DNA of 64,000 bases, taken from Rebecca billardiae RCC1528 (lineage: Eukaryota; Protista; Haptophyta). Where the stretch lies: positions 1,984,001 to 2,048,000 of the forward strand of contig OZ251234.1 in NCBI GenBank assembly GCA_965240325.2. The letters are read 5' to 3'. Under the pieces are notes generated by a model. It was not told the DNA's origin. It did not search any database and saw only the letters and a program-made list of their open reading frames with translations. The translations under genes were made by a program, and so were the position numbers. Positions 1 to 64,000 of this stretch are shown here, one piece after another (the first letter of the stretch is position 1; each line of letters starts with the position of its first letter).

Positions 1-1425
1 TCGCGTGCAGGTCGAACGGGGGCTATATCGACGCGTTTTGAGCGGTACGCTCGGCGCGTCGACACGATCGTGCGACCTGGGGCGATCCTCGCCCGACGTG
101 CACGTCGAAAGCTCGCACCGGCCATAGCATCATGCGCTGCGCACGATGGCCGCCTCGCGCGATCCACCGTCGCGCGTCGGGCTCGGTGCGGAAACGCATT
201 CATCACGAGGCGTCTCGCGGGCGGGAAGCGCCATCGCACGCGACGCAAGCTTTGGCGCGGCCTTCTGAACACCATAACCGGAATCCACACACCGGACTGT
301 CGCGTGCCCCGGTTGGCAAGGTCGGGCGCATGCAAATCCGTTTGCTACGGTCGGTGGTGTTCCAGGGCGAGCGATCATCTTTCGCGCTCGCGAGCTCGCT
401 CGGCGCCCGCTCGGCGCCTGACGGTGAGGGCCCACGTCCAGCCTGCATGGCGTCGACGGTGGCCAGTGCGACGGAGGCGCAGCGCGAAGCGGCGTACGAG
501 GCGCACCGCACGCACCTGCCGGTTCTGCCGCCGTGGCCGGAATCGCGTCTTCGCGAGTCGGCGACTGAGGCGACAGCGCGCTATCACAAATCCCAGGTGC
601 GCATCTGCGCCGAGATGAAACGTCGCGCGTGCAAGATCGCCGCGCCATCCTTGTCCATGACACGGGCGCTGCGGGACGAGGCCAACGTCGTGAAGCCGGT
701 GACGCATGCGCTGCGCTTCCTGTGCCTGCTCGAGCAGCGCGTGCCCACCCTCGATCGCGAGTGGCACACGCTCTCGCACTGCGCGCGCGCGCACCGCACT
801 TCCAGACGACCTAAACAAATGAAACATGACATCACACTCCGCCACCACTGTTTAGCTCCGAGGACATTGAACCGTCACCGTCAGGCGTCACAAGCAAGCC
901 GCCGTCGCACGCCAAGTATTAAGTAATCAATCAGTTGGCAGTGCGTGCGCGCAGTCGACGGCTCGGCACGATGACGAGTAGCGCCGTGGGTGCACGAACA
1001 CACGCGCAAGATTCACACTGTCGGTGAGATCACCAGAGTCATCTGTCGCGTTATTATTCGTCAGTGAGTCAGGTAGCTCACCATCATCTTCAATCTGTGT
1101 GTCGCATTGTTATTCGTCATCCTGCCCGTCAAAACGCTAAATAAAAGGCGCGAACCCGCTGGGGAAATATTGCGACAGCACTGGCACGGCCCGCCGACCC
1201 CCCCCGCCCGCCAGGGCAGAGTTTAAATAAAGGGGAGAAAAAAAAAGAACTGGCTGCAAGGGGGTTCAATCAAGGATTGAACCCCGCTGGCTGTTGCGGA
1301 CCCTGTCGCTGGACACCCTTGCCCTGGACAGATCCACACCCTTGCTCCAAGTTCAAAGTAGCTTTCGCTCTTCGAGTGCTGACACGCGGATTTGGACCCT
1401 CCCGCGCGCGCGGCGTGCTGCGCAG

Positions 1426-1959
1426 GCGAGGAGGGCGTCCCGTGTCCGCGGCCGGCGAAGAAGAGGTGCAGGGCACCGCCTGCGCCACCGCCGCCGCTGT
1501 GCACCGCCCTCGCCGGGCCCGGCGTGCCGAGAAGTCCGCCGACGCCGGCGCCGCTCACGAACGGTGCGCCCGCTCGGATCTGACTCTATCTGACCTGCGC
1601 GTGCGCGCGTGCGCGTGCGCGGCGAGGCGCGGGCGGATTGCGGGATCGGGCTTCGTAGCATTGCTCCAGGGCCATGCCCCCACCGTGCCCGCACGCGTTT
1701 AGCTCGCTCAGCCCTCCACAGCGCTCCAGTAAACTCGCCAAGTGGTTTGCGCTCGCGGATTGGTGACGCGTCGACTCACACGTGGAATCGCCCGCTCCCG
1801 CGCGCGCGGCGTGTTGCGCAGGCGAGGAGGTCGTCTCGCGTCAGCGGACGGCGTGGCAGAGGTGCAAGAGCCCGCCCGCGCCGCCGCCGCCGCAGTGTGC
1901 CGCCCGTACCACGCCTGGCGTGCCGATGAGTCTGCCGACGCCGGCGCCGCTCACGAACG
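1426..1959 (+). repeat. Two diverged tandem copies of a 138-bp exon-like unit (1426-1563, 1822-1959)
   Basis: Both units are 138 nt, preceded by GCGCAG and followed by GT (GTGCGC, GTGGGC). They translate GEEGVPCPRPAKKRCRAPP...PAPLTN and GEEVVSRQRTAWQRCKSPP...PAPLTN. Confidence 0.75.
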
Positions 1960-2039
1960 GTGGGCTTGCGCCGTTCGTCGCAACCACCCGCACGCACACT
2001 GGAGCGCGGCGTCGTCGCACGGCAAGGCCGACGGGCGGC

Positions 2040-2598
2040 GGTTGAAGGCGCACATCCTGGCCCCGCACGCGTGGGAGATCGCTAAGCGCGCCGCGGAGTG
2101 GGCGCTCGAGGGCACGCCGCCGTGCGTGATGGCGAATTTGGATCCGCGCATCTCACGACCACGAGGGCGTGCGCGTGCTCCAAACCGTGCTGATCACCGA
2201 GCTGGCTCACCTGTCGCGGCGGCTGGGGTTCGGGGGGCTGGTGAAGGCGGACGCGTCGGTGGCGAGCGTGCGGGCGAGCGCGAAGGGCACCATGGACGCC
2301 GTGATCGAGACCGAGCTCTCTCGCCCCACACCTAGCTCAAGCCGAGGACGCGTGGCGGCGGCGCGAGTGAGCGGTGATGCGCAAGTGGATCGCGTCGATC
2401 AACTCGGCCGGCCGCGCGTCGATGCCAGAGGGCCGCTACCCGCCGGAGGAGCCAGCGGGCAGCGTGACGTACACTCGCTCGCTCACGATGCATGGCAAGA
2501 AGGCGGGCAAGCTGCTCAAGCAGCAGCTCCTCCGCGTGCTGCGCAAGGTGACGAAGAAGCAGCGCACGGCGGCGGCGGTGGCGGCAACGACGCGTTGA
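2040..2598 (+). pseudogene. Frameshifted coding remnant, unknown protein
   Basis: Protein-like stretches (WEIAKRAAEWALEG; VLQTVLITELAHLSRRL; MRKWIASINS...KLLKQQLLRVLRKVTKK) are spread over three successive frames. Confidence 0.3.
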
Positions 2599-3004
2599 GC
2601 CGCGCGTCGTCGCTCGCTGCGCCCGGCAGCGGCCGCGGCCGCGGTGCCGCCGCAGCCGCCGCCGTGGCCGGTGGCTGCGGCCGCGGTGGCGGCGGCGGCG
2701 CGGCACGCGCGGCGGGGTGGTAGCGAGCCCTGCCACGCCGGTGGACGAGGCCTCCGTGGCAGCGCGCGTCCGCTCGGCGGCTCCTTGGACCTGTCCGGCC
2801 GCGGCGCGCGGGCGATCATCACGCTGCGAGGCGACGGCTCACGGCTGCACGCGAGCCGTCAGCAGCCGCAGCACACCCGCATGCAGCATCGAGCGAGCTG
2901 TCGAGCGCGAGGCGGGCGGGGTCGCATGCGCCCGCGGTATGCGCGCCGCACGCTGTTTGGCCGTAGCCAGCCGCCCACCGGCGAAGCGGCGCAGCCGGCC
3001 GGCC

Positions 3005-4350
3005 CGCCGGTGGCCGGCGGGCCGACCGGCGCACCAGGCCGTGCCGCGCAATCGGCTCGGACTGCTCCGGCCGCGCGCCGCGTCGAGTGCCTCGGCCGCC
3101 GTGCCGCCGATTCTCTCGATGCCCTCCGCAGGCGTGGGGGCCGCGCTAGCACCGCCTTTACTCTGCGCATGCGCGGCGACCGCCGCGCATCCGAGTGCCG
3201 CTTCGAGATCAACCATCTCGCAGCTCAGCTCCGCGGCCAGCGAGCACGCGCACCGCAGCGGCTCCGAGGCGGCAACGGCGCGCGCTCGCAGCTCGAGGCG
3301 AGAGTCGTGACTCAGCAACAGGGCGAGACGAGGTCGAGGACCAGCGCACAGGTGGGCGAGGCCACGCTGCGTAAGGCCTACGCGCGTGACGTGCCCGCGT
3401 TCGCCCGTCTGCTTGCCCTCAGCCCGGGCTCGAGGCAGCGCGCGCCGGCCAGCGCGCCGGTGGCCGGCGGGCGCCGGCCGCGCCGCGCAATCGGCTCGGA
3501 CTGCCCCGGCCGCGCGCCGCGCCGAGTGCCTCGGCCGCCGTGCCGCTGATTCTCTCGATGCCCGCCGCAGGCGTGGGTGCAACGCCGGCACTGCCATTTT
3601 CCGGCGCATGCATGACGACCGCCGCGCATCCATGTGCCGCTTCGAGGTCGACAATCTCGAAGCTCAGCTCCGCGCGGCCAGCGAGCACGCGTAGCGCGGC
3701 GGCTCTCGTCAGGCGGCGACGGCGCGCGCTCGCAGCTCGAGGCAAGAGTCGTGACTCAGCTATAGGGCGATCTGACGAGGTCGAGGACCAGCGCACAGGT
3801 GGCCGGGGCCGTGCTGCGCAAGACCCACCCGCGTCACGCGCCCGCGTTCGCTCGTCTGCTTACGCTCAGCCCGGGCTCGAGGCAGCGCGCGCCGCCCGGC
3901 GCGCCGGTGGCCGGCGGGCCGACCATGCGCCGGCTGCGCCGCGCAATCGGCTCGGACTGCTCCGGCCGCGCGCCGCGTCGAGTGCCTCGGCTGCCGTGCC
4001 GCCGATTCTCTCGATGCCCGCCGCATGCGTGGGGGGCGCACCAGCACCGACTTTGCCCGGCGCATGCGCGACGACCGCCGCGCATCCGTCTGCCCCTTCG
4101 AGATCGCAACAATCTCGAAGCTCAGCTCCGCGCGGCCAGCGAGCACGCGCAGCGCAGCGGCTCTCAGGCGGCGACGGAGCGCGCTCGCAGCTCGAGGCGA
4201 GAGTGACTGAGCTATAGGGCGATCTGACGAGGTCGAGGACCAGCGCACAGGTGGCCGGGGCCGACGCTGCGCAAGGCCTACGCGCGTGACGTGCCCGCGT
4301 TCGCCCGTCTGCTCACGCACGCTCAGCCCGGGCTCGAGGCAGCGCGCGCC
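3005..4350. repeat. Diverged tandem repeat, about 3 x 450 bp
   Basis: The block GCCGGTGGCCGGCGGGC...GCAATCGGCTCGGACTG...GATTCTCTCGATGCC...GAGGTCGAGGACCAGCGCACAGGTGG recurs near 3006, 3456 and 3903. Confidence 0.85.
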
Positions 4351-5582
4351 GCGTGCTGGTTCGGCTGCAATCGCGAGCGTGCAACGGGCGGCGTGCAGAG
4401 CTCGCCGGCGACGCGCATGCGCGCCGCCAGCAGCCCTACCGCGAGCCCGCTCACCTCGTCGGCTCGCTCGTGCCGGACGGTCGGGCGACGGACGACTGCT
4501 TGGTGGCGCTGGACGCGCGTCTCTCCGGCGACAGTGGTCGGGTGGCGCGTGCCGTCGATACTCGTGAGCTGGTCGTACCCGCTGCTCAGCATCGGCGCGC
4601 AGACGGAGGGCGCGTTGCGGCTGGGCACAAGGACGAGGGCATGTGTCGGCTCGGTGTGCTAGCGGCATGCGTCGCGCGCCGTTCACACGCCCGCGCGCGT
4701 GGTCCCGCCCATCCCATGCCCCAATGAGTGCACACGCCTCACATCCAGCGGCTGACCAGGTGTCCACTGCGACTGACCTGTCGAGCGCTCGCCCGGCTCG
4801 CCGCTCGCGACCGGCCGCTCGATCGGCTCGAGCGCGCGCGCGCGCGCGCGCCGCACGCGCACGATGCCGACTGCGACTCTGGGGCCGGGAGAGGCGACCG
4901 TCAACCTGTTCGTGTGGTTCGGAGTGCAGTACGCGCTCCGCCGAGCACGTCGGCGATGATGGCTGGTGGCGCGCCGCTGAGTGCTGCTCGTCACTACAGG
5001 GCCGCTGGCGACGTGAATAATTAATCCGAATTTCGTCCGGACAGGTTACCGTGACGCTTTTTTTGATTTTCTTTTATTATTATGTAATAACGACGTGACG
5101 GTATGCAATAGTAACTGGCAAGCGTCAGGCTCAGAGAGTGCAGCAGACACATAGAATCAGAATGCGTCCGCGCTGCCTTCCAACCACTAACCAGGACCAG
5201 GTCAGGCGCAGTGCGCCACCCGCAGCCCTGCCCCTCGGCCTCTGACGGGGAGCCTCGCCAAACAGCGGTTGAGGTGGTAGTTCTCGGATCCGCGTATCTC
5301 GAGTCGTGGCTGAGGCAGGCAGTAACAGTCACCACAGGTGACTCCGCACTGCTCCGCCAGATGATACGCCGATGATGATGGTACTACACTATCACAATGG
5401 GATATTTGTGCGACGGCACGTCGGGGCGTGATGCCGCCGACGGAGCAGTGCACGACGCTCTGCGGCTGCGCTGCGCAGAGAGGTCCCATCTGGGGGAGGA
5501 GCCTCCCATTGTGATGTTGAAGATGATGACAATGACGATGATGAGGATGATCGGCAAGTCCAAACTGGCAAACGGCCACCGT

Positions 5583-5725
5583 CGCGCCGCGAGAGGCAGG
5601 GCCCGCTCGAGCGGTGGGGCGTGAGCCGCGCGCCGCCGGAGAGGCAGGGCCCGCTCGAGCGGTGGGGCGTGAGCCGCGCGCCGAGAGAGGCAGGGCCCGC
5701 TCGAGCGGCGGGGCGTGAGCCGCGC
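5583..5725. repeat. Minisatellite, about 3 x 47 bp
   Basis: GAGAGGCAGGGCCCGCTCGAGCGG(T/C)GGGGCGTGAGCCGCGC occurs three times in tandem. Confidence 0.9.
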
Positions 5726-5876
5726 AGAGGCAGCACCGGCTTGACAGGCGCCCCACAGCCGAGGACACACTCAGTTATTAATGTGCCAATAACCCTGACA
5801 CGACATATACATATATATATATATATATACATATATTGTTAGTCAGTGACAGTAGTCGTCGCCGCTGCGAATGAGT

Positions 5877-6968
5877 TCAGACGAGCCTGCTGTCCGCTTG
5901 ACGATGACGATGGCGTAGTCGTTGCTCCGCCCAGCTTGCTGACGCCACCTTCCGCACTCGATCCATCCAATGGCCCATGAGCAACTTGGGGTGAGGACGC
6001 TTTGGATAGTCTGCCATCTTGGGTGCCAGTGCGCGCATCCACGTGGTCAAGTTGGCCTCATGCAAGTCGTCCCACCTGTCGATCACCGCGACTGGGAACT
6101 GCTCGTAGAGCGGCTCGGTCAAGTGCTGCCCACGCAAGACGATGGGGATCGTTCCCAGCAGGACTGCCTCATAGAAGCGATGCGTGTCCAGCCCATTGCC
6201 CTCAGGGCACAGCTCAAAAGCGTACTGGGCGTGCAGCTTCCACGCTTCCAGCTCCGACATCCGTTTGCTGGCAAAGTCTATGAACGTCCTGTTCTTCAAC
6301 GTCCGCCACATCTCCATCCGCGTGCCTGGGCCCAATCTCGACTCCGACTTCACACCTGCTGTCACGCGATACCCTGCAGTGAAGTGGGCAGTCGACAGCA
6401 CGCGCAGCTGGCGCTTGTGCACAGGAGGCAGCCCCTCTGCGATGCTGCGAAGCTTGGTCTCGAGCGAACGGGTCGCCAAGTTGCCGGCAAAGCCAATCGG
6501 GGCGATCACCAGTTTTGGGTGCACTGTCAGCATGTCATTCCAGTTCTCAGCCACGAGAGCGAGCAGGTTTGGGTGGTCCAGCAGCTTGTAGCGCACACTT
6601 GAGCCACGACAGAGAGGCACCTCGAAGTTGTATGCGGACAAGCAGGTCGAACGATGCGGGTGGTCGGCTGTGTGGAGGATGAACTTGCTGCTGTTTTTGG
6701 GAGCGAAGTCGCGCAGCTGATTTATCTGCACGAACAAGTTGTGCTGCAGCTGTTCAAACACCCTTCTCTTGCGCAAGCGTGTGACGAGGGCGTTCGCCCA
6801 CCGTCCCCGAAGGTAGGTCCACGCGGGACCAAAGTCGAGGACAGCACTGTCGCCAGTCTTCGAGATCGTCGTGACAGTCCCACCCGGCTCCCGGGCCTCT
6901 GCGACGCAGAGGCAGATGAGCTGGAGCAGCAAGGCAAGAGGGCGAAAGGCGCAGCGAGGCCCCCGCAT
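5877..6968 (-). CDS. Exostosin/GT47-like glycosyltransferase, secretory pathway, intronless
   Basis: 363-aa ORF with N-terminal signal peptide (LALLLQLICLCVAEA) and a GT47-type C-terminal motif YAFELCPEGNGLDTHRFYEAVLLGTIPIV...YEQFPVAVIDRWDDL. Confidence 0.75.
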   Translation of the reverse strand: MRGPRCAFRPLALLLQLICLCVAEAREPGGTVTTISKTGDSAVLDFGPAWTYLRGRWANALVTRLRKRRVFEQLQHNLFVQINQLRDFAPKNSSKFILHTADHPHRSTCLSAYNFEVPLCRGSSVRYKLLDHPNLLALVAENWNDMLTVHPKLVIAPIGFAGNLATRSLETKLRSIAEGLPPVHKRQLRVLSTAHFTAGYRVTAGVKSESRLGPGTRMEMWRTLKNRTFIDFASKRMSELEAWKLHAQYAFELCPEGNGLDTHRFYEAVLLGTIPIVLRGQHLTEPLYEQFPVAVIDRWDDLHEANLTTWMRALAPKMADYPKRPHPKLLMGHWMDRVRKVASASWAEQRLRHRHRQADSRLV

Positions 6969-7016
6969 CACCTTGGCGACTCAAGGGTATGAGGCAGGCC
7001 TTCTGTGCCGGGGGTG

Positions 7017-7425
7017 GGTGGCACTGGGTTACCAATATGAAAATCAATAGCAAACCCAGTGCCAGGCGGGTAGCAGTGGCACTGGGTCCCCATATGTCAT
7101 CATAGAAGAAGTGGCACTTTTTAAATTCCCCTTTATAACGGGCTCCGGGTGATCAGACTGGCGGCCGAAGCCTCCAGCCCTACCCTGGCCAGCCCCCAAC
7201 CAACCACCACCCTCACCCAACCTCAAACCACTGACCGATACACCGAGTGCCTTGACACCACTCCGCTGTGGACAGCCCGCCTCCAGAGGGGGCGGGGGTA
7301 TGCCATTGCCGACAGCATACAAGCCCAACACTGTGGGGTGGTCCCAGGTTAGAAGGGTGGCAAGAAGGGTGGCACTGGGTCACTTAGAGGTGGCACTGGG
7401 TTCGAATAGAGGTGGCACTGGGTTC
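7017..7425. repeat. Cluster of GTGGCACTGGGT motifs, possibly a transposon subterminal region
   Basis: Motif at about 7018, 7076, 7369, 7390 and 7412, partial at 7111, and one inverted copy (ACCCAGTGCCA) at about 7053. Confidence 0.65.
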
Positions 7426-9403
7426 AATAGAGAAGCCGCTCGCTCATACCAAACACCAGTCTCCAGATATGGACGAAAGTTGCGACGGTTCGCGAAGCGC
7501 ACCGGCCCTCGCCAGCGCGGCCCGGTTTGGCACGACGCGTCAACGCATCATGTCTTTCGTCAGCCACGCTCGTGCGGGTTCCGCGGCCTGCGGGCGTTCC
7601 AGCGGCTTGATATCCCGATGCGATGCGATGCATCGTGAGCAGGGAGCTCTGCTCAACCCTTTCCGATGGCAGGATCGTCTCCTCCATCCGCTCCTCGCAG
7701 TGGCCACGCGGCCGGGTCGCAGCGCGCGCTCTCGCACGGGCGGGTGACGATGATTCGGGTGTTCCGACACCCCCATCGTCTGGCGTCTTCGCGAGTCAGG
7801 CGAGCGCTCGCCACTCTCGCATACATTTCACGTCTTGCATCGAGCTCGCCGTGTGTGGGTCGCCTGAAGCTGCGAGCGATCTTGTGGCCACTGCTACGCT
7901 CACGCCGCCAATCTGCATCGTTGTGCGGTGGTCGAGGTGCGGCCGAGCGCGCTTCAACGAGGTCAATCATCTCAACATCACAACGCCCCGCCGGGATATG
8001 CTGCCTGGGCATAACGGCGAAACGCAATCGGCTGCTGCGCACCGTCAGCTGCTGCTGCCATTTGGCGCTCACCTGCGTAGTTGTTCTCCATCTCATTGTC
8101 GTCGCGACGTAGCAGTGCAGAGTGCTGCAGTGCTCCCAAGTCCTGCTTTGCCGGCGCCGTGTTATCGTCGTCATCACGCTTCAGCTTCTGATCGGCTGAT
8201 CGGCATCATGTGCCACATGGCACGGCGCCGACTGGCGACTGCGCCGCAGCGCCGGCAGCATCGAGACTCGAGTGAGCACGCTCCAGACTCACTGATAGAA
8301 TCATACTCAGTCTGATTGAATTTACTCAGAAGTACGGATAGAGATTAGTCATTAGAGGGCCGCACGTCACGGCCGGAGCCGCTGCTTCATGTGCACCTCT
8401 CGACAGTTTGGCAGTGACAGTGATGGCACTGCCGATGACAGCAGCCAATGCAAGTTCTAAGTCTCAGGACAGGGCAGTGCATGCTGGAAGTGCGGCGTGA
8501 GTCGCTGTGCTAATGGCGCAGCGGATGGCACTGCGTGAGCGGAGCGCGGCCGGGACGCTGTCGCTTACAGCAACCCGCCTGCATCGCCCCCTCACGCCGT
8601 CTGTCGCCATGACGGTGCCAGTCCAAGCGATGCGGCTGGTGGCGGTGGGTCGAGTGTTACAGCCGATGACTGCGCTGGCGGCGGCGCTCCTCGCCAACAC
8701 CTCGGCGACGCTCAACCTGGATTATGTGTGCCCACGGCGCACGGGCGCAGCGACGCGTGCTGCGCGCGGTGTGTATCATCGCGGCGGAGGGGGAGAGAGC
8801 CGCGCGCGCGGAGCAGCACCCGCGTGCGGCGCCGCAGCAGTGGCGCCACAGCAGTGGCCGTCGCGCGAGGTTGCGGCCGTGGCCGGCGCGTGTGCCCGGC
8901 CGCGCGCACCGCCCCACTGCTGACAGTGCGTGTGGCAGGTGTGGCCGGGTGCGTGGCCGTGTGCCGCGTGGGCGAGTGGGCGCGCGCGCAATCAGGCAGG
9001 CCGCAGGGACTGTGCTGGCGTAGCAGTGGTAAGCAGCGGTGACTGCGGTGAGGCGCGCGGTAAGTACCGTTGTGGCGTGGGCTGACGGTGAGTGACACCT
9101 CCGCCGACCGCCGGTGCGGCCCGCGTGAGAGTGATAACCGCATATTCACATCCTCCGATTCCTCCCTCTCTCTTTCCTTTCTCCCTCTTTTTCCCTCCCT
9201 CTTCTCCCCCTTCTTCCTCCCTCTTCCTCCCTCTCTCTTTCCCTTTTCGCGCCGTCGCAAAGTTAAAAATGGAGTCCACCCCCGTTATAAGGGGCCTGCC
9301 GGGTATGAGATACAGGATCTACTTTCAACTTCAGGGCGGAAAGTCCGGGAGGTGACGAAACACAAGAAGTTGGTCCGCTGGGGCCGCGGGGCGCGATGGC
9401 AGC

Positions 9404-10171
9404 CGTGCCCCCGTGCGCTCGGGCGGCCACTTGCCCGCCGTGTGCGTGGCAATGTGCGCGTCAGCACCGGCTGAGACGTGCCTACGGGATGATATGGGCT
9501 ATGGACGTCCCATCAGTGCGCTTGAATGACCGTGTTGCCTGCGTGTGATGCAGTACGCGTGCACCGCTGTGCTTGTTCGCCCGTGCTCGTCGCTTGCGCC
9601 GAACGCGCGGCTAGCACGAGGTTGTGCTCGGTGAGCGAGTACTGACTGAAGCCACCAAGCGTTTGTGTGAGATGATGCCGCTCTCTCAACGGTTCACCAT
9701 CTCCACGGTAGCGTCGCATCGCATCTCTCGGGGCACTTCGAAGCACGCATGCTGCATGGTGTATTCCGCGCGCAAAGGTATTTCAAATTGAGCAGCAATG
9801 GCCTGTCTATTGGTGTAATGCTTGAGACAGCTTGGCATGCGTGCTCCTCCGGAGAATGCAGCTGTAGGGGATGGTGCAGCGGCAGGAGCAAGGGCAGATG
9901 CCATGTACATGCCGTCAACGGCCCAAGTCGGTACTCGCTCACCGAGCACAACCTCGTGCCAGCCGCGCGTTCGGCGCAAGCGACGAGCACGGGCGAACAA
10001 GCACAGCGGTGCACGCGTACTGCATCACACGCGCGCAACACGGTCATTCAAGCGCACTGATGGGACGTTCATAGCCCATATCATCCCGTAGGCACGTCTC
10101 AGCCGGTGCTGACGCGCACTCATTGCCACGCACACGGCGGGCAAGTGGCCGCCCGAGCGCACGGGGGCACG
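9404..10171. mobile_element. Foldback/MITE-like element with about 245-bp inverted arms
   Basis: 9404-9647 is the near-perfect reverse complement of 9926-10171, with a spacer of about 280 bp. No clear TSD. Confidence 0.7.
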
Positions 10172-10407
10172 CCCGATATATGTAGATCAACCACACGCAG
10201 CGGGTCCGGGATAGGCACTGGCACCCTCTTCTCCGGTCGGCCGCCGGCTGCATCGCCTCGGTGGGCGATGCAGCAGGTGGACGCCGCTGCACCCATCTGG
10301 CCCTTGGCGCTGGCCTCCTCCGTGCCCCTCGCTCCACCCTAGGTGGGGCAGGGGGTGCGGGGTGTGACGAGCCCAGGGGCCAGGTTCCCCAGCATCAAGC
10401 ACTGCAT

Positions 10408-10695
10408 CTGCAGCAGCCCGCCGGCGGGCAGGGCTGCGACGTCGACTACTGTACAACCTCATCCGCAGCTTCATCGCCCAGAGCGCACTAGGCGGCGCGC
10501 TCACTCTCCAAGCCCCTCTTCTGCAGCTGCGCGCCGCTTGGCCGGCGCGCGGCGACGCATACTACGACCTCATCCTCATCCAGGCGCCCTCGCGGGCGCA
10601 CGGGGGCGACAGCCGCGGCTGCCGTCTGCCGCAGCTGCTCGCCGCTAGGTCGGCGGGCGGCGACATTGACTACGACCTCACCCTCATCCAAGTGC
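10408..10695 (+). repeat. Degenerate repeat, about 3 x 110 bp
   Basis: GCAGC...GCGAC...ACTAC...CCTCATCC units near 10408, 10521 and 10630. Confidence 0.5.
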
Positions 10696-10911
10696 TCCGG
10701 AAGGCCCTCATCTGCCGTCGCCGCCGCGTGCCCCAGGCCGAGGCGGTGCTCCATCCCGGCCCTGCTCCCTCAGGGGGGCAGGGCTGCGGGTGGCGCACTG
10801 CCTGACCTGGTTGGAAGGCGCGGACGCATTCTGTTCTATGTGTCTGCTGCACTAGCTCTACTGAGCCTGACGCTTGCCCGTTGCATACCACGTCGTTAAA
10901 TATATGTAGTT

Positions 10912-10938
10912 TGTGTGTGTGTGTGATGTGTGTTATAT

Positions 10939-10986
<48 letters not shown>
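10912..10986. repeat. (GT)n microsatellite
   Basis: Long TG dinucleotide run seen directly. Confidence 0.95.
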
Positions 10987-10988
<2 letters not shown>

Positions 10989-13900
10989 TTGACCTTGCGT
11001 ACGCAAACAATATTTTAACTGCCTGGTACCTATGATGCGGCAGGCGCGCATACTTGGACTCGGCCGCCGACTCGGTATTCATGAGCGGCACCCAGCCTAG
11101 GGTGGTCGGCGCGTCGCTGCTCGCAAAGTGCCCACCCAAGTAGACGCCCCAGCCCGCCCCAAGCTCGGCCACTGCCATGCCACCGCGTGGCGAGCGCAAC
11201 CGGTGCGCTCTGGGCTGACCAAGCCCGCAACGGCCGGGAGCGCGCGGACGCCGCGCCACCGCGTCTGCCTGCCGTCGCGGTTGGATTGAGCACGGACCGT
11301 AGCACGAAGGCACGTGGCGTGCCAGCGCGCTGCCAGCCCACCAGCGCTCTCTGTTGCACGTACGCGCACAACGCACGGCTTGGCCGGGCGGCCGGGGGCC
11401 GCGGGGCGGAATCCAGCGGGCCAGCGCCGCCATCGTCTTGGGCGCGCGCCTTCGGCTTGTCAGACAAACCCACGGTGGGGCCGCAAGAGTCCGGAAGGCG
11501 CAGACGGCTCCCGGAACACACACCTGCCTAAGGAAGGTGTGTGTTCCGGGAGTAGCTGAATAGGCGTGGCGCGTGCGCGGGCGGCGCCGGACGCCCAGCC
11601 GCAAACGGCGGATGGCGTTCACTGGCGACGCGAGGCGGCGATGGCCCGCCTGCGCAACGCGCCCAAGGCCGCATACGAGCTTGACAGGCGTGCGCGGGCG
11701 CCTCGTGGTGGCGAGAAGACCCGATGGCAGCAATCGCGCCGCCTTGTCCCACGCCCTCGCCGCCCGATTTGCGCGCAGAGACCTGCTGACTGGGACGCGC
11801 GGCTCCTCAGCCAGTGCGGCCTGGCCGACAAGCAATGACCGGGGCCGGCGTGGAGGTATTCAACGGTCGTTTTTTCGCTTCTCTGCGTGAGCCTGAGAGT
11901 GATGAACATCACTACTGCGCCTTGAGCCATGCTGGTGTCGGTCAGGCCGCACGCACGCGCGTGACAGCCAGCAACCGGTTCAGTCATTACAGCCCTGGCG
12001 TGTCGGTCGGCGCCGCCGGCACGCCGCGTCGCACAGTTCGGGGATGTGTACGCATCCGGAGCTTCGATCAACTTCTGAACTAGCACGTCCGTTGCGTCTC
12101 CTGATACCTTGCCCGTGCGGTCTGCTTCGTCGCTCACTGTGTCTCGACCTCTCTGTGACTACCGCGCCCAGCCGGCGGAGCCGATGCAGGCCCCGAGCCT
12201 GACCGGGCCATCTTCGTGCAGCAGTGGACACCTTCCTGCTCCACATCAGACCACACCACGCCATCAGCGGGGATGTGCACGAGCCTGCAGATGATCGCTC
12301 ACATGTCGAGCGCACTGTCTACGCAGCAGGTGCCCGAGAACGTGCCATGCGGTAACATGTGCATTTGAGCTGTTCGAACAATATGCTCAACAAGCAACAA
12401 AACCGCTCATCTCCGCTGAGTATGCGCGGCGATCGTCGCGCGCGGGGGCTCGCCGACGCGCCAACACATAGGCCCATCGGGCAGAGGCCGTGGCTCGTCT
12501 TAATTGGGCCTCTGGCACGCGCGCGCGCGCGCGCTCGCGCGGCGGGCACGCCTCGTGGGCGTGTCCCGTCGAAAGTAACAGGGCCCTGCGCGCGGCGAGG
12601 GCGGCGAGGTCGGGTGGGAGCGCGCGCGATTGAGGCCCACAGGTGTCCTGAGCCGCGCCGACCTCGCGCGCGCACCCGCAGTGGCCGTGGGTGGGCGTCC
12701 GAGCGCGCCGCGTGAGGCCGCCATCGCGCCGTGCCCGCGCGGGGCCGCCCAGCGTGGGTTTGTCTGACAAGCCTTCGGCGATGATGCTGTTCGGGCCTTT
12801 CCGCGGTAGGAAAGCGCGCCAAATAAAAGGGCCAAATTATTTAAAAATATCTTCGCCTCGGGCCGGCGGGGCCCCGGGCTTGGGACGTGAACCCCCGAAC
12901 CGGTCCGGAGGGATTGCACCTCCCGGCTTGCAAACCAAAGGCCGAACAGCCCGAACTCCCTCAAGAGCGTGCATCGAGGCTGCAGTAGACACGTGGCGCA
13001 CTCGCTCCGGCACGATCCCGTGGCCGGATCCCACCTTCGGCGCTCGCACAGCCTGCTGTTGACTGGCGTAGCCACATCTGTTGGCAAGCCGGAGCGCTCG
13101 AGGAGTTGCACGCGCGGGCACGGGCGTCGCAGCCTACGGAACAGGTGCGTGCCATCGCTTCGTCGTCGTGGAGGGGATCCTTTACGATGTCGTAGACAGC
13201 TGTGAGCGACGACGGAGGCGACTTTGACACACTGTGTGGTAGCAACAATGCCGCCAGCCACGGGTGCGTCGCGCGAACCGAGTAGGCGCAAAAGTACAAG
13301 TAGGCGGTCAACTCAGCGAGCGCGCACGCGTGGCAGGCTGTGCTGGGCGGACAGGTCGTGTGCCAACCGTGTGAACGTGCGCAATACGCCCGCCGTGATG
13401 TCTTTCTAGATTGCGCCCCTCGCGCGACCTCGCCTGGTGGTGCGAGCTGGCACCTCCCGGGACCTGAGGACCCGGAGGACGCATCCGGCATTCACTCAGG
13501 CCGGTCCCATTGGTGATCCTCAACAGCCGTGCGCATGATCAAGGCAGTGGCTAGTTTGGCTCGAGGCGCGTGCCATGACTTCGAGAACATCGCATGCGAT
13601 GGCACGCGCAGCTTTGGCGTCGTCGGGAGCGACGTCATCGCATCCCTCAGCAAGACGACACGCAGGCAGCGTGCCCAACACGAACGGCAAGCATGCACGA
13701 GGACGTGTTGATGGCGCTTTACTGACTTGATGAACGATGCGCGCGTACACGTATGATGTACGCCGGGTATGGTGGCTACGTGGATCGCCAACCTTTCGCC
13801 TCCTCTGGTAGGGCATGGGCTGCCGCGCCGTTCTCGACCGCCGCTGGCCGGCCCGTGCGTGCGACCGAGCGCATTGGCGAGGTGAAGGCGCGGGAGGGGG

Positions 13901-14131
13901 CGAGTGAGCGGCTGCGCGAAGGCGCACGATGCTACTGGGTGCGGAGCACCCCTCCGCCAGCTCCGCGCGCGTTCATGCGGGCCGCCGCGTGCGCCCAAAG
14001 ACGGCGGGTCGCCCAGTGGCGGCGCACGCGGCACGATGGCGGACGTCCGCCGGACTTCCGCGCTTCCTAATCAGGATCCGACAGGGATCCAATTCGTTAC
14101 CTTTTAAAAAAAAATACACTGTACTTGATTG

Positions 14132-16045
14132 ATGAACTTGATACTACCCTCATCAGCGAGCATAATGAGGTCCACGCCGCCTCCGCGTCTCCTTCCCCGC
14201 CTGAGCGCAATGCACCTGCTTGCGGCGTTGGTGAGCATCGTGTGTGCGGTGGCCACTCCGCCGCTGCCACGTGATGGCCAGCTTCGAGTGGCCGTGAGCG
14301 AGCTCTTTCGGGATATCTTCAGCGACAAGCGTGCATGCGTGCCCGACGTCGGCCGAGCACCTTGGCTCACCTGGCCCGAGCTTGCTGGGACGTGGCACTC
14401 ACCCACCTCGAAAGCGACTCCATCCACGGCGGGAGACGCGTCATCCATTGGGACGCTGCTCCCAACGATGCATGCTCTCAACGCCACGATCCTCTCTGCT
14501 GCTCACCTGTACGACCCGCGGCGACGGCGGTGCTCCGGTGATGCTCGTGTGGTGAGCGCAGAAGCAGCACCACCTGGCTTCTGCGTGAATGGCATGTTCC
14601 CTGAGCAGCCCGGCGCAGCCGGCCACCGGTTTGAGCAGTATGAGTCCGAACGGCATGTGCTCTCGCGCTGGCTGCAGCGCACTGACCTGGTCTGTGGTGC
14701 GGGCGCGCAGAGTGTCTCTGCAATGCGCCGGCAGGCCTCAGCTGAAGGGCCCAAGTGGTGTGATGCTGATGTGGTGCTGGTGCCCTCCCTCGCCTTGCAC
14801 TACCACTCCATGGCCAACGCACAACACTTTAATGGGTGGAACCGCTGCCTAGTCCGCTCTCTTTTCGAGCGGTACTGGCTAGGCATCCACGATCTGTACT
14901 ACCGCCAGCAACGTGGGCCAGGCCTCCACAGGCTGGTCGCAGTGGTTGCACCTCACTCATGGCAGAGCCAGGCACAGCTGCACAACCTGCGCACGATGGC
15001 AGTGCTGCCCGATCGGATGCGGGCGAGGCTGGTGGTTGGAACTGCGTTGAGCTCCATGGCAAATGCTGACTCTGCAATCCTGGACCCACACAGCCGCTAT
15101 GGTTGGCGTGACAATGCAGAGGAGGAGCTCGCAAGGAGAGAGTCGCTGCTGAGAGATGCAGCCATGCATGGTGGAGAGAAGCTGGTCGCTTTCGGCGGCG
15201 GGCCGCTTTTCGTCACGCTGCCTTACACTGTGGGAGTGGCACACCCAGTGGACTGGACGACCAGGCAGGGCAGCTTTGACCCTGTCCAAGGCAGCCACAT
15301 GCGACGACCAATTGCGCTCTTGTACGATGCCAACGCAAAGTGCAGTGGCAAGGGACGCTTTTTGAACAAGCAACGCGTGAGGCCACTGCTCGAGGCAGCG
15401 CTCAGGCGCAGCAAGGTCATGGCTGCGTGCAATCGCAGTGCTGACACGCACGCGTCTGCGTTGGCTGTCTGTGCGCGAGCTGGCTCGAACGATTGCTGCT
15501 CATTCAGAGCCCCAATGTATGAAGCCCTGGCACGCTCTACTTTTGCTATCGAGCCCCCTGGAGACACACCCGAGCGTTCGCATGCATATGCTGCCGCTGT
15601 GGCAGGCGCCCTGCCAGTGCTGATCGAAGGTGGGCACCGCTCCTACAACCAGTCAAGGCCAACTGCTTGGGCATGGCGTGCAGCTGAAGGCGCACTTCAC
15701 AAGAGCACTGCCAATCAGGTCAAGCAGACGAATGCACCAACCACAGTCAGCCTGGACTATTCTCGCTTCAGCGTGCTTCTGAGTGCGGCTGAGGTCGAAG
15801 CAGACGAGTCTGGGACTTGGGTGCATGCTCTCCTCAAGCTCAGCAAGGACTCTGCAAAGCTGGCAAGCATGCAAGCTGAGCTGCAGCGTGCCATGCCCTT
15901 CTTCACATATCTTCCTCATGACTGTCCTGCTGGTGCAGAGCATCATGCTCTAGCTGGCTCATCCCACCTGCCTGTCTGTGATGCAGTCTCTGCCTTCGAT
16001 GCTGTGGTGGCACGTGCTTGGGCAGCAAGCTCTCAGCTTGCGTAA
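14132..16045 (+). CDS. Exostosin/GT47-like glycosyltransferase, intronless; true start may be a downstream Met
   Basis: About 637-aa ORF with a hydrophobic signal (MHLLAALVSIVCAVA), ADVVLVP, LPY, and the GT47 motif MYEALARSTFAIEPPGDTPERSHAYAAAVAGALPVLI. Confidence 0.75.
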   Translation: MNLILPSSASIMRSTPPPRLLPRLSAMHLLAALVSIVCAVATPPLPRDGQLRVAVSELFRDIFSDKRACVPDVGRAPWLTWPELAGTWHSPTSKATPSTAGDASSIGTLLPTMHALNATILSAAHLYDPRRRRCSGDARVVSAEAAPPGFCVNGMFPEQPGAAGHRFEQYESERHVLSRWLQRTDLVCGAGAQSVSAMRRQASAEGPKWCDADVVLVPSLALHYHSMANAQHFNGWNRCLVRSLFERYWLGIHDLYYRQQRGPGLHRLVAVVAPHSWQSQAQLHNLRTMAVLPDRMRARLVVGTALSSMANADSAILDPHSRYGWRDNAEEELARRESLLRDAAMHGGEKLVAFGGGPLFVTLPYTVGVAHPVDWTTRQGSFDPVQGSHMRRPIALLYDANAKCSGKGRFLNKQRVRPLLEAALRRSKVMAACNRSADTHASALAVCARAGSNDCCSFRAPMYEALARSTFAIEPPGDTPERSHAYAAAVAGALPVLIEGGHRSYNQSRPTAWAWRAAEGALHKSTANQVKQTNAPTTVSLDYSRFSVLLSAAEVEADESGTWVHALLKLSKDSAKLASMQAELQRAMPFFTYLPHDCPAGAEHHALAGSSHLPVCDAVSAFDAVVARAWAASSQLA

Positions 16046-16265
16046 CTAGCCCTCTATCTACTGCTGAGTACTGACAGACACTACTGACGTTGCGTTGCCA
16101 ACAGCACAAGTTGCACGGCACCTGGCTCTGTGAGTTACCCACTGCGACCGGACTGATTCATTATAATGATGATTTAATTATTATAATATAATTATAACTG
16201 TGACACAGGTCGTATGACGGAGCAGGCGGCGGCGGAGCAGCAGCCTCTGCTCCGCCTGACTTCCG

Positions 16266-16950
16266 GGCTCCGGCTTAATCATCACGGTTGACCCCCTAAC
16301 TAAGTCCGATCACCGCACTGCAGGCCGGAGCGTAGTACGTCCCGGGGGACGCCCACGCCGCTGCAGCTTAGTTAGAAAGCGGTGCCCCTGGCTGATGAAT
16401 TCATGCAGTCCAGTGATCCCGCAGGCCTATGATCCGAGTGATCAGTTCCGAAGTCTTCAGCTTGCGACATTTCTAGTCGTTAATTGATGAAGCGTCATCA
16501 ATCGGGGGTCGGAAGGGACTCTGCTGATATGCGGCATGGTCCGCTTGGTTGACTTCGCCTTCGGCTCGGGGCCAAGTGACGTTAAACTTATAAACGGACC
16601 GCCGCTGCCGGGCCGGGGCCGGGGGCCGGGGGCGGGCGGGGTGCCAGCCAGCCGGCCAGCCAGAGACAAGTTTACTGGCAGCAATATACTCGTTTCGACG
16701 CCGACGGCGACGGTCAGTTGAGTGACTAGTGTGAGTCAAGTGACGGAAGACCGAAGAGGCAAGACAGCAGCGGAGCAGCCCGTCAATCGCCATCGGCCAT
16801 CGGGGGGCGGATGAAGGGACTCTGCTGCATGGTCCGCTTGGTTGACTTCGGCTCGGGGCCAAGGCGTAACGGAGCTGGGGGGGCTTGGACCAGAGCCGGA
16901 GCCACGTCAAGGCGTAACGGAGCTGGGGGGCTTGGGCCAGAGCCGGAGCC
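16266..16950. mobile_element. Non-autonomous MITE-like element, copy 1, internally duplicated
   Basis: Core AAGGGACTCTGCTG...CATGGTCCGCTTGGTTGACTTCG...GCTCGGGGCCAAG occurs twice (about 16512 and 16814). Ends GGCTCCGGCT... and ...AGCCGGAGCC are inverted. Homologous to 23953-24695. Confidence 0.5.
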
Positions 16951-17110
16951 ACGTTCGCGGTTGACGAATGACGCAGCGTGACTGGCCCGGGCACGGCCCA
17001 TGGCCCACCGCGCGGCGGCCGGTGTGCGTGCGTGCGATGGCGAGGCTCCCGCCACAGCGTGCAGCGCGCGGCGAGCCGGCTGCGGCCCAGCCGCCCGCGC
17101 GCGGGCCGCG

Positions 17111-18154
17111 TCAGTAGCCCGGGCGGATGAACAGCCCCTTTACCCGGAAGTCCTCCGTCCTGCCCTCGGCGAAGATGCCCCTCGGCACCGACGAGCCGTT
17201 ATTCCCCATCCGCACCGGCTCACCGGACGGCGTGGTGCGCGGCAGCGGCGCGCTCTCCGAGGGCTTCCACTCGGCGTGCGCGAGGCTGAGCGTGCTCGCG
17301 TTCTTAATCGACGGGTGCACCGGCGGCACGATCGGCGGCGCGGGCGCGAAGATCCCGCCCTCAACCGACGGCGTGTTGGTCGACTTCTCCGGCACCCGCC
17401 GCGGCACAACCGTCTCCTCTGCGTCGCCGAGCGCGTACGGCGCCGGCTTGTTGAAGAGCACGTCGTCGTACGTGCGCTTGCCCTCGCGCGGCCGCTCGCC
17501 GTGCTTCACGGACATCTTGGTGACGAAGTCCTCGCCCGCCAGCGGGCCGAGCGCCTCGCCGCTCGTCATCGCCTCCACGAATTTGGACCAGACGACCACA
17601 GGCTCGCCCAGCTCGCCGCCGTCGCTCGAGAACAGGTCGAAGAGCAGGCCAATGTCCTGCCATTGGGGCGCGCGCACGGAGTGGGCGTTGGCCGGGCGCG
17701 CGTGGGCGCGTGCCGCACGCGCGCCGTCGGGTAGGGGCGCGGCGCGCGCACCTCCTGCGTGAGCTCCGCGCCGAGCCGTTCAAAGGACATGCACCACTGC
17801 TTGAACGTGAGCGAGCCCTTGTCGCCGACGTCGCCGAACTTGAGCGCGCGGCGGAGGCACGAGGCGTTGCCTTCATTTCTCGCCGACTTGTTCTCGAGGC
17901 GCGCGTTCAGGTGCTTCTTCAGCACGCCGAGCCGCTCGGCGGTTTGCGCGGGGTCGAGCCCGTCCTGCTCCGAGCACGCCGGGTGTGCGCGTGCGCCGAG
18001 GGGCGGAGCGGAGAGCGTGGCGTCAAGCAGGGTGCGTGTGACGCGCGGGGTGGTGGTGGCGCTGAGAGGCCGTGCCGAGCGCGCACGGCGCGCCTCTTCC
18101 CGTCCGGGCGCGCACCTGGCCCTTGCGGCCGGGCAGGCCCATGGGCGTAGACAT
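17111..18154 (-). CDS. EF-hand-like protein, about 265 aa; exons 18154-18116, 17964-17752, 17656-17111
   Basis: GT-AG splicing gives a continuous frame containing LRRALKFGDVGDKGSLTFKQW...LTQE|DIGLLFDLFSSDG...VVWSKFVEAM, a degenerate EF-hand pair. Confidence 0.65.
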
Positions 18155-18373
18155 CGCTCCTGAAACCGCCTCTGTCGGGCGGGCCGTCGCGCAACCACCC
18201 AATGCTCGACGCTCATTGGTTGAGGCGGCCGCGCTTGACTCCTCCTACTGTTACCCCGGACTCTCGCCCTGGTCGCCTCGGTCCGGGTGGCAACGGCGCA
18301 TCACAAGCGCGGAGGAATGAATCGGTGGTGGCACGCTCGCCTGCCCAGGGTCCCACCTGCGAAGCCACGCGCG

Positions 18374-19418
18374 ATGGGTAATCTGTTCGCTAGCCTGTTC
18401 GGCTCGTCGGAGGAGTCGGCCGCACCGAGCGCCGGCGGGTGGAACAAGAACCAGTCGCAGGAGGAGTTCATGTACAAGGACGAGTGCATCCTCCTCGACA
18501 AGGACGACAATGTCATCGGGCACGCGAACAAGAAGATCTCACACGTCTTCTCGGGCGAGGCGCCGCGCGCGCTGCTGCACCGCGCCTTCTCGGTGTTCCT
18601 CTTCGACAACCAGGGGCGGCTGCTGCTGCAGAAGCGCGCCTCGACCAAAATCACCTTCCCCAACGTGTGGACCAACACGTGCTGCAGCCACCCGCTGTAC
18701 GGCTTCGAGCCGACAGAGGTTGACACACCCGCAGACGTCGCGGCGGGCACGGTGATGGGCGCGAAGCGCGCGGCGATCCGCAAGCTGGACCACGAGCTCG
18801 GCATCGATCCGAAGAGCCTGGACATCAACGCGTTCAAGTTCCTCACGCGGCTCCACTACTGGGCAGCCGACGTCGTCACGCACGGCACCGAGTCGCCGTG
18901 GGGCGAGCACGAGATCGACTACATCCTCTTCATCAAGGCGGACGGGCTGAAAGTGACGCCGCACCCCGAGGAGGTGGACGACTACAAGTACGTGACGTTG
19001 GCCGAGCTGCAGGTGCGCGCGCCGCCCCGCCCTCGCGCGCACGCGCGCGCGCACGCTGCCCCGTGCCGCGCGCGCGCGCGCGCATACGTGCTGACTGACG
19101 GCCTGCCCTCCTGCCCCGCCCGCGCTCCCCCTTGCCCCCGCCGGCCGGGCCTCGTCATCGCAGGAGATGATGAAGCCCGAGAGCGGGCTGCTGTGGTCGC
19201 CGTGGTTCCGGATCATCGTCGAGCGCTTCCTCGTCAAATGGTGGAAGGACCTGGACGAGACGCTCACGACGGACAAGTGGGTCGACCTGAAGGCGATCCA
19301 CCGGTTTGACCCGACCGCTGAGCACATGGGCGGCGCAGGCAAGGCGGGCGCGTGGCTCGACACCACGCCGGAGGCGAAGGTGAACGACGCGCTGAGCAAG
19401 CCGCCGGCGCCCAAGTGA
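18374..19418 (+). CDS. IDI1: Isopentenyl-diphosphate delta-isomerase type 1; exons 18374-19012, 19164-19418
   Basis: Hallmark motifs LLHRAFSVFLF, KITFPNVWTNTCCSHP, WGEHEIDYILF and SPWF; one 151-bp GT-AG intron. Confidence 0.96.
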
Positions 19419-19890
19419 GCACGCGCGCGGGCAAGGTGGCGCACGGCGCATGCGATGCCGACCGGTGTCAATGTGGCTGCGCGTGGCACCAACTATGTCT
19501 GCTGGTGTCTTCATCCGTGGGCGCGAGCTTCGACGACAGCGTCAAGCGTGGCAGCGGCGTACGCTCAACGACTCGCGTCGCAGCAGACCTTTCATTCATC
19601 GTCAACGGTGACAGCCGCAATCCTCTCAGCTATAGGCGGCTTCTGTTTGGCTCATCGCACCTGTTGAGCAGTCACCGCGACCAGGTACGCCTGATAATTT
19701 TGACGTTCATAACTTTGAACATAGCAGCACGATGCTGCATGGGAACCGACTCATGCTGGGAACAGTCAACAGACACAACGGGCGTACAGTCACTCTTCAA
19801 TCTGCTCATCAAGATCGATCTCAGATCCAGGGAGATACAAGTTGAAAGTATGCGCCGCGAGGCATTTGATTTTGGCACGCCGGCAGCAGA

Positions 19891-21470
19891 ATGGCCGGGC
19901 GGCCGCACATGCCGAGCCACGCCTCATGGGCTGCAGCGCTCGAGGCGAGCGCGCGTGCGCAGGTGGTGCAGCTGCACAAGGAAGGCGACGCGCACGCGCG
20001 TCGCGTCGAGGGGGAGCGCTGCCGACTCGACGCCCTCGATCGCGAGCTCGCGGCCACACAAAAGGTTATCGGTGAGAAGCGCGCGCGCTTGGCCAAGCTG
20101 CGCGCGACACGCGAGGCTGACGAGGCCGTCGAGCGCAAGTTGCGCGCCCTCGACGACAAGGTCGAGCTTGCGAATCGCAAGCGTGACGCGGCGGAGAGCG
20201 CGTGCAGGCAGCTCAAGGCGGTCGTAATCGCCAGCGGGCGCGAGAAGGACGAGCTCGACAAGATCAGCGCGCGGCTGCGTGCGGACGCGGACGCGGCGCG
20301 GCGCGCGGCCACAATCGCCGACGCGTCGGCGCACGCTGATGTGGAGGAATGCGACGAAATTGAGCGAACGAGCACGCAGCAGGCCCGCCAGCCCGAGCAC
20401 GCTGACGCCGTCGGGCCGGCAGCCGCAGACGCCGTCGGCCCGGCAGCGCCTCCGGCCGATGATGAGCTGCTGGCAGCGCTGCACGCACGCGCGCGCGTGC
20501 TGCGCGTGCACGCACACGCGCTTGGCCGAGAGCTGCCGCTGGGGAGCACGGACGTATGCATTGGTGAGCGTGCGGCCTCCGAGCCGGCTGGACTCTCCGC
20601 CGATGCTGCCCACGCTGGCGGTGCTGCCTCAGGCGCGCTCGAGCTGCTGGCCCGCGGCGCCGCCAACGCGTCATCTCTCGTGCGCGCCACCGCCCTGGAC
20701 GTCTCGCCCGGCGCAGAGGCGCGAGCCCACTCTGGCGGCGTTGACACCGGCGCTGACGATGACGACGACGACGAGCACGAGGTGGCATCGCCCGCGTGGC
20801 TGCGCCTGCGCGAGCTCGCGGACGCACGCGCGCGCGAGCACGAGGCACGCGGCCTGGAGGCTGAGGAGCGGCTCCGTTCGCTCGAGGTGCGCCGCGCCGC
20901 CGCTCGGTTGCCCTGCCGCACAGCCTCCCTGCCGCACAGCCGCGCGGTCGCACTGCCGCCCTGCGTCTCCTCGCCTCCGCCTGCCGCCCGATGGGGTCGG
21001 CGCGCTGCGCGTGCCTCGGCGTCGCCCTCACGACTCCTCCCAACACGCGCCCCACCACGGCCCGATCCCACCGCGCGCCGCAGGCGGGGCTCACGGCGCT
21101 CGCTGCGCAGCTGGCACAGCAGGGGCAGCAGCACCTTCCGCCCCCTGCCGCCCGGCCGATGGCGAGCGGAGGCGCCGCGCTAGCCGCGGCGTCAGCGCGC
21201 GGCGCGCTGCCAGCGGCCAAGAGGGCAGAGAGTGAGGGCGCGCAGCCAGAAGAGCCGTCTTCAGAGGCCACAGCTACTTTAATGACAGACGGCGTCGCGC
21301 CACGAGCAGGCGGGCCTCGCTCCTGCGCCTCGGTGGACTCCGCCGTGGCCGGCGGTGCGAGCGCCAGCGAGGAGCTCGAGTGCGCGATTGGCTCGGGGGC
21401 GCGGCAGATTCTCGACGCGCTCGGGCTGGTCGAGGCGCGCGCCAACGCGCTGCTCCCCGGCCCCGCCTAA
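19891..21470 (+). CDS. Hypothetical coiled-coil protein; exons 19891-20886, 21084-21470
   Basis: Heptad-rich N-terminal half; a GTGCGC...GCAG intron joins two ORFs in frame. Confidence 0.55.
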
Positions 21471-22132
21471 ATCGTCGGCTGTTAGGCGCGGGCGGCCGGT
21501 GGCCCCGCTAGCGACGGCTAGCGACGCGAGTAGGCCGAGCAGTATAGCGGCAGCGAACTCGTCGGCGAAAGACGCCGGCGTCTATTTAAGATTAATACCC
21601 TGGATGGAATCCATTATCCAATGCGGGATGGAAGTAACGACGACGAAGTTTAATAACTACACATAAACACAGTGCCGCGTCACGCGCGGTGCCGTCACCG
21701 TTATTGAATATACGGTTATTGATTGCCGACGGCGACGCCGACGGTCGTCATCTGTAGCCTGCTGTACCGTTGTCAACTCCGCCTGTCATCCGTTGTATAG
21801 GACCATCAGGACGATATGATCCGGCGCGGTACAGTAGTACTAGTATAGCAGCGTTACTAAGCAGTTAGTAGTCGTAGTCGTCTATAACCTTATTGCTAGT
21901 CTGAGTAGTCAGCGGGCGCGAAAGCCGCGCCAATAAAAGAAATATTAAATAAGCAGCGCAGTAGACTGTTCGGTGTTCCGGTTCGGCGCCCACTAAGTTT
22001 GCGACGACGCCTTATATTAGCTTAGGTCGTTAGGAGTTAGGATGTTTACCGGGGCTGGGTTATTCACACGCGACGGCGACAGTATACCCGGTGTCGTGCA
22101 GACAGATAGTAGTACTACTATTCACTACTAAT

Positions 22133-22230
22133 TTGGGCCGAACCTAGTCGCCCGCTCGGCGGCAAAGGTTCCGGAACCTTAGCGCGGGTAACTTTAGCCG
22201 AGCGGGCGAAAGCCGAAAGGTTCGGCCCAA
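22133..22230. repeat. About 100-bp nested hairpin (mini-MITE or structured RNA)
   Basis: TTGGGCCGAACCT/AGGTTCGGCCCAA and TCGCCCGCTCGGC/GCCGAGCGGGCGA pair up. A disrupted copy of the 3' arm lies at about 21910-22005. Confidence 0.7.
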
Positions 22231-22522
22231 GTTTACGACCGATTTACATTATTAACTTGACTAGCTTACATCAGTGTGTCATCAATTAATAAAAGCGACG
22301 ACACCTCAGTGCCTCAGCCAGTGGGAGTGAGTCCGCGCCGGTGTAGTGACGGATCCAGGCTGAGTCCTGAGAGGATCCTGGGACGGATGGGTGGAGGGGA
22401 TTTTCTTTTCTTTTCCTTTTCGCTTTTCTTTTATCCCGGAGTAAACTGTATCATCCGCCCGGAATAACGACGCACGCCAATGGCATCGGGAACGGAAGCA
22501 ACTTTGGAAGCAAGTCGGCGGG

Positions 22523-23809
22523 ATGCGCGAGCGCGCGGCGTGTGCGGCGGGTTTGGCCTTCATGGCGGTGCTCCGCAGTGCGCTTGTCCTACTGGTGATC
22601 GGCCGTGCACCGGCAGTGAGCACCACCAGCGCAGAGAACAGCACGGCTCACTGTGACCAGAGCATCGCGCAAGCAGCAGCCGCGCGCGGAAACAGCACTG
22701 CTCACTGTGCCCAGAGCTTTGCGCAGGCAGCAGTCGCGCGCGCGGAACTCCGCCGGCGCTTCAGCGCAACGCGCCCCGATGGCGTGGTTGTGCACACGCT
22801 TGACAGCTGTTCGAAGCAGGCGTTGCACGCGCGGCCATCCAACGAGACAGCGTTCTACGAGCCGTCAGCCCTCCATGCGTACGTGCGGGCCTGTGTACAT
22901 GCTCTTGTCGACCACATGCCCAGTTGGGTCCACGGCTGCCTCCTGCACTCCACGCTGCCCGCGAACGCGTACACGACACACGAGCCGTCGCCAATGCAAT
23001 TTGGCTGGGTGTTCAACAAGCTGAAATCAAACCAGCGGCACGAGGCGTACCCCAACGATTCGTACGGCCGCGGCCACTGGCTGGCGCGGAGGTGCGCCCG
23101 GAATGAGACCGGCCCCGCCGACTATGCCCGATCCCGGCTGGACGCGCTCCGCGTCATCAACACAAGCGCCGCGCTCCGCGCCGCCAGGAGCAGCGCCGCG
23201 CGCGAGCCGTTGAGCGAGCTTCGGAGCAGGGCGGACGAATACATGCGCATCTTCATCAAGCCCAAGCATGCGAACTGCCACCACAGGGACTGGGAAGCCA
23301 TGATGGGGCGGCAGCGCGCCTTTGTCGACGCGGCCGCGCACGAGTACCCGGACGCCCAGCTGCCGTTCGGCAGCATGTACAACGAGGTACACGTGCAATA
23401 CAAGCTTGCCGACATCGCTGCCGTGTTCTACTCGCGGCCATCAGGCTCGGCGGCGTCCAGCGCGGTGGTGGGCGCCGCGTGCACCGCCGCGCGCGCGCTC
23501 GCCGACGCGCGCGGCGAACGCATGCCACTGCCTGTGGTCGCACTGCGGCTCAGCAAGGAGGAGAGCACGTTCCCGAGTGCCGCGCTCCGTGGGATGAAGC
23601 AAAGAGCTGTGGTGGCGGAGCGTGTGGCACGGCCCACGTTGACGCGGAACGCCTCGGCATGGGGCCTTGCCATGAATACGATGAGCAGTTCTACTGCTTC
23701 TGGTGACGCTGGTGACGACGGTGCCAGTGCCGTCAGCAGATCCGCGGATGCGCTCGACATCTTCGACCTGCCACGGTGGTACGACGTCGATGCTGCCTGT
23801 GACTTGTGA
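22523..23809 (+). CDS. Secreted hypothetical protein, 428 aa
   Basis: Intronless ORF with a signal peptide (MAVLRSALVLLVIGRAPA), an 18-aa tandem duplication NSTAHCxQSxAQAAxAR, and a globular region containing YNEVHV...IAAVFY. Confidence 0.7.
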   Translation: MRERAACAAGLAFMAVLRSALVLLVIGRAPAVSTTSAENSTAHCDQSIAQAAAARGNSTAHCAQSFAQAAVARAELRRRFSATRPDGVVVHTLDSCSKQALHARPSNETAFYEPSALHAYVRACVHALVDHMPSWVHGCLLHSTLPANAYTTHEPSPMQFGWVFNKLKSNQRHEAYPNDSYGRGHWLARRCARNETGPADYARSRLDALRVINTSAALRAARSSAAREPLSELRSRADEYMRIFIKPKHANCHHRDWEAMMGRQRAFVDAAAHEYPDAQLPFGSMYNEVHVQYKLADIAAVFYSRPSGSAASSAVVGAACTAARALADARGERMPLPVVALRLSKEESTFPSAALRGMKQRAVVAERVARPTLTRNASAWGLAMNTMSSSTASGDAGDDGASAVSRSADALDIFDLPRWYDVDAACDL

Positions 23810-23952
23810 GTGTGAGTGACGACTGAGACTCGGCCTCACACCCTTCGTGAGTCGGGCCCGCCGGTCCTGAGCCTTAGAGTTAGAACTACGCCTACGGCAC
23901 TGGGCCTGCGTGGAGTGCCCGGCTCGGACGAGTCGGACGGCCGTTCGTCCCC

Positions 23953-24695
23953 GGCTCCGGCTTCATCGGTCCGCACTCCCCCCCTGACACTTATTGGGCC
24001 CCCATACTAATAATAACTAGGCCCCAGTCCGGTCACTGGAGCGTTACATCTTGACACTGCGTCTGTCAGACTCTGCGAGACGAGTGCGAGTCTGCCGAAT
24101 CGGCGTGATCGCTGCCTCTGAAGCAGTGATCTAACTATGCATGACGATACAATACTCGTCAATAGCTCCGCCTAGACCACGGTCACCCAGGCAGGTCCCT
24201 TATTGGACTCGCATATTACGGCCAGATTTAGGTGCCGATGCGGATCATCAGCCCCGAGCCCGACCTCCAATTATTGACACTTCACACTCTATTATATAAC
24301 TAAATACCCAGTCCGGATGCGGGATGACCTTTTCGCATATGTATCATACACTGTTAATACAGCCTACAGGTGTCCGGCCACGCTCCCTAGTCCCTGACTG
24401 TGCTGAAATCTGAGTAATAAGGGACGGGAAATTATTACCGATCGTGAAAATATAGAGTCTGAACCTATTGGGAGAATGGGAGGTGGTCTGGATGCGATTC
24501 ATTAACATTATTTCTCGTTGAAGTCATCAAACGGGGGTCGGAACTCACAGGAAGGGACTCTGCTGCATGGTCCGCTAGGCGGGCGCCGCCGCTACGGTGG
24601 TTGACTGAGTCGGCTCGGGGCCGCAAGACGTAACCGGTAACGGAGCTGGGGGGGGGGGGGGGGGAGAGGGTGGGACCGGAGCCTCAGCCGGAGCC
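23953..24695. mobile_element. MITE-like element, copy 2, heavily disrupted by small insertions
   Basis: 24520-24695 aligns to 16489-16950. The left end GGCTCCGGCTT...AGTCCG.TCAC...GGAGCGT matches 16266-16340. Confidence 0.45.
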
Positions 24696-24847
24696 CCCCG
24701 GAGACGCGGAGTCGCTGCCAGTCAGCGGCCAGTCGGAGCTGCAGTCGTTGATCACATCTTAGGTCACTTAGTAGGAGGCGCTGACTGACGCCAGCTTCCG
24801 GACTGAGACGCAGCGTCTTCGTCCAAGTCCAAGACCCCAACGGCACG

Positions 24848-26949
24848 ATGGCGCCGCCCGGCGGCACAACGACCCCATCATGGCTCGACGCGTCGAGCGT
24901 GGCCGTGGGCGCGACGGCGACGGTTGCGGCCGCCGTCGCGCTCAGGCGGCTGGACGAGGAGCTCCTCCTCTCCTCCGACCTGAGCTACCTGCTCAGGATC
25001 AAGCTGATCGTCACGAAGCTGCGCGAGGCTGAGCGCCGCTCGCTCACGCTTGCAGACACGTGGGAGGCGACGGCCGCGGAGCTCGGCGACAAGGAGGCGC
25101 TGGTTTCCGTCTCGGACTCGTCGTCGCGCACGTTCGCCGAGCTCGACGCCGAGGCCGACGCCTTTGCGCGCTGGCTCGCGAGCCGCGGCTTCGAGCCGCG
25201 CGACGTGGTTGGGCTGCTGCTCCCTTCGGCTCCGGCGTTTGTCGTCGCGTTGCTCGGCGCCGCCAAGCTCGGCTGCGCCGCGGCGCTGCTCGGGCCCGAG
25301 CTGCGCAAGGAGGGGCTGCTGCACGCGGCCCACGCGGCCGGCTGCAAGGCCATCGTGCACGCGCGCGACGGCGCCATCGCCCTCGCGGTCGCAGACGTCG
25401 CGTCCGAGCTCGTGAGCGCAGGCATCCGGCTGTACATGCTCAGCCCAACGGCGGACGCGCCCGGCGCGCAGCCGGGGGAGGGCGCGGCACGCGGGAGTCC
25501 TCCCGGTGGCGGCGAGCTCGCGCGGCGGCGGCGCGCCGCCGGGCTCGGCCCGTCCGACGTGTGCTGGCTGATCTTCACCTCCGGGACCACGGGTCTCCCA
25601 AAGGCGTGCGTGCTCAGGCACTACCGCGCGCTCGCGCTGTCGTGCATGCCCGCGGCCGCGTTCGGGCTGCGGCGCGCGGACAGGCTGTACGTGGCGCTGC
25701 CGCTGCACCACACGTCGGGCTGCGCGGCGGGCATCGGCTCGATGATCCAGCTCGGCTGCACCGTCCTGCTGCGCGCGCGCTTCTCCCCGAGCCACCTCTT
25801 CGCCGAGTGCGCGCGGCACCGCGCCACCGCGCTGCAGTATGTCGGCGAGCTGTGCCGGTTTGCGCTCGCGACGCCGCCGTCGGCCGCGGACCGCGCGCAC
25901 GCGGTGCGCCTCGCGTTCGGCAACGGGCTGCGCGCGGAGGTGTGGCGGCCGTTCCGCCAGCGCTTCGGCGTGCCCGAGATCGGCGAGTTCTACGGCTCCA
26001 CTGAGGTGCGGCGTGTGCACGCGCTCTCCCCGCGCGCCCTCGCAGCCGGGAGGCGCGCGCGGCGCGCGCGCGGCACGGCAACGGCTTGAGGGCTGAGTGC
26101 GCGTGGCATGCGCGGCGCGCACGCGCGCGCCGCGCCGCGCCGCAGGGCAACATTGGCTTCACGACGCACGACGTGAGCGGCGTCGGCCCGGGCGTCGGCG
26201 CGGTCGGGCGCGCGGGCTGGTTGCAGCGCGCCGCGCGTGGCTTTCTGATCGTCCGCACGAGCTCAGACGGGGAAGGCCTGCTGCGCGACGCCGCCACGGG
26301 CCGGTGCGTGCCGTGCGCGCGCGGCGAGGCCGGCGAGCTGCTCGGCCGGATCAGCGCGCGGCACGCCGAGCGCTTCGAGGGGTACACCGACGCGGAGGAC
26401 ACGCAGCGCAAGATCGCGCGAGGCGTGCGCGCGCCCGGAGACGCCTTCTTCCGCACGGGCGACCTCCTGCGGCACAGCCCGGACGGTTATTTGTACTTTG
26501 TCGACCGGCTGGGCGACACGTTCCGGTGGCGCGGCGAGAACGTGAGCACGGCGGAGGTGGGCGCGGTGCTCGAGGGCGTGGCGGGCGTGCTCGAGGCGAG
26601 CGTGTACGGCGTGCCGCTGCCGCACTCGGACGGGAAGGCGTGCATGGCCGCCGTGCTCACGCGCGACGGAGCCGCGCCCGACCTGCGCGCGCTCGCGGCC
26701 GCCGCGCGCGACCGCCTGCCGCCGCACGCTCGGCCGCTCTTCGTGCGCCACGTAGCCCACCTCACGCGCACGCACACGTTCAAGCAGCGCAAGATCGAGC
26801 TGGTCGAGGAGGGCTTCGACCCCGCGCGCGTCGCGGCGGCGCCCGACGGCACCGCCCGCCTGTGGTGCTGGGCGCGCGAGCGCGGCGCGTTTGAGCCGCT
26901 CGGCGAGAGCGTGCATCAGCGCATCCTCGCGGGCGAGATGCGGTTCTGA
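24848..26949 (+). CDS. FATP: FATP/SLC27-type very-long-chain acyl-CoA synthetase; exons 24848-26005, 26146-26949
   Basis: IFTSGTTGLPKA AMP-binding motif, LPLHH, QYVGELCRF, FGNGLR, EFYGSTE|GN, and the FATP signature DRLGDTFRWRGENVST. Confidence 0.93.
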
Positions 26950-27580
26950 GACTGAGTCGTTATCTTATTAATAAATAACGTAGTAGTCGTACTACAGTAG
27001 TATCGTCGTCATACTGCTGACGACAGTCGTCGACACCCGGAGGCGCGTGTAGTTATATCAGTTGACATTATGATGATTATTCATATATCGTCGTCATCAT
27101 CACATTATTGTCATTGTGGCCGCAGTCGTAGCACGCGCGGGTCGCGCGGCGCGCGCGTGCGCTCTTCGCGTACGCGCGCGCACGTGTGGCCGCCTTCCGG
27201 CAGCACGGTGTGGCCGGCGGCGGCTGCCACCCTGGCCTCCGGCGCAGCTCGGCAGTGCCGAGCTCGTGGCCGGGACCGGAACCCTCCGGGAGCGCCCGAT
27301 CTGCGTGCGCACTGGATCCACAGCCTGGACGAGTGTGCGAATGGCGGAATGTGTCACCTTGTGCTGCGGCGTCTCAAGACGCAGCGCCCACACGCTGCGG
27401 CGTCTGTGACAGCCGTCCTGCTGATGACTGCCGCCCGCCCCCAGCACCCCGCGGCGTGCTCTGCGCGCGGACGCTGGCTGAGCGGGCCTGTGCCTGGGGG
27501 CGGCGACGGGCCCGGACGCGGAGGCGCCACACGCGCGCCTCCGCGCCGGCGGCCTGCGCTGCCGCGGCCTCGCTCCGAGG

Positions 27581-28872
27581 CTACGCATCCACGCGCAGCG
27601 CCGAGGGCAGCGGCGAGGGCAGCGGCGAGGGCAGCGGCGAGGGCAGCGGCGAGGGCAGCGGCGACGCCCCGTGCGAGGACGGCGTCCCGGCGTAGTGGAG
27701 CGCCGCGGCCGGCGACGTGTGCGGTCGCAGCTCGTGCACCGCGGTGGGTGAGCCCGCAGGCGAGCCGGCGCGCAGATACTCATATGGGCGCAGCTTGACT
27801 GTCAGGTTGGAGCCCAGCGCGCTCGCGCTCGCCTGGTGCGAGCGCGAGAGCTGGATGCGCAGGTCGATGTCTGGCACGACGCGTCCCATGCTCTCCTGCG
27901 CGCGCGCGCGGCACGCGGGCCGTCGGCGCCGGGGCTCTGGTCAGCGCAAGCGCACCAACCTGCACCCCACGCCCAGACAAACCGCGCACGCACCACACAC
28001 GCACACGCACACGCACAGCCAGCCCCTCTCGCGCCCCGTGCGCCGCGCGCGCCCGTCCTCCCCTCGCGCCCGCACACGCGCGCGCACAGCCAGCCCCGTC
28101 CGCGCACCTTGCGCCACGCCAGCCAGTCCTTCCTGTCCTTGGTCGCGTCAAACAGCGAGACCCTCGCCCCCGGGAACAGCTCGCGCGCGACGGTCGTGCC
28201 GAGCGGGTAGTTCTGCTTGAGGTGCGTCTCCTTGTCGAGCGACTCGTTCACGATCGGCACGATGTTCACGATCTGCATCCGGCCGCTCGCGTCCACCTGG
28301 AACTCCCAGTCCTTCCGGTACTCGTCCTCGTCAGGCTCTGGCAGCTCCTCGCCCGGCGCCGTCCAGTCGTACCCGACAAAGTCGACCTTGCGCGGCGGGA
28401 CGGCGTCCTTCTTCTTCTGCATGAGCATGGCCGCGACGTTGCGCTTCCGCTCGAGCGACGTCCGGTCGCCGCCGTGCACCGTGAGCGGGCGCGGCGTGAC
28501 CACTGGCTTGAGCATCGTCTCGCGGCCGCCAAAGCTGCGCTCCGCCATGTGCACGCGCGGCGGCGTCGTGAGGATGTTGCGCCGGTTAAGGATGGAGTGC
28601 TCGTCGTGGAGGCGCATGTTGCATCGGCCTGTCACCACGCGCTCGCGAGCGTGGCGGTAGCCCACGTGCCCGAGCAGCGCGGGCGACGAGTACGCGCGCG
28701 CCGCGAGCAAGCCATCCGGGCGCGACCAGGTCGCGGACGCGCCGCTTGTCGGGCCGGACTCCCACTTCCAGCTGCTGCCGGTCGCGCCGAAGCCGGTTCT
28801 GGTGGCGGGCTCGGAGGCCGAGAGCGTCATCGTCGGCACCGGCGAGATCGACGCGCGCGGCGCGCCCGTCAT
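27581..28872 (-). CDS. Hypothetical protein, about 359 aa; exons 28872-28108, 27895-27581
   Basis: Strong coding-like composition. AAG|GTGCGC...GCAG|GAG splice is in frame. C-terminal (SPLP)n comes from a 12-bp tandem repeat at 27603-27662. Confidence 0.6.
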
Positions 28873-29077
28873 CGCCGAGCCGCGCCGTGGCGAAGCGCCT
28901 CGAGTTCCGGCAGCCCGAGTTGACGTGATTCGGGTTGCTTCCCGCTTTGCGGGTCCGTCAGGGGTCCCTTTTTCCGTAGCAAGCGTGTGCAAGTCTGGTA
29001 GGTCGTTACACGTTCTTAGGCCGGCCGCGCCGGCTTCGGCGACGACTTCAGACTGACGAAGAGTTCCGCCGGTGAAA

Positions 29078-30127
29078 ATGGCGGCCCGCGGCACCAAGCG
29101 GCCGCGGGACGCACCGTCGAACGCATGGCCCGGGCTGCAGCAGGCGCTGAGCGAGGTGGTCAAGGCGGCACGAGACTCGGGCGAGCAGCTCACCAAGACC
29201 ATCGCCGTCGTGCGCGCTCTGCGGCGCACGCCGTGCGCCAGCTTTGCCGTGAACACAACGCCGGAGCGGCGGATGATTGGCCAGCTCACGCGCGCGCTGG
29301 ACTACGAGTGGGCATCGGGCGCGAGCCGGCGTGGAGAGAAGTCAGACGAGCGCGCTGACATCGCCCCTTCCGACGTGCGCGGCCCTCCTGAGCGCGTTGC
29401 CCGCTCGCCGCCTCCGCAGCCCGCCGAGCTACGTGCTCGGCTGCGCGCGAGCGCGCATGCAGGCTGGCTCGAGGAGTTGACCAGCCGTGGCGCGGTGCGG
29501 CTGCCGGGCGTGCTCACCCCAGGCGAGTGCGCGCGCACGCTCGATGCGTTCGCCGCGGCCAACGCCGCGGGCACGCTGCCGCCCGTCACGCGGCTGCGCG
29601 AGTCCAAAGGCAACGGCAGCAACGGCTTCTACTGCTACTACGCCGACGAGACGGTCGCAAGCGTGCGGCAGGCGCTCTACGACGCGCTGGTCGACGCCCA
29701 CGCCAGCGCAGGCCCGTCGAACGGCGCCGCGCCTCACGCGCCGCGCCTCCCGCCGCTCGGCGCGGGCGGCGCGCGCGACGCGTCCATCCTCCTCGCGTAC
29801 GGCGCCGGGGGCGAGAACTTTGCGCACCGCGACCAGGCGGCCTTCCCGCTCCAGGCAGTCGTGCTGCTCTCGCGCCCCGGCCTCGACTTCGACGGCGGCG
29901 GCTGCCTGTACGTGGTGCGTGACGGGCCGCCGTTCGATCGGCACGTCGTGCCGTGGGGCACGGCCGCCGGCGACGCGGTGCTCTTCTGCTCGGGCGGCGG
30001 CACAAGGAGCGGCGCGGGCAGCCCCACTGCGGAGCGCGCGGCGCTGCTCCCCAACGTGCGGCACGGGATGACGCGCATTGGCACCGGCCAGCGCGTCGCG
30101 CTCGGCATCTGCTTCAACGGCCGTTGA
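29078..30127 (+). CDS. 2OG-Fe(II) oxygenase, Oxygenase-NA/DUF2086-like
   Basis: LLAYGAGGENFAHRD (HxD), FPLQAVVLLSRPGLDFDGG, GDAVLF, and VRHGMTRIGTGQRVALGICF (distal His and 2OG-binding Arg). Confidence 0.8.
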   Translation: MAARGTKRPRDAPSNAWPGLQQALSEVVKAARDSGEQLTKTIAVVRALRRTPCASFAVNTTPERRMIGQLTRALDYEWASGASRRGEKSDERADIAPSDVRGPPERVARSPPPQPAELRARLRASAHAGWLEELTSRGAVRLPGVLTPGECARTLDAFAAANAAGTLPPVTRLRESKGNGSNGFYCYYADETVASVRQALYDALVDAHASAGPSNGAAPHAPRLPPLGAGGARDASILLAYGAGGENFAHRDQAAFPLQAVVLLSRPGLDFDGGGCLYVVRDGPPFDRHVVPWGTAAGDAVLFCSGGGTRSGAGSPTAERAALLPNVRHGMTRIGTGQRVALGICFNGR

Positions 30128-30964
30128 TGGTGGGGGTCTGGGGGTGGGTGGGTTCAGACGCGACGAGATGCGAGCAGCCGCCTGCATGCCACTTTTGATG
30201 TACATGCGATGATGACGATGGAAGCCTGATGGCGTCTACGCGGCCACGCCGCACCCGCCACGGCCACGCGGCGGGCACGCGGCCACGCCCACGGCCGCCG
30301 ACCACGGGCGTTCCGGTGACGACTGTTAATGCCAGGCACATAGCGCGCGATAGCGAATTGCCGTATTTAGTGCGGGCTAGCCTACTGCTACGACAATGGT
30401 ATCAGATGACTGAGACGGTACAGTATCATGTCATAATTTATCGGACTCGGTACCGCGCGCCGTGTAGGGACCGTACTCACAGTGAGTGATGATGGCCCGG
30501 GCGTGAACTGCCCGCACGTAGGCGCGTACTCGGCGTGAGTGGTCCGCGTTGGTGTCATCGCCAAGTCATGATCGAGCCACGAGCCACGCCGCATCCGGAC
30601 CGGCGGGTTGCGGGCGGCGCGGAGGACCGGAGCCGGAGGTGCTGCCACGCGGCCTCGTCGACGGGCCTCGTGGTCCTGAGTGGTGCGGACACAGAGTGCC
30701 AGCGTAGATATGTGCACGCATGTAGAAAGTACAGGCTGCGGGACGATCGGTTGGGGAAGACGAATGCGTAGTGCTCAATGATGGCGGGTCTGTGAGGAGG
30801 AGGAGGAGGATCTGAGTCACACGCATGCCGGGCCGCAGTGCCACGGGACGCGGCTGCAGGAAGCTGCGGTGCTGCTGCACGCTGCTGCACGAATCGCGGC
30901 GGCGGCGGCGAGCACGCACGCCCCCGAGCTGGACAGGGACTGGGGCCGCGCGCGCGCTCGGTGC

Positions 30965-31810
30965 CTACTCGGTCTTCATGCGGTTGCTCGAGTCGACGCG
31001 CGACATCGGCTTGCTCTTGCTGAAGTTGTCGTGGTAGAAGAAGCGCATGAAGAGGAAGAGCACCATCAGCACGTACGCGTAATTGAACAGGTAGCTCCAC
31101 ACGAGCTGCGGCGAGGCGCGGAAGTAGCCGATCTCGATGTACGGGTAGACGAGGGCGAAGCCGAGAAGGAACTGGGTGATCTGCATCAGCGTGATCAGCG
31201 GCTTCATCGAGATCTTGATCCCTGCCGCCGTCGCCGCGTAGTAGGCGTACATGATCGTGTGGATGAAGCCGTTGAGCAGCACAAACACGTAGATGCCCTC
31301 GTTTTTGAAGGTGATGCCGAAGTACGTGTCCCACGCGGCGCCGAAGTGGTGGAAGCCCTGCAGGAAGGAGACCGGCTTCCCCTTGAGCACGAGCCATACC
31401 GTGTCCATGTACTCCACGTACTTGGAATAGTGGAACGCGAGCGTCGAGTACCAGAACAGCTTGTTCGAGAACACCGGTGATGGGCTGACGTCCTGGTAGA
31501 GCTGTACGACGCTGTCCCCTGTGAGGTCGCGGACGAACTGCAAGTGCCCGCGGTCGAGCCCGAGCGCGGCCATCTGGCAGACGAACGCCACCAGCGAGAA
31601 GACGCACATCGCGAAGTTGTAGACGATCATGCCGTTACGGTACGCACCCTTGCGCTTGTCGACCAGTGGTGAGTGCTTGAGGATGGGCTCGAGCAGCAGG
31701 TAGCCGAGGGAGAAGTAGAGCACCTCGCCGCCGAACACGGCCGACTTCAGCTCGGGCGAGAGCAGCCAGCCCAGCGTGATCGCCGGCGCGTCCACACCGT
31801 TCGTCGGCAT
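30965..31810 (-). CDS. C18 PUFA Delta9-elongase (ELO/GNS1-SUR4 family)
   Basis: SKYVEYMDT, variant His box FLQGFHHFGAAWD typical of haptophyte Delta9-elongases, NGFIHTIMYAYY, ITLMQITQF. Closely resembles Pavlova Delta9-elongases as recalled. Confidence 0.93.
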   Translation of the reverse strand: MPTNGVDAPAITLGWLLSPELKSAVFGGEVLYFSLGYLLLEPILKHSPLVDKRKGAYRNGMIVYNFAMCVFSLVAFVCQMAALGLDRGHLQFVRDLTGDSVVQLYQDVSPSPVFSNKLFWYSTLAFHYSKYVEYMDTVWLVLKGKPVSFLQGFHHFGAAWDTYFGITFKNEGIYVFVLLNGFIHTIMYAYYAATAAGIKISMKPLITLMQITQFLLGFALVYPYIEIGYFRASPQLVWSYLFNYAYVLMVLFLFMRFFYHDNFSKSKPMSRVDSSNRMKTE

Positions 31811-32087
31811 CGCTCGAGTTGGCGCGCGTGGCGCAAATGAACGACGCCACTGAGGCGAGATGCGATGCGGCTTTACCCGGGTCCATTATCGATCCGGCTG
31901 CACACAGCCACACACAAGCGTGCGCTCCAGTCATTCGAGTGGCGTTGCGATCTCGAGATCGGAAGCTCCCCGGCCGGGGCCGGCCAAACGTCCACGGCCC
32001 CGTCCGGACGCGCACGTTCCGGACCAAATCTAAATCGCGCCACCGACCAGCAAGCGAGAGCTCTTGGACGCGAGGGCGATCGACGTG

Positions 32088-32906
32088 ATGACGCTCGTGC
32101 TGTCCCTCGTCGCGCTGGCGTTCGCGCCGGCGCCCGGCGCGGTGCCCCGCGCGGCGGCGCGCGTCGACGTGCGCATGCTGGCGTGGACCGAGCCCGACTT
32201 CGCCGGCGCCGTCGTGCGCGAGGTGCGCGACTCCACCGGCGCGGGGCTCAAGGAGGTGGTGGTCGAGGCGTCGGACGAGCTGCTGGCCGCGTACGCCGTG
32301 CCAGGCCAGTTCGTGCAGCTCCGCCCCAACCCGGACGTGAAGGCGGGATTCTTCGCGATCGCGAGTGCGCCGGGCAAGGCCGCGGCGCAGGGCACCCTCG
32401 AGTTCCTCATCAAGGAGGTCGAGGCGACCGAGTGGATCACGCGCGCGAGCGGCGGCATCGACGTGCAGATGTGCGCGCCGATGGGCAAGGGGTTCAACCT
32501 GGCGCCGCTCGACGCGGCGCCCGCGTGCAAAAACGTCGCGCTGTGTGTGGCTGGCTCGGGCATCGCGCCGATCCGCGCGGTGATCGAGGCGGGCGGCCTC
32601 GGCGTCGGGCCGTCGCGCAGCGCGCAGCTCTTCTACGGCGCGCGCACGCTCGAGACGATGGCGTACCGGGACCGCTTCGACGCGTGGAAGGCGGCGGGGA
32701 TCGAGGTGCTGCCCGTGCTCTCGCGCGCGGAGTCGCCCGACGGGTTCTCCAACGGCTACGTCCAGCGCGCGCTGGACGCCGGGCTGCTCCGCGAGCCCTC
32801 CGCCTCGGCCATCCTGCTGTGCGGCCAGAAGGAGATGGCGGAGGCGGTCAAGGCGTTCGCTGCGGGCGCGGGGATCGGCGAGGAGCGCGTGCTCACCAAC
32901 TTCTGA
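32088..32906 (+). CDS. FNR-superfamily FAD/NAD(P)-binding oxidoreductase, probably plastid-targeted
   Basis: PGQFVQL, FFAIASAP, PMGKGF, AGSGIAPIR, LFYGAR and LCGQKEM motifs, C-terminal NF; signal peptide ending ALA-FAP followed by a transit-like peptide. Confidence 0.88.
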   Translation: MTLVLSLVALAFAPAPGAVPRAAARVDVRMLAWTEPDFAGAVVREVRDSTGAGLKEVVVEASDELLAAYAVPGQFVQLRPNPDVKAGFFAIASAPGKAAAQGTLEFLIKEVEATEWITRASGGIDVQMCAPMGKGFNLAPLDAAPACKNVALCVAGSGIAPIRAVIEAGGLGVGPSRSAQLFYGARTLETMAYRDRFDAWKAAGIEVLPVLSRAESPDGFSNGYVQRALDAGLLREPSASAILLCGQKEMAEAVKAFAAGAGIGEERVLTNF

Positions 32907-33116
32907 GGCGGGGCGGCCCTGCTCTGGGAGCGCCCGGGGCTGCGGAGACGTCGGAGCAGCCAAGCCCTCTCGAGCTGCGCCGTCGCGCTCCCGCGCTCGA
33001 TGCCGTCCGAGCTGTCAGGAAGTGTGGAAGTTTCTTGCGCAACTTCCGTAATTAGCTGCGCGGGTAAACTGATGGCAAAAACGCGCGGGGAAGTGCGCCG
33101 AAGAATAGTGGCGCCG

Positions 33117-34023
33117 ATGGCGGCCACCTCGTCGCGCAAGCACGGTCGTGACGATGGGGGAGAGGAGTGGGACAGGCGCGAGGCGCACTACGACCGGCAG
33201 GCCGACGTGGGGCTGAGCCGACAAGACGCGCTCCGCCGCCGTGGCAGCGGCCCGCTGATCGCGTACAAAAAGGTGCGCGCGCGCTACGCGCGATCCATGC
33301 GCCAACGCACGCGCGCTCGCCCACGCACGGCTTCACGCCCACCTTCGTCGCGCGCGCGACCCCCTCCATCCATGTTCTGGGCATGCGTCGGCTGCGTGCG
33401 CATGCAGTTCGCGAATGCGGTCAAGCGCGACATGATCCTGCGCCGGCGCGGCATCCGACTGCTCGCGGACCTCGGCTGCGGCCGCGGCGGCGACATTGGC
33501 AAATGGTGGGACGCTCAGATCGCGCATGTGATCGGCGTGGACCTGTCGAGCGCCGAGCTGGAGGAGGCGGCGCGGCGGGAGGGCGAGATGCTCCACGAGC
33601 GACGCCGCCGCCGCGCCTTCACCGGCCGCGTCGAGTGGCACCCCTTCAACTGCGCGTGGCCCGAGCTGCGCGAGAGGCTTGCCGAGTGGCGGCGCGGCCG
33701 TCCGACCGATGCCGTCAGCTCGATGTTCGCGCTGCAGTACCTCTTCTGCGACCGGGAGACGGCGGCGTCGTTCGTGCGCACCGTCGCGGACTGCCTCGCC
33801 GACGGCGGCGTCTTCTTCGGCTGCTGCCCCGACGGCGAGGCGATCGAGCGCGCGTGCAGCGCCGGCCTGGCCGGGCTCGGCGGCCATGCTGATCACGACG
33901 GCACCAGCTTCGAGCTCACTGAGCCATTCGCTCTGCGGCTGGCGCTGAGCGGGGGCTCGGGTGCGCGCACCGGCGCGCCGCGGTCGGACGGGTGCCCGGA
34001 CGGGGGCGACCCGAAGCCCGCCG

Positions 34024-34054
<31 letters not shown>

Positions 34055-35060
34055 GGCCGCGCGCGCCGCGCCGCCTGCGCGGAGCGCCGCCGCGGCCGCG
34101 CACGCGTCGGCGGCCGCCACGCACGACTCGCGCTTCGGCCGGGCATGCACATTTGCGATCGAGGACACGGTGACCGCGGACAGCGACGTCGCGGGCTGCT
34201 CGGAGTACCTCGTCTACCGCGACACCCTCGACGCCCTCGCGCGCGAGCACGGCCTGGAGCCGCTCCCCGCCGAGTGCTGCCCGATGTCCGACCTTATCGG
34301 CCGCGTGAAGCAGCCGGCGCTGAGCGCGGCGCACGCCGCCGTCGCCTCTCTCTACTTTTGTTTCGCGTACCGCAAGCCGGGGTGGCGTGCGCAAGGTGAC
34401 GAGGCGCGGGGGCAGGCCGGGCCGACGCACGCGCAGCCATGGGCGCAGCACACGCCGCGCGGCCCTGCGGGCCGCGCGCACGGCGGCGGCGGGCGCGAGC
34501 GCGGGCACAGCCGCAACGACGGGCGGCGCGCGCCGCCCGCGCGCCACCACGACAGAAGCCACCACGGGAGAAGGGAGCGCGACCAGGGGGGCGGCGGGCA
34601 CCACGGCGGCTCCGAGTGGCACCGCGAGCCGCGCGCGCCGACCAGGCGGGGAGACGACCGCGCCTTTGACGGCGCGCATGGTGGCGCTGGCTACCGCGGG
34701 GCAGGCGATGTCTTCTCGAGGCTCGGCGCGCGCGCGCCGCATCCGGGCCCGCCACCGCGCGCGTGGCCATCGGAGCCGCCCGCGTGGGCACCGCCAGTGC
34801 AGCAGCACGCCACGGCACCGTACGACCGTTGGATAGAGGAGCAGCGGTGGCAGCAGCAGCAGCAGCAGCACGCGTGGGGTGGAGACTACCGCCGGCCTCC
34901 TCACGGCCTAGGGGCGGAGCACCACGACCACCACTACGGTCATTACGACCATCAGCAGAACGAGCACGACCAGTACCGCACTCATCAGCACGGCCATGAG
35001 TACGACTACCACTACGGCCACGATCAGGATGGCGGCAGGAGGCCGTCGCAGAGGCGATGA
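33117..35060 (+). CDS. RNMT: mRNA cap guanine-N7 methyltransferase with low-complexity C-terminal tail; intron 33273-33407
   Basis: HYD...PLIAYKK|FANAVKR, DLGCGRGGDIGKW, GVDLS, VSSMFALQY, EYLV, and LYFCFAYRK. Confidence 0.88.
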
Positions 35061-35501
35061 GCTCCACCATGGCGGTGGGGCGCCGGCTGGCACCGGTTCG
35101 GATGTGCACGGTCTGCCACCAGCGCGCCGCAGCGTGGCGCGCGCGTAACGCGTCGTACAGGCAGGGTGCGCGCGGAATGGATGCATCGAGAACGGCGGTG
35201 GCTGATTGGACTGACGTGGCTCCACTGGCGTAAGCTGAACGGTATCAATCAAATATCACCCGCTTACACAATTCTTCGAACATATCGTCTTGACTGTTTC
35301 GGTTCCGTCGCTACTGCGTGCCCCATATCTCCCCGCATTCTCGTGGACCTTATCATATATCTAGTTATCTCAAGCTTAAACGCTGCGATATGATAGTTAC
35401 TGCAGTACCCCCATATTCAATATGTGGATGTTCTCCCCGTGACATCTGCTGAGCGACCAGGACAGTGCTTAAGGCACCCACCCGGCACCCCGGCAGGTGG
35501 G

Positions 35502-37670
35502 ATGCCAGATGTGGACGTGGAGGCTGCCGGCGGCGGCGGCACTGCGCCGCCGGCAGTGGAGCGCCCGACGCGAGCCAAGCGCGTGACCGTGGAGGTCACG
35601 ACCATTGAGGAGGACGCCCTGCCGCTCATCGAGGCTGGCTCCGCCTTGGAGCCCACGACGCCCACGCGGCGCAACCGCGCCTCGGGCGCGTCTGGCGGGG
35701 GCGATCGCTCGAATCGCTCGAGCCGCGCGGGCCGGCTGCTCGAGCTGGCGGACATCATGAACTCGGAGGACTTCCGGATGCGCCGTCTGAGCCACGAGAG
35801 CAAGGGCAGCTCGCCGCCCACCTCGCCCGACCGCCGCTCCCCGCGGGGCAGCGACTTCTCCGCCCTCTCTGCACTCGCCGACGCGAGCGACTTCCACATC
35901 CGCTGGTCCGAGCTCGTCACGCGCCGGCAGCTGGGCGAGGGCGCGTACGCGGTGGTCGAGCTGTGCGAGCTGCCGCCCAAGCCCGAGCGGCCCACCCTCC
36001 TCGCGGTGAAGCGGCTGCGCAAGTACCGCCTAGTCGGCAGCGCGGGCGCGCGCGTGCGCATGGAAGACTTCGAGTCGGTGAGTTTCCGCTCGGAGGCGGC
36101 GCTGCTGCGCACGCTGGAGCACCCCAACCTGGTGCGCGGGTACGGCTGCCTGCAGTACGTCGACGAGGACGGCGACGAGGGCTGGGCCACGCTCCTCGAG
36201 TACGCCGCGGGCGGCACGCTCGTCGAGCGCGTGCGCGCGGGCGACTACGGCGCAGCCGACAGCCTGCGCTGGCTGCTCGAGGTCGCGCGCGGCATGGCGT
36301 ACCTGCACCGGGCGGAGGGGCTGGGCGTGGCGCACCGCGACCTGAAGACGGAGAACGTGCTGCTCTTCGACGGCGAGGAGCTCGGCGACAGTACCGCCTC
36401 GTCCGCGTCGACGCCGCGGCGCGGCGGCCTCGGCTCGCGAGGCGGCAGCGCGCGGCGCAGGCGGCCGCGCGTGGCGGCGGCGCCGGCCATCGCGCCTGGT
36501 GCCAAGGCGGCCGGCGGCAAGCGGGCCGGCGGCGCCGCGGGCCTGCGGCGGCGCAGCGCGCAGGCGCTGCGCGACTCGCTCGGCCCCCGCCCGCCGCCGC
36601 CCACCAAGTACGCCGCCCACGTCGCCAAGATCGCCGACCTGGGCATGTTTCGGATCGGAGGGCCGAAGCTGGAGCAGCAGGCGGCGGCGGCACAGGCGGC
36701 GGCGGCGCACGCGGCGGCGGCGCAGGCGCACGCGGTGGCGTTGGCGGTGGCGAGTGCGGGCGTGGGCGCTGCCCATGCCGCAGCTGCCGACGCGAGAGGA
36801 GCGGGCGGTGCGGACGACGGGCGCCCAAACGCGGACGCGGCTCCGCAGGACGCGGACGCCGTGACGCCGTTCAGAGCGCACAGGCGCTCCTCAGGCCGGG
36901 CGCGCGCCGAGTCTGCTGGCCGGCAGCCGCGCGGCTCGGACAGCGCTGCCGAGGCCGAGAGCGCGCGCGAGGGCGGCGGGCCGGCTAGCGGCAGCGGCGG
37001 CGGGGGCTCCGCCCCGCGGCCGGGCGCGTGGGCGGCGGGCGGCGCGGGCGGCGCGGGCGGCGCCGCCGCCGCGCCAAGCGCTGCAGATGACACAGCGGCG
37101 GCGGGCGCCGCCGGCAGCGTCGGCGCACCGCCTGCCCTCGGCGCCACCGCCGCCGACGCCGCGGCCGAGGACGACTCGCCCTCCGACCACTCCGCGTGGT
37201 CGATGACCGGCCGCGTCGGCTCCTCGCGGTACATGGCGCCCGAGAACTGGCTCGCGCTCCCCAACTACGACGGCAAGGTGGACGTGTTCTCATTTGGGGT
37301 CCTCGCGTATGAGGTGCTGGGCGCGCGGCGCGCATACGCGGAGTGGCGCGTGTCGCCCGAGACGATCGCGAGGCGCGTGGCGACGGAGGGGATCCGGCCG
37401 CACGTGCCGGCGCAGTGGCCGCCTGCGCTCGTCGAGCTGCTCAGCGCGTGCTGGGCCACCGAGCCGGAGCGCCGCCCGACGTTTGACGAAATCGTGCGCA
37501 CGCTCGAGGCGCTGGGCGTGCCGGACGATCCGCCCGCGCAGCTGCTCTGGGCGCTCGAGCGCGCGCGGCGCGCGCACAGGCAGGAGCGCGCGCGGGAGAA
37601 GCGGCGCGCACAGCTGCGCGCGATGACGCCGGGGCCCATCACGCGCAGTCAGATGTGCGCCATCAGCTGA
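35502..37670 (+). CDS. TKL-like protein kinase with long inserts and C-terminal CaaX
   Basis: LGEGAYAVV, AVKRL, EHPNLV, HRDLKTENVLL, KIADLG, YMAPE, DVFSFG, CW...RP; protein ends CAIS*. Confidence 0.9.
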   Translation: MPDVDVEAAGGGGTAPPAVERPTRAKRVTVEVTTIEEDALPLIEAGSALEPTTPTRRNRASGASGGGDRSNRSSRAGRLLELADIMNSEDFRMRRLSHESKGSSPPTSPDRRSPRGSDFSALSALADASDFHIRWSELVTRRQLGEGAYAVVELCELPPKPERPTLLAVKRLRKYRLVGSAGARVRMEDFESVSFRSEAALLRTLEHPNLVRGYGCLQYVDEDGDEGWATLLEYAAGGTLVERVRAGDYGAADSLRWLLEVARGMAYLHRAEGLGVAHRDLKTENVLLFDGEELGDSTASSASTPRRGGLGSRGGSARRRRPRVAAAPAIAPGAKAAGGKRAGGAAGLRRRSAQALRDSLGPRPPPPTKYAAHVAKIADLGMFRIGGPKLEQQAAAAQAAAAHAAAAQAHAVALAVASAGVGAAHAAAADARGAGGADDGRPNADAAPQDADAVTPFRAHRRSSGRARAESAGRQPRGSDSAAEAESAREGGGPASGSGGGGSAPRPGAWAAGGAGGAGGAAAAPSAADDTAAAGAAGSVGAPPALGATAADAAAEDDSPSDHSAWSMTGRVGSSRYMAPENWLALPNYDGKVDVFSFGVLAYEVLGARRAYAEWRVSPETIARRVATEGIRPHVPAQWPPALVELLSACWATEPERRPTFDEIVRTLEALGVPDDPPAQLLWALERARRAHRQERAREKRRAQLRAMTPGPITRSQMCAIS

Positions 37671-37869
37671 TGTCGACGGCGCGCGCCCAGCAGACGGGCA
37701 GCCGACGGGAGCCCCAGAGGCCGGAGCCGCGGGGGCGGCAGACGGGCAGTGCGCATGATTCAGAGCTGCACTGAGGATTTGATGAAGTTTATGACCGCCG
37801 CCAGGCCGCCACTGCCACTGGCCCGACTGGGGCCGTGCGCATTCGTTATCACGGTAGTGATGGCTGTAC

Positions 37870-37871
<2 letters not shown>

Positions 37872-37918
<47 letters not shown>
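37872..37918. repeat. (AT)n microsatellite
   Basis: Seen directly. Confidence 0.95.
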
Positions 37919-37922
<4 letters not shown>

Positions 37923-38259
37923 ATGACCGCGTTCCGCGGTCCTTTTCCGTAGAACCAACGCAGTTGGGGGCCCGCGGCGCAGTGGTTGAGAATCGGAGAC
38001 TGACGAGTCAGTCAGTCCGAGTCAGAAAGACAGTTCAGCCACTCTGAGAGGGAGAGTCAGACCCGAGACCGAGTCTCGGACTCGGCGCGAGTATGCGGGC
38101 GCGCACGGCCAAGGGTGGCATGGGACACCAGCGGACGGGCCGCGCGGGGAAGCGGGGCGGCGCGCTCGCACTCGCAGGGCGAGAGGCGCGGACGGGCCGC
38201 GCGGGGAAGCGGGGCGGCGGCGCGCGCAGGGCGAGAGGGCGAGAGGCGCCGCGCGGCGC

Positions 38260-38769
38260 CGGGCCGGCGCGTGCGCGCGTGCGGGCGCACCTGCTTCAGC
38301 TTGCAAGGTGCTCGCGCTGCGCCATGCGCTCGACGAAGGGCCGCTGGTCGCGAGCCGGCGCGTGCGCGCGAGCGGGCGCACCTGCTTGAGGTACTCGCCC
38401 TGCGCCATGCGCTCGACGACGGGCCGCTGGTCGCTCAGCCGGCACGCCTCGTGCCGGCAGAGCGAGAGCGCGCGCCACTGCAGACTGCTGGCCCGCCGGC
38501 CTGCCGGCTGCGCAGCCGCGCGTGCACGCACCGAGCGAGACCGACCGAACGGAGCTCGGGGCGGTGGAACGAGGCGAGCGGCGCGTCGCGCCTGCCGCCG
38601 CGCGTGCGCGCCTGCTCCACCGCGCCGCCGTGCTCGCCCGCCGCCTCCTCCGCCGCGTCGGCCTCGAAGACGGCGGCTGCCAGCGGCAGGCTGAGCTGCG
38701 CGCGGCTCACTCACACTGTCTGTGAGTCCTCACGCTGCTGCCGGACCTCCGCGCCGCCGTCGACCGAGT
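38260..38769 (-). pseudogene. Disrupted or truncated 3' exons, probably of the 38970-41677 gene
   Basis: Coding-like LSLPLAAAVFEADAAEEAAGEHGGAVEQ and SLQWRALSLCRHEACRLSDQRPVVERMAQGEYLKQ|GT. The exon end is duplicated in degenerate form (38260-38350), and a small insertion sits at 38711-38728. Confidence 0.4.
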
Positions 38770-38969
38770 NNNNNNNNNNNNNNNNNNNNNNNNNNNNNNN
38801 NNNNNNNNNNNNNNNNNNNNNNNNNNNNNNNNNNNNNNNNNNNNNNNNNNNNNNNNNNNNNNNNNNNNNNNNNNNNNNNNNNNNNNNNNNNNNNNNNNNN
38901 NNNNNNNNNNNNNNNNNNNNNNNNNNNNNNNNNNNNNNNNNNNNNNNNNNNNNNNNNNNNNNNNNNNNN
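38770..38969. other. Assembly gap (200 N)
   Basis: Run of N. Confidence 1.
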
Positions 38970-41677
38970 TGTGCAACCACGGCGGGGAGGCCGAACACCG
39001 CCTGTCCCGAGCGCCGCATCGAGGGCAACGCAAGCGCCCGGTGAACCCAGGGCGCGTCGCCGCCTGCGACGCCATCGTCGTCGGCCTCAGCGTCCGCTAA
39101 GGCGACTCGCACGTCCGCGTCGAGGACGTAGGGCAACGGGCCGTGCACACCGAAGTGCTCGCCTGCTGCGCGCAGGGCGAGCTCAGAGACAGAGCCGCCG
39201 ACGCTCGCGGCGGCGCCGGCGTAGAACTCGCGCACCGCATCGTCCACCTCGCTGCGCGTGTACAAGGCGCCCGAGGCGCACAGCTCGCGCACAGCCTCGG
39301 CATCCGTGAGCACGCCGAAGTGCTTGTTGTTCGTGGCATCGCACACCACGTTCACCACGCGGACCGTGCCGCCGCCGCCGCCGAGATGCCGTGACGCGAA
39401 CGCGCGGTTGAACCTGAGGATGGCCGGCACCAATCGGCCGTTGTTCGGTTGCGGCCCGTGCTTCGTCGTCCGCTCGTCCGCATCCGCCACCGCGCTTGGG
39501 CGCACCAGCACGTGCGCGTGCGCCTGCGCCTGCGCGGCGGGCGTGTCTCCGCCGAACCTCCGGCGTTTCCCGAAGATGCCGCTGAAGAAATGATCCACGT
39601 GCTGCAAGACATCGCTCATCGCGAACAGCTCGCGTGAGCCGCCGTCGCCGCTGCCGTAGACGCCGCCGCCGTCGTCCGCGTGGCCGCCACCGCCGGGTTG
39701 CGCGGCGGCGGGCGCCTGCTGTGGTGCATGGGAGTGCGACCCCGCTGCGCCAGCCGCCGCTCCACCCATCGACGCCGTCGCCGCCCGTGCCACCTCGCCC
39801 GAGGCAGCACCACCGGAGTCATCTGAGTTGACGCCCGCGGGGCCGTCGGCGGCCGCAGCCGGCGCCGGCGGCGCCGGCGCCGCCGCGGTGACGCCGGTGG
39901 CAGCCGCCCGCGCCTCGGCGGGTGCGCGTGGCGGCTCGGCGCGTTCGGCGCGCGTCGCGGGGCCGCCGGCGGCCGCAGGCGGCGGCGCCGGCGCCGCCGC
40001 GGTGACGCCGGTGGCACCCGCCAGCGTTTCGACGGGTGCGCGTGGCGGCTCGGCGCGTTCGTCGCTTGTCGCGGGGCCGCCGGCGGCCGAAGGCGGCGCC
40101 GCCGGCGCCGCCGTGACGCCGGCGACCGCCGTCGGCGCCGGCGGCGGCGCCGGCGCCAGCGTTGCGACGGGTGCGCGTGGCGGCTCGGCGCGTTCGTCGC
40201 TTGTCGCGGGGCCGCCGGCGGCCGAAGGCGGCGCCGCCGGCGCCGCCGTGACGCCGGCGACCGCCGTCGGCGCCGGCGGCGGCGCCGGCGCCAGCGTTGC
40301 GACGGGTGCGCGTGGCGGCTCGGCGCGTTCGTCGCTTGTCGCGGGGCCGCCGGCGGCCGCAGGCGGCGCCGCCGGCGCCGCCGTGACGCCTGCGACCGCC
40401 GTCGGCGCCGACGGCGGCGCCGGCGGCGCCGAGGTGACGCCGGGCAGCGCTTCGGCGGGTGGCGCAAGTGGCGGCTGGCGGCGCATGGCCCGCGTCCGCA
40501 CGCCGCCGCGCCCGTTGTGGTGAGCCGCCCCCTGCGCGCCGCGCTGCCCCGCAGCCTCCTGCTGGATGCCCTGGGCGGCGTAGCTGCCGCCGCCCACGCG
40601 CGTGCTGCCGTGGCGGGCCGGCCGGCCGTCGGCGCCCTGCTCGGCGCCCTGCTCGGCGCCCGGCTGGGCGCCCTGCTCGGCGCCCTGCTCGGCGCCCGGC
40701 TCGGTGCCCTGCTCGGCGGCCTGCTTGCCCTGCCCGGCGCCCGGCTGGGCGCCCTGCTCGGCGCCCTGCTCGGCGCCCTGCTCGGCGCCCGGCTCGGTGC
40801 CCTGCTCGGCGGCCTGCTTGCCCTGCCCGGCGCCCGGCTGGGCGCCCTGCTCGGCGCCCTGCTCGGCGCCCTGCTCGGCGCCCGGCTCGGTGCCCTGCTC
40901 GGCGGCCTGCTTGCCCTGCCCGGCGCCCGGCTGGGCGCCCTGCTCGGCGCCCTGCTCGGCGCCCTGCTCGGCGCCCGGCTCGGTGCCCTGCTCGGCGGCC
41001 TGCTTGCCCTGCCCGGCGCCCGGCTGGGCGCCCTGCTCGGCGCCCTGCTCGGCGCCCTGCTCGGCGGCCAGCTTGCCCTGCTCGGCGCCCGGCTGGACGC
41101 CCTGCTCGGCGCCCGGCTGGGCGCCCTGCTCGGCGCCCTGCTCGGCGCCCTGCTCGGCGCCCTGCTCGGCGCCCTGCCCCTGCTCGGCGCACTGCTCGCC
41201 GGCGGGCGGCGCACGCACGTGCGCCGCTTGCACCCTCTTCAACGAGCCTGCGCCCTCGACTGTTCCATCCGCGGACGCACCGACGGTGTCGCCAGGGACC
41301 GCAGCCCACGCATGAGCAGACACTCCCTCGGCAGCCCGGAGGACGTACGTCTGCACTCGCCCGTGTGCGCCGACCCCAAGCGCCACGACCACAGCACGGA
41401 CTGCCGGTGCACCCTGCTCGTACACCACGTCCACGGCAGCCCCGTTCGCGAAGCTCGTCGCAGTCGGAGTCGTCCCCGCAGGCGGCGGCGGCCTGCGCGC
41501 GGCACGCGGGCACGACGCCGCGCAACGACGCAGAACGCACGGCGTGACGACATGCGCGAGAGCACGCCGCGCGCGCGAACGAAGACACACGCGCGCGCGA
41601 TGCGCCGCGCGCGACCACGCGGCGCGCGCACGACGCCCGCGCGCGTGGCAGGCGTACCCCCTCGTCGTGCGAGGCAT
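38970..41677 (-). CDS. Large repeat-rich protein with a putative N-terminal Tudor/Agenet-like domain; 3' end lost in the gap; intron 41657-41493
   Basis: ATG at 41677 and a GTACGC...GCAG intron. FANGAAVDV...AVVVAL...TYVLR...[10 protein letters not shown] is followed by an (AEQG)n array, 45-aa repeats, then a non-repetitive region. Confidence 0.55.
39835..40450 (-). repeat. 135-bp coding tandem repeat (about 4.5 units)
   Basis: GTGCGCGTGGCGGCTCGGCGCGTTCG at 40036, 40171 and 40306 (period 135), with a variant at about 39922. Confidence 0.9.
40628..41190 (-). repeat. 12-bp coding minisatellite with higher-order 96-bp structure ([12 protein letters not shown])
   Basis: GCCCTGCTCGGC units; a 32-aa block ([27 protein letters not shown] type) repeats about four times. 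Confidence 0.9.
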
Positions 41678-42417
41678 CGATCGTCCCTCGTGGAGAGCTC
41701 GGGAGCAAAAGTTGCGGCGCGCCCCCCGGCGTCGCATTTCTCTAACTAATTGACGAGCAACGTGCTTCCGGCGGCGGTCCGGGCGGGAGGAGTCGACGGC
41801 GTCGTTTCGTCGCGGGTGGGCGTCAGGCTGCGCGCAATACGAAAGTACCCACCCCCGCTCATTAGGGTACTCCGCCCGAATACAAGGCGGGCGTTCGCGC
41901 CGGTTCGCCGCGAGCGGTATCTTCCGCGTTGCGGGCGAGCGGCGCCATTTGCTCGCTCCCGAAGCTTCTGGCCGTCGGAAAACTGGCGGGGGTGCCAGTC
42001 CGGAAATCGCCGTGCTGAGATGCGGAGGTTTGTCGGAGTTCTGGTTGCTCGGTCGGTCCTCGTCGGACTTCCGGGTTTTTCCCAAAAAGTTATCCGGCCA
42101 TACGCTGGACGTCTCGTCAATAATCGTATCTCGCCGCCGCCGGAGTGCTGGAGCTGTGTGCGTCCCCACAAACCGTCTATACAGTTTACTAATTAAGAAT
42201 ATGAGACGCACACACTCAGTGAGTGACACAGCTCAGGCAGTAGTCATCTATGATAGTATCTAGATTATCTCATCATCATCACAGCTTCGCCCTTTTGAGT
42301 TTTGATTGGACGACCTCTCGATCTCAGGCGTTTCCGGCTCGTACCCGCCGACTCCGGTTTTGCGTCAGCCGCGACCTGGCACGGCATCCCTCCCGCACCA
42401 ACTCCCCCCGCTACGCC

Positions 42418-43701
42418 ATGACGGCAACGCCTCGGCGCGCGCTCCAGGCAGTCGTCTTCCTCCTGTCGATGGGTGGAGCGTCCGCCGTCACGTGCTGCCC
42501 GTCCCCAAACCAAGGCATCTGCGGCTGCGCTCCGTCGTGCTGCCCGGGGGTCGATCCGTCTCCGTCTCCACCGCCATTCCCTCCACCGCCGCCGTCGCCA
42601 TCGCCGCCACCGCAGTCACCGGCGCCGCCGCCTTCGCCGCCTCCACCGGAAGGTTCGCCGCCGCCATCGCCATCGCCGTCGCCGTCGCCGTCGCCATCGC
42701 CGTCGCCGTCGCCATCGCCATCGCCGTCGCCATCGCCGGCGCCAACGTGCATCGGGGAGATGGAGCGCGGCTGCACACGAAACGGCCATTGCTGCGGCGA
42801 CTTGGTTTGCAGCAACAGGATCACCAACGATGAAACAGGGGAGACGTATCGCCAATGCATTGAGCCCGGGCCCTGCTTCCCAGCGGACGCGACCGTGACC
42901 ACGCCTGCTGGGCCGAAGCGCATGGACGAGCTTGCCGCCGGCGACCAAGTCCTGGTAGACGGCAGCGGGACGTTCTCTGCCGTGTGGGCCGTCGCGCACA
43001 ACGACATGCGCGCGGATGTGCTGCACGAGATGGTGCGCGTCGAGCTCTCGTCCGGCCACGTCCTCGAGCTTTCGGAAGACCACTACGCACTCGCCGACGG
43101 TGCGTACGTCGCGGGGCGCGACCTCCGCGCAGGGATGCGGATGCACGTCCCGGGCACGGCGAAGGCCGGCGTGGAGGAGGAGGAGGCGTGCGCGGACGCG
43201 CTCGTGACGGCGACGAGCGCCGTCTTCAAGGCTGGCCTGTACGCGCCGATCACCCTCCACGGAGACATCGTAGTCAACGGCGTCGTCGCCTCATCGTACA
43301 CGGGGCTGCTGGCTCGCGCGTTGCCGCCCGCGCTCCGCTCGGGCACGTTCGTGAACGGGCTCACCCACCTCATCGCCACCCCGCTGCGCGCGCTGTACGC
43401 GGTCGACCCGGCGTTCCTCGAGCGCGTGATGGCGACGGTGGAGCGCACGGAGTCGGGCGGCTTCAACCCGTACGCGCTCTTTGGCCCGGGCACGCTCCTG
43501 TCGCTCAAGAAGGCGGTGGACGCGACCACCTTTGCCGCGCTGCCGCCGTCGTGCGCGCCGTGCCGCGTGGTCGCGCTCGGCCTCGCGCACGTCTGGCTCG
43601 CGAGCGCCGGCGCCGCGGCCGTGTCTGGCGCGGCCATGTCCACCATGGGCGCGCTCGGGTCCGACGCAGTGCACGCGGTGCTGGGCGCGGCGTCCGGCTA
43701 G
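42418..43701 (+). CDS. Secreted Cys-knot/Pro-Ser-rich protein with Hedgehog-type Hint (Hog) domain, 427 aa
   Basis: Signal peptide; GP-CFPADATV (Hint Cys1), KRMDELAAGDQVL, LELSEDH, GLYAPITLHGDIVVNGVVASSY, then an SRR-like HLIATPLRALY. Confidence 0.9.
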   Translation: MTATPRRALQAVVFLLSMGGASAVTCCPSPNQGICGCAPSCCPGVDPSPSPPPFPPPPPSPSPPPQSPAPPPSPPPPEGSPPPSPSPSPSPSPSPSPSPSPSPSPSPAPTCIGEMERGCTRNGHCCGDLVCSNRITNDETGETYRQCIEPGPCFPADATVTTPAGPKRMDELAAGDQVLVDGSGTFSAVWAVAHNDMRADVLHEMVRVELSSGHVLELSEDHYALADGAYVAGRDLRAGMRMHVPGTAKAGVEEEEACADALVTATSAVFKAGLYAPITLHGDIVVNGVVASSYTGLLARALPPALRSGTFVNGLTHLIATPLRALYAVDPAFLERVMATVERTESGGFNPYALFGPGTLLSLKKAVDATTFAALPPSCAPCRVVALGLAHVWLASAGAAAVSGAAMSTMGALGSDAVHAVLGAASG

Positions 43702-44330
43702 GCCGTGCAGTGCGGGTGCATGCTGCGCCCTCCTGATGCATGCAACGCCCACCGACTGACCGAGCTGCCACAGGCGCTGACGCCGTCGGCGTGCGGCTGA
43801 GCAGAGTGGCAGCCGCCCGCTGCCTGATGACGGCACGACTCGCCACTCGGCCAGGGCCCAGACAGAGACTGAGAGAGGCGGCGCCAAGCTGTTACCCGTA
43901 CCGCCGCCCCGCGGCGTCAACACGTGCGATGCAGCAGCCGTGCCTCAATCCTCATCACAGTGACTCAGGCGCCCGCCGACATGTAACGCGCGACACGGAG
44001 ACGCGACCCGGCCCATCTGAGTCTTAATAGTAGTATAGTAGTGTGATCAGTTCGTTGGCTGACAATCACGATGCATTAATACGGCGGAGTACCGAGTAGG
44101 GAGCAAAACGCAGTGATCGCACGGATGCAGCTCGACGTGACTCTCTTGTCTCGACATTTATATATATTATAATTAATGACAGCCGTCCGTGGTCGAGCCA
44201 AGCCGGCGGCGGAGGGTCACCGGCCGGCTGCAAAAAGTCAAAAACCCACCAGGAGGCAGGAGCGAAAAAACCGTGGTGTGGTGGGCGCGAGGATCCTCGG
44301 CGCGTCGTGCGTGGCGTCGCCCACCCGTGG

Positions 44331-45668
44331 ATGGTGTCGGTCCTCGCGGCGTCGTCGGTGCTCATGCACGCCGTCTCGGCCACCAAGTCGCACGTGACCA
44401 AGTGGCACCGCCTCGCCGCGCCGCCCTCTGAGCTTCGGCTGGAGGTGACGCTGGCAAACGGCCAGGCGTTCAACTGGCAGCGGCTGGGCGAGTGCACGTG
44501 GGTGGGCGTGGTCGAGCAGCGCGTCGTCATGCTGCGCGAGTGCGAGGACGGCGTGGACGCGTGCTCGCCCAGCCACCCGCACGACCCGCCCGACCGCCTG
44601 GCCGCCGCCCTGTGTGAGTACTTCCAGCTCGAGGCGTCGCTGCCGGCGCTGCACGCGCAGTGGCGCGAGGCAGACCCGCGCATGGCGGTCGTGCTGGACC
44701 GGCTGCCTGGGCTGCGCGTGCTCCGGCAGGAGCCAGTCGAGTGCCTCTTCTCCTTCATCTGCTCGTCGAACAACAACATCGGCCGGATCACGGGCATTCT
44801 CGAGCGCGTGCGCACCGCGCTCGGCGAGCCGATCGCGCTCGAGGACGCGTCGAGCATCGAGCGCGCGCGCGCCGAGTCGGGCGCGGCGCCGGCGGAGGGC
44901 GCCGCGGCGTTCTTCGCGTTCCCGACGGCGGAGCGCCTTGCGCGCGCGAGCGAGGACGAGCTGCGCGCGCTCGGCCTCGGGTACCGCGCGCGGTACGTGC
45001 GCGAGAGCGCCGCGCTGCTGCTCGAGCGCGGCGGCGCGGACTGGCTGCGCGCGCTGCGCACGCACGAGCGTGCGGCGGTGCAGCAGGCGCTGCTCGACTT
45101 CCCGGGCGTGGGGCGGAAGGTGGCGGACTGCGTCGCGCTCTTCAGCCTCGACCAGCACGCGACCATCCCGGTCGACGTGCACGTCTGGCAGATCGCATGC
45201 CGCGATTTCGACCCGAGCCTGCACGAGGCGAAGAGCCTCACCCCTGCACTCTACGAGCGCGTTGGCGAGCTCTTCCGCGGCCGGTACGGCGCGCACGCGG
45301 GCTGGGCGCACTCGGCGCTCTTCGCCGCCGAGCTGCCCGGCTTCCGAGACCGGCTGCCGCCCGAGCTGCAGCAGCAGATGGCCGACTTCCGCGCCGAGGA
45401 GCGCGCGCGCTCGGCGGAGAAGAAGAAGCAGAAGGACAGGCGCGCGGCGGAGCGCGCGGCGGCTGGCAGCGATGCCGAGGGGGAGCCGACGCCGTCGGCA
45501 CCGTCGCCGCCGAGGAAGGCGCCGACGCGCAAGCGGGCTCGCCCAGAGCCGGCGGCGGCCGCGCCGGCTGACGCACCGGCCCGGGCCAGGTCGACCGGGG
45601 CGCGCCGTCGCCTGACGACGCGAGGCGGACCAGCAGGCTCATCGTCAATAGAAGACGACGACGAGTAG
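44331..45668 (+). CDS. OGG1: 8-oxoguanine DNA glycosylase/AP lyase
   Basis: TLANGQAFNW, GLRVLRQEPVECLFSFICSSNNNIGRI, GLGYRA, HhH-GPD PGVGRKVADCVALFSL...PVDVHVWQIA, and AGWAHSALF. Confidence 0.95.
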   Translation: MVSVLAASSVLMHAVSATKSHVTKWHRLAAPPSELRLEVTLANGQAFNWQRLGECTWVGVVEQRVVMLRECEDGVDACSPSHPHDPPDRLAAALCEYFQLEASLPALHAQWREADPRMAVVLDRLPGLRVLRQEPVECLFSFICSSNNNIGRITGILERVRTALGEPIALEDASSIERARAESGAAPAEGAAAFFAFPTAERLARASEDELRALGLGYRARYVRESAALLLERGGADWLRALRTHERAAVQQALLDFPGVGRKVADCVALFSLDQHATIPVDVHVWQIACRDFDPSLHEAKSLTPALYERVGELFRGRYGAHAGWAHSALFAAELPGFRDRLPPELQQQMADFRAEERARSAEKKKQKDRRAAERAAAGSDAEGEPTPSAPSPPRKAPTRKRARPEPAAAAPADAPARARSTGARRRLTTRGGPAGSSSIEDDDE

Positions 45669-46275
45669 CAGCCGCTGCAAGTAGGCGCCGCGGCACGGCG
45701 GCAGCCCGCACGCCCGGCGAGCCGCGAGCAGGAGGTTACCACACGCCGGTGCGCGGGCGGCCCGGCGCTGCGGACGACATATCATCAGCGAGCATATCAA
45801 TGATGCTGATGCATGTATATATATATATACGGAAGAGCAGCATCAAGTGCATCTTCAATCTTCATCACGCCTGGCCCGGGAGGCCCCGCCGCGGGGCCTG
45901 CTGACAATGATGATCACATGACGCGCGAGACGAAGCCTGCTGAGTGCTGACAGCCCGACAGGACGGCGCTGCCGTGCTGGTCGCGGCGGCTGGGGCGCAC
46001 GATGGCCATCAGCCAGAGGTGATGCCTGCTGCTGCTGCTGCTGATGATGACGATGACGGATGTTGCGACGATGAGGTGACGATGCCGACCCCTAGGCCGC
46101 AGCCAGCGGGTCCCAGCTCCACCAGCACGCTGCGTGGCGCGTTGCCCCCCAGCCGCGCGCACGCGACCGACGGGCCGCTGCTCGCCAGTCGCTACGCACT
46201 CGCGCCCGCAGCCTGCCACCCGTCAGCGCGGCGGTTGGCCCCCGCCGCTGACCGCGGTGGCGTCCCCGGGGCGCT

Positions 46276-49200
46276 TCAGGCCTCCGCCTCGTCTGCGAGC
46301 CCGTTGAGCGCGGCGGACAGCGCCGCCTCCTCGATGGCCACGGCGCGCTTGTCCTGCTCCTCGCCGGCGCCGCCGCCATCGGCGCCGCGCTTGCCCCGGC
46401 CGCCCCCCGGTCCTCGCTTGCCCGCGCCCTTTGGCGGCTGCGCGCCGCCGCCCTCGGCGGCCGGGCTGCCGCCGCCGCCGTCGTCTCCCTCCGTGACGCG
46501 CCTCACCCGGTACTGCCCCTTCTCGTTCCGGTTGGTCACGACCACGTCGATCTGGTCGCCCTCGGACAGCCCCGCGTCCTCAATCTTGCGGATGAAGCTC
46601 TCGGAAAGTTCGGAGATGTGGCAGAAGCCGTCGAGCCCCGGCAGAAGCTCCACAAAGATTCCAAACGGCATCACAGACTTGACGGTGCCGGCGTACTTGT
46701 CGCCAATCGTCACCTCGGGCCTGGGGCCCCTGCCGTCGCGGCCGGCGGAGACCTCCGCGACGATCGCCTCGATGCGCTCCTTCGCCGTCTGGATGGCCGC
46801 GTCGGACTTGGCGGTGATGGACAGAATGCCTGGTGGGTGGGTGGGTGGGTGGGTGGGTGCGGCCGCGCGGGCGCGTGGCGTGGAATGGGCCGTGAGCGGC
46901 GGGGCTTGGGCTCGAGAGCGCTTGCACGCACGCACGCACGGCGGCGGGCGGGCGGACGGGCAGCGCGCACCGTCGCTTCGGCTGAGGTCGATGTTGTCCA
47001 CGCCGCTCTCCTCGATGATCGACGTGATCGTCTTGCCCTCCTTGCCGATGATCGCCCCGCAGTGCGACGGGTTGATGTCCATCTTACAGATGCGCGGCAC
47101 GTTGTCGGGCAGCGACTCGCGCGGGCCGGCCATCACGGCCGCCATGGCGTCGAGGATGTGCTGCCGGCCGTCGTGCGCCTGCGCGAGTGCGGAGCGGAGC
47201 AGCGGGATGGAGAGCCCCTCGCACTTCACGTCGAGCTGCAGCGCCGTCACGCCGTCCTTGTCCCCAGCCACCTGCGCGCGCGCCGCGCCAGAAGAGAGTG
47301 CTCGCGCGCCGTGAGCGTGCGCGCGCGGCGCGCGGGCGCGCGGGCGGTGCGGCGGCGCGCGCCGTCCGCCGAGCGGCATCGGCGCACGCGGCGCGTGGGG
47401 CGCGCGCGCGCTCGCCTTGAAGTCCATCGAGCCGAGCGCGTCCTCCAGCCCGATGATGTCGGTGAGCACCACGTGGTTCTCCCCGCCGTCCTCGTCGAAG
47501 AGCAGCCCCATCGCCACGCCCGCCACCGGCCTCGCGAGCGGCACGGCCGCGTCCATGAGCGCGAGGCAGCCGCCGCACACGGACGCCATCGAGGACGAGC
47601 CGCACGACATCGTGATGAGCGACTCGACGCGCACGGTGTACGGGAACGCGCCCGCGGCGGGCATCGCCGGCGCCAGCGCGCGCTCCGCCAGGTTGCCGTG
47701 GCCGACCTCGCGCCGGCCGGGCATGCCGCCCACGCGCCCGACCTCGCCGACTGAGAAGGGCGGGAATGAGTATTGCAAGTAGAACCGCTTCGAGCCGGCG
47801 CCGAGCATGCCCTCGAACTTCTGCTCGGACGAGGCGTCGCCGAGCGTGACCGTCGCGAGCGACTGCGTCTCGCCGCGCGTGAAGAGCGCCGAGCCGTGCG
47901 TGCGCGGCAGCACCGACGTCTCCATCGCCAGCGGCCGCACGTCCGTCGACCCCCGCCCGTCCGGGCGCGTGCCCTTGGTCGCGACCATCGCGCGGAGCGT
48001 GCGCGACGCGAGCGCCTTGAAGGCGAGCTGCACGTCCGCGAGCTCCATCGCGCCGGGCACGGGGGCGGGCGTGGGGGCCGAGCCGCGCTTCAGCGCGGCG
48101 TGCGGCGGCGCGTCGCCCTCCACCCCCGCCGCGTCGAGCGCGTCCTCGACGGGCAGGTCGTCGGGCAGCACCGCGTCCGCGTCGCCGACCGGCGGCGGCA
48201 GCGCCTCGTCCGTGCCGGCCTCGAGCTCGGCGGTCTTGGGGAGCGCCTCGACGGGCTGCGCGGCGGGCGCGCTGGCGCTGAGGGCCGCCTCCACCTCGCG
48301 CTTCAGCGCGTCGAACGCCGCCTCGCGCGCCTGCTTCGACGGCAGCGAGAGCACCTCCTCGATCCTGCCCCCGCACAGCGCCTCCACCTCCTGCGCCACG
48401 TTGGCCGGGATCTCACGGATCAGGTGCGTCGCCTTGGGCTTGCCGACGACGGCCTGCCACGCGCTGAGCGCGAGGCACATGTGGCGGATGGCCTCCTGCC
48501 CGAACTCCGCCGCGGCGACGATCTCCTCCTCCGGCACGAACTTGCAGAACCCCTCGATCATCAGCAGCGCGTCCGCCGTGCCCGCGAGCACGACGTTCAC
48601 GTCCGACTCGGCCTGCTCGGCGGGCGGCGCGTTGAGCACGAGCTCGCCCTCGGCGTTTTTGGAGACGCGCACGCAGGCGACGGGCTTCTCGAAGGGGACG
48701 TCGGAGATCGCGAGCGCCGCCGCCGACGCGCACACCGCCAGGCAGTCCGGCGGCGCGCTGCCGTCGTACGAGAGCACGTAGCTGCAGATCTGAGTCTCCT
48801 GTGACCACCCCTTCGGGAAGGCGGGGCGGATCGGCCGGTCGATCAGCCGCGAGGTGAGGATCTCCGAGTCGCCCGCGCGGCCGTCGCGCTTAATGTACCC
48901 GCCGGCCGTCTTCCCCGCGGCCGAGTACCGCTCCTGGTAGTCCACGCGCAGCGGCACGAAGTCGGCAGGGCTGCCGCCTGCCTCGAAGCACGCGCTCGCA
49001 AACAGGACCGTGTCGCCCGTCGTGAGCACGACCGAGCCGCCGGCGAGGCGCGCGATGCGGCCGGTCTCGAAGGTGCACTCCGTGCCTTTCAGGTGCACGC
49101 GCAGCTTGTGCACGTCGCCCTCCGACCACATGCAGTAGTCGCCATCGCTCCTGAGCTCGCGCGGCGCGCTCGCCTCCGCCGCCGTCGCCGCGGCCACACG

Positions 49201-49353
49201 TGCGCGCGCGCGCGTGGCGACACGGCGTGCCGAGTGCGCGCGCCGAGCGGGCGTGCGCAGCCCCGTGCGCCCGTGCACGAGCAGATCTGCCGGCAGCACG
49301 AACGCCAGCAGCAGCGCGCACACCGCCAGCATCGCCGACGGGCGCGGCGTCAT
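46276..49353 (-). CDS. PNP: Polyribonucleotide nucleotidyltransferase, probably plastid-targeted; introns 47415-47272 (GC-AG) and 46970-46830
   Basis: ETGRIARLAGG, SRLIDRPIRP, HGSALFTRGETQ, RREVGHG, GSSSMASVC, MDFK|VAG, KH and S1 domains; signal peptide plus Arg/Ala-rich transit peptide. Confidence 0.95.
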   Translation of the reverse strand: MTPRPSAMLAVCALLLAFVLPADLLVHGRTGLRTPARRAHSARRVATRARARVAAATAAEASAPRELRSDGDYCMWSEGDVHKLRVHLKGTECTFETGRIARLAGGSVVLTTGDTVLFASACFEAGGSPADFVPLRVDYQERYSAAGKTAGGYIKRDGRAGDSEILTSRLIDRPIRPAFPKGWSQETQICSYVLSYDGSAPPDCLAVCASAAALAISDVPFEKPVACVRVSKNAEGELVLNAPPAEQAESDVNVVLAGTADALLMIEGFCKFVPEEEIVAAAEFGQEAIRHMCLALSAWQAVVGKPKATHLIREIPANVAQEVEALCGGRIEEVLSLPSKQAREAAFDALKREVEAALSASAPAAQPVEALPKTAELEAGTDEALPPPVGDADAVLPDDLPVEDALDAAGVEGDAPPHAALKRGSAPTPAPVPGAMELADVQLAFKALASRTLRAMVATKGTRPDGRGSTDVRPLAMETSVLPRTHGSALFTRGETQSLATVTLGDASSEQKFEGMLGAGSKRFYLQYSFPPFSVGEVGRVGGMPGRREVGHGNLAERALAPAMPAAGAFPYTVRVESLITMSCGSSSMASVCGGCLALMDAAVPLARPVAGVAMGLLFDEDGGENHVVLTDIIGLEDALGSMDFKASARAPHAPRAPMPLGGRRAPPHRPRARAPRAHAHGARALSSGAARAQVAGDKDGVTALQLDVKCEGLSIPLLRSALAQAHDGRQHILDAMAAVMAGPRESLPDNVPRICKMDINPSHCGAIIGKEGKTITSIIEESGVDNIDLSRSDGARCPSARPPPCVRACKRSRAQAPPLTAHSTPRARAAAPTHPPTHPPGILSITAKSDAAIQTAKERIEAIVAEVSAGRDGRGPRPEVTIGDKYAGTVKSVMPFGIFVELLPGLDGFCHISELSESFIRKIEDAGLSEGDQIDVVVTNRNEKGQYRVRRVTEGDDGGGGSPAAEGGGAQPPKGAGKRGPGGGRGKRGADGGGAGEEQDKRAVAIEEAALSAALNGLADEAEA

Positions 49354-49613
49354 CACGCGGCCCGTGATGAGCCGCCGTGCGAACGCTGCTCACGAGTCGC
49401 AGCAACCGGAAGCAAAGCGCCGGCCCCGCGTCACCTCTCCCCCACACTGTGCGACAATGACGACAGCAGTGGCGACAGAGGGACAGTGGCGAGTCACAAC
49501 ACCTACGGAAGGGCGCGCGGCGAGCAGGAGGTCACTACTCGCCACGACTGGGCGCGGCAGGCACTTGTGGGGGGGGCACGCGTCCGCTTGGCGGCGGAGG
49601 CGGCACGGCGTGA

Positions 49614-50252
49614 ATGAACAAGGTTGCATCGACCCGGCTTCGGAAGGAGTACAAGGCGTTTTGGACGGTGCGTCCGGCGCCGTGCGCGCGCAGGCCACCG
49701 CGCAGCATGCATCGCCAAAGTCCGTCCAATCGAGGCGCGAACACCTCGCCCATCCGCCGCGGCCCGCAGGACCCACCCGAGTTTATCAAAGCGCAGCCCC
49801 TCGAGACAGATGTGCTCGACTGGCGCTTTGTCATCGAGGGCCCACCCGACTCGCCGTACGCCGGCGGCGAGTACATGGGCAAGCTCAAATTCCCGGACCA
49901 GTACCCGTTCAAGCCGCCGTCCATCTTCATGATCACACCAAACGGCCGCTTTGAGACGGACAGGAGGCTGTGCATGTCGATGTCGGACTACCACCCGGAG
50001 TCGTGGTGCCCCGCGTGGTCGGTGGCCACCATCCTGAAAGGCGTGCTGAGCTTCATGCTCGACAGCGAGCAGACGACCGGCGCCATTGTCACGAGCGATG
50101 ACAAGAAGCGCGAACTTGCGAGTGCCTCGCGTGCGTGGAACCGGAACAATAAGGAGTACGTCCTTGTCTTCGGCAACTCCGAGGCCGGCAGCTCGACGCC
50201 GGCAGGAGCGCCGCCTGTGAAGGCGGAAACCGCCCCCGCGGCGTCCGGATGA
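49614..50252 (+). CDS. UBC6: Ubiquitin-conjugating enzyme E2, Ubc6/UBE2J class; intron 49668-49769
   Basis: YPFKPPSIFMITPNGRF...RLCMSMSDYHPESWCPAWSV; TPNGRF replacing HPN is diagnostic of the E2J class. Confidence 0.9.
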   Translation: MNKVASTRLRKEYKAFWTVRPAPCARRPPRSMHRQSPSNRGANTSPIRRGPQDPPEFIKAQPLETDVLDWRFVIEGPPDSPYAGGEYMGKLKFPDQYPFKPPSIFMITPNGRFETDRRLCMSMSDYHPESWCPAWSVATILKGVLSFMLDSEQTTGAIVTSDDKKRELASASRAWNRNNKEYVLVFGNSEAGSSTPAGAPPVKAETAPAASG

Positions 50253-50778
50253 CCGAGCTTCACACTTGTCGTGGCTGACTGATTGGCGGCTCAACTTGTG
50301 GCCCGGGCGCATTGCGGCATTGTCCGTTTGTCGGCGACTCGGCGTGCCAGCGTGCGCCGCGACGACGGAGGGACTCTGGGACTGCAGGTCGGAGACGGTG
50401 CCAAGACTACAGCCGTCCAGGTCGGGCCACCGTCTCTAACTTCGTCATCAGGCCCACGATCGCCTTGCGGTCGAGCTTATAATAACAAGAAATCTAGAAC
50501 ATTCAAGGCGCACAGAGTGAGCGCGGTGATGACAGCCTGGTGACCGTCAGACGCCTCGAGGCTCTCCATTCATCATTGGACGAGCACCGAGGAAAATGGC
50601 CGGACTTTAAACCAACGTCATCCCCGTGCGTCCGGAGCGAAGGGGGTGCAAGACGGTTGGCCGGCACGTGCGGCGCTCGCGCGAATAGTGTATGCGCGGC
50701 TGACGCGGCGGAAGCGGTCGTCGTTGGTCGACTAGGCGCGCGGGCCGCTTGGCAAGCGCTTTGCCGCGAGCGAGAGCC

Positions 50779-53527
50779 ATGAGGAAGAGGAAGGGGGGCG
50801 CGGCGCTCGACAAGGAGTCGATGGCGAACGGCCACTCCGGCGGCCTGAAGGTCAAGAAGATGCGCGACTACGTGGAGGTGCACCTCACGACGTCGATGCT
50901 CGACAGCTCGCGCGTGTACGCGTTCGCGCTGAACGAGCCGCTGAACACGCTGTTCGACGCCATCCGCGAGGACGTGGGCGACGCGTCGCTCGAGTTCCGC
51001 CTCGAGTGCTCGATCGGCGAGACCGACTCGGTCGTCTCGCCCAAGATGGTGCACGCGTACGCGTGGGGCGCGGGCTCGTCGCGCCAGCTGCGGATCGGCG
51101 AGGCCCTGTACGACGTGACGGTGGTGGGCGAGAAGGGGCTCCTCGCGCAGGACGCGCAGCTGACGCCCCGGAAGCGGCACATCTCCGACGTCTCGCGCGG
51201 CCGGAAGATGAAGTACGTCGTCGTCACCGGCGGCGTCGTCTCGGGCATCGGCAAGGGCGTGACGGCGTCGTCGATCGGCATGCTGCTCAAGTCGGCGGGC
51301 TACCGGGTGAACGCGATCAAGATCGACCCGTACATCAACATGGACGCGGGGACGATGTCGCCGTTCGAGCACGGCGAGGTCTTCGTCCTCGACGACGGCG
51401 GCGAGGCCGACCTCGACCTGGGCAACTACGAGCGCTTCATGGACCTCAACCTGGCGCGCGACAACAACATCACGACGGGCAAGATCTACCAGAACATCAT
51501 CGAGCGCGAGCGCAAGGGCGAGTTCCTGGGGAAGACGGTGCAGGTGGTGCCGCACGTGACGAACACCATCCAGGAGTGGATCGAGCGCGTCGCCCACGCC
51601 CCCGCCGACGGCAAGCGCGGCGCGCCCGACGTGACGGTGATCGAGCTGGGCGGCACGGTGGGCGACATCGAGTCGATGCCCTTCATCGAGGCGCTGCGCC
51701 AGTTCCAGTGGAAGGTGGGGCGGGACAACTTCGTGCTCACGCACGTGAGCCTCGTCCCCGTCGTCGGCGCCGTCGGCGAGGAGAAGACCAAGCCCACGCA
51801 GCACTCGGTGCAGTCGCTGCGCGCGCTCGGCCTCTCGCCCGACTTCCTGATGTGCCGCTCGACCAAGCCGCTCGAGGACAAGACCAAGGAGAAGCTGGCG
51901 AACTTCTGCCACGTGCCGCCGGAGCAGTGCATGGGGATGCACGACGTGAGCAACATCTACCGCGTGCCGCTGCTCCTCGAGGAGGAGGGCATCCTCGACG
52001 CGCTGCTCCAGCGCCTCGAGCTCGAGCGGCAGCCGACGCCGCTGCTTGGCGAGTGGGGCTCGCTCGCGGAGCTGGTGGACACGCTCAGCGCCAAGGTGAG
52101 CATCGCGATCGTGGGCAAGTACACGTCGCTGGGCGACGCGTACCTGTCGGTGACGAAGGTGCGCGCCGCGCGCCGCCGCGCGAGCCCGGCGGCGCGACCG
52201 CGGCGGGTGCCGCTGCCCGTGCCGGCGCTCTGGCCGTGCGGCGCGCGCGGGTGCGGCGGCGCGAGCGCGCGCGCGCGCTCGGCCGGGGCCACCGCCGGCG
52301 CGGCGAGCGGCGGTGGGGAGGGGGCGGGCGCGGCGCTCCGCGCGCACGGTTTTGCAAGCCTGTCCCGCCCATGCATGCGGGATGGGTCTATCGCCGTGCC
52401 ACACCACACGCACAGGGGGCTGCCCAGCGCAGCCCCGCACCAGGAGCGAGCTACGGCCGCGGCGGCGCCTCGCGCGCCGGTGCGGCGGCTGTTGATGAGC
52501 CCTGGCACAGTCGGGAGCGCACGGGCTGGAGCCCGCGGGCTGCACGGACGGACGCGCGCGCGGGGGCTCGGGCGGGCGGCGGGCATGGCGGCGAGGCGCT
52601 GGGGCTGGGGCCACGCAGCCGGCGCGGCGCCACGGCCAGCAGTGGCCGCTGCGCGCGCGCGCGGCGCGCGCGCGTGCACACGCCCGCTCTCGCCCTCACC
52701 GCGCGCGCCCGGCCGCGCGCCGCGCGCACCGCGCGCCGCCATGCGACGCCCCCTCCTGCCGCCAGGCGCTGAACCACGCGTCGTACGCCTCGGAGCGCAA
52801 GCTCGAGATCGTGTGGATCGAGGCCGCCGACCTGGAGGCGCACATGAAGGCCGAGGCGGCGGCCAAGTACGCCAAGGCGTGGGAGGCGCTCCGCTCCGCC
52901 GATGGCATCCTCGTGCCCGGCGGGTTTGGCGACCGCGGCGTCGAGGGCAAGATCCTCGCCGCGCAGTACGCGCGCGAGAACGACGTGCCGTACTTCGGCA
53001 TCTGCCTGGGCTTTCAGGTGCGCCGCGGCGAGGGGCTCGGGAAGGGGCAGGGGGCGGCGCGAGGCGCGGCCCGCGTGCTGCGGCCGGCGCGGCGTGCCGG
53101 CGTGGCGTGCGCTCAGCCGCGCGCGCCCGCCGCGCGTGCACGCGCGCCGCGCTCCGCTCCGCAGGTGGCTGTGATCGAGTACGCGCGCAACGTGCTCGGC
53201 TGGAAGGACGCGCACTCGCAGGAGTTCGACGAGAGCTCGGCGCACAAGGTGGTGATCTACATGCCCGAGATCTCGAAGACGCACATGGGCGGCACGATGC
53301 GCCTCGGCTCGCGCCGCGCCGTCCTCAAGTCGACCAAGTGCCTCGCGTCGCGCCTGTACGGCGGCACCACCGCCATCGACGAGCGGCATAGGCACAGGTG
53401 CGGGGGCGGAGGCCGGTCGCGGCGGCGCCAGTGGCCGCGCCGCGGCGCCGAGGCGCACGCACGCCCCGCGCCGCCCCGCCGCGCTCACGCCGCCCCCGCC
53501 CCCCCCGCGCGCCCCGCGCGCCACGCC

Positions 53528-53559
<32 letters not shown>

Positions 53560-53791
53560 GCCGCGCCGCAGGTACGAAGTCAACCCCGAGTACGTGCAGC
53601 AGTTCAACCGCTCGGGGCTCGAGTTCGTCGGGCAGGACGTGGACGGGGAGCGGATGGAGATCTTCGAGCTGAGCAGCCACCGCTACTTCGTCGGCTGCCA
53701 GTACCACCCCGAGTTCAAATCGCGGCCGAACAAGCCGTCGCCCTTCTTCCACGGGCTGCTGCTCGCAGCCTCGAAGCAGCCGCTGCCGTAG
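50779..53791 (+). CDS. CTPS: CTP synthase, about 694 aa with a 143-aa N-terminal extension; exons 50779-52158, 52766-53017, 53165-53397, 53572-53791
   Basis: [68 protein letters not shown]|YEVN and QYHPEF. Confidence 0.96.
52344..52512 (+). ncRNA. Intronic box H/ACA snoRNA candidate in CTPS intron 1
   Basis: Two hairpins with internal pockets. H box ACACCA (52401-52406) and ACA (52507-52509) each lie 14 nt after the upper stem. The pockets are complementary to conserved 18S rRNA motifs as recalled. Confidence 0.65.
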
Positions 53792-54822
53792 CGGGCGCGG
53801 CGGGCCGAGCGCGGCACGCAGCGCGCACAGATCACCGCGAACGCCGCTCACCGGCCCCGCCACGGGTCGGGCGCGTGGCGGCTGAGCCGCTCGGAGAGGC
53901 TACTGCACGGTGGCCTCTCGGGGCGGCAGCGGGCCCGGACGCTGCGTGCAGACGGCGCAGGCCACGGCGCGTCCGCGCAGGCGCGCCTCGATCCGTCGTC
54001 CCTTGGCAGCCGATTGTGCGCTCATCATGATCACGTATGTGGATGCTGCCAGCGGGACGAGCAGGTGCTGCGCGCTGCCAGCGGCTGCCTTCTGACGGGC
54101 GAGGACGGCGGATTGGCCGGCGACGACCGACTCAGCGTCTCATCGGTCCTCGTCCGTGGCAACTCACTCCTCACGACTAATCTTGGCTGCATGATGCCTT
54201 ATTCGGATGGATCCCGCCATCCGCGATCACGGATCAGACGGCGACGCGCAATCTCTCGGATCGGATTCGTCTCTGGCGATCTGCTATCGCCGCGGCTGCG
54301 CCGCTGCGCATATGTGTATATGTTTAACTTTGATATGTCAGTACATACACGACGCGCATATATATGATATATATCGTTTATAAATATAATATTGTATTTA
54401 TTTATAATATACATTATAATAATTTAATATCTGCTCTGAGCAGTATCTGTATTCACTTTCAGTAATACATCGGCACTTCGGCAAGCTTCATCATCTCGGC
54501 TGTGGTCGTGGGCACCAGCCTGCAGCTTGCATGCTGCTGAGTGCTGGCGCCTGGCACCAGGTCGTCTCGCGTACGGCGTAGGCGTAGCCTGGCCCTTGGT
54601 GAATGGTGAGGCGGTTCCGCACGGCCACGGCGTCTCAACCACATCCACGGGCCGCTCGCGATGTGTCGGCGTCTATGCCAGCCCCCGCGCTGCGGATGCA
54701 GCCTGGACAACGGGCCCCAGGGGTCCCGGGCCGAGCACAGCGCGCGCGCGGCCGCCACGCAGCGCGCCTGCTCGTCCTGCCCTGCGATGGCGATGGTGAG
54801 TGAGGTGGCACATCCGTCACGA

Positions 54823-55371
54823 TCAGCCCACCACGGGTGTTGATTGGGGTGGAGCGGGTGGCGGCGGCTTGGGCTGCTCGCCTGCGCCGTCGCCATCCAG
54901 CAGGTAGCGCCAGCCTCGCTTCCGCGGGCTGCGGATCTCGCGCTCTCGCTCGCTCTCGCGCCCGCGCCAGGTGAGCCGGCCGTACGCTTTGCCGTGCAGC
55001 CCCTCCTGCGAGCGTGCGCGCGCGGCGAGGGATTGCGCGGGGCTCGGACGCGGCGCGACGGCGGGGCGCGTGGCGCCTGCGCCTGCGCGCGCGCGCGCGC
55101 GCGCGCGCACCAGCCTGAGGCGCACACGCGTCACCGTCCAGTACGTGTCGCGCCGCCCGTCCCGCAGCCAAATGTTGCGCGCAAACCGGTAGCCCACGCC
55201 GTTGTTCGGCAGGGTCGTCGCGAGCTCGAAAAAGTTCTTCAGCCCTATTCGCCACTTGGGTGCCCGCGGGGCCTCGAGCGGCGGCGCGCACAGCGACCTG
55301 CGCGCGGCGATGCCCCAGGCCGCCCCGACGATACCGCGCCAGCGCGGCCGCGCAGCCATCGTCATCGCCAT
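54823..55371 (-). CDS. MRPS34: Mitochondrial ribosomal protein mS34-like; intron 55110-55006
   Basis: Arg-rich presequence; NFFELATTLPNNGVGYRFAR...YWTVTRV...HGKAYGRLTWRG...KRGWRY. Confidence 0.8.
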   Translation of the reverse strand: MAMTMAARPRWRGIVGAAWGIAARRSLCAPPLEAPRAPKWRIGLKNFFELATTLPNNGVGYRFARNIWLRDGRRDTYWTVTRVRLRLVRARARARAGAGATRPAVAPRPSPAQSLAARARSQEGLHGKAYGRLTWRGRESEREREIRSPRKRGWRYLLDGDGAGEQPKPPPPAPPQSTPVVG

Positions 55372-55738
55372 CTTTCGCCACGCAGCCGGCACACTCGCGA
55401 GCTTTGCCTGGGCGACGGTGAGGGATGGCGGTCGAGCAAATCGCAGTCCGGGGTTGATCACGGCCAAGAAAGAGCCCGAGCACGGTTGCCGAGCAGGCGC
55501 GCGTGCGACGAGCATCGCGGGGGCCGGATCCGTAGCGGGAGGTGCATCAAAGCGCAGCGGAAGCACTCCGGTGGAGATGCCGCAGCCGCGGCCGCTTTAC
55601 CCACGAACAATGAATGTCAGGCGGCAGTCCGGGAGACGGCCAAGGAATCCCTCGCTTGCCTTGCAGCGGCATCGCGATACTCGCGAGCGCGGCACGTCAT
55701 CTGCGTCGTCGGTGACCGCCTGAGCGCGCCTTGTCGCC

Positions 55739-57290
55739 ATGGGGGCGGGGAACCTGTACAGCGCGGTGATGGGTGCGGGGCTTGCGTACTTCGTCTTCGT
55801 CTTCACCAATGGCAACCCGACGCAGCACGTGGAGAAGCTCTTCAAGATGATGCGCCAGGGCATGGCGGGGAAGGAGAGCGTGGCCGCGTTTGACAAGGTG
55901 TACCAGAGCGTGGACGGGAACACGCAGCACGGCGCGTACGACGGTGACGTCGCGCGCAGCTTCTACAACCTCGCCACCGAGTTCTACGAGTACGGCTGGG
56001 GCGACTCGTTCCACTTCGGCACGCGCGCGCGCCACGAACCGCACGCCAAGTGCATCGCCAACTCGCAGAACTTTGTCGCGACGAAGCTGCAGGTGGGTGA
56101 CATGGACAACGTGCTGGATATGGGCTGCGGCATTGGCGGCCCGCTGCGTGGCGTCGTGCGCGCGACCGGGGCCAACGTCACCGGCCTCTCCATCAACGAG
56201 CACCAGATCATGCGCGCGAAGGAGATCACGCGCACGCTCTCGCCGTGGATGCAGGAGCGGTGCCACTTCATGGTCCAAGACTACCTCGACGTGAAGGGGC
56301 TGCCGGAGAACTACTACGACGCGGCGTTCTACATGGAGTCGTCGCTCCACTGCGAGGACCGCACGAAGACCTTCAAGGAGGCGTTCCGGCTGCTCAAGCC
56401 GGGCGGCCGCCTCGTCGCCATGGAGTACTACACTCTGCCCGGTGCGCGCGCACCGCACCGCCGCGCACCGCCGCACCGCACCGCGGGCGCGCGCGCGCGT
56501 GGGCGCCGAGCGGGCGGCTGCGCCACGCCGCCGTCGGGCAGCGCGTGCGCGAGCGCGGCGGCGCACCCGGCGCTCTGTGCGCGCTGAGCCGCCCCTCTCC
56601 GCGCCGCCCGCCTCCAGGCTGGGACCCGAACAACGCGGAGCACAAGGAGCTGATGCGGCGGCACCTTTACGGCAACGGCGCGGCGCGCACGCCTTCCATC
56701 GAGGAGGGGCTCGGGCAGATCCGCGCGGCGGGCTTCGAGGTGAAGGAGCACTTCGACCTGATGGCGTACCAGGAGGCGATGCACGGCGACGACGCATGGC
56801 CGTGGTGGGCCGACCTGCAGTTCAACTGGGCGCCGCACCTGCTTCCGGTGCGCGCGCCGCGCCGCGCCGCGCTCCGCGCGCCCGCGCGCCCGTCGGTGCG
56901 CGGGCGGCCGCTGCCCGCCCGTCGCGCGCCGCGCCGCTTCGCTGACTCGCGTGCGCGTACGCCGCGTCTCGCGCCGGCGCAGGCCCACCCGTGGGTGCGC
57001 AAGCCGCTGCCTGTCATTCTTGGCGCGCTCTCCAAGATTGGCCTCGTGCCCTCCGACGTGCCCAAGGTGGGCGCGGCCCCGCGCGGCCCCCCGCTGCCCA
57101 AGCGCGCCCGCGCCCGCGCCGCGCCGAGTGCGCGCGCCGCGACCGGCGCTGAGCGCGCGCGCCCTCCTCACGCGATGTGCCTCAGGCGGCCGACCTGATG
57201 AACGAGGGCGGCGACGGCCTGTCGGGCCTCGGCAAGGTTGGCGCGATCACCCCGCAGTACTACGTGCTCGGCATCAAGCCCAAGCACTAA
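55739..57290 (+). CDS. SMT1: Sterol 24-C-methyltransferase; exons 55739-56441, 56618-56847, 56983-57066, 57186-57290
   Basis: FYNLATEFYEYGWGDSFHF, LDMGCGIGGPLR, MESSLH, FRLLKPGG and TPQYYVLGIKP; spliced length 373 aa. Confidence 0.92.
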
Positions 57291-57842
57291 GCGCTCGCCA
57301 CACGCGGACGGGCGTCTGGCGCGCCCCGCCTCCACGCAGCCTCGCACGGCCTTGGCCGCTGACGGCCTCCTCACTCACGCCGCAGATCACGCACACCCTT
57401 GCGGCTCAGCCTGCGATCGCAGCGGCTGCTTTCTTCTGATGGACGACGCGCAGGCTTACATACACGGCTTGATGACGACGAAGGCGCACCTCTCGACGGC
57501 GGCACGACTGACGAGCTCCGGCTCACCTTCGGGCTCCGCTCATCTAACATCTAGCATCCGCGCCATCAGTCCATGGCTTGATGCGTTGATGCGCGGGGCG
57601 GATCATCATGTCACTCAGCGGATCAGAATGCATATTCATCAGATCATCTAGCTATACTGCTAAGAGTAAGACGACGACGCTCTATAATTGATGATGTATT
57701 ATAATACAATAATTATATAATATATAAATATTATTCTATATGACTCAATGAGTGATGACACGTACTATGTGTATATATATACTCACCCAGCACGGTAGTC
57801 ATCAACGCGCGCAGTATTAGCCAACCGTGTCCAGCACTGTCA

Positions 57843-59528
57843 TCAGCGCAACAGGCGCCGCCTACCGGCACTGTGACTGCGCCTCGCCGCGGCGAGCCCG
57901 CGGTCGGCGCTCGCGAGCGCGCCCTCGATGCCGGCCACGTACGCGTCGTACAGCTGCGGCGTGTAGCACAGGTGCGTGCAGTCGCAGCACATGGACCGCT
58001 TCGGCTGCTTGCGCGCCCGGCCCCTCCCTTTGCCCCGCGGCGGCGCGATGTTCGCCCGGATCGCGCCCCCGCACTTGTCGTCCGCGTTGTGCATGTCGTG
58101 CCGCGGCTTGGTGAGGGCGTAGAAAGGCACGATCGGCACGCGCCCGCCCGCCAGCTCGCGCGACGCGTTGGCGATCACCGCGTTCTCGTCGAGCACGTGG
58201 TTGTTCTGCGAGACGATCGGCGAGTGCGCCTTGCACTCGCACGAGCGCGCGCGCTCCGCGCCCGGCGTGTACACGCCCGTGCCGGGGAAGTGCTGCGCGG
58301 TCGTCTCGCGGAGCATCACGGACACACCGCGGCGCGCCTCGCCCGCCGTGGGCGCGCTCGCGCTGAGCTGCCGGAAGAGCCGCTCCATGTCCGACCTGTA
58401 GCTGTCGAGGAGGTCGCGGCGGTAGTGCAGGCCGTAGTTGAGCAGCAGCACGTCGCACGACTCGAGCAGCCACGAGATCATCGTCGCGTTGTACTTGTAC
58501 ACGCCGACGAACACCATCGCGCCTCCAAGACTGGTGCCGAGCGCCTGCCCACAGCACGACATGCGGTGCCGCCGGCCCCACTGCCGCCACTTGACGAGCT
58601 GCGCGCGCGTGGCGGAGCTGTTCTCGAGCCCCTCGCGCTGCACGGCGCACTTGATCCCGCGGAAGTCGAGGTTGCTCACCGAGTCGCCCGCGACGATCAT
58701 CGTGCGCGACCCCAGCCGGCGCACCAGCTCGCGCGTGCGCGCATCCTCCTCGCGCGCGTGCGGCAGGTGCGGGTCGTAGGTCGGCCAATCGGCGTACGCC
58801 TTGCGCGCGCGGCACTCCTTGGCGGTGAGCATCGCCATGTTGGCCTCGTTGATGATGCACGGCGGGTTGCGGTCGCAGCTCACGAGCACGTCGGCTGGCT
58901 TGAGCGCGCTGCACTGCGCCTCGACGAGCGAGCGGTTGGACGCCTCGACGCTCGGAGGCCACGGGCTCTGTGCGCGCGCGGCGCTCGGCTGCGGCGCCGC
59001 GCTGTGCGGCTGCACCCCAGAGCTGGCCGCTGGGCTCTGCGGCGCCACGGAGCGTGCGGGCGCTTTGGCCGTGCGCGAGGTCGATGGTCGGCCGGTGAGG
59101 GCTGGCGGATGGCGCCGCGGAGCGCTCGCAGCGCGTGTCGGCGCCGGCTGCGCGCGCGGCCCGGGCTGCGGCCGAGCCGGCCGTGCCTCGTGCTCTGCCG
59201 CACTGGACGGAGCAGAGGGCTGTGGGCGGTCAGGCCACGCCCTTGGCATGCGCAACGGCTGCGCAGACGATGGCCGTCCGCGCTCTCCATCGGGCCTCAG
59301 CGTTGACGCCGCAGCACTATCGGCGGCAGCAGGGAGCGGAGTTGGATGCGCAGCCCTCGGCGCGTCTGAGCGTGCCGCCGGCGCCGACTCGGCCCGGGGC
59401 AGCGGCTGGCGAAGATCGCGCACACGCGTGTCGCCCAGCCTCGTGGTCAGCCCGACCATGCTCAGCATGAGGAGCGTCACACACAAACAGCCGATGACGT
59501 CGCGTTGGGATTCTCGCGCGGTCGCCAT
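57843..59528 (-). CDS. Type II membrane SGNH/PC-esterase (TBL-like O-acetyltransferase or esterase)
   Basis: TM helix VIGCLCVTLLMLSMVGL, Pro/Ala stalk, AGDS, LNYGLHY, RETTAQHF and DCTHLC. The ORF extends upstream to 59636, but that start would overlap the next gene. Confidence 0.8.
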   Translation of the reverse strand: MATARESQRDVIGCLCVTLLMLSMVGLTTRLGDTRVRDLRQPLPRAESAPAARSDAPRAAHPTPLPAAADSAAASTLRPDGERGRPSSAQPLRMPRAWPDRPQPSAPSSAAEHEARPARPQPGPRAQPAPTRAASAPRRHPPALTGRPSTSRTAKAPARSVAPQSPAASSGVQPHSAAPQPSAARAQSPWPPSVEASNRSLVEAQCSALKPADVLVSCDRNPPCIINEANMAMLTAKECRARKAYADWPTYDPHLPHAREEDARTRELVRRLGSRTMIVAGDSVSNLDFRGIKCAVQREGLENSSATRAQLVKWRQWGRRHRMSCCGQALGTSLGGAMVFVGVYKYNATMISWLLESCDVLLLNYGLHYRRDLLDSYRSDMERLFRQLSASAPTAGEARRGVSVMLRETTAQHFPGTGVYTPGAERARSCECKAHSPIVSQNNHVLDENAVIANASRELAGGRVPIVPFYALTKPRHDMHNADDKCGGAIRANIAPPRGKGRGRARKQPKRSMCCDCTHLCYTPQLYDAYVAGIEGALASADRGLAAARRSHSAGRRRLLR

Positions 59529-59626
59529 TATTTTGTTCTGGAGCGCAGCGGCGCCCTCCCGACCGGTGAACAACTCAGATTGGAGCTGGAGATCGCCCGG
59601 ACCGGTCATGCCACCAAGCGGAAGGC

Positions 59627-61033
59627 ATGGCGGCATTGCCGCTCGACGCGGACGCGGATGAGATCGCTGCCGCGCTCACCGAGCTGGTGGCGCGGGCGTG
59701 CGACGAGGTCCTTCCCCGTGCGATGACCGAAGCGATCATGCGCGTACCTAAGGACGCGGTGCGCCCGGCGCGCCGCTGCGGGGCGCACGACTACGAGTGT
59801 CGCGCGCCGGGCTCAGCATTCCTCAGGCTGAGACGCGGGCGCGGCGACGCCGCTGTCGAGTGGGTCACCACGAGCGATCTGGGGCTCGAACGGCGTTGGC
59901 GCTTCGAGAGCGCGGAGGCCCTCGCGCAGGCTATCGCCGACCGTCTCGAGATCGGCGCCGCCGCAGGTGTGGGCAGCACGCTCGCGCACGTGCGCGCCGC
60001 CCCGGATGGGCGGCTGCAGCTCACGACCATTGCTCAGATGGCGAGCCAGCGCGCGCGCGGCTGGCTTCACTGCGCGGCGTGCGGCCGGTTCCTCAACGGC
60101 GAGCGCGGCCTGCGCGACCACCAGCTCGTCGCGCACGCGGCCACGTACGAGCACGCCCTCGACTCCGTCGAGCAGAGCCGCAGCCAGCTGGTCAGATACG
60201 CGCCTCTGCTGCTGCACGCGCGCGCGGCCGACGGCGCGGCCGCGGCTGGCGGCAAGGCGGGCGGCCCCGCTGCGCTCGACCCCGGGCTGTGCGCCGCGCG
60301 CGACGGCGACCTCGCCGCGCTCATGGCGCTGCGCGCGGCGGGCTGGGACCCGCGCGCCGTCGCCGACCGTCACGGCTCGACCGCACTCCTCTGGGCAGCG
60401 GGCGGCGGCCACCTCGACGTGTGCCGCTGGCTCGTGCGCGCGTGCGGCGTGGACGCGGCGGAGCGGCAGAAGCGCGACGGGAGGTGCGCGCTGCACTGGG
60501 CGGCGCGCAACGGCCGCGTGGCCGTGTGCCGCTGGCTCGTCGACGAGCAGCGGCTCGACCCGGACACGCCGACGCGCGATGGCACGGTCGCGCTGCACTG
60601 GGCGGTGTGGCAGCGCCAGCTGCCCGCGGTCGAGTACCTGGTCGCCGAGGCCGGCGCGAATCTGCATGCGGTCAACGCGTTCGGCTGCAACGCCATCCAG
60701 TGGGCCGCGCAGTCCGGCGACGTGCGCATGTGCGAGTGGCTCCGCGCGCGCGGGCTGGACGTGCGGCTGCTCAACCGCAACGGGCACAGCGCGCTGCACA
60801 AGGCGGCGATCAAGGGGCAGCGCGCCGTGTGCGAGTGGCTCGTCCAAGTGGCGGGGCTGGGCGCCGCGCAAGTGCGGGCCGACGCGGACGGCAACACGCC
60901 GGCGCGGATGGCGCGATGCGAGGGCCACGCCGAGCTCGCGGACTGGCTGGCAGACGCAGCGCGCCGACTCACCAGCGGCCCCGACCCGGATTGTCACAAC
61001 GACTACTCAGGCAATCGTGGGCGGTGCCAATAA
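59627..61033 (+). CDS. Ankyrin-repeat protein with a C2H2 zinc finger and an N-terminal ArgRS-N-like domain
   Basis: CAACGRFLNGERGLRDHQLVAH; about 6 ankyrin units (GSTALLWAAGGGH, GRCALHWAARNG, GHSALHKAAIKG, GNTPARMARCEGH). Confidence 0.85.
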   Translation: MAALPLDADADEIAAALTELVARACDEVLPRAMTEAIMRVPKDAVRPARRCGAHDYECRAPGSAFLRLRRGRGDAAVEWVTTSDLGLERRWRFESAEALAQAIADRLEIGAAAGVGSTLAHVRAAPDGRLQLTTIAQMASQRARGWLHCAACGRFLNGERGLRDHQLVAHAATYEHALDSVEQSRSQLVRYAPLLLHARAADGAAAAGGKAGGPAALDPGLCAARDGDLAALMALRAAGWDPRAVADRHGSTALLWAAGGGHLDVCRWLVRACGVDAAERQKRDGRCALHWAARNGRVAVCRWLVDEQRLDPDTPTRDGTVALHWAVWQRQLPAVEYLVAEAGANLHAVNAFGCNAIQWAAQSGDVRMCEWLRARGLDVRLLNRNGHSALHKAAIKGQRAVCEWLVQVAGLGAAQVRADADGNTPARMARCEGHAELADWLADAARRLTSGPDPDCHNDYSGNRGRCQ

Positions 61034-62132
61034 GGAGCTGTCACGTGAAGAAACTGGGGCTTGCTATCTGCGGATCTGGTCTAGAAACTGAGACTAGCGA
61101 TTGGCTTGTTCGCTATATATATATACGCATAGTCACACGTACTACTAGTACTAAGTGAAACCGGGACTACGCGTCGCCCGCGGCCGATATGAGTCGGGTG
61201 GCGCCGAGGGCCCGCTAGGCGCAGTGCCCGTGGGACGCGGCGCCGCGGCCCGACCGTACTACTACGACGACGGTACAGGCCAAGTGGCAAGTCCCGACTG
61301 CTGAGTCTCCTGATGACTGACTCCTGGCCAGTGCACCGCAGCATCCATGCGACATCATGCCATATTTGCTCCAAAATGGCCCAAAACTTTCTTCGGCCTC
61401 GCCGGCCGGGCCAAAATAAAGACTCAGCCCGAGTCAGCGCGGGGGGCTCTGTCCCCGGCTGATGCGCCCCCCGCGTCAGCCTGCGCGGCGGGCGGACCTA
61501 GCTAAGAAACTGAGACTCCGTAGGCGCTCGGGCTACCGAACGGCTAAGAAACCGAGACTAGCCGTGAGATCTCTGACGACTTCTTATATTGCCCGCGATT
61601 GCCTGTAGTTGCCGCCGTTGTTTATATATATATAATTGGGCGGCGGCGGTTAATACTTAATGCGGGCTGATTCCCGGGCGCGGTTCCCGGTTCCGCGTTA
61701 TTTGCGCGTGTTATATTGATGACGCGACGCGTCAATATAATATCGGCGGCTGATCGGACTGCGCATGTAACTCAGTACATGCATCGCGATCGATGCAGCA
61801 TGATGTATATGAGTCGGTGACGGTAGACCAGGCGGGCCGCAGTCGGCCGAGCAGTGGCGATGCCACTCGATCGACACGCGGCGACGGTGGCAGCGCGCAG
61901 GCGGCGCAGTCGCCGCGTCCGATCGGATCCGACCGCCGGTGCCCCGGTGCTTTCGCGTCGTCGCGCACTATGTAAGACTATGAGACAGTTAGACTCTTCA
62001 TCATTATATATATATTCAGCAAAGACTCGCGTCGCAGCGACGGACGCTGCTATAGCTAGCGACGCCGCGCACGGCGCGGGCAGCGGTGAGCGGATGGCGG
62101 CAGACCACGTGTATGCACGGCCCCGTGGCAGC

Positions 62133-63650
62133 CTAGCGTGATGAGGCCCCGCGTCCTGCCAGCAGCTGTGCGCGTAGTTGTGCCACACGGTTGCTGCTGG
62201 GCGCTACCGCCGGCACCGTCGCCGACGGCGCAGTATTAGCTCCCGCCCGGTCGGCAGCCTCTTGCCGCGGCGCCACCCCCAGCTCGGTACGAGCCCTTGT
62301 CACCGATGGCCTGCACGGCTGCGATCTGTCAGCGGCGGCAGTGCTGCTGGCAGCAGCGGCCGCAGGAACGTCCGGTTCAGCGGCCGCGCGCCCCGGGCTG
62401 CCGCCAGGCGCGGCCGAGGCACCGCCGACGTGCGCAGCATGCGATCCGGCCGCAGCGCCGTGCAGCGATGCGGCGGCGTGCGGCGCAGGGTGCGGCCCAG
62501 CGCTCGCCCCGCCGACGGAAGAGGCAGGCCGAGGGGCGTGCGGCCTCGGTGCGGCAGCGCGGCGCGCGCTCTGCGTGGGCGTCACGGACGTGCTCCCCTT
62601 CGCCTTGCGCCTCGGCGCGGCACCCACCGCGCCGCCAGCACCCACCGCCGCGCCACCGGCACGCCGCTTCGCAGTCGGCCGCAGGCCAAGCCTCAGAGCC
62701 CACGAGCGGAGGAGACAGAGCCGGCGCGCGTGGGCGTGCGCGCTCGCGCAGCCGCGCAGCCGCAGCCGAGCCGCTGAGTGGCTGCTTGGCGGCGCAGCCG
62801 GTCCGCGCCTGCGCTCGCCCCCGCCCCCGAGCCACTCATGCGGCCTCGGTGCAGCGCTGGGCGGCGCGCAGCTCGCGAGCTCGGGCGCAGGCGCCGATAC
62901 CGCCGCTGCCGGCGCGGCGGCGGGGAGCGGCAACGCGGCAGCGTGAGCAGGAGGCGCGGAGACCGGCGTGTTTCCATCCGCCCCAACGGGGGCATCCTCT
63001 GTGTGTTGCTGCCGCGTCGGCTGCTGCCACTGCACCGCCGCGCCACCATCAGCGGCGGCGGTGCCGTCGCCGCCGCCGGCTGTGCGCGGCGCCAGGCCTG
63101 CTGCGGGTGCGGGCCCCGCGGGCACAGCCGGCACAGCCGGCACGAATGCCTCGCCCACGTCCTCATCGCGCGCTGTGGAGAGGAGGGCGGCATCGACCGG
63201 CACGCTGAGGCAAGCGGGGGCGTCTCCCGCGGGCGTCACGGGCAGTGCGGTACTGTCCGCCGCCGCCGCCGTCGCCGCCGCGGGCGCGAGCGTCTGCTCC
63301 ACGCATGCGCACAGCGTGACGAGCCTGCTCACGCACGCGAGCGACACGAGCGCGAACGGCATGAAATACGACTGGGCGAGCAGGTCTTCCACCTCGCAGA
63401 ACGCCGCGCGCATCAGCGCTTGCGCACGCTGCAGAGTCGGGAGCATCAGCTCGATGGCAGCTGTGCCCGCCGCGGTCGCATCAGGCGGAGGCGAAAGCGC
63501 CAGGGCGCGCGAGAGCTGCCGTCGCGCGAGATCGAGCTTGCGGAAGTAGAGCGCAGGGCCATGCTGCCGCTTGGAGCACGAAAGAAGGGCGGTGAAGATG
63601 TCGTGCTCGTGCCGAAGCGCTGCGACGGCTTCGGCGGCGGCCATCATCAT
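62133..63650 (-). CDS. Nepro/Rmp1-like (DUF4477) protein with long low-complexity tail
   Basis: LRHEHDIFTALLSCSKRQHGPALYFRKL...LLAQSYFMPFALVSLACVSRL resembles the DUF4477 pattern (kNQHr...yf; FxxxalvxxaxxsR). Confidence 0.6.
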   Translation of the reverse strand: MMMAAAEAVAALRHEHDIFTALLSCSKRQHGPALYFRKLDLARRQLSRALALSPPPDATAAGTAAIELMLPTLQRAQALMRAAFCEVEDLLAQSYFMPFALVSLACVSRLVTLCACVEQTLAPAAATAAAADSTALPVTPAGDAPACLSVPVDAALLSTARDEDVGEAFVPAVPAVPAGPAPAAGLAPRTAGGGDGTAAADGGAAVQWQQPTRQQHTEDAPVGADGNTPVSAPPAHAAALPLPAAAPAAAVSAPAPELASCAPPSAAPRPHEWLGGGGERRRGPAAPPSSHSAARLRLRGCASAHAHARRLCLLRSWALRLGLRPTAKRRAGGAAVGAGGAVGAAPRRKAKGSTSVTPTQSARRAAAPRPHAPRPASSVGGASAGPHPAPHAAASLHGAAAGSHAAHVGGASAAPGGSPGRAAAEPDVPAAAAASSTAAADRSQPCRPSVTRARTELGVAPRQEAADRAGANTAPSATVPAVAPSSNRVAQLRAQLLAGRGASSR

Positions 63651-63928
63651 TCTCGCGATGCTTGGGTCCCCCGGACCAATCAGTGACAATCGCAACGTGG
63701 GGAAGCGCTGCCACTGGCCATGCACGATTTGCATGGATGCCGTTCAACGAATCAGAGCACGGCTGGGCGAAGGGCTTGGCCGAAAGCACCCGCGCGGCGT
63801 GCGCCGACGACGCGCGCGACGCGGAGCGGCCGACCCAGGGGCCGACTGCTACCCGGGCGGGCGGCACCCGCCAGTATCGTGCTCCACCGCCTCCATCAGA
63901 GCAGCTCCTCTCCGCTCGTCAACGCTCG

Positions 63929-64000
63929 ATGGCGGCCGTGCTCAACGGCACCGTCGGCGTGTGCTGGGTGTTGGTGTCGTACGCGGCCGAGTGCGGGCTG
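63929..64000 (+). CDS. Possible 5' end of a gene cut by the window edge
   Basis: ATG GCG opens MAAVLNGTVGVCWVLVSYAAECGL with GC-ending codons, divergent from the Nepro-like gene. Confidence 0.35.
   Translation, partial: MAAVLNGTVGVCWVLVSYAAECGL

Follow-up and report, generated by a model that had tools for sequence, protein, structure and literature searches.

A predicted Hog precursor of the haptophyte Rebecca billardiae with a knottin-like cargo module on a Pro/Ser rod

In animal Hedgehog proteins the cargo is freed at the residue preceding Cys1 of the C-terminal domain. Cys143 of this domain is required and forms a branched thioester (PMC12054796), and the HPR motif in SRR helix 1 of human SHH (H374/P379/R381) is required for cholesterolysis (PMC7906309). 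When Asp is replaced by His in the D303H variant of Drosophila Hh-C, cholesterolysis is retained and sterol tolerance becomes broader (PMC9163320). Hog domains are also found in protists, where loss of the Cys was reported in 2008 (Bürglin, PMC2362128). The attached adduct and the role of the cargo have been an open question for non-metazoan Hog domains since that family catalogue, and a search of the literature turned up no biochemical work on a Hog domain from outside the Metazoa. The gene described here lies in a stretch of 64,000 nucleotides from Rebecca billardiae RCC1528 (contig OZ251234.1), which is called the window below and is the frame for all nucleotide positions. The self-cleaving class to which its product belongs is already known in protists; its combination with a knottin-like module on a stalk as cargo has not been described before.

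The precursor is encoded by an intact open reading frame of 427 codons, in which all elements that an earlier note on this DNA had listed from the letters alone were found where it had placed them. From the N terminus onwards a signal peptide, a six-Cys module (module 1), a 63-residue Pro/Ser rod, a second six-Cys module (module 2), a Hint domain, an adduct-recognition region and a hydrophobic helix follow one another. The features are as follows:

42418..43701, + strand: complete single-exon coding sequence of the Hog precursor, 427 aa plus stop (open reading frame and translation, stop-free; GC3 0.85)
42418..42486, + strand: predicted signal peptide, aa 1-23, with a basic n-region, a hydrophobic core and A-S-A before the predicted cut (read from the sequence)
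42493..42543, + strand: module 1, six Cys in 17 residues, CC-x7-C-x-C-x3-CC (Cys26, 27, 35, 37, 41, 42)
42553..42741, + strand: Pro/Ser rod, aa 46-108, with SPPP-type and (SP)n repeats (from composition)
42748..42858, + strand: module 2, ICK/knottin-like, C-x7-C-x5-CC-x4-C-x15-C (Cys111, 119, 125, 126, 131, 147)
42871..42876, + strand: predicted autocleavage junction Pro152-Cys153 (the Cys153 codon starts at 42874)
42874..43305, + strand: Hint domain, aa 153-296 (Pfam PF01079, fold match)
42997-42999 (His194), 43072-43083 (S-E-D-H, 219-222) and 43291-43299 (S-S-Y, 292-294), + strand: catalytic set, together with Cys153
43306..43542, + strand: adduct/sterol-recognition-like region, aa 297-375 (motif spacing and conservation)
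43360-43398, + strand: helix with H317-x4-P322-x-R324, L-T-H-L-I-A-T-P-L-R-A-L-Y, residues 315-327
43555..43698, + strand: C-terminal hydrophobic helix, aa 380-427 (KD, AF2)

The GC3 of the reading frame matches that of coding DNA. The genome of the alga is GC-rich. Nucleotide homology to the paralogues L008 and L007 begins within ~25 nt of the ATG and stops 6-38 nt past the stop codon. The architecture of 42418-43701 is beyond chance on account of the Pfam Hint match (E 2e-18), the GC3 of 0.85 and the invariance of the module-2 Cys residues in four paralogues. The hydrophobic peak of the N terminus lies at residues 9-27 (KD 1.71); the signal peptide is kept in all four paralogues of subfamily A, and the sequence upstream of it diverges.

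The Hog autoprocessing domain assigned in the earlier note was confirmed by Pfam PF01079, by alignments to PDB sequences and by the fold match, which all agree. An HMM search for Hint PF01079, as that note had advised, gave 67.2 bits (cut-off 29.7 bits, E 2e-18) over residues 150-295. In the alignments Cys153 coincides with Cys1 of the Hh-C structures 1AT0 and 6TYY, S-E-D-H (219-222) with T-P-A-H of Drosophila Hh-C, and His194 with Asp46/D303 of Hh-C as well as with the His introduced in D46H (crystal structure 6TYY); in the late motif A-S-S-Y, Ser293 occupies the place of Hedgehog Cys143. The bona fide Hedgehog residues Asp46/D303 and Cys143 are not present, and His194 and Ser293 are found instead. 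The AF2 model of the Hint domain has a pLDDT of 86-97 across most of its length, and its best Foldseek matches were 6TYY and 1AT0 (E 3e-11, TM 0.83-0.84). Assignments as an intein, BIL or pretoxin-HINT were rejected: all stayed below their cut-offs (NCBIfam intein_Nterm, 13.3 against 24.5 bits), and Hh-C was the best fold match, above inteins. An intein-type C-extein (C-terminal Asn, +1 nucleophile) is missing; downstream of the Hint domain come the ARR, the hydrophobic tail and the stop codon. No match to the Hedge signalling domain (Pfam HH_signal) was obtained, at E up to 1 when the entire protein was searched and up to 10 for the cargo.

Conservation was read from 162 nearest relatives. 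Cys is found in the Cys1 column in 161 of them, His in the general-base column (His194) in 158 and His in the His222 column in 160; the first position of the TxxH motif is T or S in 160/162, with Ser itself in 55. At the place of Cys143, Thr prevails (121), followed by Cys (14), Ala (11) and Ser (9). His for Asp and Ser for Cys, which the earlier note had listed as departures from Hedgehog, are thus no peculiarities of this gene but features shared with relatives: His is nearly invariant, and Cys is replaced in most of them, as already reported for protists (PMC2362128). Nor can His194 serve as the argument against a cholesterol acceptor that had been made of it, because the D303H variant keeps cholesterolysis (PMC9163320) and the HPR motif is kept (PMC7906309). 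Ser at the place of the animal Cys143 means that the chemistry may differ from that of animal Hedgehog. With dN/dS of ~0.4 in the Hint part, the Hog half is, as judged from its sequence, under evolutionary constraint, and all catalytic positions are intact.

Beyond residue 295 there is no coverage by the Pfam Hint model, and the rest of the SRR could not be aligned. Within this region, H317/P322/R324 have a spacing identical to that of H374/P379/R381 in hSHH (motif K), neither P322 nor R324 varies in alignment A3 (21 sequences), and AF2 predicts helices at 310-329 and 331-340. When residues 276-345 were searched alone against PDB sequences, no Hedgehog chain was found, so the correspondence of the HPR motif is founded on motif spacing and conservation and not on a significant alignment. 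Further downstream the 19-residue KD maximum of the C terminus reaches 1.85 (residues 384-402), and aa 380-427 were modelled by AF2 as a single long helix with low confidence. A clear TM segment and a basic tail end the relatives P0005, P0008, P0022 and P0059. From its sequence, the C-terminal helix is probably a membrane anchor.

Module 2 is the part of the cargo for which a fold could be proposed. Its six Cys are invariant in the four paralogues, whose modules are otherwise 32-80% identical to that of this gene. In a search of the genome the module was not found outside these paralogues, and cargo-only paralogues were not found either. An AF2 model built from four sequences (pLDDT 81) was compared by VIA-align with 48,161 chains, yielding 44 matches at Z of at least 2, with ICK peptides making up almost all of them and a best Z of 4.2. 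With Foldseek the top 12 matches of the model were knottins (psalmotoxin, TM 0.65, rmsd 2.0), but at E values of at least 0.58. All 19 matches of the module-2 profile among PDB sequences were spider ICK toxins (best E 0.002). The Pfam family Toxin_12 scored 17.5 bits here and 19.7 bits in L008, both under the 21-bit cut-off, and Toxin_23 scored 14.6 bits in L009 (cut-off 22.2 bits); L007 was without a match. In an alignment with ICK peptides the last four Cys fall in the beta-hairpin region, which is predicted as strands. In the ESM Atlas, a feature search with the module gave no usable match, and a shape search, whose results were unrelated apart from one cluster of spider lycotoxin, was uninformative. 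It should be borne in mind that AF2 might merely reproduce a fold learned for this Cys spacing. Taken as predictions, whose scores are weak in absolute terms, these results suggest an inhibitor cystine knot fold for module 2. The dN/dS of module 2 is 0.4-1.1, with dS saturated or mosaic, and positive selection on the cargo is not claimed.

Module 1 has a framework that differs from that of ICK peptides, and only module 2 of the two has the ICK framework. In this genome module 1 occurs only here and in L008, that is, in two of the four paralogues of this design; searches of Pfam, PDB sequences and the rest of the genome gave no match beyond L008. Of the toxin-like Cys peptides that the earlier note had proposed in the plural, module 2 is supported, at weak scores, by model and profile, which retrieve ICK peptides almost exclusively, and module 1 has to be dropped. 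The rod between them (37 Pro and 19 Ser in 63 residues) is encoded by DNA with tandem 6-nt and 24-nt repeats at 42655-42744, the 6-nt array covering 42655-42743, and its length and repeat type vary among the paralogues. By composition and repeats it contains SPPP and (SP)n glycomodules of the hydroxyproline-rich glycoprotein (extensin/AGP-like) type. It is presumed to form an extended stalk and, to judge from plants and green algae, is possibly Hyp-O-glycosylated.

A count of paralogues with variable N termini, another suggestion of the earlier note, gave 10 Hint genes in the genome, four of which have the stalk and module 2. The nearest Hog relative comes from Pavlovales sp. CCMP2436. P0100 is an outside relative that shares the module; this Hog protein comes from Madagascaria erythrocladioides, a red alga (transcript of MMETSP1450; 34% identity over module and Hog, E 2e-23). 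It has the same module framework, opening with C-I-G-E and placed directly before the Hint Cys, and agrees with the present gene in the general-base His and in the HPR motif of the helix. Unlike the present precursor, P0100, a protein of 264 aa, is without the Pro/Ser rod, module 1 and the long hydrophobic tail, carries two additional cargo Cys and keeps Cys at the Cys143 place. Pfam gave no match with the Cys modules of the Hog relatives P0100, P0005, P0022, P0059 and P0151.

We consider it probable that the precursor is a Hog protein of the secretory pathway, one of four paralogues of the same design in this alga, from which a cargo of ~129 aa (residues 24-152; roughly 130 aa had been anticipated in the earlier note) is cleaved off, perhaps as a lipid ester. 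In the mechanism proposed, the signal peptide would be removed, both Cys modules would fold oxidatively, module 2 as an ICK-type miniprotein, and the Pro/Ser segment would become an extended, probably glycosylated rod, while the Hint half would be held at the membrane by the C-terminal hydrophobic helix. An N-to-S acyl shift at Pro152-Cys153 would then make use of Cys153 and the S-x-x-H222 motif, and His194 would act as general base for the attack of a hydroxyl nucleophile, which would most likely be a sterol of the membrane that the H317/P322/R324 helix presents, or else water. The cargo of module 1, rod and knottin would thereby be released with its C terminus five residues past the knot, where it may bear a lipid ester. 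As for its biological role, the most natural reading of the knottin cargo is that of a binder or inhibitor shown on, or shed from, the cell surface.

Other fates of the precursor were weighed. The Hog domain might only hydrolyse, with water resolving the thioester, the rod-knottin being shed in soluble, unlipidated form and the Hog half serving as a self-removing membrane tether. Ser293 stands in place of the Cys143 that animal Hedgehog needs for the branched intermediate of the sterol route (PMC12054796), neither the HWY hinge nor the second SRR helix can be recognised (Pfam coverage ends at residue 295), and an anchor on the Hog half would make release alone a sufficient function. A nearly invariant general-base His (158/162) and a conserved HPR motif (PMC7906309) would, however, be unneeded for plain hydrolysis, and Hh-C with D303H uses sterols (PMC9163320); hydrolysis alone is considered rather unlikely. 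In inteins, Pro at position -1 tends to slow the acyl shift. This residue, found in only 3/160 relatives, would fit a protein, or a copy of it, that does not cleave and stays at the surface as a full-length, membrane-anchored, extensin-like glycoprotein with Hint as a structural or binding domain. Four small public RNA runs (word share 0.05), of which no read was placed on 42200-43900, can be counted on the same side and are in themselves uninformative either way. Against such a non-cleaving protein, which we regard as very unlikely, stand the intact catalytic positions and the dN/dS of the Hint part, the three natural relatives that likewise have Pro at -1, and the sister paralogues with Gly or Arg at -1 and the same Hog sequence.

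The cargo, too, allows a different assignment, in which module 2 adopts another small disulfide-rich fold with the same Cys spacing, for example, one that is Dickkopf/colipase-like, IGFBP-like or chitin-binding. Pfam Dickkopf_N reached 15.4 bits in L008; Z scores were 2.1-2.4 for Dickkopf, IGFBP-5 and Draxin chains and 3.2 for tachystatin, a knottin that binds chitin; and all scores are low, with a model based on four sequences. ICK toxins nevertheless outrank these alternatives in three independent searches, and the agreement of the last four Cys with the ICK beta-hairpin region and its predicted strands also speaks for the knot, making another fold unlikely. A wider reading, which goes beyond that of a released knottin cargo and which we regard as unlikely, would have algal Hog domains making lipid-tagged knottins: Hint/ARR, with its natural His general base, would esterify an algal sterol five residues past the knot, giving a membrane-tethered or vesicle-borne knottin on a glycosylated rod for defence or cell-cell recognition. 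On this view the junction of knottin and Hint common to the red alga and this alga may mean that a knottin-like peptide was an ancient Hog cargo from before the animal Hedge domain.

This gene and the smaller red-algal P0100 provide a compact, chemically tractable substrate for the questions of cleavage, sterol use and adduct, with a 44-residue knot-like module and a five-residue linker as the cargo part; the natural His general base and the lack of Cys143 sharpen the question of sterol use. A cargo that turned out to be a knottin bearing a sterol would be a post-translationally lipidated miniprotein of a new kind, made by a biosynthetic route that is new for knottins. Should the domain only hydrolyse, this would be an ordinary Hog family, specific to its lineage, whose cargo is neat.

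Compared with known ICK peptides (Toxin_12 spider toxins, psalmotoxin 1, asteropsins, gurmarin), module 2 has the common C-C-CC-C-C framework, a similar size (~37-44 aa for these peptides) and a fold predicted at weak scores to resemble theirs (TM 0.6-0.65, rmsd 2.0-2.3 Å), without significant sequence homology (below the Pfam cut-offs). Its last loop is long (15 residues), and there is no evidence of toxicity. ICK peptides are freed by a propeptide protease, whereas module 2 is an internal part of a larger precursor, from which its release by Hint is predicted.

With the animal Hedgehog C-terminal domain (Drosophila Hh-C, 1AT0/6TYY; human SHH-C) the precursor shares the Hint fold, Cys1, T/SxxH, the HPR of the first SRR helix and the predicted junction before Cys1. 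It differs in having no Hedge, in His for Asp46/D303 (as in the engineered D46H), Ser for Cys143 and Pro for Gly at -1, in the unrecognisable second SRR helix and HWY hinge, and in the additional C-terminal hydrophobic helix. The nematode proteins warthog, groundhog and quahog and the Xiphinema short-hog/T-hog likewise join Hog to lineage-specific Cys-rich or Ser/Thr-rich cargo in multigene families; in contrast to the present family, they have unrelated cargo families, an additional Cys pair in Hog and cargo-only paralogues.

Closest in design are the Hog proteins of protists (Bürglin 2008, PMC2362128), three of which come from the haptophyte Pleurochrysis haptonemofera. These protist proteins likewise have a signal peptide, a variable cargo and Hint/ARR, conserved Cys residues upstream of Hog, a cargo that evolves faster than Hog, Ser/Thr for the Cys of motif J, and motif K. 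The present precursor is set apart from them by a cargo of Pro/Ser rod, ICK-like module and second six-Cys module, which is not described there, by the putative C-terminal hydrophobic anchor, and by its membership of a four-gene family in which the Hog half looks homogenised.

The reading frame of the Hog precursor was translated, and every element described in the earlier note was recovered in its place. The layout is as follows:

42418-43701, + strand: coding sequence of the Hog precursor, 427 codons without interruption
N-terminus: basic and then hydrophobic stretch, with an A-S-A end at residue 23
Module 1: Cys26/27/35/37/41/42, in the arrangement CC-x7-C-x-C-x3-CC
Rod: 63 residues (37 Pro and 19 Ser), coded in part by a 6-nt tandem array
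42748-42858: module 2, Cys111/119/125/126/131/147, in the arrangement C-x7-C-x5-CC-x4-C-x15-C
Predicted junction: Pro152-Cys153, with the Cys codon at 42874

The GC3 of the frame (0.85, rising to 0.88-0.96 over the C-terminal two thirds) is that expected of a real gene in a genome of about 70% GC. Repeats of the SPPP and (SP)n types, like those of the rod, carry O-glycans on hydroxyproline in plants and green algae; by analogy, the rod may be modified likewise in this alga. The downstream neighbour (44307-45668, + strand) is a functionally unlinked 8-oxoguanine DNA glycosylase (OGG_N and HhH-GPD). Upstream, 38711-42229 (- strand) and roughly 40000-41500 are repetitive, with GC up to 85% and long putative ORFs in several frames; these ORFs show repeats of the A-E-Q-G and P-A-R-R types, and a run of N lies within the long minus-strand ORF.

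The Hog assignment withstood the profile search proposed with it: residues 150-295 match the Hint family PF01079 in Pfam (67.2 bits, cut-off 29.7, E 2e-18). The intein-type and pretoxin-HINT models both stayed below threshold. When the protein was compared with PDB sequences by phmmer, residues 153-294 aligned over their full length with Drosophila Hh-C (1AT0, 6TYY), Cys153 falling on Cys1, S-E-D-H opposite T-P-A-H, A-S-S-Y opposite A-S-C-Y, and His194 opposite Asp46 (D303) and also opposite the His of the D46H crystal form. Residues 105-427 were modelled with AlphaFold2 from a 21-sequence alignment (A3), with pLDDT values of 86-97 across most of the Hint core; the top Foldseek matches of the model were 6TYY and 1AT0 (E 3e-11, target TM 0.83-0.84), and inteins ranked lower.

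The earlier note had drawn from His for Asp and Ser for Cys that the acceptor may not be cholesterol. These replacements are not special to this gene, as seen when the 162 nearest relatives from two database searches were aligned to the Hint profile. The general-base column (His194) holds His in 158 of 162. The place of Cys143 (here Ser293) is mostly Thr (121, against Cys in 14, Ala in 11 and Ser in 9), and loss of this motif-J cysteine had already been noted in Hog domains of protists, red algae and moss (Bürglin 2008, PMC2362128). In the TxxH motif, Thr (105) or Ser (55) takes the first position and His is kept in 160/162. Two of the four exceptions at the general-base column are P0013 and P0015, from Pavlovales sp. 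CCMP2436 and a near relative; these closest database Hog relatives have Asn there (V-N-R-D). Pro preceding Cys1, as in Pro152, is rare (3/160 relatives), its place being taken by Gly in two of the sister paralogs and by Arg in the third.

Nor does His194 argue against a sterol acceptor: according to a review (PMC9163320, with reference to Zhao et al. 2019), D303H Drosophila Hh-C retains structure and activity and tolerates a broader range of sterols, so that a natural His would be compatible with sterol. The substitution at the Cys143 place is more telling, and the mechanistic question it raises spans the whole clade. Animal Hedgehog depends on this cysteine, which gives rise to a branched thioester (PMC12054796); with Ser293 in its place, the intermediate would be an oxyester, or else the route would be direct.

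Beyond the Hint core, helices are predicted in the AlphaFold2 model at 310-329 and 331-340, the first of which contains H317-x4-P322-x-R324, with P322 and R324 invariant in 21/21 sequences of A3. The spacing is identical to that of H374/P379/R381, the "HPR" motif in the first helix of the sterol-recognition region (SRR) of human SHH, which is reported to be critical for cholesterolysis in cells (Mafi et al., PMC7906309), and the element is the counterpart of Bürglin's motif K (PMC2362128). The remainder of the Hedgehog SRR was not recognisable, the Pfam match ending at profile position 161/213, and a search of PDB sequences with residues 276-345 by themselves retrieved no Hedgehog chain. The long hydrophobic C-terminal stretch (KD maximum 1.85 at residues 384-402) was modelled, with low confidence, as one helix; since the more distant relatives P0005, P0008, P0022 and P0059 carry an unmistakable C-terminal TM segment followed by a basic tail, the Hog half is probably anchored in the membrane.

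On the best reading, the protein would enter the secretory pathway as a precursor, and its Hint domain would cut at Pro152|Cys153 to set free a cargo of about 129 aa, with the Hog half staying at the membrane; sterol would be the likely nucleophile, positioned by the HPR helix and with His194 as its activating residue. Cleavage of some kind is probable, and its failure altogether appears very unlikely. A lipid adduct on the cargo is put forward tentatively: the HPR helix and His194 are compatible with it, and the rest of an SRR was not recognised. Hydrolysis alone, leaving the cargo without an adduct, is rated an unlikely outcome.

For module 2, three lines of evidence favour the inhibitor cystine knot (ICK) reading of the earlier note. 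The six cysteines are invariant in all four paralogs bearing the module (alignment A2), identity to the window gene outside them being 32-80%. Pfam toxin families scored below threshold (Toxin_12, 17.5 bits in the window gene and 19.7 in paralog L008, cut-off 21; Toxin_23, 14.6 bits in L009), with no toxin match in L007. A four-module profile run against all PDB sequences gave 19 matches, every one a spider ICK toxin (best E 0.002). Foldseek with a 44-residue AF2 model (pLDDT 81) returned knottins as its top 12 (psalmotoxin 1, query TM 0.65, rmsd 2.0 Å), and VIA-align, run exhaustively over 48,161 chains, returned 44 at Z>=2, about 41 of them ICK peptides (best Z 4.2). Absolute scores are weak because the module has only 44 residues, and AF2, working from four sequences, may merely echo the fold tied to this Cys spacing. 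A knottin is nevertheless the best-supported fold and quite probably the right one; as a knottin, it is as likely a binder, protease inhibitor, antimicrobial or surface-recognition element as a toxin. The notion of paired toxin-like modules would hold for this half only: module 1 has a different framework (CC-C-C-CC), occurs in the genome only in the window gene and L008, and matched nothing in Pfam or among PDB sequences.

A paralog count, also proposed earlier, yielded at least 10 Hint loci in the genome (72 Mb, 41 contigs), in two subfamilies of differing cargo. Subfamily A consists of the window gene, L008 (C23), L007 (C24) and L009 (C3), which have in common a signal peptide, a Pro-rich rod, module 2, the Hog half and a hydrophobic tail. 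Subfamily B (L001-L006) forms three head-to-head pairs (C3:4.241-4.246 Mb, C12:2.759-2.764 Mb, C8:2.537-2.542 Mb), with longer, different, Cys-rich cargo containing repeated C-x-x-C-x-x-D-x-D-C-like and R-R-L motifs. L008 (C23:31.1-32.4 kb) and L007 (C24:1,465.8-1,467.2 kb of 1,497,351 nt) each sit some 30 kb in from the end of a contig and may be subtelomeric. A stretch of about 0.8 kb at 37876-38714, 76-80% identical to C23:22,235-22,955, lies a few kb from both the window gene and the C23 paralog, on opposite sides relative to the gene, and is probably a dispersed repeat.

Within subfamily A, dS of the Hog half is about 0.07-0.23 in every pair, against values of up to 0.6-1.6 for rod and module in pairs involving L007 or L009. 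Nucleotide homology of L009 to the window begins at 42873, one base 5' of the Cys153 codon; that of L008 and L007 stops 6-38 nt past the stop codon, and no flank homology was seen among the loci in about 1 kb on each side plus about 9 kb on the 3' side. The dS contrast and the start at 42873 suggest either older duplicates whose Hog halves were homogenised by gene conversion or an exchange of cargo at the domain boundary.

A word-indexed search gave only 12 relatives (best P0001, 53% identity, of subfamily-B type), and HMMER, run exhaustively with module and Hog together (A4), gave 4,012 proteins at E<=1e-3 but only three at E<=1e-30. The best is from Pavlovales sp. CCMP2436 and has no annotation beyond that of a Hint-module protein; it would point to a pavlovophyte-like haptophyte as the source of the window. 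Neither search found a close ortholog of the stalk-knottin type. Among 160 relatives with Cys1 placed, the 70 residues upstream lack Cys in 68 and contain six or more in 26; the pattern C..C..CC..C..C occurs there in 7. P0005, P0022, P0059 and P0135 (metagenome or transcriptome) form another Hog family, in which an 8-Cys module (C-x6-C-x9-CC-x6-C-x3-C...) directly adjoins the Hint Cys and the protein closes with a clear TM segment and a polybasic tail. Cargo of a Cys-knot-like type next to Hint therefore recurs beyond this genome, yet in a minority.

The red alga Madagascaria erythrocladioides provides one distant counterpart in P0100 (264 aa, MMETSP1450 transcript), with a signal peptide and Cys-rich cargo: its C-I-G-E...C...CC...C...C module, directly before the Hint Cys, aligns Cys for Cys with module 2. 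Identity to the window protein is 34% over 233 columns (E 2e-23), the modules alone matching weakly (hhalign E 0.004). In the literature searched, we found no description of an ICK-like module on an extensin-like rod as Hog cargo, of such cargo common to this alga and a red alga, or of a seemingly homogenised Hog half across a four-gene family. Nematodes have cargo-only paralogs, whereas none were found in this genome, nor any module 2 outside subfamily A. Protist Hog proteins whose cargo contains Cys and evolves fast have been described before, a haptophyte included (PMC2362128), and the interest of the window protein lies mainly in offering a compact system in which to ask what Hog domains outside the metazoans ligate.
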